From contig CAWJZV010000023.1 in NCBI GenBank assembly GCA_963847445.1, positions 64,001-128,000 of the forward strand: a stretch of 64,000 nt of DNA, in the 5' to 3' direction. Every line of letters begins with the position of its first letter. Positions within the stretch are counted from its first letter, which is position 1. This document shows, piece after piece, positions 1 through 64,000 of this stretch. Origin of the DNA: an uncultured delta proteobacterium (GTDB lineage Bacteria; Desulfobacterota; Binatia; UBA9968). Below the pieces are notes generated by a model. It made no database searches. It saw only the letters and a list, made by a program, of their open reading frames with translations, and was not told where the DNA came from. The position numbers and the translations under genes are program-made.

Positions 1-180
1 CGGCCCCTTGCCGTCCACCGGTTGGCTCCAAAATATTTGCCCCACCCGGGTGGCCAAGGCTTCCATTTGCTTGGCGGTGTAGTGGCGTGATGGCCAAGCC
101 GGCTGGCTGAAGCAGAGCAGTAGTAAAGCGCATAGCGATGCGGCAAATGTGCGGCGGTTTTTCTTTGTTGAGTGGTTCAT
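1..180 (-). CDS. Secreted hypothetical protein, 5' part (runs off the window)
   Basis: Hand-translated from ATG at 180: MNHSTKKNRRTFAASLCALLLLCFSSQPAWPSRHY...; basic N-region, hydrophobic core and a plausible signal-peptide cleavage region; open to the window edge. Confidence 0.6.
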   Translation of the reverse strand, partial: MNHSTKKNRRTFAASLCALLLLCFSQPAWPSRHYTAKQMEALATRVGQIFWSQPVDGKGP

Positions 181-314
181 CGATCGATGTTGTCGGTAAA
201 TTTGACGATCCTAGTTGGCAAAGCATTGCTCGGTAAAATCTACCAGCTCTGGGCCGCGACGCAAGCCTGCAGCATGGGCGCGGACGATTGAGCGCGGTGC
301 GGCTGGGGAAAATA

Positions 315-338
315 AAAAAGGGGTCGTGAAGACCCCTT
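315..338 (-). terminator. Rho-independent terminator downstream of tRNA-fMet
   Basis: Minus strand AAGGGGTC-TTCAC-GACCCCTT followed by a T run. Confidence 0.75.
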
Positions 339-346
339 AAGATATT

Positions 347-423
347 TGGTTGCGGGGCCGGGATTTGAACCCGGGACCTCAAGGTTATGAGCCTTGCGAG
401 CTGCCAGACTGCTCCACCCCGCG
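347..423 (-). tRNA. tRNA-fMet (initiator, anticodon CAT)
   Basis: Reverse complement CGCGGGGTGGAGCAGTCTGGCAGCTCGCAAGGCTCATAACCTTGAGGTCCCGGGTTCAAATCCCGGCCCCGCAACCA; 77 nt, C1:A72 mismatch, TTCAAAT T-loop, encoded CCA. Confidence 0.97.
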
Positions 424-483
424 ATAATTAGTGAGTGATCTTTCTACCTTGCGCTTTTCATGGAGTCAAGGTAGGCAAGCGGC

Positions 484-906
484 ATGAGTGAAACTTTTCG
501 CAACCCCTTGCCGACTATAGATATCATTATTGAAATCGACGACGGCATTGTCCTGATCGAGAGAAAAAATCCGCCTCCGGGTTGGGCGATGCCGGGGGGA
601 TTCGTCGACTACGGCGAGAGCGTGGAGCGCGCCGCGGTGCGCGAAGCCAAGGAAGAAACTTGTTTGGACGTGCATCTGACGGAACAGTTCTACACCTACT
701 CCGATCCCAAGCGCGATCCGCGCCACCACACTTTGGCGGTGGTGTTTATCGCCACGGCGCAGGGAAAACCGCGCGGCGCCGACGATGCCCGAGAGGCAAG
801 AATATTTTCTGAAAATAATTTGCCAACGCCGATGGCATTCGATCACGCGGCTATTCTGCGCGATTATTTTCACTTCAAGAAAACCGGTCAACGGCCCAAG
901 CCGTGA
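484..906 (+). CDS. NUDIX hydrolase (ADP-ribose pyrophosphatase-like)
   Basis: Nudix box [22 protein letters not shown]; SDPKRDPR motif. Confidence 0.92.
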
Positions 907-948
907 TGCGATTCGATCGGCAGGATTGACCACCGAGCCACACGTATC

Positions 949-1320
949 CTAGCGCAGCTCCCAGGCAATCCACTGGGAAATAGTTTTTTACCACAAAAAA
1001 CTAGCGCGACGCAGCCGCAAGCGAAACTCGGATTATCTCCTGCAAAGTAATTCATGTACCAATCGGTACAACACAGCAAATGAAAATGAGCTGCGCCACG
1101 TTCAAAGCAACGACGGAAAATCCCCCAGTGGCCCCCTTTGCCAAAGGGGGCGGGCCGAAGGACCGGGGGATTTTTGCCTCTAGTCGGCATTTTCATAAGA
1201 GGCGCAAAGGCCGCAAAGGCCGGCAAAAATGGTGAAGATAGTTTGTAGTATTATCTATCTTTACCCTCCGAACTTGGCGTGCTTTGCGCCTTGGTGGGAG
1301 GAATATCCGTGTCCGAGAAT
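949..1320. repeat. Composite nested intergenic repeat (CTAGCGC heads, 9-mer hairpin, 154-bp insert)
   Basis: CTAGCGC at 949 and 1001; GCAAAG/GCGCAAAG/GCCGCAAAG arm pairs with CTTGGCGTGCTTTGCGCCTT near 1273-1292. Confidence 0.75.
1048..1201 (+). mobile_element. 154-bp non-autonomous element (MITE-like), copy 1
   Basis: Identical by eye to 37350-37503; internal ATGAAAATG...CATTTTCAT inverted repeat; inserted at GCAAAG^G. Confidence 0.8.
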
Positions 1321-1461
1321 ATTTGAATTGCGCGAGGGGCCCGGCGCAGGATCTGCGATCGCTTGATAAGACGATTACTTTATTATTAGCTTAACCAGCC
1401 GTCAGGAAAGTTGCATTGAAGAAAACAGTTGATTTAGCCCAACCATAAAAAGGATTGCGAC

Positions 1462-3924
1462 ATGGCTGACAAAGTCATTCGGTTGGATTCACGCCGGGAC
1501 GTCGAGGCGATCGCATGGGCGAAGGAGCTGCGCGAAACCGATGGCTGGTTTCACAGCTCGCGCTTCCGCCATATTACCCGTCTGCATTCGGCAGCCGAGG
1601 TCGTCTCCTTGCGCGGCAATTTGCAGGCCGATCATACGATTGCCAAACAATCGGCGCTAAAACTCTTCGATTACTTGCAGCGCTTGTTCCGGGACAAGAA
1701 ACAAGAGACCACCTATGGCCCGTATTCGCCCACCGGCGCGGTGCGCGCGGTCATGGAAGGCATCAAGGTGCTTTATCTCGGCGGCTGGGCGACGTCAGCC
1801 AAGGGCTCCGAATCCGAAGACCCGGGCGCCGACTTGGCCAACTATGCTTTGGATCGGGTGCCCAAAGAGGGTGGCGCCTGGGTGCGCGCGCTCATGCACC
1901 AGGACGAAGTGCAACGTTCGCGGCGTATCCGCATGTCTTCGCTGCAGCGCAAAAAGACTCGCCCCATCGAGTTCAGCCCGCCGCTGATTATTCCCGATGG
2001 CGATACCGGCCACGGTGGCGAGCACCATACGCGCAACCTGGTTAAGACCTTCGTCGAAAACAACATCGGCGCGATCCATATTGAAGACCAGCGCGCCGGC
2101 AGCAAGGTTTGCGGCCACCAGGGGCAGAAAGTTTTGGTGTCGACCTCCGAGATGATTTCGCGTCTCAATGCCGCGCGGCTGCAATACGACATTATGCAGG
2201 TGCCGGGCGTGATCGTCGCCCGCACCGACTCCAATGACGCTACGGCCATCGACAGCGTCGACGATGACCGCGACCATCCCTTTGTCTACGGCGCGACCAA
2301 TCCGGATATCGTTCCGTTCAAGAATGTCAGCCTGGCGGTGATTCGCAAGTTTTACCAGAAAGGCTTCAAGGATATTAATGGCCATCTGCTCTACAAGATT
2401 TCCGAGCAAGCCTACGCCGACGCGGATAAATGGCTCAAGCAGGAGCATCTCGTCGAGCGCATTACCGAGGGCATCGAGCGCATCGACAACGAAGTCGCTG
2501 CGCTGAAAAAATTGCGCCAGCGGGTGCGGCGCCCGGGCAAGGGCCAGCACGACTTTCGCGAGCAGCTGGCCGCACTGGAACTCACCGTTAAAAAGGTCAT
2601 CGAAGAAACCGTCGACGAGGTCATTGCTAATATCCGCCAGGAGTGGGCGGAGAAAGCCCGGCTCAAGACCTTTGCCGAAGCGGTGGCGGAAGTGCTCGAG
2701 GGCGGCGGCAAGAGCAAAGGCAGGCAGGCGATGTCCGTCGACCGCTGGAAGAAATTTGCCGGCGCCGTGTCCAATGGCGAGGCGCGCGCCCGCGCGGCGT
2801 CGATGGGTATCGATGTCTTCTGGGATTGGGACCTGCCAAGAACCCCGGAAGGCTTTTACGTCATCGCCGGCGGCCGCGACATGGCCACCGCCAGAGGTTT
2901 GGCCACCGCACCGTTTGCCGATCTGATCTGGCGCGAAACGGCCAAGCCCGACCTGGCGGATGACAAAGCCTGGGCCGATGCCATTCACGCGGCCTATCCG
3001 GAAAGCTTGTTGGCTTATAACTTATCGCCGTCCTGGAATTGGGATGTCTGGGGATTTACCGACGATCAGATTCGCAATTTTGCCAACGAGCTGGGGAAAA
3101 TGGGTTACGTCTTCAACTTCATCACCTATGGCGGCCACCAGACCGAGGCGTTGATGAACGGCCGCCTGGCGCGAGCCTTAAAGGAAGAAGGCGTGCTCGG
3201 CTTTGTCCGATTGATTCAGCGCGCCCTGCGCCTGGCCCATGATCCGGCGCAATTTCCGCAGAGCTTTGTCGGCGGCGACTGGGCCGACCGTTTCCGCCGC
3301 GCCGCGCGCGGCGCATCGCTCACGAGCTCCTCCATGGGCGGAAAATCGACGGAAACCCAGCATCGCAAAGCCGTCGAGGTTCCCACCAGCGTGCTAGAGA
3401 AATGGCTGGGCATGTGGGCCGAGCACTGGCACCGCCAGGGTCTTTATCAGGGCGGCGCCTTGAGCGTCGAATTGAAAGAGCGCTGGGCCGGCTCCGAAGA
3501 TATGATGCTCAACCTGTTCGACGAGGCGCACGACAAAATCGCCGAGATCATTTTCCGCGTCGACAAGGATCGCGCAGGACGAAAGTTTCTCGCGGTCAAG
3601 GACCAGAATACCATTAAAAAATTTCGCTCGCGGCGACTGATGACGTTGATGCATTTTTTCCTCCTGCATCGCTACAAAACCGAATTGGTGCATTACGTGA
3701 CGCCGACCAATGACAATCGCTTGTCGGTGCAGCGGATGATCCAAAACGGCGTGTTTCGCGCGTCGCGCACCGACGACCCGCATATCATCGCCATGGAAGT
3801 GGACAGCGCGCGCGGCCAGAAGATCTTCGCCAATGAAGACTCGATCAGAAAGTTTATCGCGCGTCAGTTCAAACCGGTGGAGCGGCCGATCGTCAACCGG
3901 CGCACGGCGGGCCGCGGCGCTTGA
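1462..3924 (+). CDS. aceA: Isocitrate lyase, long ICL2 type with C-terminal GNAT-like acyl-CoA-binding domain
   Basis: [18 protein letters not shown] catalytic loop, [22 protein letters not shown]; C-terminal [16 protein letters not shown]...HYVTPT resembles mycobacterial ICL2. Confidence 0.92.
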
Positions 3925-3962
3925 CAGCGGTGGCAACGACTGGCGAAGGAAAGCATAGGCCA

Positions 3963-6149
3963 ATGGCAGACTATATTGAGACCTCCGGGTTACGCGTCGA
4001 CGAGCAGCTTTATCTTCTGGTGCGCGACGAGATCGCGCCCGGCACGGGCATCGACGCCGACTCTTTCTGGGCTTCGTTTGGCAAGATCATCGCCGATTTG
4101 GCACCGACCAATCGCGCGCTGTTGGATCGACGCGATGCGCTGCAAAGGCAGATCGATCAATGGTCTCTAGCGCAGCGCTCTAAACCGTTCGACTTGGCTG
4201 GATATAAGACCTTTCTCATCGACATCGGCTATCTCGATGCCGAGGGCGAAGATTTCCAAGCGGGCAGCGCCAACGTCGACCGCGAAATCGCGGCGATCTC
4301 CGGCCCGCAACTGGTGGTTCCGCTGGATAACGCACGCTATGCGCTCAACGCCGCCAACGCGCGCTGGGGCAGTCTCTACGACGCGCTCTACGGCACGGAT
4401 GTGATCCCCGAAGACAATGGCGCTGAAAAAGGCGAAGTCTATAACCCGCGGCGCGGCGCCAAAGTCATCGCCTACGCTGAAGCCTTCTTGGATGAAGCCG
4501 TTGGCCTTGCCGGCGGAAAGTTTTCTCAGGTTGCCGAGTTCGCGCTGAAGGACGCCGGCGGCGCCAAACAACTGACGGCAAGGTTGCAAGACGGGCGCGA
4601 AGTAGGGTTGGCGGACGTCGCCAAGTTTGCCGGCTACAGGGAAACGGCGGGACAGTTATCCCATCTCTTTTTCAAAAATAACGGTTTGCACATCGAGCTC
4701 CGCATCGATCGCAATCATCCCATCGGCAAGAGCCATGCAGCGGGAGTGAAAGATGTCGTCCTCGAGTCGGCGGTTACGACGATCCAGGACTGCGAAGATT
4801 CGGTGGCGGCGGTGGACGCGGCCGACAAAGTCCGCGTCTATCGTAACTGGACCGGCATCATGAAAGGGACTTTGACCGCGCGGGTTGATAAAGGCGGGAA
4901 GGAGTTGCTGCGCAGCCTGAATCCCGACGTTTGCTTCACCGCTGCCGATGGCAAGGCTGAAACCCTGCCCGGACGCAGCCTGTTGCTGGTGCGCAACGTC
5001 GGCATGCACATGTACACGGATGCGGTAACCACGGCGGACGGCGCGGAAATTCCCGAGGGATTTCTCGACGCCATGGTGACCGCGCTGGCCGCCTTGCACG
5101 ATTTGCTGCGCACCGGAAAGTTTATCAATAGTCGAACCGGCAGCGTTTATATCGTCAAACCCAAGCAGCATAGCGGCGACGAAGTGGCGGCGACGGTGGG
5201 GTTGTTCGCGAGAGTCGAGCAGGCGCTCGGGCTGACACCGAACACGCTCAAGCTTGGCATCATGGACGAAGAGCGGCGTCTGACCGTCAATCTCAAGCCA
5301 GCGATCCGCGCGGCGCGCGACCGGGTGGTATTTATCAACACCGGATTTCTCGACCGCACCGGCGACGAAATCCATACGAGCATGGAGCTCGGCCCGATGT
5401 TGCCGAAAATGGCCATCAAGAATCAACCGTGGCTCGGCGCTTACGAAGATTGGAATGTCGATGTCGGCATTGCCACGGGTCTTCCAGGCAAGGCGCAGAT
5501 CGGCAAAGGCATGTGGACCATGCCGGACGAGATGCGCAAGATGATGGACACCAAGCAAGCCCACCCGGAGGCTGGCGCGAATACGGCATGGGTGCCCTCG
5601 CCGACAGCGGCAACGTTACACGCGCTGCACTACCACAAAGTCGACGTCCGCAAGCAACAATCGGCACTGGCACAGCGCAGCCGCGCCAGCCTGGACGCCA
5701 TCCTGACGCCGCCTCTGCTCGATCGCAAGCTCAGCGCGGAGGAAATTCAAAACGAGCTGGATAACAATGCCCAAGGGATACTTGGCTATGTGGTGCGCTG
5801 GGTGGATCAAGGTATCGGTTGTTCGAAGGTGCCGGATATTCACGACACCGCGCTGATGGAAGACCGCGCCACACTGCGCATCTCCAGCCAGCACATCGCC
5901 AACTGGCTGCATCACAACGTCCTTAGCCGGGAACAGGTCATCGAGACTTTCAAGCGCATGGCCGCCATCGTCGACCGGCAAAATAGCGGCGATGCGAATT
6001 ATCGCAACATGGCGCCGGCATTTGACCTAAGCATCGCTTTTAACGCTGCCTTGGATCTCGTCTTCAAGGGACGGGAAACGGCCAACGGCTATACCGAGCC
6101 GGTGCTCCATGCTTGCCGCCGGCAGGTCAAGTCGGCCGGCCGCGGCTGA
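3963..6149 (+). CDS. glcB: Malate synthase G
   Basis: [72 protein letters not shown]; ATG at 3963 preferred (TTG at 3921 possible). Confidence 0.97.
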
Positions 6150-6236
6150 GCGCCATCCAACCCGTAGGATCCTCCCGTCCACGCCGGCAGTCGTCGCTGC
6201 TCTGCCGTCCACTTAGAATCCGTCGTAGAACTTTTG

Positions 6237-6360
6237 CCTTCGATAAACTCAGGCCCTGAGCCCGCCGAAGGGAACCGTTGAACCTTTGAACGGGGGAGGC
6301 TTCGCAGTTAACGACTTGAACGAAGCGCAGCGATTGAACGGCTTGAACGAATCGAACGGG
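6237..6360. repeat. Intergenic palindromic and TTGAAC-periodic repeats
   Basis: CCTTCGATAAACTCAGG-CCCTGAGCCCGCCGAAGG hairpin followed by repeated TTGAACG units; related TTCAA units at about 12756-12785 and 31080-31200. Confidence 0.55.
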
Positions 6361-6573
6361 CCGACCTTTGGATTTGCCAAGCGACACCGAAGTGGATTAA
6401 AGCAGAGAGCCATGCGTAATCGCGCTTTGATAGTGGCCTTGCTGAAAAAACTATAGATATTGCTGTCGCCTAATTGGGACGTCCGAGATTTTCATAATCC
6501 TCCGAACGAAATTCTCTTACTCCATTCCGCTCCAGATTTGCGCAAATCTAGAGTTATCTAATATTTACACTCT

Positions 6574-6589
6574 TGGTATGGAGCTTGCT
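6574..6589 (+). promoter_or_regulatory. Sigma-54 (-24/-12) promoter
   Basis: TGGTATGGAGCTTGCT, exact GG-N10-GC spacing, 26 bp before the ATG at 6616. Confidence 0.6.
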
Positions 6590-6615
6590 CCTGTTCAGGG
6601 CAGGAGGAAAAGACG

Positions 6616-6933
6616 ATGAGAAAAAAATCGACTTCAATTCTATCTATCGGCTTAATGGCAGCTGCTATTGCGATTCCGAGTGGACGCGCCTTTGCCGCCG
6701 ACCCGCCAGGCAATCGTGAACAGCGCCAGGAGCTGCGCGAGGACATCCAGGAACTGCAACGGTTGCGACGCGCACGTGACCGCGAGCTCCGCCAGGGCGA
6801 TTATCAGGATGCCCGAGAGTATAATGAAAAAATCCGCGATCAGCGCAGAGAAATTCAACATGACCGGCGGGATATATATCGGTCAGATCGAGATCGGGAC
6901 TGGTATCGTGATTGGCGATGGGATCGGGACTAG
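6616..6933 (+). CDS. Small secreted Arg/Asp-rich hypothetical protein
   Basis: RBS GGAGG; signal peptide ending AFA; highly charged helical body; RDW-repeat tail; terminator follows. Confidence 0.8.
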   Translation: MRKKSTSILSIGLMAAAIAIPSGRAFAADPPGNREQRQELREDIQELQRLRRARDRELRQGDYQDAREYNEKIRDQRREIQHDRRDIYRSDRDRDWYRDWRWDRD

Positions 6934-6968
6934 AAGTTATTTCTGACCTGGCATGATTACAGTTGACT

Positions 6969-6997
6969 GAAAGGGCCGCCAATCTGGCGGCCCTTTC
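6969..6997 (+). terminator. Intrinsic (possibly bidirectional) terminator
   Basis: GAAAGGGCCGCCA-ATC-TGGCGGCCCTTTC perfect hairpin. Confidence 0.75.
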
Positions 6998-7347
6998 GCG
7001 TCTTAGACGATGCCCCGGCTCGCTCCGTTAAGGAATATTTGATCTTTCGCGGGTGTCGCCGCAATGTTATTTCCACCGGCTGCTCGGTCGCGAGCAATTT
7101 CTCTCTGTGTGGACTGACTCGATGATGAGCAGTCTGCGGGCACTACGCGAACCAAGATTTTGTTCGGAGAACCGCGCCCTAAATCTGGGTCGCTGGGAAT
7201 ACTGCATTCTCAATATTAGGACGGTGTTAGGTTAGTAATCCGCAGGCTTCTGACGCTGTGCTAAGGTCAGTGTGCGGTTTTTCACTAGCGGTTTCATTAA
7301 TTAACTCCGAAAGCTTCATCCTGTCGAGTCGTCGGCGCCCTAAGATC

Positions 7348-7363
7348 CGGCACACATAATGCT
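7348..7363 (+). promoter_or_regulatory. Sigma-54 (-24/-12) promoter
   Basis: CGGCACACATAATGCT, GG-N10-GC spacing, upstream of the entericidin gene. Confidence 0.5.
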
Positions 7364-7408
7364 AGATTTAAATTGTGTAAGAAATTTTAGCTGAAGGAGG
7401 AGATAACG

Positions 7409-7555
7409 ATGCGACCGATAATTTACGCGACCCTGATGGTGTTATTCCTGAGCATGAACCTGGCTTGCAACACGGTTCACGGAGTTGGCAAAGACGTCGA
7501 ACGTGCCGGCGAAAAGACTCAAGACGCGGCCGACGCAGTCAAGAAAAAACTCTAA
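7409..7555 (+). CDS. Entericidin A/B family lipoprotein (48 aa, absent from the ORF track)
   Basis: MRPIIYATLMVLFLSMNLACNTVHGVGKDVERAGEKTQDAADAVKKKL; lipobox-like LAC then the NTxxGxGKD signature; strong RBS AAGGAGG. Confidence 0.88.
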   Translation: MRPIIYATLMVLFLSMNLACNTVHGVGKDVERAGEKTQDAADAVKKKL

Positions 7556-8089
7556 GGACGGAGTCGTCTTCTCCCGCCCCGATCCTCGCTGCGCTCGGGG
7601 GAGGTTTGCGCGTTAACAGTCTCTTGCGCGAGAGGCGCCGGGTGAGCGGTTTAAACCTCACTATAGGCGCCTCTGCCGTCGCACGCGTAGTCCGATCCTG
7701 TTTAAGACATAGATCCTGGCGGCTTGCTTCAACCGACTCAGGATGAATATTCCACCGATGCGCCGATCGGCTGGCACCGGGATATTCCGAATTGTGGGCG
7801 TTGCCATCGCCGCGTTCGATTGGCGCCCCATGTCGGATGGCTCTGATCTTGTTTACGGACCGACCGATGCCGGGTGTTGCCTCCGCCGCTGATTTAACTG
7901 ACGGCTCCCGACAGTGTAAGCGTCGCGGGATCGGCCGGGTTTGCAGAGCAGACAAATCGGCAAAGATATACCCACCTCGGCGCTGGAACGGGCGCTGCGA
8001 TCATGTTTCTATTAATGCGCTAACTGTGCAGTCATGTCATAGCGGCAGACCGCGCTTACCGGCCTTGCCAGCGCTTAATTCGAGACGCT

Positions 8090-9166
8090 ATGAAATCGCC
8101 CAACCCCGCCAACCTGCCTGGCCTTGAGGACAAGACGTTTTTGCTTCTGGTCATTGCCGTATCGCTGGCATTCGCATGGATCCTCTGGCCGTTCTACGGT
8201 GCGGTGTTATGGGGAACTATTTTGGCCATTCTGTTTGCGCCTGTGGACCGCCGGCTGCGCGCAATCATGGGGCAGAGACGCACGCTTGCAGCACTCGCGA
8301 CCGTGGGAATCGTTCTGCTGATAGTCATTTTGCCGCTTATCCTGATCGGCGGGCTGTTGTTACAGGAAGCGGTCGGTGTGTACGAGAAGTTCAAATCGGG
8401 AGAACTCAACTTCGGCCGGTATTTTCAGCAGGTGCTCGGCGCCCTGCCGGCATGGATAACTGCCTTGCTGGACCGGTTTGGCTTGAGCAATCTCGGCGCG
8501 ATGCAAGATAAACTGTCCGGCAATTTAATGCAGGGCAGTCAGTTCGTTGCCACCAAGGCTTTTGACATTGGCCAGAACACCTTCGATCTGGCGGTCAATC
8601 TTTGCATTGTTCTCTACCTGCTGTTCTTTTTCCTGTGCGACGGCGACAAGCTTGTCCGGCGCATCAGGGCGGCTGTCCCTTTGCACCCGAATCAACAGCG
8701 CGAGCTCTTCGACATGTTCGCCACCGTTACTCGCGCCACCGTCAAAGGCAACGTCGTCACGGCAATCGTCCAAGGAGTGCTCGGCGGGCTGATCTTCTGG
8801 ATACTGAATGTCCATGCGCCGGTGCTCTGGGCGGTTGTCATGGCTTTTTTCTCGCTGCTGCCGGCCATCGGCACCGCCCTGATCTGGCTTCCGGTGGCGA
8901 TCTATTTTTTGGTCACCGGCGCGATCTGGCAGGGCATCGTCTTGATCGCCTTCGGCGTGCTCGTCATCGGCCTGGTAGACAACCTGCTGCGGCCGATCCT
9001 GGTGGGTAAGGACACCAAAATGCCGGACTATGTCGTGCTGATCTCCACCCTCGGCGGCATGGCAATTTTCGGACTCAACGGTTTTGTCATCGGGCCGCTG
9101 ATCGCCGCGATGTTCATGTCGGTGTGGGAGATTTTCGCCGCATCGAGGGTCGCCAATCGCAATTGA
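8090..9166 (+). CDS. AI-2E family transporter
   Basis: Multi-TM protein; LFFFLCDG, LPAIGTALIWLP, DNLLRPILVG, FGLNGFVIGP motifs. Confidence 0.92.
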   Translation: MKSPNPANLPGLEDKTFLLLVIAVSLAFAWILWPFYGAVLWGTILAILFAPVDRRLRAIMGQRRTLAALATVGIVLLIVILPLILIGGLLLQEAVGVYEKFKSGELNFGRYFQQVLGALPAWITALLDRFGLSNLGAMQDKLSGNLMQGSQFVATKAFDIGQNTFDLAVNLCIVLYLLFFFLCDGDKLVRRIRAAVPLHPNQQRELFDMFATVTRATVKGNVVTAIVQGVLGGLIFWILNVHAPVLWAVVMAFFSLLPAIGTALIWLPVAIYFLVTGAIWQGIVLIAFGVLVIGLVDNLLRPILVGKDTKMPDYVVLISTLGGMAIFGLNGFVIGPLIAAMFMSVWEIFAASRVANRN

Positions 9167-9419
9167 TCGCAGTGCCGATTTCCCGCCAGTACAGATCGCA
9201 GGGCCTGGCCTTTCTTTCTTGTGCGAGTATTTCGAATTCAAAAATACCGCATGACGGCTAAAGCCCAGGGTCTTACACCAATCATGGTATCACGGCTGGG
9301 CGCTTGATAAGCGAAGTGCGGCAACACCCCAGGCAGAAAACACTGGAGCGCGCTTGCGCCGGTTGACGGTGACGGGCGACCCGAATAGGTTGGATGTTAA
9401 TTTCTCGACAGGAGGCGCG

Positions 9420-9776
9420 ATGAACTATCAGTTGGAACATGTGGCTATTTACTGCAAAGATCTCCACGCGACGATCAAGTTCTACGAGAAGTTTTTCGGC
9501 GGGCAGCCGACGGCGGTCAGAAAAGGCGATGCCGGTTATGCGTTTTGTTTCATGCGCATCGCCGGCTCGCCGGCCATTCAACTAATGGAATCGGCGACCG
9601 GGGTCGGCGTCCATCATTACGGCTTCGTCACCGACGACATCGACCAGGTGTGCCTGGAGTTCAAGCAAAAGGGCGCGACAATCCTGCGCGAGAATCGCGA
9701 CGGGGCGGGCAAGCTCACGACGATCTTCGTCAAAGACCCCAACGGTTTAGAGATGGAGATCCGCGGGCCGCGCTGA
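9420..9776 (+). CDS. VOC/glyoxalase family protein
   Basis: LEHVAI, HHYGF, KDPNGLEMEI; RBS GGAGG before ATG 9420. Confidence 0.88.
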   Translation: MNYQLEHVAIYCKDLHATIKFYEKFFGGQPTAVRKGDAGYAFCFMRIAGSPAIQLMESATGVGVHHYGFVTDDIDQVCLEFKQKGATILRENRDGAGKLTTIFVKDPNGLEMEIRGPR

Positions 9777-9840
9777 AGCCGCGAAGTCGTTGGGGGCTCT
9801 CCGGGGGCCAAATCTCGTTATCTGATAAAAGGAGCAAGAC

Positions 9841-10413
9841 ATGAATCTGTCACCCCGGTTCGACCAGGCGCTGCATTACGCGGTGTTGATTCACGCCGGA
9901 CAACTGCGCAAGGGCACCGAAATTCCTTATTTGTCCCATTTACTGGGTGTGGCCAGCATCGCGCTTGAGTACGGCGCGAACGAAGACCAAGCGATCGGCG
10001 CGTTGCTGCACGACGCCGGGGAAGATGCCGGCGGTCGCGGCCGGATCGAAGATATTCGGCAACGCTTCGGCGACGAGGTCGCCGACATCGTTGACGGCTG
10101 CACCGACGCCGATGTCGTTCCTAAACCCGAGTGGCGGAAACGTAAAGCAGATTACATTGCGCATATTGCGACTGCGTCTGCCGCAGTGCGGTTGGTGTCG
10201 GCCTCAGACAAACTGCACAACGCCCGCGCCATCTTGCGCGACTATCGTGTGCACGGAGAAGACCTATGGCCGCGTTTCACGGGCGGAAAAGACGGCACGC
10301 TGTGGTACTACCGAGCATTGGTAGCCGCTTTTACCGCAGCGGAAAACAATGAACTAGGCGAGGAACTAAAACGAGTGGTGGCGGAGATCGAGACGCTTAG
10401 CGGGGCAGGGTGA
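9841..10413 (+). CDS. Stand-alone HD-domain protein, RelA/SpoT hydrolase (small alarmone hydrolase)-like
   Basis: HAGQLRKG..PYLSH, ALLHDAGED, SDKLHNAR. Confidence 0.88.
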   Translation: MNLSPRFDQALHYAVLIHAGQLRKGTEIPYLSHLLGVASIALEYGANEDQAIGALLHDAGEDAGGRGRIEDIRQRFGDEVADIVDGCTDADVVPKPEWRKRKADYIAHIATASAAVRLVSASDKLHNARAILRDYRVHGEDLWPRFTGGKDGTLWYYRALVAAFTAAENNELGEELKRVVAEIETLSGAG

Positions 10414-10884
10414 TCGCAGGCAACCACACAACGGTTTTTGGATTTGCGGCACCTAACGGTGAAATCCCTCGCTCCTTCGACGGTGCTCAGGACATGCTTC
10501 AGTCGAAGAGAAGAGTTGTCATACCGGGGGCGCGGTCGTCACCCCGGTGAAAACCGCGGTCCATCCCAGCCCCAGCATCCGGATAGCGTTTTCCAATAGT
10601 ACCACGGATACAGTCCGGCACCTGCTCTCGGCGGAACGACAATAAAGCGAAGAGGGAATTCAAATCGACATTGATTTACCGACGCGGGTGAGCCCGCCGG
10701 CTTTGCGGTGCGGCTCCGCACCGGCCTGTGCCTCTGCCTTTGGTCTTAGCCGGGACAGGCTGAAGGCGGTGGATGGTATTTATTTAGACGTGGCAAATAA
10801 GCCCCTTTCATTGCGCAAGTGTATCGGCGGAGCTAGAGTCAATAGAATCGATGTCAGAGGGATCTTTCCCGGACGGAGGGTTTT

Positions 10885-12723
10885 TTGACTTTATCATCAA
10901 AACAAATGGCAATTGGACTCGGCGTGGCGCTCCTGGTTTTTATGATTTTCACCGTTATTAGCAAACAAAACCGGGGCGAACCGGAGATTATTTTCAGCGA
11001 GTTTAACGCCGCTGTGGAGCGCGGCGACGTTGGCGAGGTGGTGATCCAGGGGAATAATATTCAAGGCAAATACAAGAACGGCGGACTGTTTAGAACTTTT
11101 ACCGCCGATGATCCGCAGCTGGTGAAGTCATTGCGCGGCAAGGACGTGAAAATCACCGCGAAGCCCGAGGATGACACGCCGTGGTACATGCTGCTGCTGC
11201 TTAATTGGTTTCCCATGCTGCTGCTCATCGGTGTCTGGATATTTTTCATGCGCCAGATGCAGGCCGGCGGCGGCAAGGCGATGTCCTTTGGCAAGAGCCG
11301 GGCAAAGCTGCTTACGGAGAATCAACAGCGCATCACCTTTCGCGATGTCGCCGGTGTCGACGAGGCCAAGGATGATCTGCAGGAGATCATCGCATTCCTC
11401 AAGGATCCAAAGAAATTCACCAAACTTGGCGGCCGAATTCCTAAAGGGTGTTTACTCGTCGGCGCCCCGGGAACCGGCAAGACGCTGTTGGCTCGAGCGA
11501 TCGCGGGTGAAGCCGGCGTGCCGTTCTTCAACATCAGCGGTTCCGATTTCGTCGAAATGTTCGTCGGCGTCGGCGCGTCTCGCGTGCGCGATCTATTCGT
11601 GCAGGGCAAAAAGAAGGCCCCTTGCATCATCTTTATCGACGAAATCGACGCCGTCGGACGTCACCGCGGCGCTGGCTTCGGCGGCGGCAATGACGAGCGG
11701 GAGCAGACGTTGAACCAGCTGCTGGTGGAAATGGATGGGTTCGAGTCCAACGAAGGAGTTATTCTGATCGCCGCGACCAACCGGCCCGATGTATTGGATC
11801 CCGCGTTGCTCCGTCCGGGGCGGTTCGATCGGCATGTTGTCGTGCCGCGGCCGGACATCAAAGGGCGGGAAGGCATCTTGCAGGTGCACTCGCGCAAGGT
11901 GCCCTTGGCAGGGGATGTCGATGTGAACGTGCTGGCGCGATCCACGCCCGGGCTTACCGGCGCGGACTTGGAGAATCTCGTCAACGAAGCGGCTTTGTTG
12001 GCGGCTCGCAATGACCAGGAAACAGTCACCATGGTCCACCTCGAGTTGGCCAAAGACAAGGTCATGATGGGCGCCGAGCGGCGCAGCATGATCATCAGCG
12101 ACGCAGAAAAGCGCACTACCGCCTATCATGAAGCCGGCCATGCGTTGGTGGCGAAATTGCTGCCGGGCGCCGATCCGATCCACAAAGTGACGATCATCCC
12201 GCGTGGCATGGCTTTGGGTCTGACGCAACAACTGCCCCAAGACGAAAAATATACCTATGCCTCGGCGTATCTGCTCAATAATCTAGTCATCCTGTTCGGC
12301 GGCCGCGTGGCCGAAGAGCTGGTGCTCAAGCAGGTCACCACGGGCGCAGGCAATGACATCGAAAAGGCGACGGATCTGGCGCGCCGAATGGTCTGCGAGT
12401 GGGGCATGAGCGAAAAGTTAGGGCCAATGACTTTCGGCAAAAAAGAGGAAGAGATCTTCATGGGAAGAGATTTTACCCAGAAAGTCGGCTATTCCAAGAA
12501 CACGGCCATTGAGATCGACGCTGAGATCAAGCGGATTATTCAGGAGAGCTACCAGCAGGCCAGGGACCTATTGACGACCCATCTCCTGCTGCTCCATAGC
12601 ATTGCCGAGCAGTTGCTTGAAAAAGAGGTTCTGGATGGTTCGGAGATTGACGCCATAGTCAGAGCTTTCAGTCTTAACGGCGGTGCCCCGGTCACATTAG
12701 CGACTGCGGCGGCCACTGCTTAA
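10885..12723 (+). CDS. ftsH: ATP-dependent zinc metalloprotease FtsH
   Basis: Two TM segments, Walker [34 protein letters not shown]. Confidence 0.97.
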
Positions 12724-12862
12724 GTTCACTAAGGGCGAAAGGCGCGGGGCGGCGATTCAAGAGTTCAATGGTTCAAAGTTCAACGACAGAGTCGGACGGG
12801 AACTTGGACGTTTGGAGACACCCCGAGTTGTCGAAACCGATGTATTGCATGGAGGCGCTATC

Positions 12863-12994
12863 ATGAACCAGAATGCCAAACGTAATTCGCAACGCCGCAA
12901 GCGGCAAGCGACACGGCTTTCTAAACGCGAGTATTTTAGAAAGAAGAAGGAAGCCGTCGATGTGTCAGCTGCCGGGCAGAACAAAGCGGCGTAA
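12863..12994 (+). CDS. Small basic hypothetical protein (43 aa)
   Basis: RBS GGAGG 7 nt before ATG; MNQNAKRNSQRRKRQATRLSKREYFRKKKEAVDVSAAGQNKAA. Confidence 0.5.
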   Translation: MNQNAKRNSQRRKRQATRLSKREYFRKKKEAVDVSAAGQNKAA

Positions 12995-13008
12995 GAAAAC
13001 ATTTCATT

Positions 13009-13220
13009 CACCACGAAGGTTCGGAAGTTAAGTCTCTTCCTTCGTGCTCTGCGTACTATTATCCTTGACAATTTGCGTGACTGCGCAAATTATCAAGCGC
13101 CAATGCCAAGAGGACGGGTTTTAAACCCGCCCCTACGACTCCCGATATTTTTTGCGCCCTTTAGTTCTTTGCGGCCATTCGTCTTTTCGGCTGTATATAC
13201 GGATGCCGCTGCGCGTTGCC
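13009..13220 (-). repeat. Diverged reverse copy of the CTAGCGC-type composite repeat
   Basis: Reverse complement matches 41997-42170 (GGCCGCAAAGAAC..., GTAGGGGCGGGTTT..ACCCG, TTTGCGCA..GCGCAAATT, GGATAATAGTAC). Confidence 0.7.
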
Positions 13221-13242
13221 GGGTCATTTCTGGAGGGGCGAA

Positions 13243-14439
<1,197 letters not shown>

Positions 14440-14451
14440 GGCGCAAAATCC

Positions 14452-14946
14452 TTAGACTTTAAATTTCTCTTGGAGTTTTTTGAGGACATTGTCGGGCACC
14501 AGACCGGCCACGTTGCCGCCGAGACTGACGACTTCTTTGACGAGCCGCGAGCTGGTGTAAAATTCCGACTCGCCGGTCATCATGAAAAAGGTTTCCAGCT
14601 TGGGCTTGAGCCGGTGGTTCATCATCGCCATTTGAAATTCATATTCAAAGTCGGAGATCGCGCGCAGGCCGCGGATCACCACCGTCGCGCCTTGACGCTC
14701 CGCGTAGTCGACCAGTAGCCCTTGAAACGACACGGCCTTGACCCGGCCATCGGTGCCGGCGAACACCTCTTCGATCAACTGCAAGCGCTCTTGAACCGTG
14801 AACAGCGAGCGATCTTTGTCAGGATTGCTGGCGATAGCGACGACGACTTTGTCGAACACCCGCAAGGTGCGATTGACCAGATCGACATGGCCGTTGGTGA
14901 TCGGATCGAAGGAGCCGGGATAGATAGCGACATCGTTGTTAGCCAT
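14452..14946 (-). CDS. coaD: Phosphopantetheine adenylyltransferase
   Basis: YPGSFDPITNGH, RGLRAISDFEYEFQMA. Confidence 0.97.
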   Translation of the reverse strand: MANNDVAIYPGSFDPITNGHVDLVNRTLRVFDKVVVAIASNPDKDRSLFTVQERLQLIEEVFAGTDGRVKAVSFQGLLVDYAERQGATVVIRGLRAISDFEYEFQMAMMNHRLKPKLETFFMMTGESEFYTSSRLVKEVVSLGGNVAGLVPDNVLKKLQEKFKV

Positions 14947-14957
14947 AGTGTGTGTCC

Positions 14958-15531
14958 TTACGCGGTCGTATTCATAGCCTGTGATTTGTCGAAGAATGAC
15001 AACAAAGTATCACCATAACGGCGTTGATCATTCAATATGAGCCCGCCGTAATCGCGCCTGACGGCTTCCCGTCCGCTGTGTTCGACGACGACGATGGCGG
15101 CGGGGTTGAGCAAGGCGCACTGGCCGATGGCTTCCAGGGTCGTTTGTAACCAAGCCTCGTTCATAGGGTGGGTCGAGAAATATTAGATCGAACTTTTCGC
15201 CGGCCTTGTCGAGCTTGCGCAGCGCCCGCGCCACCGGAACGATCCAGACCTGCGCCCGCTGGAGCAATTCCAACCTGGTCAAGTTCGCGCGGATCACCGC
15301 CGCCGAGCGCGCCGACTCATCGACCAATACCGCTTCGACGGCGCCGCGGCTGAGCGCTTCGATGCTGACGTTGCCGCTGCCGGCGTAGAGATCGAGCACC
15401 CGCAGACCGGAGAAATCATGGGGCAGAATGTTAAACAGCGACTCCTTGACCCGCGCCGCCGTCGGCCGGACCGTCAGTCCTTTGGGTACTTTGAGCTTGC
15501 GGCCGCGCGCCGTTCCGCCGATCACTTTCAT
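14958..15531 (-). CDS. rsmD: 16S rRNA m2G966 methyltransferase (one frameshift near 15145)
   Basis: VRPT..RVKESLFN, LDLYAGSG, FLDPPY in one frame; VVVEH and RRYGDT in the next frame; adjacent to coaD. Confidence 0.9.
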
Positions 15532-15546
15532 GGTCAAAGAGTTCGC

Positions 15547-16594
15547 TCAGCCTTTACCATCAATGTCCAAGATGATCTTGCCGAAATGTCGGCCTGCCGC
15601 CAAATCGCTGCTGGGCCATGGCCGCTTGTGCCAGCGGGAAACACTTTGTCGATGACCGGCTTGGTACCGCTGGATTCCAGGAAGTTAAGCACCTGGCGCA
15701 GTTCATCGCGGCTGCCGAAAGATGAGCCGAAGACTTTCAAATGATGCCAAAAGATTCGCCGCAGATCGGTCGCCGGCTGCGCTCCGGCGCTGGCGCCGCA
15801 GGTCACCAGCCGTCCTCCTCTGGCCAAAGCGGCGAAGCTCTTCGGCCAGCCTCGCCGCCGATGCAGTCGACGACGACATCGACGCCGCGCTTGGCGGTAA
15901 GCCGGCGCACTTCCGATGGAAAATCTTGGCTTTGCTCGTCGATGCCATGTGCCGCGCCGAGAGCTTTCGCTTTGGCTATTTTCGCTGCGCTATCGGCGGT
16001 GACGATGGCGTGGGCGCCCAGTCGCAGCGCCAGTTGCAGCGCCGCGGTTGCCGACGCCGTCGCCAATGCCGCGGATCAACACCAGCTCACCTGGCTTGAG
16101 CTCGGCGTTGGTGATCAACATGCGCCAGGCGGAGACGAAGTCGCCGGCGATGGTCGCGCCTTCCTCGTAGGAAAGTCCCGCCGGCAGCGCGAAAGCAGTT
16201 TTGCGCACCGCAGCCGGAGATACTCGGCATAGGTGCCGTCGACTGTTTCGCCGAGCCGGTGCGGCTGCTCGCACAGGGATTGTCGGTCGCTGCGGCATGC
16301 GCGGCATGCGCCGCAGCCGTTTTGCGGGTAGAGGCACACGGCATCACCGTTCTTGAAGTCGTTGACGCCACTGCCAACGGCAGCGACCACACCGGCGCCG
16401 TCGCTGCCGAGAATCCGCGGCAGGCAGAGTCGCTGGCGTCGCTACCTTGGCGAATTTGCATGTCGGTGTGGTTGACCGCAGCGGCTTTCAGACGAACGAT
16501 GACATCGTCGGGTGACTGCAGATTGGGGATCGGCCGTCTCTTCGAAACGCAGTTGTTCGACGCCGCCATGGTGATGAATCCGTATCGCTTTCAA
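15547..16594 (-). CDS. Zn-binding alcohol dehydrogenase / quinone oxidoreductase (several frameshifts)
   Basis: Fragments MKAIRIHHHGG, CGACRAC...C Zn cluster, GTYAEY, GGRLVTCGA, GKIILDI spread over frames. Confidence 0.8.
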
Positions 16595-16667
16595 GACCGT
16601 TTCCTAGACAAGTATCAATTCGTTAGCAAGAACGAAAATCAGAGTCAAAGGGAGATGAAGATTTGGC

Positions 16668-16736
16668 ATTCACCGACAGACGCTGCGTTGAAGCAAATCT
16701 TACGTTTCTCCGCGTTCTCTGCGTCTCTGCGGTAAA
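16668..16736. repeat. 9-mer periodic hairpin (degenerate left arm)
   Basis: TTCACCG... / CTCCGCGTTCTCTGCGTCTCTGCGGTAAA. Confidence 0.6.
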
Positions 16737-16762
16737 ATTCCGAACTGAAATGAGAGGAACGG

Positions 16763-17116
16763 TTAAGCTGAGAAGGAAGTGCCGCAGCCGCAAGTGGCGG
16801 TGGCGTTGGGATTGCTGAACTTGAAGCCACCACCGTAGAGGCCGGATTCGTAGTCGATGACCATGCCTTGGAGCAATGGCACACTGGCGCCATCGACAAA
16901 GACTTTTACACCGTTCTGTTCGAGGACGATGTCGCCGGCTTTTCGTTCTCTGTCGAAGTCGAGTTTGTAGGAATGGCCGGAACAGCCGCCGTCGGTCACG
17001 CTGACGCGCAAACCATGCCCGGTGCGATTATCGCGCGCCAAGAGTTTTTTGACCTGCTCAATAGCGCTCTCCGTTAGTTTCAGGTCGAGCAGGAATTCGG
17101 GATTGGCCATTTCCAT
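16763..17116 (-). CDS. HesB/IscA/ErpA iron-sulfur cluster assembly accessory protein
   Basis: GGCSG and NPNATATCGCGTSF. Confidence 0.93.
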   Translation of the reverse strand: MEMANPEFLLDLKLTESAIEQVKKLLARDNRTGHGLRVSVTDGGCSGHSYKLDFDRERKAGDIVLEQNGVKVFVDGASVPLLQGMVIDYESGLYGGGFKFSNPNATATCGCGTSFSA

Positions 17117-17237
17117 AAAGTCACCTGTCAGTAAGGGTAATGCCGACGCCAAGGGGCAAGTCAAGGTCGATTTCAAGGTTTGGGATCGATCGGATCGCTC
17201 GCACCATCACCTGCACTCGGTAACAGAATGGGTCGAG

Positions 17238-18169
17238 CTATTTCTCGAAGAGCGCCTGAACGAAGCTTTCGGCTTCGAAGGGCTGGAGATCTTCGACATC
17301 TTCGCCGACACCGATGTATTGGACCGGGACGCCGAGTTCTTCTTGGATGCTGATGATGACGCCGCCTTTGGCGGTGCCGTCGAGTTTGGTCAGGACGATG
17401 CCGCTGATGTCGGTGGCCTCTTTGAAGACCCGGGCTTGCTGTAAGCCGTTTTGCCCGGTGGTGGCGTCGAGCACGAGCTAGCGTCTCGTGCGGCGCTTCG
17501 GGCAGCTCCCGGGCGATCACCCGGCGGATTTTCTTTAGCTCTTCGATCAGATGAACCTTGGTGTGCAGGCGGCCGGCGGTGTCGATGAGCAAGCACATCG
17601 ATGTTGCGGCTTTTGGCCGCTTGCATGCCGTCGAAGACCACCGCCGAGGGATCGGCGCCGGCCTTATGTTTGACGACATCGACGCCGACCCGCTTGGCCC
17701 CAGGCATCGAGTTGCTCGATGGCGGCGGCGCGGAAGGTGTCGCCGGCGACCAGCAATACTTTCTTACCGTCGTTACGATACTGGGCAGCCAACTTGCCGA
17801 TGGTGGTGGTCTTGCCGACGCCGTTGACGCCGAGAAAAATAACCACCCAGGGGCGCGCCGAAAGCGGCGCACGTTTGAGCGCGGCAACCGAGCCGCGCAG
17901 CATCTCGACCATGGCGGCTTGCAGTTTGGCCGACATTTCCTGGGCTGAGATCTTCGCTGTTCGCCCGGCGACTGACGGCGCAGCGCCTGCATCAACTTGT
18001 CCGTGGCTTTGACGCCGACATCGGCGGTGATCAGGCTCTCTTCCATCTCGTCGAGGGACTGTTCGTCCCATTGGCGATTTTGCAAGATCGTGCCGATCTT
18101 CTGCACCCAGGTCTCGCGACTTTTGGTCAATCCTTGTTTGAGCCGTTGAAAAAAAGCGCCGACTGCCAT
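17238..18169 (-). CDS. ftsY: Signal recognition particle receptor FtsY (frameshifted in this assembly)
   Basis: [41 protein letters not shown] across several frames. Confidence 0.92.
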
Positions 18170-18383
18170 GGGCTGATACTCTGCGAAGCTGTGCTGAGAG
18201 TCAAACGGCAGGCTCGAAAAGCTGGCGTGGAGTGGAATTAGTGTCTCGATCGAGGATGGTAGAGAATTTTAAGCGAAGTGACGTTCGCCATGCCGGCGCA
18301 GACGCCACCCGGATTCCGGCTTGCGCGAAATGACAAGGATTAACTCGATCGACAAATCACGCTCGACTTCGAGCCGAAGGCGA

Positions 18384-21300
18384 TCAATTCATGCGTACCG
18401 AGACGACTTTGGATACGCCGGGTTCGGCCATGGTGATGCCGTACAGCATCTCGGCAGATTCCATGGTCTTCTTGTTGTGGGTCACCAGGACGAATTGCGA
18501 GTGGCTGCTCATCTCGTGGATCATGTCATTGAAACGGTCGAGATTGGCGTCGTCGAGCGGGCGCGTCGACCTCGTCGAGGAAGCAGAAGGGGCTCGGTTT
18601 GGTTAAAAAGATCGCAAACAGCAAACTGACCGCGGTGAGCGCCTTCTCGCCGCCGGACAGGAGCGTGATCGACTGGAGCTTTTTCCCCGGCGGTTGGACG
18701 ATGATGTCGACGCCGGTTTCGAGAAAGTCGTTTTCGTCGGTGAGCACGAGCTCTGGCTTTGCCGCCGCGGAACAGGCGCGGGAAGATCGCTTCGAATTTC
18801 TCGTTGATCGCTTCGAAAGCTTTCCTTGAAGCGCAGCCGGCAGATGCGGTTCAATTTGACGATGGTCTGCTGCAAGTCGGCGATGGATTTTTCCAGATCT
18901 TCCTTTTGCTGGCTCATGAACTGGAAGCGTGTGGTCAGCTCTTCGTACTCGCCGATGGCGGCGAGATTTACTTCGCCCATGCGTTCCAGGCGGCCGCGCA
19001 GATCTTCGATGTCGAGCAGCAGTTGATCGCGCGACGGGCTTTCCTCGCCGGCGTCGGTGGCCAGCGACTCCAAGTCGGTGTCGTATTTTTCGCGCAGGTT
19101 GTCGGCAAGATGCTGCAGGTTGAGCCGCTTTTCGGCGAGCGTGAGCTGAATCCGGCTGCGCTCTTCCTGGCAGGCTATCGCCCAGCGGGCCGCAGCTCCT
19201 TGATAGTTTCGCCGATCTCGGCCAGCTGCATGGAGATCGCCCGATAGCTTTGCCGGTCGGCCTGCAAGCCGCTGCTCCAAATTCTCAAGCGCTTCCTTGG
19301 CGCCTGCGCAGCGACGCTTCGGTTTGCCCCAGCGCCTCGGCGATTTCGCCGCGCTGGCGTTGACAATCGGCGCCGCGGGTCTGCCAGCTGGCGATTTCTT
19401 GCTCGGTGTCTGCTCGTTGGCTTAAGCGATTGGCGAGATTGGCATGGGTGTTCTCGCGCTTTTCCCCCAAAGCGGCATTGCGTATGCGCGACTGCGTCAC
19501 CGCCGCTTCGGCGCTCTCGACGGCACTGCGCAATGCGCCAAAGCTCGCTTGCTGCTGCGCCAGGGTTTGTTCGCCGGTCAGTTTTTGCGCCGTGCGGGCT
19601 TCGATCATTTCGTAATTGCGCTGCGAGCTCGTCGCGCAGATTTTGTAATGCGCCGCGAGATCGCTTTGCTCCTGGCTGAGCGCCTGCAGGGTGCGGCTCA
19701 AGCGTTCATGTTCCTGACTGGCGGCACGATTCTCATGTTCCAAGCGCACCCGGTCGAGTTCGAGGCGATGGATCTCGTTGCTCAGGATAGTTCTGACGGG
19801 TTTGCGCCTGATCGAGTTCTGCTTTGAGTTTTGTCGAACTCGCTCTCCGCATCGGGGAGTCGGGCGGCGCAGATCGGCCAGGGCGCTGCCGAGTTCGCGA
19901 ATGCGCCGGCGCTGGGCGAGCAAATTGCCTTCCAAGCGGGGTGGTGCTGCCGCCGGTTACGGTGCCCATGGAATCGATTACTTCGCCGTCCGGTGTGACA
20001 ATGGTGCAGTAATAACCGTTGCGGTTCCATAGGGCCAAACCGGCGGTCAGGTTTGGCACGACGATTACGTCCGAGAGCAAATATTCGGCGATTTCCCGAT
20101 AGCCGTCTTTTATCGACACCATGTCGAGCAGCGGCGCGATCACCTCGGCTTCGCCCGAGCGGCAGGGGTTCTTTTTGACGGTGGCGCAACTGCATGGGCA
20201 TAAAGCTGCCGCGGCCCGACGCCTGTTGCTTGAGGAATTCGATCGACTCGATGCCCTCTTCATGGCCCTTGACGATGACGTACTGCAGCCGGTCGCCCAA
20301 GACGGCGGTCAAGGCCTTCTCGTAGCTTTCCGGCGCTTCGATGACCTCGGCGACCAGGCCGTAAACGCCGTTGGGCGAAATCGCCTGCTGCTTCTTGAGC
20401 ATGATGGCGCGCACGCCTTCTTGGTAGCCTTCGTAGTTGCGCTGGAGGTCTTCGAGGGACACGAGTCGTGAACGGTGTTCCTGGATCTCAGATTTGAGGC
20501 CGTCGATGTGCTGCTGTTGCTCGTCGCGCGCATGGCTGAGGGTCTGGATCGACGCCGTCACCATGGTCGATTCGAGCGCGCGCTCGCGCAGCTCGTCGAC
20601 GCAGGAGTTTAGCGCCTGGCCGGTCTCCTCGCGCCGTTCGGCGCACGCGGTCAACGCGCCGGTCGCCTGGGAAGATTCGCTTTGGCAGCGCGCCAGCTCG
20701 GCGGCAATTTCTGCCTGGCGTTTGTCTTTCGCCAGGCTGTCATTTTTCAAATAAGCGATCTGGTTGGCGGCGTCGATGAGCGCGGTTTTTTCCCGGTCGA
20801 TGTCTTCCTGCAGGGTGCGGATCTGCGCCTGCAGGCCGGTCAGTTCGGTTTCGCGCTCGCGCAGAAAAGTTTCTTCGAAAAGCGACAGCTGGATAAAGCT
20901 GTCTTTAGCTTTAGTGAGTTCTTCGATCTCCTGGTTCAGGGTTCTCAGCCGCTCGTCGACCGTGGTTAAGGCGATCTCTGGCTTCGTTTTCCGCTTGTTC
21001 CAGTTGTTCGAGATCGCGCCGGTAGAACTCGCATTTCTGCTCGTCGGTTTGGATTTGCGTGCGGCGTTGAAAAACGCGTCTTCTTGCTGGGCGCCGATGG
21101 CCTTGTCGGCTTCGAGCAGCGACAGCCGCACCGATTCGTTCTCCGCTTCCTTGCCATGGAGCGTGGCCAGATGTTCGGCCAGGCGGTTTTCGACCGCGGC
21201 GAGCCGCTGTTCCTGTTGGGCGATCTCGCCATGCAAAGCGTCGCGCTGCATCGCGGTGAAGGCGAAATCTTTTTCGCGCAGTTCGGCTCTGAGGGCGCGG

Positions 21301-21958
21301 TAGCGTTCGGCCTTCTTCGCCTGCAACTCCATGGTGCGGATCTGCCGTTCGATCTCGCGGACGATATCGCTGACGCGCAAGAGGTTTTGCTGGGTGCGCT
21401 CGAGTTTTTTCTCGGCGACCAGCTTGCGGCTCTTGTACATGCTGGTGCCGGCCGCTTCTTCGATCAGGCCGCGCCGTTCTTCCGGCTTGGCAGTTGACCA
21501 ACTCATCGACCTTGCCCTGCTCGACGATGGAGTAGGCTTTGCTGCCGACGCCGCTGCCCAAGAACAGCTCGATTACGTCCTTCAAGCCGGCAAGTGGATT
21601 TTGTTGATGGCGTATTCGGACTCGCCGGAGCGGAACAAGCCGGCGGGTGACCATGATCTCGCTCAAGTTGCTGTACTCCGCCGGGCTGCGGCGATCTTCG
21701 TTGTCGAAGGTGATCGATACTTCAGCCATGCCGGTGGGCGGGCAGGCTATCGCTGCCGGCGAAGACCACGTCCTCCATTTGATGGCCGCGCAGGTGGCGG
21801 GCGCTTTGCTCGCCCATGGCCCAGCGCAGGGCGTCGACGATATTGGACTTGCCGCAGCCGTTCGGGCCGACGACCGCCGTGACACCCGGATTGAACTCCA
21901 CGGCAGTCTTCTCGGCAAAGGACTTAAAACCAATCATTTCAAGGCGTTTGAGGCGCAT
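18384..21958 (-). CDS. smc: Chromosome segregation protein SMC (many frameshifts)
   Basis: N-terminal GFKSF and GPNGCGKSN, coiled coils, hinge, C-terminal [24 protein letters not shown]. Confidence 0.93.
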
Positions 21959-22015
21959 TATTTAATTCTATTTTAGGTAACTTTTTGGCAAGACTCGGAA
22001 GCTAAATATGCCGCC

Positions 22016-22142
22016 ACTATTTCATAGCTGTCGGGGGGTGTCAAGAATAAATCACAAGATACGGTGGGGCCTGTGGATAACTTACCACTATATATTGAAT
22101 TAACGCGCTTGCACCGGCTTCCGGCGGGTGGCCTGTGGATAA
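22016..22142 (-). promoter_or_regulatory. smc upstream region: sigma-70-like promoter, two NrdR-like boxes, two DnaA boxes
   Basis: Minus-strand TTGACA (22039-22044) with 17-bp spacer to AATAGT; tcaCaAgATacgGtgg (22052-22067) and ccaCtAtATaTtGaat (22085-22100); TGTGGATAA at 22072 and 22134. Confidence 0.6.
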
Positions 22143-22176
22143 GTTGCGGCTGGCGATCAGCCGGATCGACCCGGCG

Positions 22177-22865
22177 CTAGCGTTCAAGTAGTTCGGTATT
22201 CCAGTAGGAGGCGTCGACGGTATTGAGGAAAGGGTGTCCACTCCCGGTAGCGCGACAGGCTGAAGGTCTCCTGCATGAACGGCGTCCACTGCGGGCGCAC
22301 CGGATTGCGCGTCAGCAGCATGCCGGCCTGTTGCGGTGTCCGGCCGCCCTTGCGCCGATTGCACTCATGGCAGGAGCAGACCACATTCTCCCAAGTCGAT
22401 ACGCCGCCTTGGGAACGCGGAATGACGTGATCGAGATTGAGTTCCTGGCGCGGCAGCCGCCGGTGGCAGTACTGGCAGGTCAATTTGTCGCGGGCGTAGA
22501 TATTGAAGCGGCTGAAACGCACCTGGCGCTTAGGCACCCGGTCGTAGGTCACCAGCAGGATCACCCGGGGCACGCGAATGACCCGATTGACCATGCCGAC
22601 GGTCTCGTCATGGGCGGAGATCGACAAGATCGCTCCAGCTATCGAAATCGAAGGTTTGATACTGTTCGTTTACCGCTTTGGCGATGCCCTGGTAGAGCAG
22701 CACGAAGGCGCGCTTGACCGAGGTGACATGGATCGGCAAGTAGGACCGATTGAGAATCAGGACCTTGGTGTTGAGGATCGAATAACCTGGACGCTGTGGC
22801 TGAATAAACTCATAGTCAGCTTTGTCATCGCAGAATGATGGCGATCGGGTCGACGGTACTCTCAT
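22177..22865 (-). CDS. HNH endonuclease (McrA-like; frameshifted)
   Basis: VLILNRSY, FSRFNIYARD, CQYC, LDHVIPRSQGG, WENVVCSCHECNRRKG. Confidence 0.88.
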
Positions 22866-23070
22866 GAAAAGTACCGGGCTCCTGCGCCAATGTCAATTTG
22901 ACGCTGTAGCCAAGCGCGCAGCTTCATCTTGATCTCACCGGCGATTTCTTTTATAACTCGATGTCAGCTACTTTCTCTTTTGCTATTCGTCGGTTGCGCT
23001 ATTCCCTACACGGCCCGCCTCGCACCGCACCCACCGGCATCGCCAAGAGTTTAGTGTCTACAGTAAAACT

Positions 23071-24587
23071 ATGAAACAAGAAATTATTATCAATTCCACG
23101 CCCCAGGAAAGCCGCATCGCGATCGTCGAAGACGGTCTGCTTGGCCGAGTTCTTGGTTGAACGAAAAGAAGAGATGGGCATCGCGGGCAATATCTACAAA
23201 GGCAAAGTCGCGCGGGTTTTACCCGGCATGCAAGCGGCCTTTGTCGAGATCGGCATGGACAAGGCGGGATTTCTCCACGCCTCGGACTTTTCCGCCCTCG
23301 ATGACGTCCATCTGATCAGCCCCGCCGGCGACGATGTCGAATTCGAAGAGGCGCCGGCGCCCAAGCCCAGTCCATCGCGCCACTCTGCCCTTGGAAAAGC
23401 AGCTTTCCCGCGGCGAAGAAGTGCTCGTGCAAGTCGCCAAGGATCCCCTCGGCACCAAAGGCGCGCGGGTGACGTCGCATATTTCCCTGCCGGGCCGTTA
23501 CATGGTTTTCATGCCGGGCAATAAGCATATCGGCATCTCGCGGCGCATCGAAAGCGATGAGGAACGCAAACGGCTCAAGGAGATCGCCCAGTCCTTGGGC
23601 ACCGAGGAAGGCGGCTTTATTCTGCGCACGGCCTGCGAGGGGCTGAGCAAGCGCGAGATTCAGCACGACCTGGGTTTCTTGCAGAAGCTCTGGAAAAGCA
23701 TTCAGAAGAAGGCCGAAAGCGCGCCGTCGCCGTCGCTGATCCATCAGGATCTCGATCTGATCGCGCGGGCGATTCGCGATTTTTTCACTGCCGACACCGA
23801 GCAGGTGTTGATCGATTCGCCCAAGGATCACCGGCGCATCGTCGATTTTGTCCGCCACTTCATGCCGCGCTTGAAGTCGAAGATCAATCTCTATTCCGAC
23901 AAGGAGCCGCTGTTCGAGCAGCTCGGCATCGAAGAAAAGATCACCAAGGCGCTCGACCCGCGCGCTTGGCTGCGCTCGGGCGGCTACATCATCATCGAGC
24001 GCACCGAAGCGCTGACCGCGGTGGACGTCAACACCGGCCGCTTCGTCGGCAAGCGCAGTCAAGAAGAGACGATTCTCAAGACCAATCTCGAGGCGGTGCA
24101 GGAAGTGGTGCGGCAGTTGCGGCTGAGAAATGCCGGCGGCCTGATCATCATCGACTTCATCGACATGGAGAAAGAGGCCAACCGCAAGAAGGTCTATGAA
24201 GCTCTCAAGGAAGCGCTGAAAAAAGACAAAGCGCGCACCAATATTTTGAAAATCTCCGAGCTCGGTCTGGTCGAGATGACCCGCCAGCGCACCCGCGAGA
24301 GTCTGGAAAACCAGTTGCTGCGTTCCTGCCCGCACTGCGACGGGCGCGGCCGGATCAAATCGCCGGTGACCGTGGCCTACGATGTCCTGCGCGCGATCAA
24401 GCGTCATCACGCGGGCATGGATAACGGCAGGAATATCGTCGTGCGTCTGCATCCTGATGTCGCCAACTTTCTCTACGACGAGAAGAACAACAGCCTGGAA
24501 AATCTAGAGCACGAGATCGATCACCGGATCATCATCAAGGCGAGCCAAGAGCTGCACCACGAGAAGTACGAGATTTCCGAATCGTAA
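23071..24587 (+). CDS. rng: Ribonuclease G (Rne/Rng family; frameshifts near 23140 and 23370)
   Basis: MKQEIIIN, GNIYKGKVARVLPGMQAAFV, DVNTG, IIDFIDM, CPHC. Confidence 0.92.
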
Positions 24588-24600
24588 GATTCCGATTCAG

Positions 24601-24676
24601 CACGAAGACACGAAGGACACGAAGGTTTCGGAGGTTCGAAATTCCGAACTTCGTGAGCTTCGTGTCTTCGTGGTGA
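24601..24676. repeat. 9-mer periodic hairpin, empty form, between convergent genes
   Basis: CACGAAGACACGAAGGACACGAAG...CTTCGTGAGCTTCGTGTCTTCGTGGTG. Confidence 0.85.
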
Positions 24677-24700
24677 AGGTTTCGATACACCGCTACTGGA

Positions 24701-25349
24701 TCAGTTTTTCGGCCAGGCGTGGATGTCGGTGTCTTTGCGCAGTTTCTTCTTGGTCGTAAACTTCGTAGTGGGTGAAGGCGCTAATCGGGCGCCGGGGTTT
24801 GGCTTTGGGCCAGCTGCTGGCGTGGCCGATGGGCATGACCCAGAGCAAGCGCAATTCGTTCGGCACCTTGAACAGTTTTCTCAATTCCGGCTCCACTTCT
24901 TCACGCACGGATACCCACACCGTGCCCAGGTTCATGCTGGCGGCGGCGAGCATCGCTTGCTGCACGGCGTTGGCGATGCTGGCTTGGAAGAGTTTTTCCC
25001 GGTCGCCGGGCTGGCGCGTGGTCAAATAGACTTGCTTGGTGCGCGCCTCGCCGCAGACCAGCACGAGCACGCTGACATCGCCGACATAATCTTTTTTCAA
25101 GCCCTTGTAGTTGACCGGGTCTTCTTTTTTACGGTCGCGCCATTCCTGGGAATAGATCTCGCGCACTTTCTTCATCTTTTTGCGGTCGCGGGTAACGACG
25201 AACTCCCAGGGCTGGGTGTTGGCGCCGGACGGCGCCCAGCGCGCCGCTTCCAAAATATTCTCCAGTTGTTTCGCGCTCACCTTGCCGGTTTTGTAGACGC
25301 GCACGCTGCGCCGGTGGCGGATGATTTCGAGCAAATTTTCAGTGTCCAT
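24701..25349 (-). CDS. Nitroreductase family protein
   Basis: RRSVRVY, AARWAPSGANTQPWEF; probable extra base near the 3' end. Confidence 0.9.
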
Positions 25350-25407
25350 GATTATCCTTTGACAGCGATCAAGTTCTATTCTTCCAGGTTTACTGTGGCC
25401 GAGTATT

Positions 25408-25795
25408 CACGACGAAGGGCCTAGCGCAGCACAGCCGCAAGCGAATGGGAAAGAGCTTTTCACCACGAAGTGTCGATGATCTCACGCTCGCCTACAGAGC
25501 ATGAAAATGGTTGGCATTCCCAGAACATGCTCCCCTCCTCGATTCGTCATTCCCGCGCACGCGGGAATCCAGGTTTGTTTTGCGCCGAATTAGCATGGAT
25601 ACCCGCTTTCGCGGGTATGACGGAGCCCCGCAGGCTCTTCGTTGTGCATATCATCCCCTCACAGGTATTTCCGAAGGAGGACACGAAGATCACGAAGGAA
25701 GAGACTTAACTTCCGAACCTTCGTGTCCTTCGTGCCTTCGTGGTGAGCTATCCTTTGCGAGTTTTGCGCCCTTTGCGGTGAACTCTCCGATTCCG
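25408..25795. repeat. Composite nested repeat containing a 209-bp insert (25471-25679)
   Basis: CTAGCGC head at 25421; CACCACGAAG^GACACGAAG host interrupted by an element with ATGAAAATG near its left end and a GTCATTCCCGCG..GGGAATCCA / TGGATACCCGC..GGGTATGAC cargo. Confidence 0.75.
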
Positions 25796-25800
25796 AATCG

Positions 25801-27537
25801 TCAATTGAGCGAGACCTGGCTGCGCCGGCCGAACCACCAGGCGATGAAGATGAAAGGCGCCAGCACGAGCGTCATGACTAACGTAACGGCGGAGGCTTTG
25901 TTGATATTGCCGCCGTACCAGTAGCTCCAGATCACCGCTGGCAGCGTGATGTTGTCGTGCACGGCGAGAAACACCGCGGCGGTCAGCTCGCGGTAGACCA
26001 GCAGCGCGGACCAGATCCAAACGGAAAAAAGCGTCGGGCGGATTAGCGGAAATAGGATGCGCCAAGCGGTCCTAAAGTTGGAAAGTCCGGCGACGAACGC
26101 GGCTTCTTCCAACTCGCGATGAATCTGGAGAAGCGCGCCGTTAAGCGCGCGGGTGGCAAACGCCAGACGCGCTACGACATAGACGATGGCGATCAGCCAA
26201 ACCGTGCCATAAAGCGGGATCGCCGTGCCGAGGACAAATAGCGAGAGCAGCAATGCGCCGATGGACAGTATCACCTCCGGCAATGCCTGGGGCAGGAATG
26301 CGCCGAACTCCAGGGCGTAGCGCATTTGGCTGCGCGAGCGCACGATCAGCCATGACAGGCTGAAGGCGAGAAGCAGGACGACCAGGGGCACGACAAACAC
26401 CAAGATGGCGGTGTTCGTCAGACCGCGCGCGACCAGCTGCCAATCCATACCGTAGAAATGAGTGAGCGAGAGCTGGCGCATCATGGCATAGGACGGCGTC
26501 ACGAAGTACGGCGTCAAAGCCGCGTAGGCGATCAACAGCAGCGGCACGATTTTCGAGATCAGGGCGTAGACGGTGATGAATCCCCATGCGGCTATGGACC
26601 ATTTGCCCAGAGGGATCAACGCCGGCCGATAACCTTTCCCGGTGACGACCTCGAAGCGGTGGCCCTGGCGCAATACTTGGCCGTACCAGAGGGTTAACAG
26701 ACCGGCGATCACGATCATAAAGGCGCCGACGACGCCGGTGATGCCATACTCCGGCAGCCCGGCGCCCTGTGGATGAACCTTGAGGTAGATAAACGTGCTG
26801 AGCATATAGACGCGATTGCCCAGACCTAGGATGGCCGGGATATCGAAGGTGGCGACGCCGATGGTCAAAATGTAAATCACCGCCGCGAGTATTCCTGGGC
26901 GCGCCAGCGGCAACGTCACACGCCAGAGAATCTTGCCGTAGCCCATGCCATGGACGCGCGCCGCCTCTTCGAGGCTCGGATTCATGGCGCGGAACATCTG
27001 CGCCGTCAGGATGAATGCCAGCGCCGACAGACTGAGCCCCTGGACGAAGCCCATGCCGATGGGCGTGGCGATATTGACGGGACCGTCATCGAGATTGAAC
27101 AGCTCGACCAGCCAGCGATTGACCAAACCGATGCGCGGGTGAGCGATCATCGTCCAACCCATCGCCGTGTAGATTCCAGGAATTAACAACCCCAACGTCA
27201 TGATCACGTAGATCAAAGTCTTTCCTGGGATCGTGGTTCGCTCCGCAAGCCATGCGACGGGTAGGCCGAAGAGCATCGCGAAAAGAGTCGTCGTGACGGT
27301 AAAAATCACCGTGTTGGTAACGACGCGGTAAAGTAGCGGGTCGGTAAAAACATCACGATAATTTCCCAACGTGTAGATCGCGCTGGGCGTGCCGAAGGCG
27401 CCCTTCTGCAAACTGATCCAGAACATGACGATGACCAGGACGAAAATCACCGCCATCGGAATCAGCGCGAGGGACAACAGCGGGGACGGCGCATTGCGGC
27501 GTATCAATCCCGAAAATCTAAGCACGGCTTCGGTCAC
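25801..27537 (-). CDS. ABC transporter permease, FbpB/iron(III)-thiamine type (fused dimer)
   Basis: Two EAA motifs (LEEAARVHG, LEEAAFVAG); about 12 TM segments. Confidence 0.9.
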   Translation of the reverse strand: MTEAVLRFSGLIRRNAPSPLLSLALIPMAVIFVLVIVMFWISLQKGAFGTPSAIYTLGNYRDVFTDPLLYRVVTNTVIFTVTTTLFAMLFGLPVAWLAERTTIPGKTLIYVIMTLGLLIPGIYTAMGWTMIAHPRIGLVNRWLVELFNLDDGPVNIATPIGMGFVQGLSLSALAFILTAQMFRAMNPSLEEAARVHGMGYGKILWRVTLPLARPGILAAVIYILTIGVATFDIPAILGLGNRVYMLSTFIYLKVHPQGAGLPEYGITGVVGAFMIVIAGLLTLWYGQVLRQGHRFEVVTGKGYRPALIPLGKWSIAAWGFITVYALISKIVPLLLIAYAALTPYFVTPSYAMMRQLSLTHFYGMDWQLVARGLTNTAILVFVVPLVVLLLAFSLSWLIVRSRSQMRYALEFGAFLPQALPEVILSIGALLLSLFVLGTAIPLYGTVWLIAIVYVVARLAFATRALNGALLQIHRELEEAAFVAGLSNFRTAWRILFPLIRPTLFSVWIWSALLVYRELTAAVFLAVHDNITLPAVIWSYWYGGNINKASAVTLVMTLVLAPFIFIAWWFGRRSQVSLN

Positions 27538-27602
27538 GAACTAGGCTCCTCGTCTGGGATCACAAAAAAGGATGGCTCTTTCAGGTTTACTGGGAAGAAG
27601 TA

Positions 27603-27689
27603 TTCACCGCAGAGGTACAGAGTTCGCAGAGTTCGGAATGATCTTAAATGAAAACTCTTTACTCTGGCCCTCAGCGCCTGCGCGGTGAT
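27603..27689. repeat. 9-mer periodic hairpin (CGCAGAG type)
   Basis: TCACCGCAGAGGTACAGAGTTCGCAGAG...CTCTGGCCCTCAGCGCCTGCGCGGTGA. Confidence 0.7.
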
Positions 27690-27727
27690 ATCTCCGGATC
27701 GGTCTCACATATTGCGACAATGTGTTT

Positions 27728-28811
27728 CTACTTGCCGCCTTCACGCAAGATGCCCTCCAGCTCTTTTTGCGTTTCGGCATAGTTCTTAGACGACGCCAGC
27801 CATTCCGGCGAGCTGGTGATGATCTTCCCTTTGGCCGCCCGCAAAATATCGAGCTCTCGCTTAGTCTGTGAGCCGGGAAACAGGTGCAGGTCCATGCCGT
27901 CATGCTTCCAGAGCATCTCTTGTCCTTCCGCTGACATGAGATAGTTGATCAAGAGCGCGCCAATGTTGGGCGCGCGGGAGTTTTTCGGTATGGCCGCGTA
28001 TCTCATGTGCAGGACCGTGCCTTCTTCGACCACCGTGTGACCCACCGGCGCGCCGGTGCGCTTGAGCACGTTGACGTCATTGCCGCCACAGGTGTAGACC
28101 AGCATCAAGAATTCGCCGCTGGTGATGCGCTCCGATTCGCCGCAACGCATCAGTCCGGCAATTTGCTTCGACAGTTTTTTGGTGTAGTCGATCATCTTCT
28201 CCCGGCCCAAAAAGTCAGGCGTGGCAAACTCTCTGAGGCCGGCGGCGTAGGGTGTTGAGGCGATCTTGCCCTTCCATTTGGGGTTGAGCACGTCGGCCAT
28301 GCGCCGCGGGATGTCGTTGCCCTTGACCAGATTGGAGTTGTATTGAATCCCCACTGCCGTGGTGCCGAAGGCGACATGGGTGCCCGTCGGCGCGATGGCG
28401 TTGAATTTCCCCTCGGGTTTGGGCTTGTTTTCGATGAACTTATTATAAGTCGGTTGGTAAAAAGATTAGCCTTGAGGCCGTCGAAGCATCGCTTGCGAAT
28501 TGCCCAGATAAACATCGGTGCTGGAGGGTTGGCCAGCCGAGGCTTCTTGGATCACGCGCAGCATGAGCGCGCTGCATGTCGGGACCCGGCGTGTACTGGC
28601 CTTTGAGATTGAGTTTGTATTTTTTGTTCATGCCCGCAAGGATTTCCTGAAATCCCTCGCTGCCGCCGATAGCTCTTCTGGCCCCATTGCCCGCGCAGGA
28701 CGCCTTCTTTGTTTGCGCCCTCGATCACTTCGTCAAGCGTCGTGGCATCGACAACGGGTATCAGAAGGATGATCGAGAGGAAAACAACGCGGCGATTTTT
28801 TGAGCGACCAT
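27728..28811 (-). CDS. ABC transporter extracellular solute-binding protein (AfuA-like; frameshifted)
   Basis: Signal peptide, VIEGANKEG, YNSNLV, DVLNPKWKGKI, APNIGALLINYLMSAEGQ. Confidence 0.82.
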
Positions 28812-28825
28812 GACGATTTCCTCCT

Positions 28826-29914
28826 CTAAGACAATTTTGAACTGGTTTCACGTGGCGCAAATACCATGATATCCGCTGGCGGGACCCACGCTCAACCGTT
28901 CCGTTCGGTTTTTGCGCGGACGCTGCGGTTCTTGCCGACGAGCGGCGGCCGTTAACGGTAGCGCTAAATATGAACTGGTCGCCGAGAAAAGTGCTCGAGA
29001 CGAGCTTGCCGTGAAAGCAATTGGACTCATTAGCGCCATTGGCGAAATGAAGACACTCCGGGCGAAAGCCGAGCAGCACTTTTTCGCCGACTTGGGACGG
29101 CCTCTCGATCAGCAGTTTGCCAATCGGCGATTCGGCTACGCCCGGTTCGACAACTCTCGCCGTCCAGCCAATTGACCGAGCCGAAAAACTCGGCGACATC
29201 GGCGTTGTTCGGTTTGTGATAGATCTCCATCGGCGCGCCGACCTGTAACAATTCTCCGGCTTGCATCATGGCGATTTTATCGGCGATCGCCATCGCTTCG
29301 ACTTGATCGTGGGTGACGTAGAGCATGGTGGCGCCGAGTTGCTTAGCCAACTCACGAATCCGGCCGCGCACATCTTCGCGCAGGCGGGCGTCGAGATTGC
29401 TGAGCGGTTCGTCCATTAAAAGCAATCGCGAGCTTACGGCAATGGCGCGCGCCAAGGCGACTCTTTGCTGCTGCCCGCCACTGAGCAAGGTCGCCGGACG
29501 GTCGGCTTGCTCTTCCAGTTGCACTAAATGCAGCGCTTCCTTGACGCGCGCGGCGACTTCTTTGCGCGGGATTTTTTGCGCACCTTCAGCTAGGGGCAGG
29601 GCGATATTTTGAGACACCGTCAGATGCGGCCAGACGGCGTAGGATTGAAACACCATGCCGAGCCTGCGCTGCTGCGGTGCGATCCAGGTGGGCGGCGTAT
29701 CCGACGAAACGATTTTACCGTCGATGCGGATCTCGCCGCCGTCGGGCACTTCGAGTCCGGCGATGCAGCGCAGCAGCGTGGTTTTCCCCGAGCCGCTGGC
29801 GCCGACGATGACGAATAGCTCGCCCTCGTTAACTTCAAGATCGAGGGACTTGATCGCCGCAACCACGCCGTCGCTGACGGTGAACCGTTTGTGCAGGCGG
29901 CGGATGGAGATCAT
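28826..29914 (-). CDS. ABC transporter ATP-binding protein (PotA/FbpC-like, TOBE tail; frameshifted)
   Basis: GASGSGKTT, LSGGQQQRVALARA, DEPLSNLDA. Confidence 0.9.
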
Positions 29915-29978
29915 TGGATTGTAATTTGGTGCCATGCGTGAACGAGTGTCAGACGGCGGTGCGAGAGTGGAAGCGATT

Positions 29979-30037
29979 GGTTTCGGGTCTCGAGTTCCGG
30001 GTTTCGCGTTAACCCGAAACTCAAAACCCGAGACCGG
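29979..30037. repeat. 7-mer periodic hairpin
   Basis: GGTTTCGGGTCTCGAGTTCCGGGTTTCG...CCCGAAACTCAAAACCCGAGACC. Confidence 0.65.
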
Positions 30038-30045
30038 CCATGTCT

Positions 30046-30553
30046 CTAGTGATACTCGGCGCCGGGCAGCGGATTGTTCACCGCTTCTTCCAAGGTGGTC
30101 GCCCGGCTCCATTCATTGGCCGGGCGGCTCTTGCCGTCGGTGCCGATCTGATCCATGGCGGCGTAGATTTCGATCTTGTAGCCATCGGGATCGTAGAACT
30201 CGAGGCCGGGATTGCCGCCGGGACCGCGCCGGCCCTCGTAGAAAATCGTCACGCCCTTGGCCTTCAGGAAATCGCGGATCTTGAACAGCTCCGAGACGGT
30301 GGCGACTTCCAGCGCCATGTGGTCGAAGCCGACTTCGCCGCGCTTGGGCAGCTGGTTCTTTTCCGTCGCTTGCATCAAGGCGATGGTGTGATGGTCGGTG
30401 GCGTTGCGGAAAAACACCATGCCGCATCTCGTTCTTATCGGAAAACTTGAAACCCATGATCTCGGTCCAGAATTTCGAGGTGCGCTCGAGGTCGCTGCAC
30501 GTGTAGACGATATGGCCGATCTTCTTGATGTTGATGGGAGACTTCTCTGACAT
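30046..30553 (-). CDS. VOC family protein, extradiol-dioxygenase-like (frameshift near 30428)
   Basis: KIGHIVY, DHHTIAL, FDHMALEV, GRRGPGGN..FYDPDGYKIEIY. Confidence 0.85.
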
Positions 30554-30662
30554 AACGGTGCTCCTTTCGTCTGCAAGGCGGCGAGTTGACGCCGGTTATT
30601 TAAGAGTAGGCGATTTCTACCACGGAAAATTCGCCAAGGCAAAGCTAAATCGGGTACGCTGG

Positions 30663-31071
30663 CTAGCGGCGCGACAACTTGGCGACGATCTTGCGGCTAT
30701 AATCGCGCACGCTGGCGAGATTCATCGAGCGGCGCTTGAGGATATCCAAGCGGATCATTTTCCACTGGAGACTCTTGGCCAGCGATTTCCGCTCGCCCTC
30801 GTCTTCGACATGCTTGAGCAGATCTTCGAGGATGCGGATGTCCTTCATCAGTTCGGCTTCGGGGGGCAGGACGTTGGCGTTCTTGAGGACATGGTAGGCC
30901 ATGCGTAAATCTTCCGGCACGTCGCTGTGGTCTGCCAATTCCAGCGGCTTGCCCTTGCCGGCGAGGTCGTCGAACTCGCCTTTGCGCTGGGCTTCGAGGA
31001 TGCGCTGTTCGGCCAACCGTTCGATGAAACCGACGGCGCCGGTGGGTTGGGATGGGCGTCTTAGTTGCCAT
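30663..31071 (-). CDS. DUF1992 (DnaJ-associated domain) protein
   Basis: AEQRILEAQRKGEFDDLAGKGKPL, LKNANVLPPE; frameshift near the 5' end. Confidence 0.85.
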
Positions 31072-31203
31072 GGCTAAAAACGTTCAACAGTTCAAACCGT
31101 TCAAGTCGCTTCCTCCGTCTCAACGCGTCTCGGGCGACGAGAGTGGCGTCGATATCGTCGTCGCAGCGATTGGCGGTTGAACGCTTGGAACCGACTTCAA
31201 CTG

Positions 31204-32437
31204 TTACCATTTCCGATTCATCTCCTCAGGCGGTCGGACATGGCGAAACATCGTGTAGAAGACCACATCGTTGACCAATTGTAGCCCGCCGCCGATGAAT
31301 AATGGAAGTGACAACGACACGCTTTGCATGAGATAGGTCGCGATCGTCGGGCTGAGGCCAAAGGGGACGGTGCGGGCCAGGCTGGTGACGCCGGCGGCGG
31401 AGCCGCGCTCGTTGGACTGGACCATGGCCATGGTGAAGGATGCCCGCAGGGGATTATCCATGTAGGCGAAGAACGAGCGAATCGCCAGCAGGGCGGCGGC
31501 GATGAAGAACGTTGGCGCCAATGGAATAGCGATGAAAATCATCGAAGCGAGCCCGTGGGAAAACGCCATGGTTTTCACCAGGCCGATCCGGCGCGCGATG
31601 ATCGGCGCGCTCAGGAACGACAGGGCGGCGAGGAAGTTGGAGATAAAAAACAGCATGCCGAGGGATTTAAGCTCGACGCCAAAGCGCAGGAAAAACCAGT
31701 AGGCGAGCAGCCCGCCGGCCAGGCCCGCACCGAAGTTGTCGACGAAGGCTAAGATCGACATCTTGGTGACGAACACGCCGCTGGCTTTGGAGATTTTCTT
31801 TTGCGCGCGCCGTGGCTGGTGCCGTTCGTCGATCGCACTGTAAACCAACAAAAGGCCGACGCTGAAAACAATCGTTAAAAGAAATAGCGGCTTGTACGAC
31901 GCCACCGAATCCCAGCCCCAGCGCTCCTGGAGCCACTGCGGCACGCCGGCGGCCAAGGCGCCGACCGAGCCCATCACCGAACCGAAGAAAGCGTTGAGCC
32001 CGAAAATCTGCGTGCGATTTTCCGGCAGACATTTTTCCGCCAGCAACGCTTCCTCCACCGGATTGAACGGTCCGCCGCCCGGAGCCGCCGCCGCCCGAGC
32101 CGCCGGCGCCGACATTGGCGATGATGACCGCGAGCAGAATGAAAAACAGGCTGTCAAAAAACACGAAGATCGTATTGGAGACGATGGTCAGCAGCGCCAA
32201 GAGCATGAGGATTTTGCGCCGGCCGTAGCGGTCCGACAGATAACCCCACAAGGCGGTCAGCACCGCGCCGCTCAGGTAGGCGACGGAGTAAACGATGCCG
32301 ATGGTTACCGGCGTGTAGCCGATCCGGTCGAGATAGATGGCGAAGATGACGTTCAGGTATGAGAACGCGAAGGCGCGGATGGCGCGCGAGGCCATCAGGA
32401 GCTTGGCGTCGCGGTGCAGGTTGCGGAGGATTCCCAT
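31204..32437 (-). CDS. MFS transporter (frameshift near 32090)
   Basis: GYLSDRYGRRK motif A; Gly-rich GAGGSGGGG loop; about 12 TM segments. Confidence 0.88.
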
Positions 32438-32440
32438 AGA

Positions 32441-33700
32441 TTACGCTTTGGCCGTTTGCGCCTGAGCTCCTTGTTCTTCCGGCGGTTTGACGTCGCGGAA
32501 CATGTAGTAGAAACACGCAGTCGTGGAAAAGTTGTAAAGCAGCCGCCGATCAGGATCGGCACATGAAGGGCGAAGGCCTGCATCATGTACGCGGATAGGG
32601 TCGGACTGATGGTCACCGGCACATGGCGCGACAGCGTCGTCAAGCCGGCCGCGGCGCCGCGGTCTTCCGGCCGCACCACGCCCATGATGAAGGAGCTGCG
32701 CAGCGGATTGTCCATGTAGGCCAGATAGGAACGGATGACCGTCAAGAGTGGCGGCGATGGCGAAGGTCGGCGCCAACGGCAGACAGAGCCAGATCAGCGA
32801 AGCCAAGCCATGGGAAAATGCCATGGTGCGGACGATGCCGATCTGGCGGGCGATGATCGGCGCGGTGAGAAACGACATGGCGGCGAGAAAGTAGGACAGA
32901 AAGAACATGAAACCCAAGGATTTTAGTTCGACGCCGTAGCGCAAGAAAAACCAATAGGCCAGCAGCGGGCTGATCAAACCGCCGCCGAGATTGTCGACCA
33001 TGCCGAGGAGCGACATTTTGAGCACGAACTTATTCGCCTTGGTGGCGAGGGTTTTCTTTTCGCGCTTGCGATAGACGTGATGTTCGTCAATTCGCGAATA
33101 GGCGAAGATGAGAACTATGCTGAATAAAATGGTCAGAGCGAAAAGCGGCTTGTAGGAATCTATCGCTGGCCAGCTCCATTGCTCTTGCAGATGCTGCGGC
33201 AGGCCGCTCAACAGGGCGCCGAGGGAGCCCGACATGGAGCCGACAAACGCGTTGGCGGCGAAAACTTTGTTGCGATTCTCCGCCGAACATTTTTCCGCGA
33301 GCAGGGCTTGCTCGACCGGGCTCATCGGCCCGCCGCCTTGGCCGCCGGCCCCCGAACCGCCGGCGCCGACGTTGGCGATGATGACGGCGGCGATAATAAA
33401 GAATAAATGGCTGGAAAACATATAGATGAGGTTCGAAACGATCGTCAGCGCGGCGAGCAGCATCAAGATGTTCTTGCGGCCGTAGCGATCCGACAGATAA
33501 CCCCACAGGGCGGTGAGCACCGCGCTGGCGGCGTAGGCGGTGGTGACGACGAAACCGACCGTCATGGTCGAGTAGCCGAGCTGACTCAGATAGATGGTGA
33601 AGATCACGCCCAAATAGGAGAACGCGAAGGCGCGCACGCCCCGCGAAATCATTAGAATAATCGCATCCCGCTGCGGGTCGCCGAAGAGATTTCGAATCAC
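32441..33700 (-). CDS. MFS transporter, paralog of the downstream gene (frameshifted)
   Basis: GYLSDRYGRK, GAGGSGAGG, AYMDNPLR shared with 31204-32437. Confidence 0.88.
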   Translation of the reverse strand: MIRNLFGDPQRDAIILMISRGVRAFAFSYLGVIFTIYLSQLGYSTMTVGFVVTTAYAASAVLTALWGYLSDRYGRKNILMLLAALTIVSNLIYMFSSHLFFIIAAVIIANVGAGGSGAGGQGGGPMSPVEQALLAEKCSAENRNKVFAANAFVGSMSGSLGALLSGLPQHLQEQWSWPAIDSYKPLFALTILFSIVLIFAYSRIDEHHVYRKREKKTLATKANKFVLKMSLLGMVDNLGGGLISPLLAYWFFLRYGVELKSLGFMFFLSYFLAAMSFLTAPIIARQIGIVRTMAFSHGLASLIWLCLPLAPTFAIAATLDGHPFLSGLHGQSAAQLLHHGRGAAGRPRRRGRLDDAVAPCAGDHQSDPIRVHDAGLRPSCADPDRRLLYNFSTTACFYYMFRDVKPPEEQGAQAQTAKA

Positions 33701-34660
33701 TTTGTCAGTGCCGCCTGATAAAATTTCCGTTCGTAGTCCAGTTCGGTGGCGATACCGAGGGCGTGGAGCGCGTCGTTGGCTTGGTCGAGGGACGAGCTCC
33801 GGCGCACGGCTTGAGCGGGTCGGGCGAGAGTATCATAGAGTGTGCCGGTGGCGATAAAAAAAGTCAGGGCGGTGAGCGGTGTCAACTTCACCTGCCGTTC
33901 GCCGCGGCGGATGTCATGGCGTCCCCAGGCGCCGCGAAAGCATTGCACGGGGATCGCGCTGGCTTCGGTCGGCACGGTCTTGATGACTGCTTCGAGCTCG
34001 GCGGCGATCTTCGGTGTCAGCGACCAGGCGCCGAGCAGAGCGCCGGCAGCGCCGAGCTTGCTCAAGGCCAGCTCGATTTCGTCAACCGTCAGTTCGCCGT
34101 CGCTGCCGTAGCCGAAGACGCCCCAGATGGTTCGATGACCGCGTTTTTCCAACTCAGCCAAGGCGGCGAGCATGATCGAATCAGCGAGCGGACTGCGCAG
34201 TCCCGGTTCCTCGCCTTGGGCCAAGGAATCGCCGCCGACGTCGAGGCCGACGAGCAGATCGGTGTCGAGGGCGTTCATGGCGACTTCCAATCCGTCGACT
34301 ACTCCATTGACGCCGCCGTTGATATCGACGAGCAAGACTTGGCGGTTGATGACATTGCGCCATCCTGGCTTCGGCGAAGGGCACGCCGGTGCTGGTTTGG
34401 CTATCCTCATTCGCCATCCAACTAAACTCGTGCAGCGCGCGGACATTTTTCGTTTCGCTTAGTTTGCGCGGGCCGGGGACGGGATCGTAAACGTTTCGTT
34501 CCCAGGACAAGCCGCCGAGGGTGAAGCGCAAACCGCAAAATTCAAGAAAGCGCGCGGTGGCCAGCGCGCCGGCGACATCGCCGCCGCCGCCGACACCGAT
34601 CACCAGAGCATGTTTCGAGTCGCGAATCAGATCTTCGAGCGAAGCAGCGGAGGAATTCAT
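33697..34660 (-). CDS. DUF1152 domain protein (frameshift near 34370)
   Basis: GVGGGGDV, LDVGGDSLAQGEEPGLRSPLADS, GYGSDGEL. Confidence 0.82.
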
Positions 34661-35219
34661 TTGGGGATATGAGTATCTTGGCCCGGCACCGGATTGGCGA
34701 TGGCTTCGTCCAACGACTTTACGCCGTGCCATTCGTTCGACGGCCGGACATGGCCGTCGCTGCCGACTTGATCGACACCCCAGTAGATTTCCAAGGAGTT
34801 GTTGTCCGGGTCGCGGAACTCGACGGCGATCTGACAGCCGGCGCGGCGCCGTCCTTCAAAGTCGATCTGGGCGCCGTATTGCTGCAGCCGGTCGCGGGCG
34901 CGCAGCACTTCGCCGAGGGTCGGGACTTCGAAGGCGAGGTGATGCAGTTCGCGATGGCGTTCTTGCCGTCGCCCTGGCCGACCAGGGCGAGGCAGTGATG
35001 ATCGCTGTTGCAGCGCAGAAACACCATGCCTCCAGCCATCATCTCTTCGGGATAAACGTCCGAGACCTTGAAGCCGAGAACGTGAGTGTAAAATTGGGTG
35101 GCGCGCTCGAGATCGGCGACTTGCAGCACCACATGGCCGACCTTGGCGATGTGGAACTCCATACCTCTGGGAGGCGCCATGCTTTTGAGTTTCGCTATGT
35201 CGATGGTCATGGATTCCAT
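34657..35219 (-). CDS. VOC family protein, paralog of 30046-30553 (frameshifted)
   Basis: KVGHVVL, DHHCLAL, GRRRAG..FRDPDNNSLEIYW, RPSNEW. Confidence 0.85.
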
Positions 35220-35553
35220 TTCCTCATTCTGAATGAAAATTGCTATAACATGTCCATACCGCTTCTGCACCTCCGGGTGAGGAACCGGCCCGGGCGGCGA
35301 TTGGCCGGCGCTTGGCGCGTGGCCGCATGGAGTGAGGAAACATAATTCTTACTGGAACGCTCAGGACGTTCCGCTCTTTGGGAAAATCGGTTCGGGGGGA
35401 TTTAACCTGCGTGCGCATAAGAAAATCCTCTCTTCCTGCCTTTTCCAAAGGGGGACCAAGCGGATCAATTTTTCTGGTGTTCAAGACATTTCTGGTCTAG
35501 GACACTAGCTGCGATAGATCGATCGACTATCGGTATAGTGAGAGCGTTGGTTT

Positions 35554-37332
35554 ATGCGGCGTGAAACTGACAAGCGAAAATCAGCCGATGTGGACGCCTT
35601 CACGGCGGAGGTGATCCGCAGTTCAGTGGTGGCGATCACCGATGAGATGAAGACCAATCTCATGCGCACCGCCTACAATATGATCATCTACGAGGCGGAG
35701 GATTTTACCGTCGGGCTGTTCGACGCCGACGGCAACACGATCTCCATCGGTCTCGGGCTGCCGATGTTCATTCGCGGCCTGTCGGATGCGATCAAGGCCA
35801 AGCTCGCGCATTGGGGCAAGGAAAATATTCATCCAGGCGATATTTTGCTGACCAACGATCCCCAGGTGATGGGCAGCCACTTGAACCACATGATCTTCTC
35901 GCTGCCGATCTTTCACGACGGCGCGCTGATCGCTTTCTCTTCGTCCATGGGCCATTGGCAGGACGTCGGCGGCGTGCTCGGCGCGGTGACCCGGGATATT
36001 TTTTCCGAGGGGTTGCAGATGCCCTTCGTGAAAATCTTCAAAGCCGGCAAGCAAGATATGGAGCTGACGGAGATCATTCGCAGCAATTGCCGCCTGCCGC
36101 ACTTCGCCATGGGCGACTTTCGCGCCCAGATCGCCGCGATCCGCACCGGCGAGCGGCGGTTGACCCGGCTGATCGAGCGCTACGGCGCTGCGACGTTTAA
36201 GCAGAGCATCGAGCTGATCTTCGATCAAAGCGAAAAACTCGCGCGCGCCGCGGTGGAGAAAATTCCCGACGGCGTCTATGTCGCTGAATCGTTCATGGAC
36301 GACGACGGCGTCAACATCGGCAAGCCTATCCCGATTAAAATTCGCCTCGAAGTAAAAGCCGACGAGATGACCGTCGACCTGAGCGGTGTCAGCCCGCAGG
36401 TGGCTGGGCCGTACAATTCCGGCGCCACCGCGGGGCGTTCCGCTTCGGAAGTGGCTTTCAAATTCCTCACCACGCCGTTGCTGCTGCCGATCAATGAAGG
36501 TTCGTTTCGGCCATTGAAAATCAATTTGCCGCCGGGCCGGGTGGTCAGCGCGACCAAACCGGCGCCGGTGCGCACCTGGATGACCGTGCCGATGACCGTT
36601 GCTGACACGATCTTCAAAGCCTTGGCGCAAGCCTGTCCCGATAACGTCCTAGCCGGTCATCACGCCGACCTAGCCGCGCCGCGCACCTTCGGTCTCGATC
36701 CCAAGAGCGGCCGTTCGTTTCATTTCCCGCCGATGCTGTCAGGCGGCGGTTGGGGCGCGCTGTCCGACACCGACGGCCAGAACGCGACCTTCTGTATCAA
36801 CGACGGCGACACCCATAACACACCGGTGGAAGCGGGCGAGGGGCGCGCGCCGATCTTTGTTTCCTACCGCAAGCTGCGCCAGGACTCGGGCGGGCCGGGA
36901 AAGTTTCGCGGCGGTCTCGGTGTGTCGCAGGAAGTGCGTTTGCTCTCGGCGGGCAGCGTCTTGTCGGCGATGGAGCGGGCGCTCTGTCCGCCCTGGGGAC
37001 TGTATGGCGGCCAGGACGCGCTGGCCAATCGCTTTACCGTCGTTCGCAAAGACGGCGCAGTCGAGCCCATGAAGACCGGCAAGACTCCCGGCATCATTGC
37101 TTTGCAGGAGGGCGACGGTTTTTTGATCGAAGTCGGCGGCGGCGGCGGCTTTTGGAACGCAATGGAACGCAATCCCGCGCGCGTGCTCGCCGACGTGCGC
37201 TCAGGCTATGTATCCGTCGCAGCGGCGCGCGCTGACTATGGCGTGGCGATACGGCAATCGGGTCGTAAATTCGAGTTGGATGTGGCGGCCACAGCGGAGT
37301 TGCGGAGTGGCCGGCGAGGGGAGAAGAGTTAG
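35554..37332 (+). CDS. Hydantoinase B / 5-oxoprolinase family subunit
   Basis: RTAYNMIIYE, PGDILLTNDP..GSHLN, HWQDVGG, NTPVE, DSGGPGKFRGGLG, GGGGGF. Confidence 0.92.
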   Translation: MRRETDKRKSADVDAFTAEVIRSSVVAITDEMKTNLMRTAYNMIIYEAEDFTVGLFDADGNTISIGLGLPMFIRGLSDAIKAKLAHWGKENIHPGDILLTNDPQVMGSHLNHMIFSLPIFHDGALIAFSSSMGHWQDVGGVLGAVTRDIFSEGLQMPFVKIFKAGKQDMELTEIIRSNCRLPHFAMGDFRAQIAAIRTGERRLTRLIERYGAATFKQSIELIFDQSEKLARAAVEKIPDGVYVAESFMDDDGVNIGKPIPIKIRLEVKADEMTVDLSGVSPQVAGPYNSGATAGRSASEVAFKFLTTPLLLPINEGSFRPLKINLPPGRVVSATKPAPVRTWMTVPMTVADTIFKALAQACPDNVLAGHHADLAAPRTFGLDPKSGRSFHFPPMLSGGGWGALSDTDGQNATFCINDGDTHNTPVEAGEGRAPIFVSYRKLRQDSGGPGKFRGGLGVSQEVRLLSAGSVLSAMERALCPPWGLYGGQDALANRFTVVRKDGAVEPMKTGKTPGIIALQEGDGFLIEVGGGGGFWNAMERNPARVLADVRSGYVSVAAARADYGVAIRQSGRKFELDVAATAELRSGRRGEKS

Positions 37333-37349
37333 CCGCAAAGAACGCAAAG

Positions 37350-37503
37350 TAATTCATGTACCAATCGGTACAACACAGCAAATGAAAATGAGCTGCGCCA
37401 CGTTCAAAGCAACGACGGAAAATCCCCCAGTGGCCCCCTTTGCCAAAGGGGGCGGGCCGAAGGACCGGGGGATTTTTGCCTCTAGTCGGCATTTTCATAA
37501 GAG
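37350..37503 (+). mobile_element. 154-bp non-autonomous element (MITE-like), copy 2
   Basis: Identical by eye to 1048-1201; inserted at AACGCAAAG^GGCGCAAAA. Confidence 0.8.
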
Positions 37504-37700
37504 GGCGCAAAAAAGAAATCGGAGTATCTCCCGCAAAGGCGCTAAGGCGCAAAGTTCGGATCGGATTTGTAGGGGCGTATTGAATACGCCCTTGCACGCT
37601 GCGGTGGAGCGCAATCATGAGACGGATACTGCCACTGGTATTTATTTGGTCAATCATGTTTTCGCGCGCGAGCTCGGCCATAAGGAATAAGAAAGGAAAT

Positions 37701-37853
37701 AAATTCGAATATCGAAATCCGAAAGCGGCCCCGCGGACCGAAACAAATTCGAATGATCGGAAAGCACAAAATTCCAAACTGGCTCGTTTCGGATGTTATG
37801 TGTTTTGGGTTTTCGGCGTTTTGAATTGGTTTCGGATTTCGATATTGGGATTT
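37701..37853. repeat. 7-mer periodic long hairpin
   Basis: AAATTCGAATATCGAAATCCGAAA...TTTCGGATTTCGATATTGGGATTT. Confidence 0.7.
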
Positions 37854-37869
37854 TCATTAGGAGCGAGAG

Positions 37870-38715
37870 ATGGTTATGCAGCAGCTCACAAGTAACGTAC
37901 ACATCGAAACCCAGCAGAAGGGCGCCAATCACGGGCTGGTGGCCACTTCGGATGGGCTGGTTCTCATCGACACGCCGCATAAGCCGAGCGATGCGGTGCG
38001 CTTGAGGTCGGAGATCGAGCGGCGCGGCAAGCTGCGTTACATCATCAACACCGAGCCCCATGGCGACCACTGGACCGGTAACGCATTTTTCGATGTTCCG
38101 GTAGTTGCCCACGAAGGGGTGAGGAAGCGCATGCTGGCGGCGAACATGACCGAGCACTTAGCGCGGGTCGCGTCGTTTGGGCCGGAGGAGCCGAAGTTGT
38201 TGGAGAACTACCGGGCCAACGCGCCGGTGATTACCTTTGAGAGCGAGATGAAGCTGCATGTCGGCAATCACACCTTTCGCATGATCCACATGCCCGGCCA
38301 TACGCCCTATCAGGCCGCGGTGATTGTCGAAGAGGAAGGCGTGGTTTTCACCAGCGACAATATTTTCTGCAAAGTGCAGACATGGATTCAAGAAGGCCAA
38401 CCGGATGACTGGCTCAAGTCGCTCGAAGCTTTGCGCGCGCTGCGTGAAGACACCTTCGTTCCCGGACACGGGCCGGTGTGCGATAAAAACTATCTCAAGG
38501 AGCAAGCGGCGTTCATTGAAGAATGGGTGGAATATGTCCGCGGCGCGGTGGGGCGCGGCATGACGAAACAAGAATGCATCGCCAATTTGACCGCATTTGC
38601 GGACCGTTATCCGATGGACGTCGAGCAAGACGGCATGGCGCCGCGGGTGATGCAGTTGAACGTCGCCAATCTCTACGACTACGTGACAGGGACGGGAATC
38701 CACGCTCGTGGGTGA
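37870..38715 (+). CDS. MBL-fold metallo-hydrolase (cyclase-like)
   Basis: NTEPHGDHWTGN (E replaces the first His of HxHxDH), PGHT, SD, PGHG. Confidence 0.88.
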   Translation: MVMQQLTSNVHIETQQKGANHGLVATSDGLVLIDTPHKPSDAVRLRSEIERRGKLRYIINTEPHGDHWTGNAFFDVPVVAHEGVRKRMLAANMTEHLARVASFGPEEPKLLENYRANAPVITFESEMKLHVGNHTFRMIHMPGHTPYQAAVIVEEEGVVFTSDNIFCKVQTWIQEGQPDDWLKSLEALRALREDTFVPGHGPVCDKNYLKEQAAFIEEWVEYVRGAVGRGMTKQECIANLTAFADRYPMDVEQDGMAPRVMQLNVANLYDYVTGTGIHARG

Positions 38716-38765
38716 GAGAGATCAGAGGCCAGCGGTCAGAAGTCAGCTTAGAATCGAGGAGAGCC

Positions 38766-39761
38766 GTGAATTTTAAATGTCTGGTCTCGGTGTTGGCGAG
38801 TTTGGTTATATCGATAGCATCGTTCGCCGCTGCGCAGCAGCCGAAGAAGGTCACTCTTGTAGGGTATGTGTCGTCGGGCGATGCAGCTGGTGATACCAAC
38901 CGAGTCGAGGTCATTCGAATGGCTCTGCGCGAGCGCGGCCACATAGAAGGCCAGAACATCGCCTTCGAGTACCGATACGGGGATGGGAAGGTCGAGCGGG
39001 GTGCCGAGCTTGTTGCCGACCTGATGCGTCTTAAGGTCGATATCATCGTTGTCGCAGGAGGGACCATTACGATCCAGGCGGCCAAGAATGCGACCAAGAC
39101 GATTCCCATCGTTATGTTGGCGCGCGGTTCCGATCCTGTGGAGGCGGGCCTGGTTGCAAGCCTTGCCCGCCCTGGCGGCAACGTCACCGGCCTCACTCTC
39201 CTTTCCCGAGAACTAGGCGGGAAGCGGCTGGAGCTGCTCAAAGAAGCCGTTCCCAAAATTTCCCGGGTCGCGGTTTTTTACGACCCGGCCTTCCGGCCCA
39301 GTGTCATCGACGTGAAAGACGTTCTCCCGGTGGCGGCGCGCGCGCTGGGGTTGAGTCTTCAGCCTTGGGAGATCCGCAGTGCGGACGATTTCGACCGGGT
39401 GTTTGCTGCGATGGGCAAGCAGCGCCCGGACGGACTCTATGTACCCGCCGCGGGGTCGCTCATACGTTCTAACCAGAAACGGATCGCGGGCCTTGCGCTA
39501 AAGAGCCGATTGCCATCAGTGTACGACGACAGAGAAGCTGTAGATGCCGGCGGGCTCATGTACTACGGTGCGGACCAGGCGGAGAGTTACCGGCGCGTCG
39601 CGTATTACGTGGACAGAATCTTGAAGGGAACCAAGCCCGCCGATTTGCCTGTGGAGCAGCCGATGAAGTTTGAGTTGGTGATCAACCTCAAGACCGCCAA
39701 GCAGATCGGCCTAACGATACCGCCCGAGGTGTTGGCACGGGCGAGCAAAATCATTCGGTGA
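38766..39761 (+). CDS. ABC transporter substrate-binding protein (COG2984 type)
   Basis: ATKTIPIVM, SLARPGGNVTG, KRLELLKE, GLMYYG, PVEQPMKFELVINLKTAK. Confidence 0.92.
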   Translation: MNFKCLVSVLASLVISIASFAAAQQPKKVTLVGYVSSGDAAGDTNRVEVIRMALRERGHIEGQNIAFEYRYGDGKVERGAELVADLMRLKVDIIVVAGGTITIQAAKNATKTIPIVMLARGSDPVEAGLVASLARPGGNVTGLTLLSRELGGKRLELLKEAVPKISRVAVFYDPAFRPSVIDVKDVLPVAARALGLSLQPWEIRSADDFDRVFAAMGKQRPDGLYVPAAGSLIRSNQKRIAGLALKSRLPSVYDDREAVDAGGLMYYGADQAESYRRVAYYVDRILKGTKPADLPVEQPMKFELVINLKTAKQIGLTIPPEVLARASKIIR

Positions 39762-39870
39762 AGAGGGTGGGCGTAACAGGCGGCGACGAGAGAGGGATGT
39801 GACGCCAATAAAAATAGGTTACAAACGCGCATTCCTAATATATGAATTACCCGATCGTGAGGTGCATCCC

Positions 39871-40863
39871 ATGAATATTTCCACAGGATGGCAAGTATTG
39901 CTGAAAAGCTTCGCTGTGATTATTCTTGGCGCGCGGTTTTTTACCGGGCCCGCGTCCGCCGCTGAGTCGAACCGATTCCTCGTCAGCTACGGCGGCACCG
40001 CCGGCTATCAATTGCCGTTGTGGGTCAATCGGGAGTTGGGGTTCAGCAAGAAGCATGGCGTCGATCTGGAGACGATTTTGATCCAAGCCGGCTCGCCCAA
40101 CATCCAGGCGCTGGTCGGCGGCAGCTTGCAACTGACGCAGACGGCGGCTTCTTCGGCGGTGATCGGCGCGAACCAGGGGGCGCCGGTGGTGATCGTCGCG
40201 ACTTTGGAAAATAAGTTGCCGATGCTGTTGGTCTCGCGCCCCGAGATCAAGGAACCGCAGCAGCTGCGCGGCAAAGTGATCGGCATCAATCGCTTCGGCG
40301 GCTCCAACGACGCGGCGGTGCTGATGGCGATCAAAGCGTGGAAAATGGATCCCAAGGATATTTCCATGTTGCAGACCGGCGGCACCTCGGCGCGCATGGC
40401 GGCGCTGCTCACCAAGAAGGTCGATGCGACGGTGCAGTCCTATCCCGAGATCTATCAGGCGCGTAAGCTCGGCATGAACGTGCTCGCCGACATCGGCGAC
40501 TTCGGTTTTTTCACCAACACTTCGAATATCGTCACGCGCGCCGAGTTGCAGCAAAACCGTGGGGCGATCAAGGGCTTCCTCAAGGGGCAGATCGAGGGCA
40601 TGCACTACGTCAAGACCAACAAAGAGGGCAGTCTGAGAATTCTCCGTAAATACTTGCAGATCACCGACGCCGAGGCGGTGGAGGGAACCTACAAATTTTT
40701 CGCCGACCGCCTGGCGCGCTCGCCGCGCACGGAACTGGAAGGGATCAAGAATATTCTCCTCTCGATCAACGCCGGGCAAAGAAACCCAACCGAGTTCGTC
40801 GACATGAGCTTGCTCGACGAAATTGAAAAGGAAGGGTTCGTGCAGAAGCTGTACGGGCAGTGA
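39871..40863 (+). CDS. NitT/TauT (SsuA/THI5-like) substrate-binding protein
   Basis: Signal peptide; GFSKKHGVD, LRGKVIGINRFG, DMSLLDEIEKEGF. Confidence 0.88.
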   Translation: MNISTGWQVLLKSFAVIILGARFFTGPASAAESNRFLVSYGGTAGYQLPLWVNRELGFSKKHGVDLETILIQAGSPNIQALVGGSLQLTQTAASSAVIGANQGAPVVIVATLENKLPMLLVSRPEIKEPQQLRGKVIGINRFGGSNDAAVLMAIKAWKMDPKDISMLQTGGTSARMAALLTKKVDATVQSYPEIYQARKLGMNVLADIGDFGFFTNTSNIVTRAELQQNRGAIKGFLKGQIEGMHYVKTNKEGSLRILRKYLQITDAEAVEGTYKFFADRLARSPRTELEGIKNILLSINAGQRNPTEFVDMSLLDEIEKEGFVQKLYGQ

Positions 40864-40890
40864 AGATCGGCGGGAATGGGCGAATTTGTT

Positions 40891-40950
40891 GTAGGGGCGG
40901 ACCTACTGTGTCCGCCCGGTCGGACGGGCGACCACCAGGGTCGCCCCTAC
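40891..40950. repeat. GTAG-type REP inverted doublet (REPIN-like)
   Basis: GTAGGGGCGGAC...GTCCGCCC and GGGCGACC...GGTCGCCCCTAC; single GTAGGGGCG units also near 37569, 42072, 43466 and 50864. Confidence 0.75.
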
Positions 40951-40984
40951 GGTTGCATTCGAAACCGGGAGGAATGGGGTAATC

Positions 40985-41974
40985 ATGTCAGCGAAACTCA
41001 AACTTTCGGTCGCCTGCGGCGATTACGAGATCATCCGCGCGCTCAAAGACGGCACGGTGCAGGCGGACGGCCTTGAGCTGGTGGTCTTGACCAGCCATGG
41101 TCCGCGGGAGCGCCACTGGCGCATGGCGCGCAATCTCGAATACGATGTCTGCGAGTTCAACGTCGGCGCTTATTTCATGGCGCGCGAGCATGGCGTGGCG
41201 GTGACCAGCATCCCGGTGTTTCTGCACCGGCGATTTCGCCATGGGTTTGCTTTTGTCAACGTCAACGCCGGTATCAAGTCGCCCAAGGACTTGATCGGCA
41301 AAAGAGTCGGTGGCACCAACTTTCAACCGGCCGGCAATATCTGGCTGCGCGGCATCCTCGAAGAGCAGTACGGCGTGCCGCATCAGTCGATCACCTGGGT
41401 GGTCGATCGCAGCGAGGACGTCGAGTTCACGCCGCCGCCGGGGTTGAAGATCGAGATGATCCCGGCGGGAAAACATATGGACACGATGCTCGCCGAGGGC
41501 GAGATCCCGGCGATGATCAATCCCTATATTCCCCGGCCCATCGTCAATGGCGACCCGCGGGTATCCTATTTGTTTCCCAACTACAAAGACGTCGAGCGCG
41601 AGTACTTTCAGCAAACCGGGATCTTCCCGATCATGCATGTGACCGTGATCAAGCAGGAGATCGTCGACAAATATCCCTGGGCGGCGGTCAGTTTGGCGAA
41701 GGCTTTCGAGAAGGCGAAACAGCTTTGCTATCAGCGCGTCGTCAACCCGCGCATCGTGCCGTTGGCCTGGTTCGCTCATCAATGGCAGGAAGAACGCAAA
41801 GTCCTGGGCGCCGATCCCTGGGTTTATGGCTTGGGCGAAGCGAATCGTAAAAATCTCCAAACGATAATTCGTTATTGTCACAACCAGGGGCTGATCAAGC
41901 GAGAGATGACCGTCGACGAATTGTTCTTCGACACCGATCCCGGCGACGCCGGCGGCGATGAAGGGCATTATTGA
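40985..41974 (+). CDS. 4,5-dihydroxyphthalate decarboxylase-like (Pht5/OphC) binding-protein-fold protein
   Basis: LSVACGDY, PVFLHRRFRH, WLRGILEEQYGV, TGIFPIMH, DPWVYGL; no signal peptide. Confidence 0.8.
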   Translation: MSAKLKLSVACGDYEIIRALKDGTVQADGLELVVLTSHGPRERHWRMARNLEYDVCEFNVGAYFMAREHGVAVTSIPVFLHRRFRHGFAFVNVNAGIKSPKDLIGKRVGGTNFQPAGNIWLRGILEEQYGVPHQSITWVVDRSEDVEFTPPPGLKIEMIPAGKHMDTMLAEGEIPAMINPYIPRPIVNGDPRVSYLFPNYKDVEREYFQQTGIFPIMHVTVIKQEIVDKYPWAAVSLAKAFEKAKQLCYQRVVNPRIVPLAWFAHQWQEERKVLGADPWVYGLGEANRKNLQTIIRYCHNQGLIKREMTVDELFFDTDPGDAGGDEGHY

Positions 41975-41984
41975 GGAGAGTCTT

Positions 41985-42335
41985 CACCACGAAGGCCTAG
42001 CGCTGCGAAGCCGCAACCGAAAAGAAGAATGGCCGCAAAGAACGCAAAAAGCGCAAAAAGAATCGGCAGTCGTAGGGGCGGGTTTGTAACCCGCCCTCTT
42101 GGCTTTGGCGCATCGAGAGATTTGCGCAAGCCGCGCAAATTATCACGGATAGTAGTACGAAGGACACGAAGGTTTCGTAGGGTGCGCTGCACGCACCAGT
42201 CAGTCTCGGATTTTCTCTCGCAAAGGCGCAAAGACGCTAAGGTCGGAAAGTCATGGCGAAGAATTTCTCCAAGATAATTAATCTCTCCCCTCCGAACTTT
42301 GCGAGCTTAGCGCCTTTGCGAGAGGACTCCGAGTT
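41985..42335. repeat. Composite: 160-bp CTAGCGC element (41997-42156) inside a 9-mer host, plus a second CGCAAAG hairpin
   Basis: Removing 41997-42156 restores CACCACGAAGGCACGAAGGACACGAAGG, the exact reverse complement of 25718-25745. Confidence 0.8.
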
Positions 42336-42376
42336 CTGACCGAAGAGACGCCAACGCTAGCGGATAGGAGAAAAGT

Positions 42377-43401
42377 ATGACCACCTTTTCATTTCGGAAA
42401 CGAAAAATCCTCGGCATGGCGGTGTGCCTGGCGTTGGTTTTCACCGCGCGAACCGTCGGGCGCGGCTGAAGGGCTTGCAAAAGCTTCGCGTCGCTTACGC
42501 CGCCATCACCGCGGCCTTTGCGCTGCCGTGGATGGCTAAAGAAGCGGGCATCTTTCAGCGCCACGGTTTGGATGTCGAGTTGGTTTATATCGCGTCGGGG
42601 GCGCGCGCGGTACAGACTCTGGTGGGTGGTAGCGTCGACGTTGCCGAGATCGGCGGGCCGGCGGGGGTCGATGCCAGGCTGGCCGGTGCCGATACGATCT
42701 ATGTTGCTTTGCCGGTCACTCGGGTTTTGGTCTTCACGGTGGCGGCACCGCAGATTCAGAAAATTGAAGAGATGCGCGGCAAGACCATTGGCGTGACGCG
42801 CATCGGCACGGTGACCGACTTTTTCACGCGCTTGTACCTGCGCCAGAACAATCTCGTGCCGGACAAGGATGTCATGATCCGCCAGGCCGGCGGACTGCCT
42901 GAGATCGTCGCCGCACTCAAGGCCGGACAGGTCGAAGGCGGCACATTCGGCTTTCCCGCGGTGTTGCACGCTCGGGCAGCCGGGTTTCGCGTCTTGGTCG
43001 ATTACAATACGGCGGGATATCGCTATCCGCTATCGTCGGTGATCGTGACTCAAAGGCTATTGCGCAGCAATGAATCGGCGGTTCGCCGCTTACTCGAAGC
43101 GCATATCGAAGCGGCGCATCGATTTAAAACCGACGCCAATTTCGCCATGAACGTGATCGGCAAATATACCCAGACCAGCGAGCGGGCGATGTTGGAGGAA
43201 ACCCATCGAGTCTATGCCGCGGCCTTCGAACGGGTTCCCTATCCCGACCTGGAAGCGATGAAGCTCGGTATCACCCAGGTGAGCGAAACCAACCCAAAAG
43301 TGCGCGCTGTCGACCCGCGCGAGTTCGTCGATGGCCGGTTGCTGCGCGAGATCGAGGCGAGCGGCTTCGTCAAGCGGCTGTATGGCGAGACGGGAAAGTA
43401 G
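42377..43401 (+). CDS. NitT/TauT substrate-binding protein (frameshift near the signal peptide)
   Basis: RBS AGGAG; GIFQRHGLDVELVYI, MRGKTIGVTRIG, LREIEASGF. Confidence 0.85.
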
Positions 43402-43563
43402 ATCTAAATGAAGAATCGGATTATCTCCCGCAAAGGCGCAAAGACGCAAAGTTCGGAATGCATTCGTAGGGGCGTATTGCATACGCCCTTGTTCGAAGCG
43501 CGGTGATGAAAAGGTTTTTGTTAGACAGTTTCGGCTAGGTACGACATATCGGAGGATTGCACC

Positions 43564-44496
43564 ATGATCATTGATACTCACTTTCACGCCTTTCCCGGAA
43601 AGTTTCTCGAGCTGATGCCGGAGGCGAAGAATGACGTTCGGGGCGTCGGTTTCCATGCTTTCGATCATCAGGAATATCTCAATGTCATGGACAAGTACGG
43701 AATCGATATGGGCGTGTTGTCGAACACCGGCGGCAGGATCGAGAAAGGCGGCGATCGCGCCAAGGCGTTGGAGCTGTGCAGGGTCTTGAACGATGGGTTC
43801 GCCGAAGCCCACGCCAAATATCCGCAGCGCTTTTTGGCGTTCGCGCGATTGCCGATGCTCGATATGCAGGATTGTGTGCGCGAGTTGGAGCGCTGCTACA
43901 AAGATCTCAAGATGCATGGCGTGATGATGCCGACCAATGTCGCCGGCAAGTATATCGACGAACCGGAGTTCAAACCGTTTTGGGACGCGCTGGCCGCCGG
44001 CGGCAAGCCGTTGTTTCTCCATCCGGCCAACGCACCGTGCCAGGCCAATTGGGACAAGTACTCGCTGCACCAGAAAATCCTCTGGCCGACCGACAGCACG
44101 CTGGCGTTATCGCGTATCGTCTATGCCGGTATGTTCGACCGCTATCCCAACTTGAAGCTGATCGCATCCCATTTGGGCGCGATGATTCTGTGCTATCTCG
44201 ACCGGCTCAACTGGCGCGAAGGCGATCCGCTGTGCAAGGAGGAGCCGGAAGTCTATTTCAAGAAGATCTTTTACGACACCGCCGGGCCGATCCGCGCGCC
44301 GTTTATAAAACTGGTCTGCGACACGGTGGGCGCAGATCAGATCCTGTTTGGCGCCGACTATCCGCACGGCCGGGAAGGACGCGACGATCAGTTCTACCCG
44401 ATGACTTTGAAAGCGATGGAAGAGCTGGATGTACCGGCGGCGGATAAGGAGAAGATTTATTATTTGAATGCGAAAAAGCTTTTCGGCCTTAACTGA
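43564..44496 (+). CDS. Amidohydrolase 2 family (ACMSD/LigW-like decarboxylase)
   Basis: IDTHFH, LFLHP, SHLGA, FGADYP, NAKKLF. Confidence 0.9.
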   Translation: MIIDTHFHAFPGKFLELMPEAKNDVRGVGFHAFDHQEYLNVMDKYGIDMGVLSNTGGRIEKGGDRAKALELCRVLNDGFAEAHAKYPQRFLAFARLPMLDMQDCVRELERCYKDLKMHGVMMPTNVAGKYIDEPEFKPFWDALAAGGKPLFLHPANAPCQANWDKYSLHQKILWPTDSTLALSRIVYAGMFDRYPNLKLIASHLGAMILCYLDRLNWREGDPLCKEEPEVYFKKIFYDTAGPIRAPFIKLVCDTVGADQILFGADYPHGREGRDDQFYPMTLKAMEELDVPAADKEKIYYLNAKKLFGLN

Positions 44497-44632
44497 GCCG
44501 TTCAACACCAGTTCGATTCGCTCTCCACGCTGGGAGAGTAGGTTAGGGTGCAGGGCCGCAGTTTCGGTGAGCCCTCATCCCAACCTTCTCCCAGAGGGAG
44601 AAGGAGTAGGATTAGGCGAGCTGCGGCGCTCC

Positions 44633-45629
44633 TTACAACTTCAACAGCCGCTTGGCGTTACCTACCAAGATCGCTTCTTTGTCGGCGTCGGAGCATTTCA
44701 ACGCCTGGACCTTTTCGACGGCCATCCAGTCGCCGAGGGTGTAGGGATAGTCGGTGCCGAGCATGAGTTTGCCGGTGCCGACTTTGGCTTGCAAATATTC
44801 CAAGGTGTCGACGTCGTAGACCAGGGTGTCGAAGTAGAGATTTTTCAGATAGGCGCTGGGCGGCTGCTTGGCCAGCGCCGGGCGGGTTTTCTGGCCGGTG
44901 ACGAATTCCTTGTCGAAGCGGCCGAGATGAAACGGCAGAAAGCCGCCGCCGTGCAGCGCGCAGATTTTTAGATTGGGAAAACGGTCGAACAGGCCGCTGT
45001 AGAACATATAGCCCAGCGACAGGGTCGAGTCGGCGGGATTGCCGCAGACGGCGTTCAAACCGTACTCGGTCATGCGCTCGGCGCCGGCGATATGCTCGGG
45101 GTGCATGACGATCATGATGTCGAGCTCTTGAGCCTTGGCCCAGAACGGATCGAAGTCGGTGACGTTGTAATACTGGCCGTTGACGTTGGTGCCGATAAAA
45201 GCGCCGGCAAATTTGAGATCGACGATGGCGTGCTCCAACACTCGTCGCCGCCCGCGCGGCATCTTGCAGCGGCACCACCGCCATGCCGATGAAGCGATCC
45301 GGCCGCTGTTTTGCCAACAGCTGGGTGCAATCGTTGTAGAGATTGCACCAGGCCTCGCCTTGGCTGCCGTTCAATCGGTAGCCCAAGCTGTTGGTGTTGG
45401 CTTCGAGGGTTGCCAAACCGACCTGGCCTTGATCCATTATTTCGATATGCTTTTCGACATCGAAGATCGGCGGCTGCAAACGGTGCGGCTTGCTGCCGGT
45501 GAAAGAAAGCGACCAACTGCCTTTGTCCTGCCGAACCTCGACGCCGAGGGCCTTGCCGTGCTTCTGAGTTTCCTCGATCAGCTGCTGCGGCACATAATGG
45601 TGGTGAATGTCGATGGCTTTGTCTGGCAT
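44633..45629 (-). CDS. Amidohydrolase 2 family (ACMSD-like; frameshift near 45250)
   Basis: IDIHHH, VMHP, HGGGFLP, LGTDYPY, GNAKRLL. Confidence 0.88.
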
Positions 45630-45658
45630 TGAACTCTTCGCTGCCTCTCGCTGCGCGC

Positions 45659-46645
45659 TTATTTTGCAAACACCCCGCTCTTTTCCAATTCGACCAGATA
45701 ACGCCGGTCGATCATGTCAGCGGGTTTGATCGCTTTGGCGCGCGCGTCGAGGGGCGCGATCTCGTCGAGCGAAGCTTGCAGCGCGGCTTCGTGGATCTCC
45801 AGCCGGTGTTCCATGGCGGCGATCTCGGAATTGTAGGATGCGTCGAGAACCTTCGGGTCGGTGATGCGCAGATATTTGCCGAGCACTTTATAAACCAGCG
45901 CGCGGTCGCTGTGCATCAATTTGCTCGCTTCGGCCATGGCGCGCATGAAGCGGCTGATGACCGGGCCGCGTTTGTTGATCAGCGAGCGCAGGGTGACGAT
46001 GCAGGTGGCCGCGTAGGGAATCTTGAGATCGAAACCGTTGACGACGTAGCGGTAGCCGCGCGAGGCGACCTGGAAATCGCCGGGCGCCACTAGGCCGGCG
46101 GCGTCGACGTTGCCGCCGAGGAGCGAAGCCACGGTCTCCGGTCCGCCGCCGGTCTGGATGGTTTGAATATCCTTGCTCGCATCCATGCCCAAGCGGCGCA
46201 GCGCCTGAATGACAAAATAGTGGGTGTTGCCGCCGAAGCGGCCGACGGCGACTTTCTTGCCTTTGAGATCTTGCGGGCTCTTGATGTCCGCCTTGCCCAT
46301 GATGCTATGGGTCAAAAAGTTCTTCATGCCGCCGATGAAGACAAGATCGTTGGTGCCTTGAACGATGGCGCGGACGTTGCCGACGGCGCCGGTGACGCCG
46401 ATCTCGGCGTCGCCGCTGATGGTCGCGGCGGTGGCGACCGGCGATGAGGGAATGAAAACCAAATTGAAGTCGAGATCGTATTTCTTGAACAGGCCGGCTT
46501 CCCGCGCGATCCACGGCATTGACTGGGACATCACCTGGGCCGAGTGCAGACCGACGAGCCGGTCCGGCGCCGCCGCTGCCCTTGCCGATTCGTCACCCAA
46601 GCAAAGGGCGAAAAGTGTCATACCGATCAATAATATTTTCATCAT
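45659..46645 (-). CDS. NitT/TauT substrate-binding protein
   Basis: Signal peptide; EAGLFKKYDLD, DLKGKKVAVGRFG, ELEKSG. Confidence 0.9.
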   Translation of the reverse strand: MMKILLIGMTLFALCLGDESARAAAAPDRLVGLHSAQVMSQSMPWIAREAGLFKKYDLDFNLVFIPSSPVATAATISGDAEIGVTGAVGNVRAIVQGTNDLVFIGGMKNFLTHSIMGKADIKSPQDLKGKKVAVGRFGGNTHYFVIQALRRLGMDASKDIQTIQTGGGPETVASLLGGNVDAAGLVAPGDFQVASRGYRYVVNGFDLKIPYAATCIVTLRSLINKRGPVISRFMRAMAEASKLMHSDRALVYKVLGKYLRITDPKVLDASYNSEIAAMEHRLEIHEAALQASLDEIAPLDARAKAIKPADMIDRRYLVELEKSGVFAK

Positions 46646-46656
46646 AGTCGTCCTCC

Positions 46657-47964
46657 TCAGCGCGTCATTATGGCTAACGATTCTACATGGAAGGTGTGGG
46701 GGAAAAAGTCAACCGGTTGGACGAATCGGAGCTTGTAGCCAAGCTTGCTAAGCGCGGCCAGGTCGCGCGCCAGGGTCGTCGGATTGCACGAGATATAGAT
46801 GATCGTCGCCGCGCCCAGCGCGCTGATGTCGGCGGCAATTCCCTTGGCGCCGGTGCGGGGTGGATCGAGGACGATCTTGGAATACTTTTGGCGCTGCTGT
46901 TTGAGTTGCGCGAGCGCCCGCGGCACTGGGGCGCATATCCAATGGATATTGTCGATGCCGTTTCTCTGGCCGTTGAGTTTGCCGCTGGCGACGGCGTTGC
47001 GAAATCCTTCCACCGCGGTGATTTCACCTACTTGCTTGGCCATGGGCAAGGTGAAATTCCCAGCGCCGGAGTAGAGTTCCAAGACGCGATCCTGTTTGTC
47101 AAAGGCGCCGGCGTTCAGGAGTTCGGCGAGCATCAGCCGATTGGCCTCGGCGTTGACCTGGCTGAAGGTGTCGGCGTCGAGTTTGAGCGCTAGGTCGTCT
47201 TGCAGCGCCACCGTGATCGAGGGTGTGCCCCAGGTTTTGCGCCAGTCGCCGGCATGAACAATGACCCCATTGATAGAAGCGTTCGCGGCTCCGACCAGCT
47301 GGCCGCAGAGCTCCTCATCGCTTGGACTCAGCGGTTCGCTGGCTGTTGCCGTGACCACAGTTTGGCCAGTCTCGTCGCCGCTGACGATCTCGATATGCTC
47401 GAGGTTGGCGGCGAGCCGGTCGAGCCATGCGCGCAGCGGCGCGATGACCGCGTTCAGCGGCTGCGCGGCGATCAGGCAAGTATCGACTTCGACCACATGG
47501 TGCGACGCGCCGCTGTAAAAGCCCAAGCGCTTCACCGCGCTGACTTGCAACCGAATGCGCCGGCGGTAGTGCTCGGCGCTGGGCGAGGCGATGATCGGCC
47601 GCAGGTCAAAACCGTCAAGCTTGCCGATGCGCCGCAGGGCGTCTGCGACGCTCTGCTCTTTGGCCTTGAGTTGCTCTCGGTAACCGATATGTTGCCAAGT
47701 ACAGCCGCCGCAATCGCCGACGTAGGGGCAAGGCGGGGTCTGGCGCAGCGGCGATGGCGCGATGATTCTTACGATCTCACCGATGGCGTAACGTTCTTTG
47801 GTTTCGGTGAGTCGGGCGACCACGCGGTCGCCGGGAGCGCTGTTGGGAATCATGATCGCCTTGCCGTCGCTGCGGCCGATGCCGTAGGGGCCGTAGGAAA
47901 GCCTGTCGATATCTAGTTCTAGTTCGGTTTTCGGGGTAGGTTGTGAAATGTGTTCGGTAATCAA
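46657..47964 (-). CDS. rlmD: 23S rRNA m5U1939 methyltransferase (RlmD/TrmA family)
   Basis: TRAM domain, CPYVGDCGGC 4Fe-4S motif, FSQVN, LYSGAGNF, DPPRTG, YISCNP, FPHTFHVE; start uncertain. Confidence 0.88.
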   Translation of the reverse strand: MITEHISQPTPKTELELDIDRLSYGPYGIGRSDGKAIMIPNSAPGDRVVARLTETKERYAIGEIVRIIAPSPLRQTPPCPYVGDCGGCTWQHIGYREQLKAKEQSVADALRRIGKLDGFDLRPIIASPSAEHYRRRIRLQVSAVKRLGFYSGASHHVVEVDTCLIAAQPLNAVIAPLRAWLDRLAANLEHIEIVSGDETGQTVVTATASEPLSPSDEELCGQLVGAANASINGVIVHAGDWRKTWGTPSITVALQDDLALKLDADTFSQVNAEANRLMLAELLNAGAFDKQDRVLELYSGAGNFTLPMAKQVGEITAVEGFRNAVASGKLNGQRNGIDNIHWICAPVPRALAQLKQQRQKYSKIVLDPPRTGAKGIAADISALGAATIIYISCNPTTLARDLAALSKLGYKLRFVQPVDFFPHTFHVESLAIMTR

Positions 47965-48017
47965 AGTGTGACAACTTAACCACAAAGGGATTGGAGCGGC
48001 AATGCCGCCAACGATTC

Positions 48018-48150
48018 TGGAAATATCTCCACGCAAAGGCGCAAAGACGCCAAGTTCGGAAGGAAGAGACGAATTAGCTTGGAGAATTTTTTCGCCGTTA
48101 TTATTCCGACCTTTGCGGCTCTTCGCGTCTTTGCGAGGGATAATCCGAGT
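48018..48150. repeat. 9-mer periodic hairpin (CGCAAAG type), empty form
   Basis: CGCAAAGGCGCAAAGACGCCAAGTTCGGAA...TTCCGACCTTTGCGGCTCTTCGCGTCTTTGCG. Confidence 0.8.
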
Positions 48151-48195
48151 CTGCTTTTGATTTTGCAGTGCTCGCTTCTGACCGGTGCAGCGATT

Positions 48196-48561
48196 ATGGA
48201 ACTACAAGACGATCCGCGATTCATCAAGGGCATTGAAGAGTTCAACAATGGATTGTATTTCGAGTGCCACGAGACCCTCGAAGAGATCTGGCTGGAGGAG
48301 CATGGCGAGGAGCGCAAATTTTATCAGGGCATCATTCAGATCGCCGCTGGCTATTACAAGCTCGAACAGGGCGTGCCGGCGGGCGCGTTGAAGCTCTGGC
48401 GCATGGGTATGGAAAAACTCCAGGCTTACAGCCCGGTGTATCTCGGCGTTAACGTCGACGCCCTGGTGGCCGGCGTCAGCGCCAATCTTGCCGCGTTGGA
48501 AAAAGATCAACAGCAAACCGCCAGCGCTTTGGGTGCGCCGACCATCCAGCTGTTCTGTTAA
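48196..48561 (+). CDS. DUF309 domain protein
   Basis: FNNGLYFECHETLEEIW, FYQGIIQIA. Confidence 0.88.
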   Translation: MELQDDPRFIKGIEEFNNGLYFECHETLEEIWLEEHGEERKFYQGIIQIAAGYYKLEQGVPAGALKLWRMGMEKLQAYSPVYLGVNVDALVAGVSANLAALEKDQQQTASALGAPTIQLFC

Positions 48562-48573
48562 CCCTGCCGCTTC

Positions 48574-49263
48574 ATGATTCGCTGCACCGACGTTGGCAAA
48601 GTTTATCAGCAGGGCGAAAACCGAATTATCGCCCTCGCCGGTGTGTCGCTGGAGATTCCCCAGGGCGCATTCGCGGCGGTGATGGGGCAGAGCGGTTCGG
48701 GGAAAAGCACGCTGTTGCATCTGATCGGCGGCTTGGACCGGCCGAGCAGCGGCGAGTTGCTGGTCGACGGCCGGTTGATCGGTCAGATGGCGGACGATCA
48801 AGTGACGCTGTTTCGCCGCAACCAGATCGGTTTCATCTTTCAGTTTTTCAATCTATTGCCGACGTTAACCGCGGCGGAGAACATCGCGCTGCCCTTCGTG
48901 CTCGACGGCCGCAGCAAGGCCGAGGCGGATACGCGCGCCGCCGCGCTGCTGGCCAAAGTCGGTTTGCAACATCGCCAACAGCATCTCCCCGAGGCGCTTT
49001 CCGGCGGCGAGATTCAGCGCGTGGCCATCGCCCGGGCGCTGGCGTTTAACCCGCCGATACTGCTCGCCGACGAGCCCACCGGCAATCTCGATTCGCAAAA
49101 CGGCAGCGCGATCCTCGACCTGTTGCGCCTGGTCAATCGCCAGGACGGTTGCACCATCGTCATGGTGACCCATAGCGAGGAGGCGGCGGGATATGCCGAT
49201 CGGAAGATTTACTTGCGCGATGGGCGGGTGGAACGGGTAGAAGAAAATAACCGTAAAGAGTAA
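48574..49263 (+). CDS. ABC transporter ATP-binding protein (LolD/MacB-like)
   Basis: GQSGSGKST, GFIFQFFNL, LSGGEIQRVAIARA, ADEPTGNLD. Confidence 0.92.
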   Translation: MIRCTDVGKVYQQGENRIIALAGVSLEIPQGAFAAVMGQSGSGKSTLLHLIGGLDRPSSGELLVDGRLIGQMADDQVTLFRRNQIGFIFQFFNLLPTLTAAENIALPFVLDGRSKAEADTRAAALLAKVGLQHRQQHLPEALSGGEIQRVAIARALAFNPPILLADEPTGNLDSQNGSAILDLLRLVNRQDGCTIVMVTHSEEAAGYADRKIYLRDGRVERVEENNRKE

Positions 49264-49324
49264 GGAGTCAGGAGTAAGGAGTTAGGAGTCCCCACCCCTA
49301 ACTCCTTACTATTCACTCCTTACT
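49258..49324. repeat. 7-mer periodic hairpin
   Basis: (GGAGTNA) x4 followed by inverted ACTCCTTACT x2. Confidence 0.7.
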
Positions 49325-49339
49325 GTTTCTGGAGGAAGC

Positions 49340-50764
49340 ATGGCATTTGAATCGATGGGTGATTTTATCACCGCGGCGGACCAGGTCGGCGAGGTGTTGC
49401 ATGTCGAAGGCGCGGACTTGGAGATGGATGTCGGCGGATTGACCGAACTGACGGCGGAAAAAAACGGGCCGATGGTGCTGTTCGACAAGTTCGCCGGCTA
49501 TCCGGCGGGCTTTCGCGTCGCCGCCAACGCCAACCGCACGCTGCGCCGTTTTGCCTTGGCCATGGGTTTGCCCCTCGACATTCATCCGTTGGAATTGCTG
49601 CGCCGCTGGCGCGACAAGCGGGCGGATTCAAAACCGATTGCCGCGCGGGTGGTCAAAGACGGACCGGTGCTGGCCAACGTACAGCAAGGCGACGCCGTCA
49701 ACATTGAAAACTTCCCCGCGCCGCGTTGGCATCCCGGCGACGGCGGCCGCTACATCGGCACCCAGGATATGGTGATCGTCCGCGATCCCGAACAGGGCTG
49801 GGTCAACATGGGCTGCTATCGCGCCATGGTGCAGCGCCGCGACCGCGTCAGCCTGTGGATCAATCCGCAGAAGCATGGGCGGATTCTCGCGCAAAAATAT
49901 TGGCGCGACGGCAAGGCCGCGCCGGTGGCGGTGGTGTTCGGCTGCGAGCCGGTGACTTGGATGACGGCGTCGATGTCGCCGCCCTTCGGCACGTCGGAGT
50001 ATGAACTCGCCGGCGCCTATCGCGGCAGTCCGGTCGACGTTGTCGAGTTGCCGCTGACCAAGCTGCCCGTGCCGGCGCACGCCGAGATCGTCATCGAAGG
50101 CGAGATTCCGCCGGAGAGCGAAGAGACCGCGATGGAAGGGCCGTTCGGCGAATGGCCGGGCTATTACACTCATCAGGGACCCGAAGCGGTGGTGCGCATC
50201 AAGCGGATTTACTATCGCGACAATCCGATCATCGCCGGCGCGCCGCCGCTGCGGCCGATCAACTGGAGCAACTTCACCAACTATGTCCATCTGTGGGAGC
50301 ATCTCGAACGCTCCGGCATCACCGACATCAACGGCGTCTGGGGTTTTTACAACGGTCTGCTCACCGTGGTGTCGTTGAAGCAACGCTACGCCGGCCATGC
50401 CAAGCAAGCCTTGATCACCGCCGCGGGGTTTCGCCACGGCGACATGAAGACCTATTACGTCACCGTCGACGACGACATCGATCCGACCAATCAAGAAGAA
50501 GTATTGTGGGCCATGTGCACACGCGTCGACCCAGCCACGGCGGTCGATGTTCTGCGTGACGCCTGGACCGCCGACTTGGACCCGCGGGTCTCGCCGGCGC
50601 GGCGCGCGGCGGGAGATCTGACGGTTGGCAGAATGCTGATCAACGCCTGCAAGCCCTTCGCCTGGCGCGAGCAGTTCGCCAAGACCAACGTCTTCGGCGC
50701 CGAAGACCGCCAGAAGCTGCAAGCCAAGTGGGGCGATCTGTTGGCGACGATCGGCGCGAAGTGA
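49340..50764 (+). CDS. UbiD family (prFMN-dependent) decarboxylase
   Basis: DGGRYIGT, NMGCYR, AEIVIEG, EGPFGEWPGYY, VDDDIDP, WAMCTR. Confidence 0.92.
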   Translation: MAFESMGDFITAADQVGEVLHVEGADLEMDVGGLTELTAEKNGPMVLFDKFAGYPAGFRVAANANRTLRRFALAMGLPLDIHPLELLRRWRDKRADSKPIAARVVKDGPVLANVQQGDAVNIENFPAPRWHPGDGGRYIGTQDMVIVRDPEQGWVNMGCYRAMVQRRDRVSLWINPQKHGRILAQKYWRDGKAAPVAVVFGCEPVTWMTASMSPPFGTSEYELAGAYRGSPVDVVELPLTKLPVPAHAEIVIEGEIPPESEETAMEGPFGEWPGYYTHQGPEAVVRIKRIYYRDNPIIAGAPPLRPINWSNFTNYVHLWEHLERSGITDINGVWGFYNGLLTVVSLKQRYAGHAKQALITAAGFRHGDMKTYYVTVDDDIDPTNQEEVLWAMCTRVDPATAVDVLRDAWTADLDPRVSPARRAAGDLTVGRMLINACKPFAWREQFAKTNVFGAEDRQKLQAKWGDLLATIGAK

Positions 50765-50777
50765 GAGTCGGTCGATG

Positions 50778-51210
50778 CACCGCGAAAGCCTAGCGCGACG
50801 AAGCGACAATCGAAAAGAAGAATGGCCGCAAAGAACGCAAAGGTCGCAAAAAAGAATCCGGGTGTAGGGGCGGGTTCAAACCCGCCTCTTGGCTTTCCCA
50901 GACTTCGCTGGAGAAAAGAGGTTCGCCTGTCGGCGAACAGCTGCAATCAAAACTCGGTATATCTCTCGCAAAGGCGCTAAGCTCACTAAGGTGACGGGCG
51001 ATGCCCGTCATCCCGAGGAAACACCAGGGATCTAAGATAGATTTCTCCCAAGGGTCGAAATGACAACAATTCCGAACTTGGCGTCTTTGCGTCTTGGTGA
51101 GAGGAATTTCCGAATCCGAGAATTTTCGACTCCCGGAATATTAAAGCCGCATGCTATGACAAACATGTTGGGGTTAGTTTTTGGATAGAAATGCGCAGTA
51201 CACGAAGTTT
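50778..51210. repeat. Composite nested repeat (CTAGCGC element with internal CGCAAAG hairpin and GTCATCCCG..ATGAC unit)
   Basis: 50790 onward aligns with 41997 onward; GGATAG...TACACGAAG tail near 51183-51207. Confidence 0.7.
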
Positions 51211-51364
51211 GGAATTAAGGCCGGCCGGGTTCGGCATCTGAGGGTTGGCCGCACCCTTCGACTGGCTGCTCAGGGCGATCGGGAACGCAAGGGGCGTAAT
51301 TTATTTTGTATGATATATGCTCTGCGGGAGCGGTGCGGCGATCGCCCAGCGGATTCGGAGAGTA

Positions 51365-51432
51365 AGGGAGCGCGGACATTCCTGTCCGCGAGTTTTGTCC
51401 GATAGTCGCGGGTTCGAAAACCCGCGCTCCTT
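51365..51432. repeat. GGGAG-type REP-like inverted doublet
   Basis: AGGGAGCGCGGACA..TGTCCGCG ... CGCGGGTT..AACCCGCGCTCCTT. Confidence 0.6.
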
Positions 51433-51519
51433 TGAAGGCGCGATTGGGCACGACGTGAGAGTATCGTCGTGCCTTGCTGTGCGACGGGCTTATTCGAAGT
51501 TATTTATTTTGGAGGATCG

Positions 51520-52671
51520 ATGGAAATTAAACATAAACTGATCAGCGCGGATTCCCATGCCGGGTTTGACCGCGATGATTTCACCAAGCGCATGTCCGCC
51601 AGCAAGTGGGGCGAAAAGATTCCGCAGATCGTCGAAACCAAGGTCGATGGCAAACGGATCGATCGCTGGACGGTATATGGAGAAGTGCGCCATGGCGATG
51701 TCGCCAATTGCCCGGCTCTGATGGGCGAGCCGTTTCCGACCTACCCGAAACTCTACGAAGAGATTCCCAAGGCCTACCATGATCCGCAGGCGCGCCTGGC
51801 GATGCTCGATGCCGATGGCGTCGACGCCGAGGTGCTGTTTCCCAATCCGCCGGGCGGATCGTTCTTCGAACCCGGCGATGTCGACTACGAGCTGGACGTC
51901 GTGCGCGCCTACAACGATACGCTGGCCGAGTGGAAACGGGTCAGCGACCGCTACGTGCCGTTGGCGATCGTGCCGTACTTGAGCGCGCCGGCGGTGATCA
52001 AGAAAGAACTCGAACGCGCCGCGGCGGCGGGCCATCGCGGCGTCAATCTCATGGGGCAGATGCCCAAAGGGCTGCCGCATATCACCGATCCGTACTGGAA
52101 TCCGCTTTGGGAGGTTTGCCAGGCGTTGGAGCTGCCGATTCATTTCCATGGCTCGGCCGGGTTGAGCGCCGGCGCATCGGTGCGCAAGTGGAGCGGCTAT
52201 TCCCATCGCCAGGCCCATTCGGCGCAGACCGCGACTTCGGCGGTGACGCCGGCGCAGATCGTGCCGCAATTTATTTTTTCCGGCATCACCGAAAAGTTTC
52301 CCGGCTTGATCAGCGTGTTTCCCGAGGCCGGCGTCGGCAGTCTCAACTACGTCATCGCCACCTGCGATCACGAGTGGGAGAGCCGCCATCTCTGGACCGA
52401 AGGCATCACCACGCGGCCGAGCGAGATCGTGCGCCGGCAGATGTACGTGAACTTTTGGTTCGAGGCCGAAGGCATCAAGCTGCGCGACGACATCGGCGTC
52501 GACAACATCATGTGGGAATCGGATTTCCCCCATGTGGCGTCGTACTATCCGCATTCCTGGCGCGAGGTCGAGCGCGTGCTCACCGGCGTGCCCGAGGCCG
52601 ACCGGCGCAAGATGCAATATGAAAACGCGGTCAAGTTGTACAAGATCGACGCGGTGCTGCCAAGCAATTAA
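51520..52671 (+). CDS. Amidohydrolase 2 family protein
   Basis: ISADSH, DADGVDAEVLFP, RAYND, PIHFH, MWESDFPH. Confidence 0.9.
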   Translation: MEIKHKLISADSHAGFDRDDFTKRMSASKWGEKIPQIVETKVDGKRIDRWTVYGEVRHGDVANCPALMGEPFPTYPKLYEEIPKAYHDPQARLAMLDADGVDAEVLFPNPPGGSFFEPGDVDYELDVVRAYNDTLAEWKRVSDRYVPLAIVPYLSAPAVIKKELERAAAAGHRGVNLMGQMPKGLPHITDPYWNPLWEVCQALELPIHFHGSAGLSAGASVRKWSGYSHRQAHSAQTATSAVTPAQIVPQFIFSGITEKFPGLISVFPEAGVGSLNYVIATCDHEWESRHLWTEGITTRPSEIVRRQMYVNFWFEAEGIKLRDDIGVDNIMWESDFPHVASYYPHSWREVERVLTGVPEADRRKMQYENAVKLYKIDAVLPSN

Positions 52672-52679
52672 TCGGAGCA

Positions 52680-52769
52680 TTCACCGCGGAGGCGCGGAGT
52701 ACGCAGAGTAAAGAGGGGGCGAGTTAATAAGTTATCCGAACTCTGCGATCTCTGTGTCTCTGCGGTGAA
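52680..52769. repeat. 9-mer periodic hairpin (CGCGGAG type)
   Basis: TTCACCGCGGAGGCGCGGAGTACGCAGAG...CTCTGCGATCTCTGTGTCTCTGCGGTGAA. Confidence 0.8.
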
Positions 52770-52817
52770 AATCGTCTGATTTCACCTAATCAGTGATATC
52801 GAGAGAGGAAAGTTTGC

Positions 52818-53943
52818 ATGCATTTGAAATATGGCTTTATCAGCGTCGACGATCATGTTCAGGAGACGCCCAATCTGTGGACCAGCCGGGTGCAGAAAAA
52901 GTTTGCTGACCGGGTTCCTCATTTGGTTACTGCCAAAGATGGCAGCGAGCAGTGGTTCCTGGATGGGCAAGTGTTTGCTCGACGGCCGCACTGCGCGGGC
53001 CGGGGCGTTGATGGCGGATCGTAATGAAGATCCCAAACGCTGGGCCGATGTGCCGGCGCCGGCGTTTACCCCGGCGGAGCGCTTGAAGGCGATGGACTCG
53101 GCGGGCATCGACTATTCTGTCCTCTATCCGACGGTAGCCGGCTTCGCTGGGGAGACTTTCGGCCGCTTGCAAGACTCCGAGTTGGAGATCGCCTGCGTCC
53201 AGGCTTACAACGATTGGTTGATCGACGAGTGGGCGAGCGCCAGCGAGCGTTTCATCCCGCAGTGCCTGGTGCCGATCTGGCCGGTGGAAGCGGCGATCGC
53301 CGAGATCAAGCGCGCGGTCGGCCGCGGCCATCGCGGCGTGATCTTGCCGTCCTTGCCCATGCATTTGCGTGACGTTCCCCATATCAGTGGCCCTGAGTAT
53401 GACCCGCTCTGGTCGCTGTGCGAACAATTAGCCGTGCCGGTTTGTCTCCATGCCGGCGCGTCGCCGGAGTTACAGTCGCCGCTGCCGCCTAATATGAAGC
53501 CGGCGCTGGCCGCGGCGGTGGACGCGGCGACCAAGCCGGTGTCGAGCGTGTTCGTGATTTCGCTTTATTCGTTTTCGCGGGTGTTGCTGCGCCATCCGAA
53601 ACTGCGCTTGGTGCTTGCCGAGAGCGCCCTCAGTTGGGGCATGCTTTATCTGGAATGGGCCGATCACCAGTTCGAACATGACGGTCTCGCCCGCGAAGGT
53701 TACGACCTGACACCGTTGCAGATGTTCAAGCGCCAATGTTTCTTCAACGCCTGGTACGATCCCGTCGCGCCGTTCACCGATTACATCGGCGCCGATCGCA
53801 TTCTCTGGTCGGCCAATCTTCCACTCGCGAACTCGACCTGGCCGCGCACCCGGGAAACCATCGATCATTGTTTCAAGGGAGTTTCGGCGGAAGACCGCGA
53901 AAGAGTGTTGTGGAAAAATGCCGCGGAGCTGTATCGGCTGTAG
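52818..53943 (+). CDS. Amidohydrolase 2 family protein (frameshift near 52972)
   Basis: ISVDDHVQE, AYNDW, VCLH; WSANLP replaces the usual WxSDxPH. Confidence 0.85.
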
Positions 53944-54062
53944 AAGTTGGATAGCGGGTTTTCACGAACTCGTTGCGATCGATGCTCCGGTGCGAAATCT
54001 TTAGATTGTAAGGTTTGCTCCCGACTCCGAGCGAAAAGACGACAGTTCAGTCGAGGCACGAT

Positions 54063-55051
54063 ATGAAGGCAGTGTGGTACGACAAGCAGGGCCCGGCGCG
54101 CGAAGTCTTTCAACTACGGCGATCTGCCCACGCCGGAAGCCGGCCCCGGCGAAGTTCGCATCAAGCTTGAAGCGTCGGGCGTCAATCCGTCCGACACCTA
54201 TCGCCGCGCGGGCACCGTAGACCCGATGGAGTATCCGCGCGTGATCGCCAACAGCGACGGCGCCGGCATTCGTCGACCAGATCGGTTCAGGCGCCAAGCG
54301 TTTCAAAATCGGCGACCGAGTCTGGCTCTACAACGGCCAGCGCAACGGCCGCGCCTTCGGCACCGCGGCTGAATACATCGCGCTCGACGAAAACCTGGTC
54401 ACGCCGCTGCCGGACAATGTGTCGTTCGCGGCAGGCGCAACGCTCGGTGTGCCCGGCATGACCGCGTGGGTCTGCCTGTTTCACGCTGGTCCCATCGACG
54501 GACAAACGGTGCTGGTCACCGGCGGCGCCGGCGCGGTCGGTCACTACGCGATTCAGTTGGCGAAATGGGGCGGTGCGCGCGTCATCACGACCGTGAGCAC
54601 GCCGCAGAAGGCCAAGATCGCCGAGGCCGCCGGCGCGGACCTTGTGATCGACTACAAGCAGGAGGATGTCGCTGAACGGGTGCGCAGATTCAGTCCTAGG
54701 GGTGTGGACCGCATCGTCGAAGTGGACTTCGGCGGCAACATCGCCACCACGGAAAAGATCCTCGCGCGGTTCGCCACCGTTGCTGTCTATGCCAGCAAGG
54801 GCAATCTGACGCCCAAGGTGACGGTCCGCGCGCTGACCGGCAAGAACGCCACTATTTACTTCCTGCAGCTTCCGCTGACGCCGACGGCGCTGCAGCGAAA
54901 GGCGCAGGCCGGAATGGCCGAGTGGCTCGCAGGCGGGCGCAGAATTCATATGATCGCAGCGCAGTTTGCTCTGAAGGAAACCGTCGAAGCTCACCTTGCG
55001 GTCGAAGCTGGCACCAAGCTCGGCACCGTTATCGTCGACTGCACGCGTTGA
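54063..55051 (+). CDS. NADPH:quinone reductase (zeta-crystallin-like; frameshift near 54270)
   Basis: MKAVWY, SGVNPSD, GTAAEY, GGAGAVGHYAIQLA, VEVDFGGN. Confidence 0.9.
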
Positions 55052-55232
55052 GCGCGGTCGGATTCTAGCTTGTGGATGAGAAACTAGGGAGTGGGGGAGA
55101 TTACAGGCTCCTTGGAAAAAAAGTCGAATAGACCTGTGGGCTCAAAAGAAAGAAGTAATCACCACTGACATGTCCCTAAAGAAGGCAGTCGAGGGGTTTT
55201 GAAACTCGCCCTCCGGCATGGCTAATTTTGGA

Positions 55233-55490
55233 TTAAGCTTGTTCTATTAATTTTCCTTCAAAAAAGAGATCTATTCTGGGTTTAAAGAAGCCCTTTGCGC
55301 GTAAGACGGCAGTTTTGCCTCCCACCTCGAAAGTAATCTCTTGGGGAAGGTCCAACCACTGAGAATTATTCCACGTCTGCGCGTTATTTCCGTCGACCAT
55401 TAGTTTGCCGGTTCGGGTGTCGTTCCTGCCATACTCAACTTCAATCAGGTGTTTCTTCGCTTCGATTTCTATTGACCATGTCCTGTCCAT
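55233..55490 (-). CDS. Hypothetical beta-rich protein (low GC)
   Basis: RBS GGAG; MDRTWSIEIEAKKHLIEVEY...DLFFEGKLI. Confidence 0.65.
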   Translation of the reverse strand: MDRTWSIEIEAKKHLIEVEYGRNDTRTGKLMVDGNNAQTWNNSQWLDLPQEITFEVGGKTAVLRAKGFFKPRIDLFFEGKLIEQA

Positions 55491-55942
55491 TATGATTCTC
55501 CAAATGGGTGGGCCTTCCAAAGCTGGTAGGCCACCGTCCTAAGGTTTCATCACGCAATTCAATTCATGAGCTTAACCTATGCCAACGGGGAGGAACTGCT
55601 GTCCAATAGTAGACAGCTTTACGAATAATTATCGTGAGCTTTGAGCGACGCGAGAAAGCAGAAACCGCCAGGATTGAAGTGTTTCTCCATCAGATCGATT
55701 TAGATCGATTGGCTTTGTCGGTGGGGTTAGCGCAGCGCATTCCCCACCGAAGGGAGTGATCTTGAAATTGCATGAAGCAGGCCACGGCCTGAGCCCTTCT
55801 CCTTTTTCGATCGTTCACCTCAGCGACCATCGACCCCCGCCGTTTAGGATGGACGGGCCAGCGGAAAATTTATATAGATGGGGCGGAAACGCAATATGGC
55901 ACCACACGGGGCACGCACGTTCGTGCGAAATCGAGGTGAGGC

Positions 55943-57184
55943 GTGATCACGAGTCTGACGCATGTCGCCGTCGCGACGGTGGCGTTGCTGGTTCTCGTTT
56001 GGATCCTGGGGCGCGTCAAAGCTTGGCTGCTCAGGCGGTTGGAACGGATTGCTTTCCCGCCCGATACATTGCTGCCGGGACTGGCGACGGATTTTCACCC
56101 GCATATCGTGCAGGCGGAAAAATCCATCATCGGTCTACTGTGGACCGCGACGATCATTGCTCTGCTCTATTTGTGGCTTGTCTACTCCCTCGGGCAATTT
56201 TCCCAAACCGCTTCTTGGGCCGAGCAACTCCAAGGGTTCCTGTTCGCGCTATTCTGGAACTTCGCCAAGGGCGCGCTCGGGGCGGTGCCTGGGCTTGTCG
56301 CCGTCGTGATCGTTTTTCTGATCGCGCGCTGGGTTGTGCGCTTGATCAGGATTGTCTTCGATAAGGTCGAATCGGGCGGGCTCTCACTGCCCTGGTTAGA
56401 GCGCGACACCGCGCGAACCACACAGACCCTGTTCATTATGATCGTATGGCTCTTCGCGTTGGTCGCCGCTTACCCTTACATCCCGGGGTCGGAAACCGAC
56501 GCGTTCAAAGGCTTGAGCGTGCTCATCGGACTCATGGTCACACTCGGCTCGACCGGTATCATCAATCAGATCATCAGCGGCCTCTTTGTCGTCTATTCCA
56601 AAAGCGTCAGAGCCACGGATTACGTGCGCGTCGGCGACGTCGAGGGGGAAGTCCTGGACGTGGGATTTTTGGCGACCAAGTTGCGCACAGCCAGGCAGGA
56701 AGAGATCACCATTCCGCATTCGGTTCTGGTCGGGACAGCGACGACGAATTACAGCAGCCTGGCCGGCGACAATGGCATGGCCGTCACCACTGCCGTAACG
56801 ATCGGCTACGACGTTCCCTGGCGCCAAGTTCATGCGCTTTTGCAGTTGGGAGCGGCGCGCACCGGTGGCCTTCGCCGGGATCCCCCGCCGCGGGTCATGC
56901 AGCGAGAGCTTTCCGACTTTTACGTGCAGTACCTGTTGCTGGCGCACCTCGAAGAGGGCAAGAACCGCGCCGCAGTTCTATCTGATTTGCATGCGCAAAT
57001 TCAGGACGCCTTCAATGAATTCGGCACGCAGATCATGTCGCCGCACTTCGAGTCACAGCCGGAAAAGCCGGTTTTTGTGCCAAAGTCCGAGTGGCACGCC
57101 GCTCCCGCCGGGCCACCGGATTCGCCCGCGGGTCCTGTGGGTTCTCAACAAGAGGCGAAAAAGACCGTGTCGCCGGAAGGGTAG
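55943..57184 (+). CDS. MscS family mechanosensitive channel
   Basis: YPYIPGSETDAFKG, GDVEGEV, TIGYDVPWRQV, IQDAFNEFGTQIMSPH. Confidence 0.9.
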   Translation: MITSLTHVAVATVALLVLVWILGRVKAWLLRRLERIAFPPDTLLPGLATDFHPHIVQAEKSIIGLLWTATIIALLYLWLVYSLGQFSQTASWAEQLQGFLFALFWNFAKGALGAVPGLVAVVIVFLIARWVVRLIRIVFDKVESGGLSLPWLERDTARTTQTLFIMIVWLFALVAAYPYIPGSETDAFKGLSVLIGLMVTLGSTGIINQIISGLFVVYSKSVRATDYVRVGDVEGEVLDVGFLATKLRTARQEEITIPHSVLVGTATTNYSSLAGDNGMAVTTAVTIGYDVPWRQVHALLQLGAARTGGLRRDPPPRVMQRELSDFYVQYLLLAHLEEGKNRAAVLSDLHAQIQDAFNEFGTQIMSPHFESQPEKPVFVPKSEWHAAPAGPPDSPAGPVGSQQEAKKTVSPEG

Positions 57185-57352
57185 AAGTTGGAATTTGTTC
57201 CTTAAACATTTATTCGATCAATGAGTGGTACGTAAATTGTTTAGATTGCGAGGCCTGGCCCAACAGCTGCTCGAAGCTCACCTGGCGGTCGAAGCTGGCA
57301 CCAAGCTTGGCACTGTTATCGTCGACTGCACACGTTGAGCAGGGTCGGATTC
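57181..57352 (+). pseudogene. Internally deleted duplicate of 53940-55065 (upstream region plus last codons of the quinone reductase)
   Basis: 57271-57352 closely matches 54984-55065; 57181-57260 aligns loosely with 53940-54020 (GTAGAAGTTGGA, CGATC, TTTAGATTG). Confidence 0.75.
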
Positions 57353-57568
57353 AGACTTTGCCGATCGGTAAAGCGCAGCGTAACCCGAGCTACGGGACTT
57401 TCTTGCCAATCAGCGGGCTTAGGACTGAATTCATTTTTCGACGACCGAATCCTATAAGATTTGTCTGTAGCGACCTACAGGTCAATGCTGCGGAGTGCAA
57501 GTGTGCTGTGCAGGTATGTTGGTAATCTACTGACCAGGTATATTGGAATAACCGCGGATGAAAACTGA

Positions 57569-57658
57569 TTGACAAGTTGTTGATCGAAAAGATAAGAGTC
57601 TGGACACGGTAGGTTTGGGATTCCCTAATATACTGGTCATTATAATCAACGGTTAGGC
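57569..57658 (+). promoter_or_regulatory. Putative integron Pc promoter and attI-like site
   Basis: TTGACA at 57569; AT-rich CCCTAATATACTGGTCATTATAATCAACG followed by GTTAGGC (57652-57658), exactly complementary to the GCCTAAC of the downstream attC. Confidence 0.55.
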
Positions 57659-57692
57659 TTACTCTCGCAAGTGACTACGGAGGATAGTACGA

Positions 57693-58477
57693 ATGCCGCG
57701 TGTCGCTGCCCTGTTTCGTTACCCTGTGAAGGGCTTCACTCCCGAAGAGTGCGAAACGTTGACGGTTCTCGACGAAGGGAAAATTGCCGGCGACCGTGTC
57801 CTCGGCATACGGTTTGCTGACACCGAAGCGGCCGATGATGCCTGGAGCAAGAAAACGGGAATGGTGGCCCTTGAAGACAGCGGGCAGGCACGTCTGCACA
57901 TTCGGTTTGAGGAAGAGGCGCTTCGGTTACGCATCAGCTTAGCCAGCACCGTCTTGGTGGATGAGGTGCTTAACAATGACGGTAGAAAGCGGATCGCCGC
58001 TGCAGTGGCGGATTATGCGCTCAAGCTCGATGAGAATCCGCTTTCCGGCCACCCGGAGCGGCTCCCGCTACGAGTCATTGGCAACGGCATCACACCGCGA
58101 TACAGGACGAGAGAATGGCCAGGTGCGCTCCAGGACGCGGGAGTCTCCATGCGCTTGCGGCTACGTTTAGGGACGCCGAAGTCAGCGAGCTTCGTTTTCG
58201 CTCCAACATCGCGGTAGATAGGCTGGGTGCTTGGGAGGAGCAAAGCTGGGTGGGGCGAAAGGTTCGCATAGGCACGGTTGAGTTTGACGTGGTCAAGCCG
58301 AAGCTCAGGTGCCTTGCTACGCATGCAAACCCTAAGACAGGTGAACGGGACCTGCCGATTCTGACGACGCTGACCAGGGTTTTTGGGCACGAGCAGCCAA
58401 CGTTTGCAGTGACAATGTTTCCTAGTCACGGCGGCGGACGAATTCACGCCGGCGATGAAGTCAGCCTTGTTGATTAA
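57693..58477 (+). CDS. MOSC domain protein (cassette 1; frameshift or deletion near 58105)
   Basis: LFRYPVKG, GDR, RFRSNI, RCLAT; RBS GGAGG. Confidence 0.8.
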
Positions 58478-58541
58478 AAACAGGTCAAGGCCAGATCGGT
58501 GAAACTAAAGGTTTGTGCCAGGTTTCTATCAGTGCATTTTT

Positions 58542-58599
58542 GCCTAACCATTCGCTTCAGACCGATCGCCAATAGCGACGGCTGAGTTTGGCGTTGGGC
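58542..58599 (+). mobile_element. Integron attC site (58 bp)
   Basis: R'' GCCTAAC, 5-nt spacer, GCT(T)CAG(A)CCG(A)TCGC pairing with GCGACGGCTGAGT with three extrahelical bases, R' GTTGGGC. Confidence 0.85.
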
Positions 58600-58607
58600 T
58601 CTGGTGT

Positions 58608-58910
58608 ATGAATACGAGAATCAGGGACTTCACGCGGTTACTCAGAGAGGCGTTTGCTGAAGCAAGGGCCGCCGGCTTTGAAAATGCGGCAAACGATCTG
58701 GAGCATGTTGCCGTCGCGGCGTTCACCGCATCGTCGGAAAGGCTTCAGGAACACGGTCTCGCCATCAAGCACTTCTTGAAGGTTACTCACGACACCTTGC
58801 CACGCTCAACCAAGGCGAAGCTGAAGGCATGTCTGACGGAGACCGAGCTGGCAAGCACCGGCTGGCGGAGGCTTATGGCACTTCTGAAAAGGAGTCATGC
58901 ACTTAGCTGA
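58608..58910 (+). CDS. Hypothetical protein (cassette 2)
   Basis: ATG 8 bp after the attC; 100 aa, helical; followed by a degenerate attC. Confidence 0.65.
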   Translation: MNTRIRDFTRLLREAFAEARAAGFENAANDLEHVAVAAFTASSERLQEHGLAIKHFLKVTHDTLPRSTKAKLKACLTETELASTGWRRLMALLKRSHALS

Positions 58911-58954
58911 ATGTTCAAACGCTTGCCGCGACAACGTCATTGGCGCCATCGCGG

Positions 58955-59044
58955 GCCTCACAAGATGTTGCCAGGAACGCGCAACAGCGGTCGCCTGTGT
59001 TCTGGCATCGTCCCCCGCCGCGCCGCCGAACGTGAACGTTAGCA
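58955..59044 (+). mobile_element. Degenerate attC site
   Basis: GCCTCAC-AAG-ATGTTGC...GCGCCGCCGAACGT-GAAC-GTTAGCA. Confidence 0.5.
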
Positions 59045-59062
59045 CTGCGTGGCGCCGGTGGT

Positions 59063-60019
59063 TTAACGAAACCGCGGCAGAAGTTCCGTGCTGATCAGCT
59101 CCAAGCTCTCTTCGAAGCGATCGTATTGCAGTCGTAGGTCGAAAACCAAATGCTCGACGCCTCGCCCGCGGTACTTTTCGATCTCGGCGGCGCAGTCATC
59201 GGGGTTGCCGACGATCAACAAACCTTCCAGGTCTTCGATGGTTTGAAACTTTCCCGACGGCGGTTTGATCCAGTGGCTGCTTCCTTCCGAACTCTCGGCG
59301 AGGGCGGCGACGTCGACGCTGTCGCGCGCTTTCCTACGATCCTTCTCGATACGGGTGATGGGAATATTGCCGAGAATAATTTTCCGATCGGTGATCTGCC
59401 GCAAATATTTTACCCGGTCGTCGAAAGTCGCCAGCGGCACGCGGCCGGGAATCCAACCGTCGCAATACTCGGCCACTCGTCGGATCGCGGCGCGCGTGCT
59501 GCCGCCGCCGAAGATCGGGATGGGTTCAACCGGCTTGGGTTCGATGGTGACATGATCGAACGAAAACACCTTGCCCTTATAGGACACGTTATCTTCGTTC
59601 CAGATCAAGCGCGCGATCTCGACGGTCTCGCGCATGATGTCTACGCGATCCTCAAGGCGCATGCCGACCGTGGCGAGTTCCTCGGGATTGAATCCCAAAC
59701 CGATTCCGGCGATCACCCGGCCGCCCGCAAGATACGAGAGACTGGCGAGGTCTTGGCTGAGTTTGAGCGGCCAGCGCACTGGCACCAGCACCGCGGTGCC
59801 TAAGGTTATTTTTCTCGTCACGGCGGCGACCGCCGAAAGCGTAACGAAGGGTTCGACGAACCTTAAGCCGGCCCGCTCCATGCCGTGCGGGTTCCAGATC
59901 AAGTGATCGCGCACCCAGATGGAATCAAATCCCAATTCCTCGCACAGCTTACCGCCGTCGATGATGCGTGACGGTGAAGCGGTTTTGCCGAAGTGCGGCA
60001 ATAACACGCCAAATTGCAT
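59063..60019 (-). CDS. LLM class (luciferase-like) flavin/F420-dependent oxidoreductase
   Basis: GFDSIWVRDH, EPFVTLSAVAAVT, LGTAVL, PKPV..PIF.GG, CDGWIP. Confidence 0.9.
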   Translation of the reverse strand: MQFGVLLPHFGKTASPSRIIDGGKLCEELGFDSIWVRDHLIWNPHGMERAGLRFVEPFVTLSAVAAVTRKITLGTAVLVPVRWPLKLSQDLASLSYLAGGRVIAGIGLGFNPEELATVGMRLEDRVDIMRETVEIARLIWNEDNVSYKGKVFSFDHVTIEPKPVEPIPIFGGGSTRAAIRRVAEYCDGWIPGRVPLATFDDRVKYLRQITDRKIILGNIPITRIEKDRRKARDSVDVAALAESSEGSSHWIKPPSGKFQTIEDLEGLLIVGNPDDCAAEIEKYRGRGVEHLVFDLRLQYDRFEESLELISTELLPRFR

Positions 60020-60040
60020 TTTCACGACCCCGTTAGTCAC

Positions 60041-60427
60041 TTAACGCGGTTCATTCTCCGAGTCATCGACGATGTGAAAATCCTCTCCGGCCGGAGCGTA
60101 GATCTCCAGCACGCGGGCAATCTTGTCGCCACAATTGCCGGCCTGGTGGCGTACGCCAGGCGGGATGAAGGCCACCTCGCCGGGGCCGAGGCGATACTTT
60201 TTCCCCTCGACGATCGCCTCGACGTTGCCTTCCAGGACGACGTAAATATTTTCCGCTTTAGCGTGATAGTGCGTCGGGCCGGGGCCCGAATCGACGTTGA
60301 TCAGATTGATATGCACGTCGACGTTCTTTGCGCCGTCGGCTTCGTCCACCAGACGGAGCGCTTTGCCACGGTCCCAGCGCATCAGCCTAATCGGCGCATC
60401 TTCGATTCGCATCACCTTTAAGGGCAT
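60041..60427 (-). CDS. Cupin domain protein
   Basis: HYHAKAENIYVVLEG, FIPPGVRH. Confidence 0.88.
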   Translation of the reverse strand: MPLKVMRIEDAPIRLMRWDRGKALRLVDEADGAKNVDVHINLINVDSGPGPTHYHAKAENIYVVLEGNVEAIVEGKKYRLGPGEVAFIPPGVRHQAGNCGDKIARVLEIYAPAGEDFHIVDDSENEPR

Positions 60428-60547
60428 GAGTTCACCTCCAATTGTTTTTTGAGCAGTAATGGGAAACCCCCACCTTGTCAAGTTGGCCGCGCTCATTGGT
60501 TCAACTTTCCCGCCCACCGTGATAAGAGCAGGACAAGACGCATCGCC

Positions 60548-61465
60548 ATGAACTTTCCCGAGACCATCAAACTTTTGCAGTTTCGCGCGGCGTACAACTT
60601 GCCGGTGCATGCCGGGGTCGAGAGCGGAATTTTCGCCCACCACGGGCTTGGCGTTGAAGCCGCCTACACGCCGGGCTCGGTGTTTCTTAGCGAAGCGCTG
60701 AGAGCCGGCCGCTGCGATATCGGCCACACGGGCGCCGACGACGTGATCGCCGATGTCGAAAGCGCAGAGGGCTCCGACTTGTTCATCTTCATGGGGCTTC
60801 ATCCGGGTCTTTTCAGTTTGGTCGGCGCGCCGGACTGCCCAAGCGTCAATTCACTGCGCGGCAAATTCATTGGCGTCGATGCCAAAACCAGCGGCCTGGT
60901 CTTAGTGCTGGTAAAATTGCTTCAGGACCGAGGCTTTGCGAGAGACGATTATGAATTGATCGAGGTCGGCGGTTGGCAAGGCCGCTATGAGTCCTTAATG
61001 GACGGTAAAATCAGTGCGACTCTGTTAACCGAGCCTTTCGTCGCGAATTCCCTGAGTGCCGGCGGTCATCTGCTGGCGCGAGATTTCGAGATGATCCCCA
61101 CTTACCAAGGCACCTGCGGGGCGGCGAGCCGGAGTTGGGCAGAGCGAAATCCTGATCGCATGATTCGTTACATCCGCGCCTACGTGGAAGCGACCGAGTG
61201 GTGTTTCGCGAGCGCGAATCGCCTGGCTTGCATCGACATGCTCGCGCGCCACAACGATATTCAGGGAAGCGTAGCCGAACGCACACTCGATGCGCTGCTC
61301 GATCCACGGCACGGCCTGTACCCCAGAGCGGCCGTCAATCTGCCGGGAGTTCTGACCACGATCGAGTTACGAGCCCAACTGGGCTATATGGCCCAACCCG
61401 TTCCGCCGGTGCAGAAGTATGTCGATCTTTTCTATTATCGGAATGCAATGGCGATCGGCGAATGA
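60548..61465 (+). CDS. NitT/TauT-like binding protein without an evident signal peptide
   Basis: GIFAHHGL, LRGKFIGVDAKTSG, EVGG...R...L..GK, ATLL.EP. Confidence 0.8.
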   Translation: MNFPETIKLLQFRAAYNLPVHAGVESGIFAHHGLGVEAAYTPGSVFLSEALRAGRCDIGHTGADDVIADVESAEGSDLFIFMGLHPGLFSLVGAPDCPSVNSLRGKFIGVDAKTSGLVLVLVKLLQDRGFARDDYELIEVGGWQGRYESLMDGKISATLLTEPFVANSLSAGGHLLARDFEMIPTYQGTCGAASRSWAERNPDRMIRYIRAYVEATEWCFASANRLACIDMLARHNDIQGSVAERTLDALLDPRHGLYPRAAVNLPGVLTTIELRAQLGYMAQPVPPVQKYVDLFYYRNAMAIGE

Positions 61466-61714
61466 GAACTATGATGAAGGATCTGCGTTGCAGCTTACTG
61501 GCGTCAGAGCCACGGATTACGTGCGGACGGCGTCAAGTGCGACTAGATGCGATGGACGAAACCGCCGGAGGTACTGATGCGGGCGCATGGGCCGATGCGG
61601 CGGCAGTCGCTACCAGTCAACCAATAACAAGCACATTGGTTAGTGCTATCGAGCCGCGAGTCTGGGGAGGCATTGCCGCTCCAGATCCCCGATCAAAGCA
61701 TTGACTAACCAAGC

Positions 61715-62368
61715 TTAAGACCTGCCACGCACGGCAATGACAGAGAAGGGGATCGACTTACTGTCGAGTCCCACGATGCCGACGGGGAAGTCCACAACCC
61801 ACGAGATATTCGAGTTGAACGCGATAGAAGTAGACGACCAGTAGCTGGACGCAACGAAATTCGAGAACGGATCGCCCTCAATTGCTTGCCCGGTACCCTC
61901 GGCATTCGAAATTGCGGGGTCAAAAAATGCAAAATCTACTAGGCTATAAAGCTCCCGTATGTTCGGCAGTCGCCAGTCCGTTCTATGATCTCCTCTTCTG
62001 CCGCTCGTGTCACCGCAGTTGTTGCTGTTCATCTTGCCAGCCGCAGTTGAGACTTGCAACATCACTGAGGGCTGTTTGCCAGATTCTAGTCGCCCCCGGA
62101 CAATTGGCATTCTTCAACCAGATCAAACCTGTCAGCTTGTCCTTAATCGTCCCGTCTCTTGTTGTCTTTAAAACGCGGTGTCGGCAACTCTACGCCTTTC
62201 TGTAGCGCTCCGTCTTGCCCCGTCCTGCGCAGTCGATCTGGGTTCCTCGGCGTCATAGCTGATCACCTGACCCGTCTGTGGCACAGGTGCCTGAACAGCC
62301 CAAACCGCTCCCGCCCACAACACGCAAAGAAGCACCAGAAGCCCGATTCTTAAATTGCGCATGTCCAT
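61715..62368 (-). CDS. DUF1566 (Lcl C-terminal) secreted protein, frameshifted or decayed
   Basis: Signal peptide then APVPQTGQ; DWRLPNIRELYSL, YWSST, VIAVRG. Confidence 0.8.
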
Positions 62369-62506
62369 TGCTCCTTTCTCTTCCGTTGTATTGATATATT
62401 GATGTTTTCGCCGCATCTTCCCGCGCCGCTACAAACTCTGACTCTCGCTCTAACGGACGATCAATCAAATAAGTGATATTGTCCTCCAGCGTGCATATCT
62501 AGAATG

Positions 62507-62522
62507 CGCAAAGCGTAGGCCA
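62507..62522 (-). promoter_or_regulatory. Possible sigma-54 promoter for the DUF1566 gene
   Basis: Minus strand TGGCCTACGCTTTGCG, GG-N10-GC. Confidence 0.4.
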
Positions 62523-62986
62523 CGACTAACTAGGCGAAAGTCTCTTATTGTGTAGCGGGAACCTCTAAAAATTGTCGCGAGTGCGAAAAATCTCATCGGC
62601 TCTTATTCAGGCATGGGAAAGGGCGACGGTTAGGGTGTGAAACCTTTCCTGATGCCTGAGAGCATCCCTGGAAGTGTGGCGGCAGGGAGAATATCGTTCA
62701 CGGGGCATGCACTTATGGACCCCATCCCAACAGACTAGCAACGGCGCTGCTGGGATCGAACTGATTTCTCTCACAGGTCGATTTAAATCGATTGGTGAAT
62801 TAGGTTAGTACCAGCTCGATCCGAATTGAACTTGACTCCCTGCCACGTTGTGAGAGATATAATTTTACCTTTATCAGAGAAGGTGTGCAGTGATATGCAG
62901 GCTCGCGGCGCGAGTCGAAGTTTCTGGTAACATCGGACAAAGTGCCACTTGCGCAAAATACGCTCAATTAATCATGGAGGTTCCCT

Positions 62987-63436
62987 ATGCCTAAACCATT
63001 CGTCGTCACGCCCGGAAACGCACCGAGCCCGTTAAAGCTGGTGGGCGAGCAAATCACTGTGCTCGCCTCGGGTGCACAGACCGGCAGTTATGAAATCTTC
63101 CTGCAACAGGGGCCCGAAAGCAGCGGCCCGCCGCCGCATAACCATCCTTGGGATGAATCGTTTTATGTCATCAAGGGCGAGATCGCGTTCGGCATTGACG
63201 GCAGCGAGACCACTGCCTTGCCAGGCACGCTCGTGCATCTACCTGCCGGGACCACGCACTGGTTCCGCTTCGGCAAAGGCGGTGGCGAAATGATATCGAT
63301 GACTTCGCGCGAAGGCGCCTCGCTTATGTTCACCGATCTCGATCGCGAGATTTCGCCGGACAAGCCAGATCTAGGGAAACTTGTCGAAGTTGCTCAGCGG
63401 CACGGATTAGCCGTAATTCCTCCGGCTAATAGTTAG
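62987..63436 (+). CDS. Cupin domain protein (quercetinase-like)
   Basis: GPPPHNHPWDESFYVIKG, LPAGTTHWF; RBS GGAGG. Confidence 0.88.
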   Translation: MPKPFVVTPGNAPSPLKLVGEQITVLASGAQTGSYEIFLQQGPESSGPPPHNHPWDESFYVIKGEIAFGIDGSETTALPGTLVHLPAGTTHWFRFGKGGGEMISMTSREGASLMFTDLDREISPDKPDLGKLVEVAQRHGLAVIPPANS

Positions 63437-63515
63437 CTCGTCCGTCGCTGGAGTTGTTTTCGCTGTGGGATTACACCGACTCGTAAGACTGAAAAGTATT
63501 GGGGGGTAGAGTGCC

Positions 63516-64000
63516 ATGCTAAAATTCAGAGTTGTGGCTTTGTCTGTGTTGTTTTTCCAATTGGACCGGGTCCCAACTATGGGCCAACTTCGGTAATGGC
63601 GGCGGCGAAGACCGATCAGAAGGTTAGCGCAGTCGTCGCCCTGCCCGGCGTGCAGGTGGAGACCCTGAATCCTTACGGTCACTCGACCACGCAGGTCTAT
63701 CCGACTTGGAAACATGTCATCGAGCCGCTGATCGAGTGGAATTGGAGCAAGAAACGCATCGTGCCGATTCTCGCCGAGTCGTGGAGCAATCCGGACCCGA
63801 GCACATGGCTGTTCAAGCTGAAGAAGGGCATCAAGTTCCACGACGGCAGCGAGTTTACCTCGGCCGATGTCGTGCACTCTTTGACGCGCATCCAGAAGGA
63901 CCCCGATAGCAAACAGGTCACCTCGATCGCCCACGTCGATGCGATTGAGGCGGTGGATCCTTTAACGGTCCGATTGCACACCAAGAAACCGGATGCCGCG
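63516..64000 (+). CDS. ABC peptide/nickel substrate-binding protein (family 5), 5' part, frameshifted in the signal region
   Basis: ETLNPY, VPILAESW, FKLKKGIKFHDGSEFTSADV. Confidence 0.85.

Follow-up and report, generated by a model that had tools for sequence, protein, structure and literature searches.

The 154-bp repeat e154 and the related 209-bp element e209 are very probably miniature, non-autonomous derivatives of two sister insertion sequences (IS) of the IS110 family, whose DEDD recombinase is guided by a bridge RNA. Both lie in a 64,000-nt stretch of DNA, hereafter the window, which corresponds to C23:64001-128000 of a MAG of 7.19 Mb (48 contigs, 91.8% complete). The sequences at 1048-1201 and 37350-37503 of the window are identical over all 154 bp, as the original prediction had it, and the two copies still agree over the 6 nt before them (GCAAAG) and the 1 nt after them (G). 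Each parent is an element of about 1.5 kb made up of a left end, a putative guide-RNA leader of about 200 nt, a recombinase gene for 411-421 aa and a right end that is short. The miniature elements retain 41 nt on the left and 13 nt on the right, in each case the interval between the tip and the subterminal repeat of that side, the interior having been swapped for unrelated hairpin or REP-like cargo. The parts of the first e154 copy, together with the second copy, are as follows.

1041-1047, + strand: left target of e154 copy 1, TGCAAAG; its final AG is the shared core, and GCAAAG is the putative guide segment in the leader of the e154-type IS
1048-1201, + strand: e154 copy 1, a probable mini IS110-type element with a left end of 41 nt, a cargo and a right end of 13 nt
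1056-1069, + strand: left-end hairpin GTACC-AATC-GGTAC, predicted by folding
1080-1088, + strand: left arm of the subterminal inverted repeat, ATGAAAATG, the final conserved bases of the e154 left end
1089-1187, + strand: e154 cargo, a nested G+C-rich hairpin with A and T runs on its sides, unrelated to the parent IS
1188-1196, + strand: right arm of the subterminal inverted repeat, CATTTTCAT, which pairs with ATGAAAATG
1189-1201, + strand: e154 right end, ATTTTCATAAGAG, 13/13 identical to the parent IS; it is overlapped by the right inverted-repeat arm, after which come the tip CATAAG and the core AG
1202-1219, + strand: right target of e154 copy 1, GCGCAAAGGCCGCAAAGG, the following 9-mers of the host array
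37350-37503, + strand: e154 copy 2, 17 nt past the stop codon of ORF 35554-37332

The e154 sequence context reads CGCAAAG/GCGCAAAG. A blastn search of the whole genome finds eight e154 copies on seven contigs, with identities of 100% (three copies), 99.4% (three), 98.1% (one) and 94.7% (one). GCAAAG, the register noticed earlier for both window copies, directly precedes all eight (as CGCAAAG in seven and TGCAAAG in one), and NCGCAAA follows six of the eight. Neither terminus (TAATTCATG.., ..CATAAGAG) is an inverted repeat of the other, and the only sequence common to both junctions is the 2-nt core. The terminal inverted repeats and target-site duplication of a classical MITE are thus both lacking. 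The original prediction had also reported no terminal inverted repeats, and this stands for the termini themselves, although it missed the subterminal pair formed by ATGAAAATG and CATTTTCAT. The core AG is found at the end of both the left flank and the element in 8/8 e154 copies, in most e209 copies and in full-length elements, and CATAAG is the 6-nt tip of the e154 right end that is matched by a guide.

The third element of the window has another target.

25461-25470, + strand: left target of the e209-type copy, CACCACGAAG
25471-25679, + strand: e209-type mini element with the same frame as e154 and a REP-A doublet as cargo, sitting after CACCACGAAG

The end architecture previously noticed in this element is present, and it can be written as a frame common to e154 and e209: T..TCATG, a hairpin with a 4-nt loop, ..ACAG..ATGAAAATG, cargo, ATTTTC, 6 nt, AG. 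The hairpin stem differs between the two (GTACC/GGTAC in e154, GAGC/GCTC in e209, where it reads GAGC-TTAC-GCTC). Still other stems occupy this position across the IS110 clade, and single-sequence folds draw the hairpin in 11 of 16 elements. BLAST finds 37 full-length e209 copies in the genome, 25471-25679 included, at 67-93% identity. With nhmmer, end profiles detect 94 left ends and 63 right ends genome-wide, and in 61 cases a left end is followed by a right end at a distance of 190-278 bp. Among the 90 left ends with E<=0.01, CACGAAG precedes 64 and CGCAAAG precedes 7. Conversely, the genome holds 303 CACCACGAAG sites, and the next base is T, as in left ends, in 72 of them (48 by a stricter left-end pattern). 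The cargo was supposed to be swappable and does differ between copies of one frame: the same 90 left ends are followed by a REP-like hairpin doublet (56), a second REP-like palindrome (8) or other sequences (19), and the e154 frame carries still other cargo in other genomes. The e209 cargo, a doublet of inverted REP-like hairpins, is also found alone at many places.

An IS200/IS605-type palindrome-associated mini element was suspected first, because conservation is much stronger in the left flank than in the right one. Mini elements of that kind are small and non-coding, make no target duplication, carry subterminal hairpins and lie beside a fixed left-hand sequence. Here they would have moved as single-stranded DNA through a Y1 HUH transposase, inserting 3' of a short target without duplicating it. 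The subterminal hairpins and the missing duplication agree with such an origin, as do four Y1_Tnp matches in the genome, two of which are intact genes of 275-307 aa.

G000:C2:49258-50181, + strand: intact Y1_Tnp gene, 307 aa, without mini-element ends on its flanks
G000:C7:137856-138683, - strand: intact Y1_Tnp gene, 275 aa, without mini-element ends on its flanks

When the end profiles were run against 64 transposase loci taken from the genus, however, the left-end profile matched three, all of them IS110 (L075 in G009, L091 in G024 and L076 in the unpublished G005), and none of the scanned Y1_Tnp loci. The right-end profile gave one match (E 2e-4) at the edge of a Y1-transposase locus, L046. 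No TnpB (PF07282) rises above the cut-off in 31 genomes of the genus, the exact mini-element ends flank IS110 recombinase genes, and the asymmetry of the flanks would fit one long and one short bridge-RNA guide. An IS200/IS605 origin is in consequence extremely improbable: the ends of such mini elements belong to Y1 HUH or TnpB elements, whereas those of e154 and e209 belong to IS110. Mobilisation by an IS200/IS605 or RAYT enzyme was rejected on the same grounds, the Y1_Tnp genes being without matching ends and TnpB being missing from the 31 genomes. REPs or REPINs moved by a RAYT resemble the e209 cargo, with its inverted hairpin doublet, and RAYT-like Y1 genes are present in the genome; REPINs would explain this cargo, and perhaps the host arrays, but not the conserved frame or the insertion site. 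The 275- and 307-aa Y1 genes exceed the classic IS200 TnpA-sized ORFs of sister genomes (145-176 aa). A Y1_Tnp match occurs in 27 of the 31 genus genomes, with long Y1 genes in many, and these long genes are candidates for moving the REP-like cargo families.

The IS110 parents are seen as full-length elements in related genomes, the e209 type in G009, G024 and public MAGs, the e154 type in G055 with a partial copy in G009. The original prediction had suggested looking for longer copies with the same ends enclosing an ORF, and 1.5-kb IS110 elements of this description were found, flanked by the same target and with the same AG core. The IS110-like 2-nt core (AG, or CT on the other strand) that had been surmised from the window is therefore that of actual IS110 elements. 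The e209-type elements of G009 and of eight public MAG loci read CACCACGAAG^TGATTCATGATCTTACGCTCGCC..ATGAAAATGG, leader, tnp gene, ..AAATTTTCGAAGGAG^NNCACGAAG. The one in G009 measures 1,537 bp and consists of TTTTCACCACGAAG^TGTGTCATGAGCTTACGCTCGTCCACAGAAGATGAAAATGG, a leader of about 200 nt, a 421-aa ORF and ..CCAAATTTTCGAAGGAG^GACACGAAG. The ends of 25471-25679 match these elements, both in G009 and at the public loci. Ten more loci encode proteins 76-83% identical to the e209-type recombinase, and eight of them have the same ends and target; most come from public MAGs labelled Candidatus Binatia or "delta proteobacterium", and two records are titled otherwise. The e209-type protein (L075, 421 aa) scores 113 bits against Pfam DEDD_Tnp_IS110 (PF01548) and 67 bits against Transposase_20 (PF02371), these two Pfam scores being for the e209 type only. 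Both recombinase types match NCBIfam NF033542, "IS110 family RNA-guided transposase", at 289 and 287 bits for a cut-off of 140.

The e154 parent is a paralogue, with 51% protein identity to the e209-type recombinase, a length of 1,492 bp and a 411-aa ORF. G055 carries two copies, which read ATATCTCGCGCAAAG^TAATTCATGTACCAATCGGTACAACACGGCGGATGAAAATGG, leader, ORF, ..TGACTGTATTTTCATAAGAG^GCGCAAAGG in one and ^ACGCAAAAT in the other, following the pattern CGCAAAG^TAATTCATGTACCAATCGGTACAACACGGCGGATGAAAATGG..tnp..TGTATTTTCATAAGAG^(G/A)CGCAAA. In G009, which belongs to the genus of the window, a partial e154-type IS lies at a contig start, is 90% identical and has the same right end. Compared with the e154-type IS of G055, e154 is homologous over nt 1-41 (38/41) and the last 13 nt (13/13) only, and these shared stretches run exactly from the tips to the subterminal repeats. 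The cargo has nothing in common with the parent above chance 8-mers. In the parents, the left end measures about 240-250 nt (245 nt in L105, about 240 in the e154 type) and the right end extends about 25-35 nt beyond the stop codon. The parents have neither terminal inverted repeats nor target duplication, and a 2-nt core is common to the target and one end. They belong to a widespread IS110 clade represented here by loci L105-L138 and L198, from Binatia, Chloroflexota, Bacillota and Planctomycetota. Across this clade ATGAAAAYG is kept, and CATG is invariant among the first bases of the left end.

The leaders of the parents contain two segments, one equal to the left flank plus AG and the other to the right-end tip plus AG, and both change with the target and the end from one type to the other. 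In the e209 type, CACGAAG+TG reproduces the left flank with its AG core and then the two bases that open the element, while CGAAGGAG, which follows a conserved GCACG, reproduces the tip of the right end together with AG. The e154-type leader carries GCAAAG+TA and CATAAGAG in the corresponding positions. A Dehalococcoidia relative (57% protein identity) with an AT core has TTCGGAAT+AT and GTAGCAAT in its leader. Folding the leaders, singly by MFE or jointly with RNAalifold (MAFFT alignment, 19 leaders), recovered the two-loop structure only in part and without a clean consensus, and anchored segment comparisons were used instead. The first segment matches its own left junction over 8-10 nt in 17 of 20 clade elements, and the second its own right end over 7-9 nt in 14 of 20, one of the misses (L198) being an extraction error; non-cognate pairs in this 20-element comparison match over 4.4 nt on average. 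A stem-loop just before the second segment folds in all 16 elements, with a conserved TGTCGC/GCACG base and an upper stem that varies with compensating changes. By these comparisons the segments co-vary strongly with target and end, as would be expected of bridge-RNA guides.

A possible guide for the right flank is clean in the e154 type only. There, TTTGCGTCT stands on the 5' side of a small hairpin located ahead of the first segment and is the reverse complement of AG+ACGCAAA; it matches the right flank of one G055 site at 9/9 positions and fits 6 of 8 right flanks in the source genome at >=6/7. In nine other elements this segment is partial or offset by one base in seven, and absent in L129; L125, also in the comparison, is without an identifiable right junction. 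A reverse-complement search of the leader found no segment complementary to the first left-end bases. When Rfam was searched with the full IS locus, leader included, nothing was returned at E<=1.

As far as the available text of the two IS621 papers goes (PMC11208160, PMC11208158), the parents resemble IS621 in their recombinase (DEDD + Tnp), in a long non-coding left end and a short right end, in the 2-nt core, in the lack of inverted termini and of duplication, and in the use of a host repeat as target. The guide segments, putative ones in the present parents, match flank plus core and end plus core in both, and two extra "handshake" bases follow a guide. In the same text, the target-binding loop of IS621 is laid out as guide, stem-loop, guide and handshake bases. 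Along the recombinase gene, the core is AG here and CT in IS621, and for the guide order to agree, the opposite strand of the site has to be read. On that strand, with a CT core, the leader would present a guide, a stem-loop, and a guide with two handshake bases, which we infer to be the layout of the IS621 target-binding loop. Also different from that account, no guide was found here for the first left-end bases. Relative to the IS110 group in the parts of PMC11208160 at hand, the end lengths of the parents fit, and the subterminal repeat is 6-9 bp here compared with 2-3 bp there.

A model for the movement of the miniature elements can be proposed. The bridge RNA of a full-length element would read both the target and the joined ends, and the recombinase would recombine these ends with a host 9-mer repeat, exchanging strands at the AG core. 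The e154 type would insert at ..GCAA-AG-NCGCAAA and the e209 type at ..CACGA-AG-NNCAC.., leaving AG at both junctions and no target duplication. Since everything between the ends has been replaced, the miniature elements carry the donor sequences that the parent reads, without guide loops or enzyme. Because both loops and the enzyme are missing, they would depend in trans on the parent of their own type, the e154-type IS in the case of e154 and the e209-type IS in that of e209. The leader would be made as a bridge RNA, circles would form, and mobilisation would take place in trans. For IS621, the accessible part of one paper reports that a donor of 22 bp is enough if the bridge RNA is provided in trans (PMC11208160); in partial texts, excision by the recombinase-RNA complex is reported (PMC13626964), and excision is said to rely on recognition of the donor arm (bioRxiv 10.64898/2026.08.31.748434). 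A scan for a sigma-70-like consensus at a natural right-end/left-end junction found no junction promoter.

Neither parent is found in the source assembly. For both recombinase types, tblastn gives no hits at E<=1e-3 and a genome search no matches, so that the enzyme would come from outside the window, as had been supposed. Pairing left and right ends to look for an autonomous copy in the source genome yields short pairs and only two long ones, neither of which is autonomous: one of 987 bp is a mini element with a group-II-intron-like insert, and one of 5,289 bp is made up of two unrelated copies. At G000:C11:1-990, an e209-type mini element is split right after the REP stem-loop by an insert of about 760 bp, which starts with GTGCG, ends with a domain-V-like hairpin and ..CTAT, and resembles an ORF-less group II intron. 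What remains of a parent is a single decayed relic.

G000:C24:185457-185567, - strand: relic of an e209-type IS, 111 bp, 78% identical, covering the left end and the opening 116 nt of the leader

The relic, which has CCACAGAG as its left flank, is cut just ahead of the first guide segment. Since the MAG is 91.8% complete and IS present in many copies are often missed by assembly, the absence of the parents may reflect an assembly gap.

The same absence of recombinase and leader, apart from one decayed relic, could also mean that the repeats are fossil frames, spread in the past, immobile now, and multiplied or homogenised by recombination or gene conversion among host repeats. The e209 copies, at 67-93% identity, are old, and 30 of the 94 left ends have no recognisable right end within 6 kb, though several of the 30 belong to e154-type or REP-B-cargo copies with right ends that the profile does not score. 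Against this, the assembly is incomplete, and three e154 copies are identical and three others one change apart, on different contigs with unrelated flanks; the near-identity of these six argues for a recent movement of e154. Both window copies are also missing from orthologous sites in sister species whose flanking genes are 80-93% identical, which answers the earlier call for empty loci. The site of copy 2 is without e154 in G044, G003, G004 and G021, and the BLAST alignments of the flanking gene end at window position 37349 in three of these four. In G044 the empty site is an uninterrupted array, ..TTAGCCGCACAATACGCAGAG|GGCGCAAGG... For copy 1, the array is uninterrupted in G003 (CTGCAAAG-GGCGCAAAG), and G022 is without the entire repeat region. 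In public runs, contigs about 97% identical to the gene flanking copy 2 match up to 37349, break off there or go on with other 9-mers, and do not contain copy 2. One such contig (X7) omits exactly 154 bp (37347 to 37502), with 24 nt on one side and 90% likeness, too weak to count. Fossil frames are therefore an improbable explanation, and mobilisation in trans by an IS110 parent remains preferred.

The targets are hairpin-forming intergenic elements, whose arms are tandem 9-mers (NNCACGAAG or NCGCAAAGG, with variants) faced by mirror-image 9-mers. These arrays often begin at or just past a stop codon and behave like a host repeat of the REP/BIME type. A module, CTAGCGCGGCACAGCCGCAACCNAAA, often stands ahead of them, and hence ahead of many mini-element left flanks. 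In the window, these features are at the following positions.

24600-24680, 25680-25750, 42210-42330, 43420-43460, 48030-48140 and 50820-50860: host 9-mer hairpin arrays
1001-1028, 25421-25445, about 42003-42025 and about 50796-50820: module CTAGCGCGGCACAGCCGCAACCNAAA

The uninterrupted hosts that the original prediction had pointed to, at about 42030-42060 and at 50820-50860, read as it described them. Its wider idea of a non-autonomous family aimed at repeats is supported.

Copies located just past stop codons, within hairpin arrays, could suggest that e154 is a host-selected RNA or terminator module, such as a structured 3'-UTR element, rather than selfish DNA, and the e154 cargo does fold well (z-score -3.97). 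The cargo, however, is not conserved between copies of one frame, what is conserved coincides exactly with insertion-sequence ends, and no Rfam family reaches its gathering score on e154. Such a host role is thus very improbable next to that of a miniature IS110 derivative. At gathering score, the Rfam scan of the window returns a tRNA gene only (350-423, - strand, RF00005, 61.5 bits), which lies 625 bp upstream of e154 copy 1. A scan for promoters found none in 950-1350, and the two terminator-like hits there fall outside e154.

The original prediction did not recognise a described element here. The kind is nevertheless on record: gene-less elements derived from IS110 are known from MITEPpu9 of ISPpu9, as set out in the accessible text of PMC12288879. 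ISPpu9 is an IS110-family element of P. putida KT2440 that recombines at AG, targets REP/BIME and is accompanied by this MITE-like hitch-hiker (same partial source). Like e154, MITEPpu9 is there a gene-less module between copies of the IS ends (A'/B' boxes), with AG recombination and a parent that targets palindromic REP/BIME; its cargo (ssr9) is unrelated to transposition, a short N4-loop palindrome lies near its left end, and it is presumed to rely on the IS recombinase in trans (PMC12288879, in the part available). In the same way, e154 has the ends of its parent (38/41 left, 13/13 right) with no recombinase gene between them in 154 bp, as well as the target and core of the parent, several copies and empty sites. 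The two systems are likened by element features, and they differ in several respects. From what is available of that source, MITEPpu9 has eight copies, five of them attached to the IS, whereas here there are about 90 free-standing left ends in an assembly without the IS. Several cargo types occur here (a hairpin, two REP-like doublets and others), as do two sister families in which target and donor have been re-set, and the host is an uncultured member of the Binatia. Elsewhere, ISNme5_IS110 is among the ISfinder entries resembling MITEs in the portion of PMC11602168 available. The literature available in part on IS110 MITEs or non-autonomous elements, and on IS110 in Binatia, does not describe the present elements, and the predicted bridge RNAs of PMC11208160 may already cover the clade.

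In annotation, the e154 and e209 repeats are not to be read as new RNA genes or as a new transposon class. If the proposed derivation is right, an abundant intergenic repeat family of uncultured soil Binatia would consist of hitch-hikers of bridge-RNA recombinases, and the two parents would be natural, closely related systems in which the guides for target and donor were re-set jointly. The miniature elements would also mark the cis sequences that survive the loss of guide RNA and enzyme (41 left-end and 13 right-end nt), a lead for minimal donors in this recombinase clade.

As to why 41 nt are kept on the left, the leader contains, about 100-140 nt further downstream and just 5' of the conserved stem-loop, a same-sense repeat of the variable bases that separate the left-end hairpin from ATGAAAATG. 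This repeat is 10 nt long in L129 and L137, 9 in L125, 8 in L115, L120 and L127, and 7 in the e154-type IS. Summed over 17 cognate pairs, the longest common stretch comes to 114, compared with 78.2 +/- 6.2 after shuffling, and none of 5,000 shuffles reaches 114, but several rows are mis-extracted and relatives are not independent, which makes this statistic a lead and not a result. A search for a complementary partner common to the left-end and leader repeats found none. The repeat may account for the retention of 41 nt. It is conceivable, though on balance unlikely, that recognition of the donor extends over about 40 nt of the left end in this clade rather than being confined to the tip, so that the miniature elements (41 + 13 nt) would be natural minimal donors revealing a third programmable contact. 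If this were true, such a contact may hold both ends together for excision.

Full and miniature elements are also found side by side. At L107:2740-2790, the right end of a full IS is directly followed by the left end of a mini element, a natural head-to-tail junction, and in the Dehalococcoidia loci L115 and L118 the right end of a full IS is directly followed by another full copy. These head-to-tail junctions recall the modular ISPpu9-MITEPpu9 arrangement.
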